Assembly: GCF_003428155.1 (NCBI RefSeq)
Contig: NZ_QLIR01000002.1
Location: 30,001-62,000 of the forward strand
Length of the DNA: 32,000 nucleotides
Reading direction: 5' to 3'
DNA from: Fastidiosibacter lacustris
GTDB taxonomy: Bacteria; Pseudomonadota; Gammaproteobacteria; Francisellales; Francisellaceae
Made by a program: the position numbers and the translations under genes. Shown one piece after another: positions 1 to 32,000 of the stretch. Below the pieces are notes generated by a model. It was not told where the DNA came from, did not search any database, and saw only the letters and a program-made list of their open reading frames with translations. The stretch's first letter is position 1, and the number at the start of each line of letters is the position of its first letter.

Positions 1-11759: not shown

Positions 11760-12140
11760 GTTTGCATGAGAAAGATAATAAATCGCATATAAATGTTATG
11801 TCTTCAAAAGTATGAATATATTCATTCGAAGAGTATGTTAATTCTTCTGTTGAAGTTGTAGAAATAAGAGAAATATGCACTCAGAAATCCCTACTTTATT
11901 GATAGCGTAGTCATGCATTGCTTGACTACTATCAATGCAAGCGATGGCTTTAGGATCATTTTTAATTGTATACAGAGCCAGACTATGCCTTGCAGGTCCT
12001 GCACAAAGCTCTAACATATGAATTTTATCTATTTGTAAGTAGTTTTTTAGATTCAGGATTTAACCACGAAAGTCCCAATCTTGGGGAATAGTATCGTATA
12101 TTTCCGGCATGCTTTCATAAAAGTTATTAATACTATTCAT
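11760..12140 (-). pseudogene. Class I SAM-dependent methyltransferase, inactivated
   Basis: The ATG at 12140 overlaps the MFS stop by 8 nt. It reads MNSINNFYESMPEIYDTIPQDWDFRG, then an in-frame TAA (12060-12062), then ILNLKNYLQIDKIHMLELCAGPARHSLAL (motif I) and ACIDSSQAMHDYA (motif II). The frame is lost near 11880. The 3' boundary is approximate. Confidence 0.6.
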
Positions 12141-13326
12141 TTCTCACCCATAATAATGTTAACGTTGATACAAAAGACAATACCCCGATAAAAATCAGCG
12201 TATTGCCAACACCAAAATATTTATAAATTAACGTGATATTAAACCCACCAAAACTAGCTAATACTCTTTCACCAGCTGCTAAAGATAATAAACCAAAAAT
12301 ACGATTACTATCTTTGAATAGGGTATTGTTTAGCTCACCTAACGGTCCATATTCAAGATCACCAAAAACGAACATACTCAATGTCATAATAGCAAATACA
12401 ACTATATTAGACACAAAAAAACCCATCATAATAAAGCTAATTGAAAATAACCATCGCAATACAACCACTTGCCACATCAGGTTATTTGATATTAGCTCAA
12501 TGTAGCGATACAACCAAATAACGCACAATCCGCTTAGCAAGTAGATCAAGCCATAAATGCTGGAATTAACAAGCAATGAGTAATGCATTGTGTCACCAAG
12601 TATATTCTGAAATACAGGCATCCAAATAACCGCATAACCGTTATAGATAAAACCTAATATTGCAAAAAAAATCAAAACCATTAAAAACTTTCTATCACGA
12701 AAAAAATATATATGCCTAAAAAATGAAAAATTAGCATCATGGGACTTTAATGATTTACCATCAATGACCAAAAATATAGTGACGGTGTAAAATAATAAAA
12801 GCACAAATATTAATTTGAACGTATAAGCGTATCGATAAAGTTGAGTCATGAATGCACTAAAAACAATCCCTAAAAATGTTGCAAAATTTGACAGAGATTG
12901 TGTTTTGCTAAAAACCTTAGTTTTGCTGATAGAATATTGTAATTTATGAATACTATTAACATACCATCCTTGCAGCACACCTGAAAACGTTGCCATCCCT
13001 AGACCCCAAAAAACAAATGCCACATACATCAATGATAGAGTGTCACTTAATGCAAACAACAATGCAGAGAAAGCTTCTATTATTAAGCCAAAGACAAATA
13101 TTAGTTTACGGTTAGACATATCAGCTAGTATGCTCAATGGAAGTATGCCTAATATGGTTGTTATTGACATAATGGAATAACCAACACCAATACTTACAAT
13201 AGAAAAACCAATATCTAATAAAAACAGGGTTAAAATCGGAAACTTCATCGTGATGATAAATCTATAAAATGAAAAGAACAGGTAATAACTTACCGTTAAT
13301 TGAGACTCACTTAAGAGAATTTTCAC
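12133..13326 (-). CDS. MFS-like 12-TM transporter
   Basis: The 397-aa product is hydrophobic throughout, with a motif-A-like loop LADMSNRKL after TM2. Its GTG start overlaps the radical SAM TGA (GTGA overlap), which implies translational coupling. Confidence 0.75.
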   Translation of the reverse strand: MKILLSESQLTVSYYLFFSFYRFIITMKFPILTLFLLDIGFSIVSIGVGYSIMSITTILGILPLSILADMSNRKLIFVFGLIIEAFSALLFALSDTLSLMYVAFVFWGLGMATFSGVLQGWYVNSIHKLQYSISKTKVFSKTQSLSNFATFLGIVFSAFMTQLYRYAYTFKLIFVLLLFYTVTIFLVIDGKSLKSHDANFSFFRHIYFFRDRKFLMVLIFFAILGFIYNGYAVIWMPVFQNILGDTMHYSLLVNSSIYGLIYLLSGLCVIWLYRYIELISNNLMWQVVVLRWLFSISFIMMGFFVSNIVVFAIMTLSMFVFGDLEYGPLGELNNTLFKDSNRIFGLLSLAAGERVLASFGGFNITLIYKYFGVGNTLIFIGVLSFVSTLTLLWVRNE

Positions 13327-14984
13327 TCAGTTACATCCATGTTTATATTATTTACATAGGCATGGTATTCACTTAATGGTGGAATAACCTCATCGAATCC
13401 ATGGTCTCCAATATAGACTTTATTGCCATCATGCGTCAATATTGTTTCATTTTTTGTACATGTTTCACTAAGCCGTTTAGGCAAGAATCTTTGATTAAAG
13501 AGATCTATCATCTCAAATAATAATATTTGATTTTTCTTAATGCTTTCCTTGGACATTTTTAATGAGCCTTTCTCAAATTCGCCAACATAATAATTTGCTA
13601 AATACAAACTAAACTTATCAAGGTTAGCAAACCAGGCTTCAATTCCTTTTTGAATAGGCTTAATTTCATGCAAATAGGCAAAATTTAATTCCGTACTTTT
13701 CTTTTCATTCTCATATGATAATGATCGTAAGACTTCAATTAATGGCTCAAATTCAGTGTTGAATACATATTTATTGGTGTTTTGGGAACGAAAATACATT
13801 GTCCATTTCGTATAAGTCATGTCACTAAATAAATACTTTTCTAAGCCTTTATTATCCCAACTATGCTCTATATTTAATAAAATAGTCTGTACTCTAAGGC
13901 AGCTGGCATTTTCATGAGTCATAAAGTCATTTAAAGTCTTTATATTATGCTTCAAGGACAATATAGTAGTATTTCTATTAAATGGGATCATGCTTAAAAA
14001 TATATTAATATCCCTGTCTAATAGGTTGATTACACTAGCTTTGATCGTTTCACTTTTTAAATGTTTGTTAAGCTGATCTAAATCACTTTGATAAAATGAC
14101 TCCGCCCCCATATAGACATTATATAATCCAGCCTTCTTTAACAAATCATAATCATTAAATAACTCTAGAGTATCCGCTCGACAATATATCATAAAATTAA
14201 TGTCTGGAAACTTTATGGATATGAGTCTCAACAGTTCTTTACGTTCCTTGTGAAATTTTTTGTTTGCTCCTAAAAATTCCAAATCGAAAAAGAAGAATTT
14301 CCTAATACCCTCCTTGTAATATGTATCAATATCACTAATGATTAAACTATTGCTCCTTGTGCTCCATCTAGATGGGAATGTTGTAAAATTATTAACAAAA
14401 CAGAAATCACACTTATAAACACAGCCTCTAGTAGTTTCTATTGCAGCAGTAAAAAGTTTTTCCTTTTCCTTAGAAACTATTGATCCCATATAGTACGGTG
14501 TTTGTTTGCAATGTATAGAGTGAATATAAGGACTTTTTACCGTTAATCCTACTGATTTGGCTAATTCCATTTCACTATGAATAACGAAATTGATGTCAGT
14601 ATTTATATATTTCCTGAGTTTTTTACTTGCTGTTGCTATTTGCCCATAAATATTAACACTTGCTTTTGGATAATGCTTTTTTACATTTTCTGCCAACCGA
14701 ACAGCATAATGAGGTACTGAACCTCTTTCCCGTGAAACTATAATATAAATTTTATCTTCACCAAGAAGGTAGTCTGCGCTAGATAAGTCTGGATTCAAGA
14801 CGAAATCTTTAACTATACATTCATGGTTACCCTCCACATGGTTATCCACGAAACCTAAAAATGAAGTTATAATAGGGTCTTCTTGAGTGGATACAGAGTT
14901 ATAATGATCCGCTTGAGGCGGTCTAACAAAAACAAGAAACAAACCATTCTCCCAAAACTCAAAATAAAACGCATAAAAACACAC
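13323..14984 (-). CDS. Radical SAM enzyme, probably class B-like, with a C-terminal extension of about 200 aa
   Basis: It has the CX3CX2C cluster motif IETTRGCVYKCDFCFV. An N-terminal ~190-aa alpha/beta region (LFLVFVRPP..., KIYIIVS...) sits where class B enzymes carry the B12-binding domain. GTG is the only available start. Confidence 0.85.
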   Translation of the reverse strand: MCFYAFYFEFWENGLFLVFVRPPQADHYNSVSTQEDPIITSFLGFVDNHVEGNHECIVKDFVLNPDLSSADYLLGEDKIYIIVSRERGSVPHYAVRLAENVKKHYPKASVNIYGQIATASKKLRKYINTDINFVIHSEMELAKSVGLTVKSPYIHSIHCKQTPYYMGSIVSKEKEKLFTAAIETTRGCVYKCDFCFVNNFTTFPSRWSTRSNSLIISDIDTYYKEGIRKFFFFDLEFLGANKKFHKERKELLRLISIKFPDINFMIYCRADTLELFNDYDLLKKAGLYNVYMGAESFYQSDLDQLNKHLKSETIKASVINLLDRDINIFLSMIPFNRNTTILSLKHNIKTLNDFMTHENASCLRVQTILLNIEHSWDNKGLEKYLFSDMTYTKWTMYFRSQNTNKYVFNTEFEPLIEVLRSLSYENEKKSTELNFAYLHEIKPIQKGIEAWFANLDKFSLYLANYYVGEFEKGSLKMSKESIKKNQILLFEMIDLFNQRFLPKRLSETCTKNETILTHDGNKVYIGDHGFDEVIPPLSEYHAYVNNINMDVTE

Positions 14985-15078
14985 TTTCCGGAATAATTAG
15001 TCCTCGGCATCTTTTTTATCGTATAGATTTTTAAAAATTTAACTCATAAGTATCTCTGAAGTTACGCGAATATGATTA

Positions 15079-15189
15079 TTACCCTTCGGCATTCTGAAAA
15101 GTAACAAAACTTCTACGCAAATCACTATTTACTTTACTTGACGCAAGTTGACCAGAAAAAAAATCATTCATAATTTCTTTTGCATCCAT
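15079..15189 (-). CDS. Unannotated 36-codon ORF, candidate precursor peptide (MDAKEIMNDFFSGQLASSKVNSDLRRSFVTFQNAEG)
   Basis: I translated it by hand. The ATG at 15189 is preceded by GGAG with an 8-nt spacer, and the TAA stop is at 15079-15081. It lies 94 nt upstream of the radical SAM start on the same strand. It is too short for the ORF track. Confidence 0.4.
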   Translation of the reverse strand: MDAKEIMNDFFSGQLASSKVNSDLRRSFVTFQNAEG

Positions 15190-15216
15190 AAAAAACGCTC
15201 CTATATTGAGTTGGTT

Positions 15217-15245
15217 GATATAAATTTGATTAAACTTAATGTAAA
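15217..15245 (-). promoter_or_regulatory. Possible sigma70-type promoter for the small ORF / radical SAM cassette
   Basis: On the minus strand this reads TTTACA (15245-15240), a 17-nt spacer, then TATATC (15222-15217), about 28 nt upstream of the small-ORF ATG. The AT-rich context makes chance matches likely. Confidence 0.25.
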
Positions 15246-15477
15246 TAAGTTACAAAAAATCTCATCTCGCTAAGAGTAAAAAAAACGGTTATGTGTCAAT
15301 ATAAAACATTTAAAAAAGTTAAATTTTGTATATTTTTTATTTTCTTATGAATTTTTAGAAATGATATTATTGGTAATATATCAAAACAAAAGATTGGAAA
15401 AATAGTTTGTAAGAGCTCCTACCTAATGTGTCTTGCTTTTTTGAGGGCATTTATTCCTAACTGAATACGCTAAATCA

Positions 15478-15559
15478 AGATGAAGTTTGTGAAACCTCAT
15501 ACAAGGATCGAGGAGGAAAATATCAAGGGCAGACAGGGGTGACTCTACCAAGAGCATAA
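15478..15559. repeat. Right copy of the 82-bp direct repeat (attR-like); orphan dcd 3' remnant
   Basis: It encodes [26 protein letters not shown]-stop, in register with the dcd end (...LPKT-stop). Differences from the left copy are mostly synonymous. The sequence upstream of 15478 is unrelated to dcd. Confidence 0.85.
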
Positions 15560-15689
15560 AAAATCAAATATTAGTGTATAGGTGTATGTATAAATTTAGT
15601 GACTATAAATTACCTAATCAGGTTGAGTTTGCACCATATTTTTTATTAAATGATAAACGTTTTTACATTTAATAAGATGGATTAAAGGT

Positions 15690-17615
15690 ATGCGATTGAT
15701 ACTTTTGGCGTTTTTAGGTTTGGCATTAACAACATTTTCCTTTAGTTATGGAATGGATAAGGCAGAAATTGCCGAGTATTATAAAGCTAAAGATTTACTA
15801 TCGAAAAAAAATTATAAAGCCTATTATCAAGTCAAAGCAAAACTAACAAAAACGCCATTATATACTTATTTGCAATATCAAGAAATTTTATCTGATCCAG
15901 AGCATTTTAAAGATCAGACAATAGAAGACTTTTTAAAAGTGAATCAAGGCAGCTTCTGGGCAGCAGAATTAAGAAAAGATCTGGCTAACTATTATATCAG
16001 TAAACAAAGTTGGTCACGTTTTCTGCAATATTATGAAGGGAACTTGGGTGTAAATGGTCAGTGTTATGCTATTCAGGCTAAGTATGCAACTGGAGAGCAA
16101 GAAGCAGCTTTGGCAGATTTTACCAAACTTTGGTTGTCACGCGTACGTTTGCCTAAAGCATGTAATGATTTCGAAACTATCTGGCAGAATAAGATTATGC
16201 CAAGTGAAAGAGAGATTCGCTTAAAAACTTATGCACTTGCTACTACAGGTTATGTTGACCAAGCCTTAAAATGGATAAATAAAACTAACAATAAAACTCT
16301 CCAAGGTTTTTATGGTTTATGGTTAAAAGCATCGCAAAACCCTAAAAAATTTATGATTGATTGGGTAGAAGAGTACCATCAGATTAATGGCTTTTCATCT
16401 GCAATTGTGAGTGTAATGGACAACTTGTCTGCTAAAGATGTGTATTATGCTGCATCATTTTGGCAAGACTTTAAGCAGAAAAGTTTATTAGATGATAAAA
16501 CGATTAATCTCATTAATGCTGAAATCGCAATTGATTTTGCGAGAAGTCATCATAAAGAAGCATTGACATGGCTTAAGCTAGTTGAAAGCGAATATGCATC
16601 AAGTTTGCTGTGGCAGTGGCGTTTACGTACGGCTTTATATTGGCAGGATTATAAGCTCTATTTAAAATGGTATGATGAACTATCTACTGACTTGAAAAGT
16701 GCTGATGAATGGCGTTATTGGCAGGCAAAAAGCTTGGCAGCATTAAAGCAAATGGATAAAGCTAAGCCTATATTTACTGAGCTTGCAAAACAATTAAGCT
16801 ACTATGGATTTTTATCAGCAGATGTATTGAAACTTCCCTATGTACTTACTAATGAGAATGCAATTGTTGCCCTTGATGTAATTAAAAATATGAAAAACAA
16901 TCTTACTGTACAGCAAGTTTTTGATTTATATCAGATAGGAGAGTATGGTTTATCTTATTCACTATGGCGCTGGAGCATGAATAGTTTTACACGTGAAGAG
17001 TTATTGGCAATTGCTAAACTTGCCCATGATGACAAGATTTACCAAATTTCGGTTAGTGCTTATGGCAATTCTGGTGCCGTGAATGATTTAGTAGGGTTAT
17101 ATCCATTGGCTTTTTGGTCAGATGTAAAAAAGGCAGCAAAGGACTTTGAGATACAGCCAGATGTTATTATCGCGATGATGCGTCAAGAGTCAGCCTTTCG
17201 CGTGCATGGCATATCATCAGCAAGTGCCACAGGTTTAATGCAGTTGTTACCTTCTACAGCCGAATTTTTAGCAAAGAAATATCGTTTAGATTATAAAGAC
17301 GGTGACTTATATCAACCCAATAAAGTAATTATTCTGGGTGCGGCTAATTTAAATTTTATGGATAAGCTTTTTAATGGCAAACTGGTGCTGGGGATGGCTG
17401 CGTATAATGCTGGACAAGGAAATGTTGCAAATTGGCTACCAGAACACACAATGAATGCGGATCAGTGGATTGAGATCATGCCGTTTGGTGAGACGCGGCA
17501 ATATGTGAAAAATATCCTTCGAAATCTCGTGGTTTATAACCAGGTTATTCTAGGCAATAAAACCTTTCATTTAAGCCAGCTGATGTTACCGATATCGAAA
17601 AAAGATAAGTCATAA
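15690..17615 (+). CDS. slt: Soluble lytic murein transglycosylase
   Basis: It has a signal peptide (MRLILLAFLGLALTTFSFSYG), a long superhelical N-terminal region, and a C-terminal SLT domain with catalytic MRQESAF, GLMQLLPSTA and AYNAG. Confidence 0.9.
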   Translation: MRLILLAFLGLALTTFSFSYGMDKAEIAEYYKAKDLLSKKNYKAYYQVKAKLTKTPLYTYLQYQEILSDPEHFKDQTIEDFLKVNQGSFWAAELRKDLANYYISKQSWSRFLQYYEGNLGVNGQCYAIQAKYATGEQEAALADFTKLWLSRVRLPKACNDFETIWQNKIMPSEREIRLKTYALATTGYVDQALKWINKTNNKTLQGFYGLWLKASQNPKKFMIDWVEEYHQINGFSSAIVSVMDNLSAKDVYYAASFWQDFKQKSLLDDKTINLINAEIAIDFARSHHKEALTWLKLVESEYASSLLWQWRLRTALYWQDYKLYLKWYDELSTDLKSADEWRYWQAKSLAALKQMDKAKPIFTELAKQLSYYGFLSADVLKLPYVLTNENAIVALDVIKNMKNNLTVQQVFDLYQIGEYGLSYSLWRWSMNSFTREELLAIAKLAHDDKIYQISVSAYGNSGAVNDLVGLYPLAFWSDVKKAAKDFEIQPDVIIAMMRQESAFRVHGISSASATGLMQLLPSTAEFLAKKYRLDYKDGDLYQPNKVIILGAANLNFMDKLFNGKLVLGMAAYNAGQGNVANWLPEHTMNADQWIEIMPFGETRQYVKNILRNLVVYNQVILGNKTFHLSQLMLPISKKDKS

Positions 17616-17737
17616 AAGATAAGTCATTCATGAAGCAAAGTTGACGAAATAAAAATGGCGCTAATCACTTTTGACTTCACTTAGTTCATAGTAAACTACT
17701 CGATGATTTAAAATAGTATTTTCCAAAGTGAGCTACC

Positions 17738-20326
17738 ATGATTACAACAAATGAAATTAGGCGATCTTTTATTGAGTTCTTTAAGGCTAAAGGACATGAA
17801 CCAATTGCAAGTTCATCATTAGTGCCAACCAATGATGAAACACTTTTATTTACTAATGCTGGGATGGTGCAATTTAAAGATGTATTTTTAGGCGTAGATA
17901 AAAGAGGGTATAGCCGAGCCGTAACAGCTCAGAAATGTCTTCGGGCTGGTGGTAAGCATAACGACTTAGAAAATGTAGGCTATACAGCGCGTCACCATAC
18001 TTTCTTTGAAATGCTAGGGAACTTTAGTTTTGGTGATTATTTTAAGCGTGATGCTATTTTTTTTGCTTGGGAGTATTTAACAGTAGTTTTAAAATTACCT
18101 CAAAATAGGTTATGGGTAACTGTTTTTGAAGAGGATAAAGAAGCTGAGGAGATTTGGTTAAAAGAAGTTGGTATTGACTCACAGCGTTTATCACGCATAG
18201 GAGCAAAAGATAATTTTTGGTCTATGGGTGATACAGGACCTTGTGGACCGTGTACAGAAATTTTTTATGATCATGGTGAGGAAGTTGTAGGTGGTCCTCC
18301 TGGCACCCTTGAAGAAGATGGTGATCGTTATATTGAGATCTGGAACTTGGTTTTTATGCAATATAACCGACTTTTGGATGGCACCTTAGAGAAATTACCT
18401 AATCCATCGGTGGATACTGGTATGGGGTTAGAAAGAATTGCTGCTGTTTTACAGCATGTGCATAGCAATTACGAAATTGATTTGTTCCAAAAACTTATTG
18501 ATGCAGCAGCGAGAATAACAAATAGTGACGATTTCAATAATCCTTCATTAAAGGTATTGGCTGATCATATTCGTGCTTGTGCTTTTTTGATTGCAGATGG
18601 TGTATTACCGTCAAATGAAGGTCGTGGTTATGTATTAAGACGCATTATTAGGCGTGCTATTCGTCATGGTCATAAGGTTGGGGCAGTAGAGACGTTTTTT
18701 TATAAACTCGTTTCTACCTTAGTAGAAGTGATGGCAGATGCTTATCCCGACTTAAAGTTAAAGCAAGCATCGATTAAAGAAGCACTTAAAAAAGAAGAAC
18801 AACAGTTTGAAAAAACACTTAGTAATGGTATGAAAATATTAGAAGAAAGTATCAGCAACCTTACTGACTCTATCATACCCGGAGATATCGCTTTTAGGCT
18901 TTATGACACCTATGGTTTCCCACTTGATTTAACAGCAGATATTGCACGCGAGCGCAATTTAAGCGTTGATGAACAAGGTTTCTTAACTTGTATGGAAGCA
19001 CAAAAAGAGCGTGCTAAATCTGCCAGTAAGTTTGATGTGGATTATAACCAGATGATCAAAAGTCAAGTGAAAACCAGGTTTGTTGGTTATTCTGTCATTG
19101 TTTCAGATGCCACTATTAATGAAATTTATCACGATACGAAAAAAGTTATGTGCTTATCAGAAGGACAAAATGGTGTAATTATATTGGACCAAACACCATT
19201 TTATGCAGAATCAGGGGGGCAAGTTGCTGATAAAGGTGTTATTAATGCTTTAGGTAGTGTGTTTCAAGTAGAAGATGTACAGAAGTCAGGTGAGGCGTAC
19301 TTGCATATTGGACGTGTTATTAAAGGTAACTTTAATGTGGAAGATGAGGTTACAGCACAAATTGATAAGACTCGTATCACAATTGCAGCACATCATACGG
19401 CAACACATTTATTGCATGCGGCGTTAAGAGAGGTAATTGGTACTCACGTTGAGCAAAAAGGCTCATTGGTTGAGGCAAGTAAGTTTAGGTTTGACTTTTC
19501 AAATCCATCAGCAGTGACAGTGAAGCAATTAAGGGATGTTGAGCATTTAGTTAATGCTGTTATTCGTCAGAATATTGTGGTAGAAACAATCGAAACGACG
19601 CCTGCCATAGCACAAAATATGGGTGCGATGGCTTTATTTGGTGAAAAATATGGTGACATTGTCCGTGTACTTCGAGTGGGTAATTTTTCTATTGAACTTT
19701 GTGGTGGCACGCACGTTACACAAACAGGGGATATTGGTTTATTTAAAATTGTCGCTGAATCAGGGATTGCAGCTGGGGTGCGTCGTATTGAGGGCGTTAC
19801 GGGTCAATTTGCCGAGCAATATGTAGAAGCGCAGGAGGAAGTATTGGCTACGATTCACGAGCTTTTAAAATCAAGCGATGATAATGTATTAGATAAGCTT
19901 CTAAAGTTACAACAACAACTCAAAATACACGATAAAACAATCAAAACTTTAAAACAGCAGCTTGCTGGAGGTAGTGATATAGAAGTTAGAGAACAACAGA
20001 TTGCGGATGTGACTTTAATATCCGCACTATTGCCAAACGTTGATATGGGTATACTTAGAGAAAAAGTTGATCAATATAAAGCACAAAAATCTAAAGTTGT
20101 GGTAGTTCTATCAACTGAAAGTGAGGGCAAGGCACAAATTGCTGTAGGTGTTAGTAAGTCAATTACTGATAAAATCAAAGCAAGTGAGTTGATAAATTTC
20201 ATAGCTAACCAAGTGGATGGAAAAGGTGGCGGGCGTCCTGATATGGCGCAAGCAGGTGGTAATAATCCACAAAATTTACCATCTGCCATGACATCAGTAC
20301 ACGGATGGGTAAAAGAACGGCTATAA
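17738..20326 (+). CDS. alaS: Alanine--tRNA ligase
   Basis: The 862-aa product has class II motifs (FTNAGM, HHTFFEMLGNFSFGDYFK), the editing-domain HxxxH/CGGTH motif (HHTATHLLH, CGGTHV) and a C-terminal DHHA1 GGG motif. Confidence 0.97.
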   Translation: MITTNEIRRSFIEFFKAKGHEPIASSSLVPTNDETLLFTNAGMVQFKDVFLGVDKRGYSRAVTAQKCLRAGGKHNDLENVGYTARHHTFFEMLGNFSFGDYFKRDAIFFAWEYLTVVLKLPQNRLWVTVFEEDKEAEEIWLKEVGIDSQRLSRIGAKDNFWSMGDTGPCGPCTEIFYDHGEEVVGGPPGTLEEDGDRYIEIWNLVFMQYNRLLDGTLEKLPNPSVDTGMGLERIAAVLQHVHSNYEIDLFQKLIDAAARITNSDDFNNPSLKVLADHIRACAFLIADGVLPSNEGRGYVLRRIIRRAIRHGHKVGAVETFFYKLVSTLVEVMADAYPDLKLKQASIKEALKKEEQQFEKTLSNGMKILEESISNLTDSIIPGDIAFRLYDTYGFPLDLTADIARERNLSVDEQGFLTCMEAQKERAKSASKFDVDYNQMIKSQVKTRFVGYSVIVSDATINEIYHDTKKVMCLSEGQNGVIILDQTPFYAESGGQVADKGVINALGSVFQVEDVQKSGEAYLHIGRVIKGNFNVEDEVTAQIDKTRITIAAHHTATHLLHAALREVIGTHVEQKGSLVEASKFRFDFSNPSAVTVKQLRDVEHLVNAVIRQNIVVETIETTPAIAQNMGAMALFGEKYGDIVRVLRVGNFSIELCGGTHVTQTGDIGLFKIVAESGIAAGVRRIEGVTGQFAEQYVEAQEEVLATIHELLKSSDDNVLDKLLKLQQQLKIHDKTIKTLKQQLAGGSDIEVREQQIADVTLISALLPNVDMGILREKVDQYKAQKSKVVVVLSTESEGKAQIAVGVSKSITDKIKASELINFIANQVDGKGGGRPDMAQAGGNNPQNLPSAMTSVHGWVKERL

Positions 20327-20382
20327 TATTGACCATATTTAATTAATCATGATAAAAATTAATATGAACTAGGAAAAAAGGT

Positions 20383-32000: not shown

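What the first reader, a model, noticed from the sequence alone, without database searches (positions are those of the whole stretch)
15079..15189. Unannotated 36-aa ORF immediately upstream of the radical SAM gene
Hand translation of the minus strand gives ATG (15189) ... TAA (15081-15079): MDAKEIMNDFFSGQLASSKVNSDLRRSFVTFQNAEG. It is preceded by GGAGCGTTTTTT-ATG. A plausible TTTACA-17-TATATC promoter lies about 28 nt further upstream. It has the size, position and orientation expected of a leader-core precursor, with an acidic, amphipathic N-terminus and a Ser/Phe-rich C-terminal half ending in Gly. A standard ORF cutoff would miss it. In DNA this AT-rich, a 36-codon open frame with a Shine-Dalgarno can also arise by chance.
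Basis: seen in the sequence. Interest (0 to 1): 0.65.

Follow-up and report, generated by a model that had tools for sequence, protein, structure and literature searches.

The report
Conserved unannotated peptide gene beside radical SAM
The 36-codon reading frame is a real, evolutionarily conserved small gene that travels with a rare, uncharacterised radical SAM enzyme family in several bacterial phyla; it is probably that enzyme's peptide substrate, but the copy in this genome sits in a decayed remnant of the gene cluster.

Summary
The ORF (15079-15189, minus strand) is exactly as described, with AGGAG 8 nt before the ATG. Its length alone is not significant: 21% of shuffles of this AT-rich spacer give an ORF at least as long.

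Conservation is decisive. Three Photobacterium genomes carry a 36-codon ORF in the same place, upstream of the orthologous radical SAM gene (about 50% identical). It is 14-16/36 identical to the window peptide, and 0 of 200,000 shuffles reach that score. Synonymous sites are saturated while pN is 0.19-0.40.

More distant clusters (two actinomycetes, Myxococcus, Bacteroidota, metagenomes) also encode a short acidic peptide. It shares only a C-terminal Phe-Val/Ile/Leu motif. Twelve of 20 loci have it. Neither peptide nor enzyme matches any curated family.

The enzyme has one CxxxCxxC cluster, no SPASM domain, and a predicted OxsB/AprD4/TsrM-like fold.

Best reading (about 0.55): a RiPP-type substrate peptide of a new radical SAM pathway. 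This is inferred, not shown.

Caveats:
- No recognition (RRE) domain or protease was found.
- The window lacks the two other core enzymes. The methyltransferase-like gene is a pseudogene and the aldolase-like gene is absent.
- A 99%-identical sister strain lacks the peptide and most of the enzyme gene.

The parts
15079..15189 (-). 36-aa small ORF (MDAKEIMNDFFSGQLASSKVNSDLRRSFVTFQNAEG). It has an acidic N-terminal half and a conserved C-terminal RxSF[VI][TS]FQxxEG. Phe28 is invariant and Val29 (Val/Ile) is conserved across the 10 family peptides aligned.
   Evidence: ORF; syntenic 36-aa ORFs in three Photobacterium genomes; selection and significance; family alignment: M1 and F28 invariant
15198..15202 (-). 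Shine-Dalgarno AGGAG, 8 nt before the ATG. Both Photobacterium homologues read have AAGGA 7 nt before their ATG.
   Evidence: read
15217..15245 (-). It is present but weak and was not called by the scan.
14943..15078 (-). 136-nt spacer between the peptide stop and the radical SAM start. No terminator, no stable fold and no Rfam match.
   Evidence: z = +1.45
13323..14942 (-). Radical SAM enzyme, 539 aa. One CxxxCxxC motif, no other invariant Cys. Predicted architecture: N-terminal Rossmann-like domain, radical SAM barrel and C-terminal helical domain, of the class B (cobalamin-domain) type. It belongs to a small unnamed family.
12133..13326 (-). MFS transporter, 397 aa. Its start overlaps the radical SAM stop by 4 nt. 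It is 47% identical to the MFS in the same position in Photobacterium sp. WH24 and is the likely exporter.
11838..12140 (-). Remnant of the cluster's methyltransferase-like gene. The N-terminal ~88 codons carry an in-frame stop, and the rest is broken into short frames.
   Evidence: tblastn 11883-12128, E = 6e-4, stop inside the alignment; 84% nt identity to a paralogous copy in the sister strain
11345..11425 (+). Left copy of an 81-nt direct repeat. It is the true 3' end of dcd and marks the left edge of the ~4.1-kb low-GC island that holds the cluster.
15478..15558 (+). Right copy of the 81-nt direct repeat (91% identical). It is a displaced duplicate of the dcd 3' end and marks the right edge of the island.
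13429..15276 (.). Segment present in this genome but replaced in a 99.3-99.7% identical sister genome. It holds the peptide ORF, its upstream region and all but the last 35 codons of the radical SAM gene.

Best explanation
The ORF is a genuine, translated small gene. It encodes the substrate (precursor or scaffold) peptide of the adjacent radical SAM enzyme. Proposed working (inferred): the N-terminal acidic half serves for recognition. The enzyme uses its single [4Fe-4S]/SAM site, and possibly cobalamin in its N-terminal Rossmann-like domain, to functionalise a C-H bond at or next to the conserved Phe-Val/Ile dyad 6-10 residues from the C-terminus. C-methylation or a cross-link are the chemistries known for this enzyme architecture. 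In complete clusters a methyltransferase-like protein, a metal-dependent class II aldolase-fold protein and often a short-chain dehydrogenase process the product further, and an MFS pump exports it. Shown here: the gene exists, is conserved under purifying selection, and co-occurs with this enzyme family across phyla. Inferred: that it is translated, that it is the enzyme's substrate, and which chemistry occurs. In this genome only the peptide, the radical SAM gene and the MFS gene are intact, so the pathway is at best truncated and may be a relic.
For: (1) Synteny: 36-codon ORFs lie directly upstream of the orthologous radical SAM gene (about 50% identity) in Photobacterium sp. WH24, P. galatheae S2753 and Photobacterium sp. 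JCM 19050, with 14-16/36 identities to the window peptide (identities).
(2) Selection: pS is 0.74-0.85 (saturated) against pN 0.19-0.40. WH24 against JCM 19050 differs at codon positions 1/2/3 by 10/6/17, and ORF identity is 0.69 against 0.53 for the 140 nt upstream. 0 of 200,000 shuffles reach the observed score.
(3) A Shine-Dalgarno sequence lies at conserved spacing.
(4) Distant family members (31-37% identical enzyme) in Nocardiopsis, Amycolatopsis, Myxococcus, a Cyclobacteriaceae MAG and metagenomes also have a short acidic ORF at the head of the operon. These end in ..VFVDEA/GI/LV/KP..RFVDQNTVP..VFVQYLDGPEGGNA..YFVNVMALGI and ..YVFLMGPP. Phe is invariant and Val/Ile follows in the 10 aligned peptides.
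(5) Near-identical variant pairs differ in the N-terminal part, while the last 12-15 residues are unchanged.
(6) Same-strand operon: the MFS start overlaps the radical SAM stop. In Photobacterium the peptide stop lies 7 nt before the enzyme start.
(7) Transporters recur: an MFS gene is in the cluster in the window, three Photobacterium loci, L018 and L020, and divergently placed in L005.
(8) The enzyme has the class B radical SAM architecture, to which several peptide C-methyltransferases belong (the enzyme examples are from my own knowledge).
Against: - No RRE/PqqD-like domain was detected in the radical SAM enzyme, the methyltransferase-like protein or the aldolase-like protein. The aldolase-like protein's N-terminal domain is flavodoxin/CheY-like, not a winged helix.
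- No conserved protease is present.
- The peptide was not found in 8 of 20 loci: L005, L018, L015, L021, L022-L024, and L019, which has a small ORF without the motif.
- The accompanying enzymes (SDR, class II aldolase fold) and the structural neighbours AprD4 and OxsB are typical of small-molecule chemistry.
- In the window the methyltransferase-like gene is a pseudogene and the aldolase-like gene is absent. A sister strain has lost the peptide and most of the radical SAM gene.
- There is no expression or mass-spectrometry evidence.
Confidence: 0.55

Rival explanations
1. The ORF is a regulatory upstream ORF (leader or arrest peptide). Its conserved C-terminal hydrophobic motif would stall the ribosome in response to a small molecule and so set expression of the downstream enzymes, which would make a non-peptide metabolite.
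For: Conservation is concentrated in the C-terminal ~12 residues, as in arrest peptides. Many family members end in Pro-stop. In Photobacterium the radical SAM gene's ribosome-binding site lies inside the end of the small ORF. The ORF always sits at the head of the operon, even when the first gene is not the radical SAM gene (Myxococcus). The cluster's enzymes look like small-molecule enzymes. From my own knowledge, ErmCL stalls on an IFVI motif; this is a lead only.
Against: The distance to the next gene varies from 2 nt to 136 nt. In the window the spacer has no terminator, no stable structure (z = +1.45) and no Rfam match. A regulatory peptide conserved across at least four phyla together with one enzyme family would be unusual (inference).
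Confidence: 0.15
2. The ORF encodes a small accessory protein that is not the substrate. It could be a subunit, a chaperone, a carrier or an immunity factor of a small-molecule pathway built around the radical SAM, methyltransferase-like, aldolase-like and SDR enzymes.
For: The conserved trio of enzymes is present in 12 of 13 loci, whereas the peptide is less universal. The radical SAM enzyme's structural neighbours OxsB and AprD4 act on small molecules, and an SDR often follows the radical SAM gene, as in the AprD4/AprD3 pair (the AprD3 role is from my own knowledge). No RRE or protease was found.
Against: The peptides have 25-73 residues, with little beyond a 2-3-residue motif in common and highly variable length. 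That is poor material for a folded subunit. No ligase (ATP-grasp, PEARL-like) that could load a carrier peptide is conserved in the clusters.
Confidence: 0.15
3. Whatever the family does, the copy in this window is an inert relic: an intact-looking ORF in a decaying island that no longer yields a product. This does not exclude the explanations above for the family.
For: The window is the only one of 13 loci compared that lacks intact methyltransferase-like and aldolase-like genes. The former survives as a pseudogene with an in-frame stop. The island has no integrase and shows fragments of other genes. A 99.3-99.7% identical sister strain carries a different set of remnants and no peptide or intact radical SAM gene. 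The promoter is not supported.
Against: The peptide, the 539-aa radical SAM gene (all family-invariant residues kept) and the MFS gene are all intact and translationally coupled. That is not expected after long neutral decay in 30% GC DNA, where stop codons arise easily.
Confidence: 0.35
4. The ORF is a chance open frame in AT-rich intergenic DNA.
For: 21% of shuffles of the spacer give an ORF at least this long. There is no family match in Pfam, NCBIfam, PHROGs or PADLOC.
Against: The ORF has the same length, frame, position and Shine-Dalgarno spacing in three Photobacterium genomes, despite saturated synonymous sites. The similarity score is beyond all 200,000 shuffles.
Confidence: 0.03

Closest known systems
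Class B (cobalamin-domain) radical SAM enzymes acting on ribosomal peptides (PoyC, bottromycin BotRMT1-3, TbtI, ApyD). Examples are from my own knowledge; ApyD is in NCBIfam.
   Same: A short peptide gene lies next to an enzyme with an N-terminal Rossmann-like domain, a single-cluster radical SAM barrel and no SPASM domain. Hydrophobic residues such as Val and Phe are typical targets of such C-methyltransferases.
   Different: No family-level match: ApyD scores 14.6 bits against a cut-off of 750, and the best NCBIfam hit (ArsL) scores 68.7 against 450. PF02310 (B12-binding) is not detected. Cobalamin dependence is untested. The accompanying aldolase-fold and methyltransferase-like proteins are not part of those systems.
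Peptide-derived cofactor pathways: PQQ (PqqA/PqqE/PqqD) and mycofactocin (MftA/MftC/MftB)
   Same: A very short peptide lies upstream of a radical SAM gene. The conserved part is a C-terminal core while the rest varies, which suggests one conserved product rather than diversified antibiotics.
   Different: PqqE and MftC are SPASM-domain enzymes with an RRE partner. Here only the three CxxxCxxC cysteines are invariant, and no PqqD-like protein or domain was found. An MFS exporter is not expected for a cofactor.
OxsB, AprD4 (with reductase AprD3), TsrM, CysS, TokK: solved structures with this architecture
   Same: They are the best structural matches to the predicted model (Foldseek E = 6e-14 to 5e-7) and the best sequence matches in the PDB. 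An SDR often follows the radical SAM gene in related clusters, as AprD3 accompanies AprD4 (the AprD3 role is from my own knowledge).
   Different: Sequence identity is 12-15%. Those enzymes act on nucleotides, aminoglycosides, free tryptophan or carrier-bound small molecules, and no dedicated small peptide gene accompanies them.
Leader or arrest peptides upstream of regulated operons (ErmCL, TnaC, SecM types; from my own knowledge)
   Same: A short ORF at the head of the operon with its most conserved residues near the C-terminus. Many members end in Pro-stop.
   Different: There is no downstream terminator or antiterminator or sequestering hairpin in the window. Spacing to the next gene is variable. 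The ORF is conserved across phyla together with one enzyme family.

Membership tests
RiPP precursor peptide (generic definition) | Short ribosomal ORF (under ~100 aa) encoded beside, and on the same strand as, a modifying enzyme | tested here: met
   36 aa, 136 nt upstream of the radical SAM gene on the minus strand
RiPP precursor peptide (generic definition) | Peptide and enzyme co-occur across genomes | tested here: met
   12 of 20 loci carrying the enzyme family have a related small ORF at the operon head. This includes all 4 loci of the window's own clade.
RiPP precursor peptide (generic definition) | A recognition element (RRE/PqqD-like domain) in a pathway protein | tested here: not met
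   No PqqD/RRE hit in Pfam or NCBIfam for the radical SAM, methyltransferase-like or aldolase-like proteins. The predicted N-terminal domain of the aldolase-like protein is flavodoxin/CheY-like. Not all RiPP classes need an RRE.
RiPP precursor peptide (generic definition) | A leader-removing protease or protease-transporter in the cluster | tested here: not met
   No peptidase is among the conserved genes; only MFS transporters are present.
RiPP precursor peptide (generic definition) | Enzyme-dependent covalent modification of the peptide | not testable with these tools
   Needs co-expression and mass spectrometry.
Class B (cobalamin-dependent) radical SAM enzymes | CxxxCxxC radical SAM core | tested here: met
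   PF04055 at 42.6 bits. C174, C178 and C181 are invariant in 8 sequences.
Class B (cobalamin-dependent) radical SAM enzymes | N-terminal Rossmann-like cobalamin-binding domain | tested here: inconclusive
   The predicted fold (pLDDT 76.8) matches OxsB, TsrM, CysS and TokK over both domains. It also matches AprD4, whose equivalent domain, from my own knowledge, does not use cobalamin. PF02310 is not detected. Only the core region aligns to the NCBIfam B12-rSAM models.
Class B (cobalamin-dependent) radical SAM enzymes | Cobalamin binding and requirement | not testable with these tools
   Needs cofactor analysis of purified protein.
SPASM/twitch radical SAM peptide maturases (sactipeptides, ranthipeptides, streptide, darobactin, triceptides, PqqE, MftC) | C-terminal auxiliary Fe-S cluster domain with additional conserved cysteines | tested here: not met
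   No invariant Cys outside CxxxCxxC. The C-terminal domain is predicted all-helical. There are no SPASM family hits.
Any curated family for the peptide itself | Match to a Pfam, NCBIfam, PHROGs or PADLOC model | tested here: not met
   No families found for the window peptide or for three homologues. Database relatives are unnamed or called 'hypothetical protein'.
Attenuator or arrest leader peptide | Downstream terminator/antiterminator or RBS-sequestering RNA structure | tested here: not met
   No terminator-like sites in 11300-15700. The spacer folds no better than shuffles, z = +1.45. No Rfam match at E <= 1.
Attenuator or arrest leader peptide | Ligand-dependent ribosome stalling at the conserved motif | not testable with these tools
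   Needs toeprinting or Ribo-seq.

The most novel reading that the evidence does not exclude
The peptide and its enzyme define a previously undescribed class of peptide-derived natural product, scattered by horizontal transfer through Gammaproteobacteria, Actinomycetota, Myxococcota, Bacteroidota and uncultured lineages. A short acidic peptide with a conserved Phe-Val/Ile core would be modified by a SPASM-less, class-B-type radical SAM enzyme. It would then be processed by an unusual pair of proteins, one methyltransferase-like and one a metal-dependent class II aldolase fold fused to a flavodoxin-like domain, into one conserved exported product.
Probability: 0.45. Interest if true: 0.75.

Novelty: new variant of a known kind. 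Interest (0 to 1): 0.55.

Why it matters
If the peptide is the substrate, this is an entry point to a new radical SAM peptide chemistry. Neither the enzyme set nor the core motif is in any curated family. Complete, culturable examples exist (Photobacterium galatheae S2753, Amycolatopsis circi DSM 45561, Nocardiopsis sp. FR4) in which it can be tested directly. The case also shows that annotation pipelines miss the key gene: the ORF is absent from the deposited annotation of this genome and of Photobacterium sp. WH24, and the P. galatheae-type sequence is on record only from a Logan assembly. For this genome specifically, the cluster is a small island at the 3' end of dcd that is visibly decaying and differs between near-identical strains, so its local biological importance is probably low.

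Tried and rejected
- Profile search for the peptide in six-frame translations of every fetched locus, plus motif searches. Nothing convincing in L005, L015, L018, L021 or L022-L024. L019 has a small ORF without the motif. A 'TFLSFQ' stretch upstream of the Chlamydiales enzyme (L015) has no start codon and was dropped.
- Hypothesis that the unassigned N-terminal half of the aldolase-like protein is an RRE. Rejected: the model (pLDDT 91.5) shows a flavodoxin/CheY-like alpha/beta domain.
- Riboswitch or attenuator in the spacer: no Rfam match, no terminator, no stable fold.
- Defence-system or phage origin of the island: only a generic 28-bit radical SAM hit in PADLOC and nothing relevant in PHROGs.
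- Plasmid carriage: tblastn of the enzyme against 72,556 plasmids found nothing.
- Literature: five full-text searches found no description of this peptide/enzyme pair. The library is incomplete, so this is not proof of novelty.
- Naming the source organism: the cluster look-up gave no names, and a text search for the sister assembly accession found nothing. The organism remains unidentified.
- dN/dS as a ratio: not computable for most pairs because synonymous sites are saturated. Proportions are reported instead.
It was repeated with a reordered alignment.

Full report
**1. The observation**

The minus-strand ORF 15079-15189 exists exactly as described: ATG start, 36 codons, MDAKEIMNDFFSGQLASSKVNSDLRRSFVTFQNAEG. 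AGGAG (15202-15198) lies 8 nt before the ATG. The string TTTACA-17-TATATC (15245-15217) is present, but the consensus scan does not call it, and the region has fewer promoter-like sites than its shuffles.

Downstream on the same strand are three features:
- A radical SAM gene (PF04055). The database start is TTG 14942, giving 539 aa.
- An MFS transporter (12133-13326) whose start overlaps the radical SAM stop.
- Broken frames at 11838-12140.

On length alone the ORF is unremarkable. 21% of shuffles of the 493-nt, 27% GC spacer contain an ATG ORF at least as long on that strand.

**2. Conservation shows it is a gene**

The radical SAM protein belongs to a very small family. The word-indexed search of 5.8 billion proteins returned 10 relatives. 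An exhaustive profile search of 1.84 billion representatives returned about 30 full-length and 15 fragmentary clusters above 230 bits, after which scores drop below 195 bits.

The closest relatives with retrievable genomic context (about 50% identity) are in Photobacterium sp. WH24, P. galatheae S2753 and Photobacterium sp. JCM 19050. All three have a 36-codon ORF directly upstream of the enzyme gene:
- WH24: MNIDDVMNDFFNEELTPAAVMDDARLSFISFQSSEG
- P. galatheae: the same with N2D
- JCM 19050: MNIDALMSVYFSKKMTLPAVMDDTRLSFISFQAAEG

Evidence that the frame is under selection:
- The peptides are 14-16/36 identical to the window peptide, and no gaps are needed to align them.
- The ungapped BLOSUM62 score is 85, against a shuffle mean of -25 +/- 13. 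0 of 200,000 shuffles reach it.
- Synonymous sites are saturated (pS 0.74-0.85), while non-synonymous differences are far fewer (pN 0.19-0.40).
- WH24 against JCM 19050 differs at codon positions 1/2/3 by 10/6/17. The ORF is 69% identical, against 53% for the 140 nt upstream.
- An AAGGA box sits 7 nt before the ATG in both Photobacterium sequences read.

The window ORF and the WH24 ORF are absent from the 15-billion-protein collection, although neighbouring genes of the window genome are in it from NCBI. The P. galatheae-type sequence is on record only from a Logan assembly. The gene is thus unannotated in these deposits.

**3. A wider peptide family**

More distant members of the enzyme family (31-37% identity) also have a short acidic ORF at the head of the operon.

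| Source | Peptide (C-terminal part where truncated) |
|---|---|
| Nocardiopsis | MEDRITDFEQEADIEDVFVDEAIVP |
| Amycolatopsis circi | MEDSVVDFEQAADVEDVFVDEAIVP |
| Cyclobacteriaceae MAG and Roseivirga | ...SLDVDSRDVFVDEALKP |
| Metagenome L006 | ...EEVAVEDVFVDEGIKP |
| Metagenome L007 | ...DPEVVFVQYLDGPEGGNA |
| Metagenome L002-L004 | 73 aa ending DKYFVNVMALGI |
| Myxococcus | ...EQEMVRMRFVDQNTVP (upstream of methyltransferase-like, aldolase-like, radical SAM, SDR) |
| TARA contig L020 | ...DDSILSSYVFLMGPP |

In the alignment of ten peptides, only the initiator Met and one Phe (F28 of the window peptide) are invariant. Val or Ile follows the Phe. L020, which was not in that alignment, has Leu after its Phe.

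Near-identical variants differ in the N-terminal part and not in the last 12-15 residues. The C-terminal segment is therefore the constrained part.

Counting distinct loci, 12 of 20 have such a peptide. One (L019) has a small ORF without the motif. Seven have none that I could find (L005, L018, L015, L021, L022-L024). One further locus (L008) is cut at the enzyme start.

No peptide matches any Pfam, NCBIfam, PHROGs or PADLOC model. Database copies are unnamed or called 'hypothetical protein'.

**4. The enzymes**

*Radical SAM enzyme.* It has one CxxxCxxC motif and no other invariant cysteine, so it has no SPASM or twitch domain. All NCBIfam hits are far below their cut-offs and cover only the core. 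The best are ArsL and a series of B12-binding radical SAM families. The best PDB sequence hits are OxsB and CysS.

The AlphaFold model (pLDDT 76.8) shows a Rossmann-like N-terminal domain, the barrel and a helical C-terminal domain. It matches OxsB, AprD4, TsrM, CysS and TokK. The architecture is therefore class B. Whether cobalamin is used cannot be told from sequence.

*Other conserved proteins.* Two further proteins accompany the enzyme in 12 of 13 loci compared:
- A ~260-aa class I methyltransferase-like protein (Methyltransf_25).
- A ~340-aa protein. Its C-terminal half has the class II aldolase fold (FucA/YgbL-like) with invariant His267, His269 and His317. Its N-terminal half is a flavodoxin/CheY-like domain.

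Short-chain dehydrogenases, PhyH and Rieske oxygenases, and MFS transporters are frequent extras. No RRE domain and no protease is conserved.

**5. The situation in this window**

The cluster lies in a ~4.1-kb low-GC island (30-32% against 36-40%). The island is bounded by an 81-nt direct repeat of the dcd 3' end (11345-11425 and 15478-15558, 91% identical).

The window is the only locus without intact methyltransferase-like and aldolase-like genes. The former survives as a pseudogene with an in-frame stop (11883-12128). The latter is absent.

A sister genome (GCA_024208055.1) is 99.3-99.7% identical in the flanks. It replaces window 13429-15276 (the peptide, its upstream region and all but 35 codons of the radical SAM gene) with 1.1 kb that holds three ORFs:
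- A 61-aa ORF that is largely the C-terminal end of a second, paralogous radical SAM gene.
- An SDR gene.
- A chimera of a methyltransferase-like N-terminus fused to the last 31 codons of the window-type radical SAM gene.

The first 14 residues of the 61-aa ORF (MDYEVFHDFVSTLL, with its own AGGAGG) resemble the N-terminus of the window peptide (MDAKEIMNDFFSGQL). This may be the start of a paralogous peptide gene fused by deletion, but that is a suggestion only.

The species' ancestor probably carried two tandem related clusters, now decaying differently in each strain. Even so, the peptide, radical SAM and MFS genes of the window are intact and coupled.

**6. Interpretation**

That the ORF is a real gene tied to this enzyme family is well supported (about 0.9).

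That it is the enzyme's substrate is the best single explanation (about 0.55), but it is inferred. The points in favour are its position, the co-occurrence across phyla, the short, variable, acidic body with a tiny conserved core, the frequent exporter, and an enzyme architecture known to act on peptides.

Against it stand:
- the missing RRE and protease;
- the absence of the peptide from a third of the loci;
- the small-molecule flavour of the partner enzymes;
- structural neighbours (AprD4 with its reductase, OxsB) that act on small molecules.

The two main rivals are a regulatory arrest or leader peptide, and a non-substrate accessory peptide of a small-molecule pathway. Each gets about 0.15. 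The first is weakened by variable spacing and by the lack of any RNA structure in the spacer. A chance ORF is effectively excluded.

Independently of these, the copy in this genome may be a non-functional relic (about 0.35).

**7. Novelty and score**

The kind is known: a short peptide gene beside a radical SAM enzyme. This peptide family, its Phe-Val/Ile core, the SPASM-less class-B-type enzyme and the methyltransferase-like plus aldolase-fold partners match no curated family. I found no description in five literature searches.

I rate it a new variant of a known kind, with interest 0.55. It is a good lead for natural-product enzymology, best pursued in the complete clusters of culturable strains. 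It is of limited importance for this genome, where the cluster is degraded.

Noticed in passing
window 11345-11425 and 15478-15558 (island 11426-15477): An 81-nt direct repeat (91% identical) of the 3' end of dcd brackets a ~4.1-kb low-GC segment, like an integration scar at the end of dcd. No integrase is left inside it.
   Followed up: partly
L016:6331-7539 (sister genome GCA_024208055.1) versus window 13429-15276: A 99.3-99.7% identical sister strain carries different remnants at the same spot: a 61-aa ORF made mostly of the C-terminus of a paralogous radical SAM gene, an SDR, and a chimera of a methyltransferase-like N-terminus joined at 'NKV' to the last 31 codons of the window-type radical SAM gene. 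This implies two tandem paralogous clusters in the ancestor and independent deletions since. The first 14 residues of the 61-aa ORF resemble the window peptide's N-terminus.
   Followed up: partly
window 11364-11880 (-): Two overlapping ORFs of 126-128 aa lie between dcd and the methyltransferase-like pseudogene. The 128-aa one (11364-11750) looks hydrophobic and membrane-protein-like by eye, and has only a weak PHROG hit of unknown function. They are probably further gene debris of the island.
   Followed up: no
window 6869-10846 (+): A 1325-aa single-chain restriction-modification protein lies immediately upstream of dcd, and its end overlaps the dcd start by 11 nt. The N6_Mtase, Eco57I and Methylase_S domains come from the Pfam record of the same 1325-aa gene in the sister strain.
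   Followed up: no
window ~27388-27405 versus L016:19675-21210: The sister strain has about 1.5 kb here that the window lacks. This is a second strain-specific indel, next to a small minus-strand group of genes: DUF2087/Methyltransf_24 (24190-25446), a 222-aa protein with no Pfam match (25451-26119), and 26116-27363, which is called MFS_1 in the sister strain.
   Followed up: no
L001:5225-5557 (Photobacterium sp. WH24): A 110-aa ORF about 300 nt upstream of the peptide gene looks, by eye, like the C-terminal fragment of a transposase. That would fit horizontal transfer of the cluster. It was not tested against any library.
   Followed up: no
L005 and L018 (metagenomic relatives, radical SAM enzymes 61% identical to each other): This sub-branch keeps the radical SAM, methyltransferase-like and aldolase-like genes plus extra unknown genes (414-454 aa) and an MFS gene, but has no recognisable peptide gene upstream. 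Either the peptide is encoded elsewhere or this branch works without it.
   Followed up: partly
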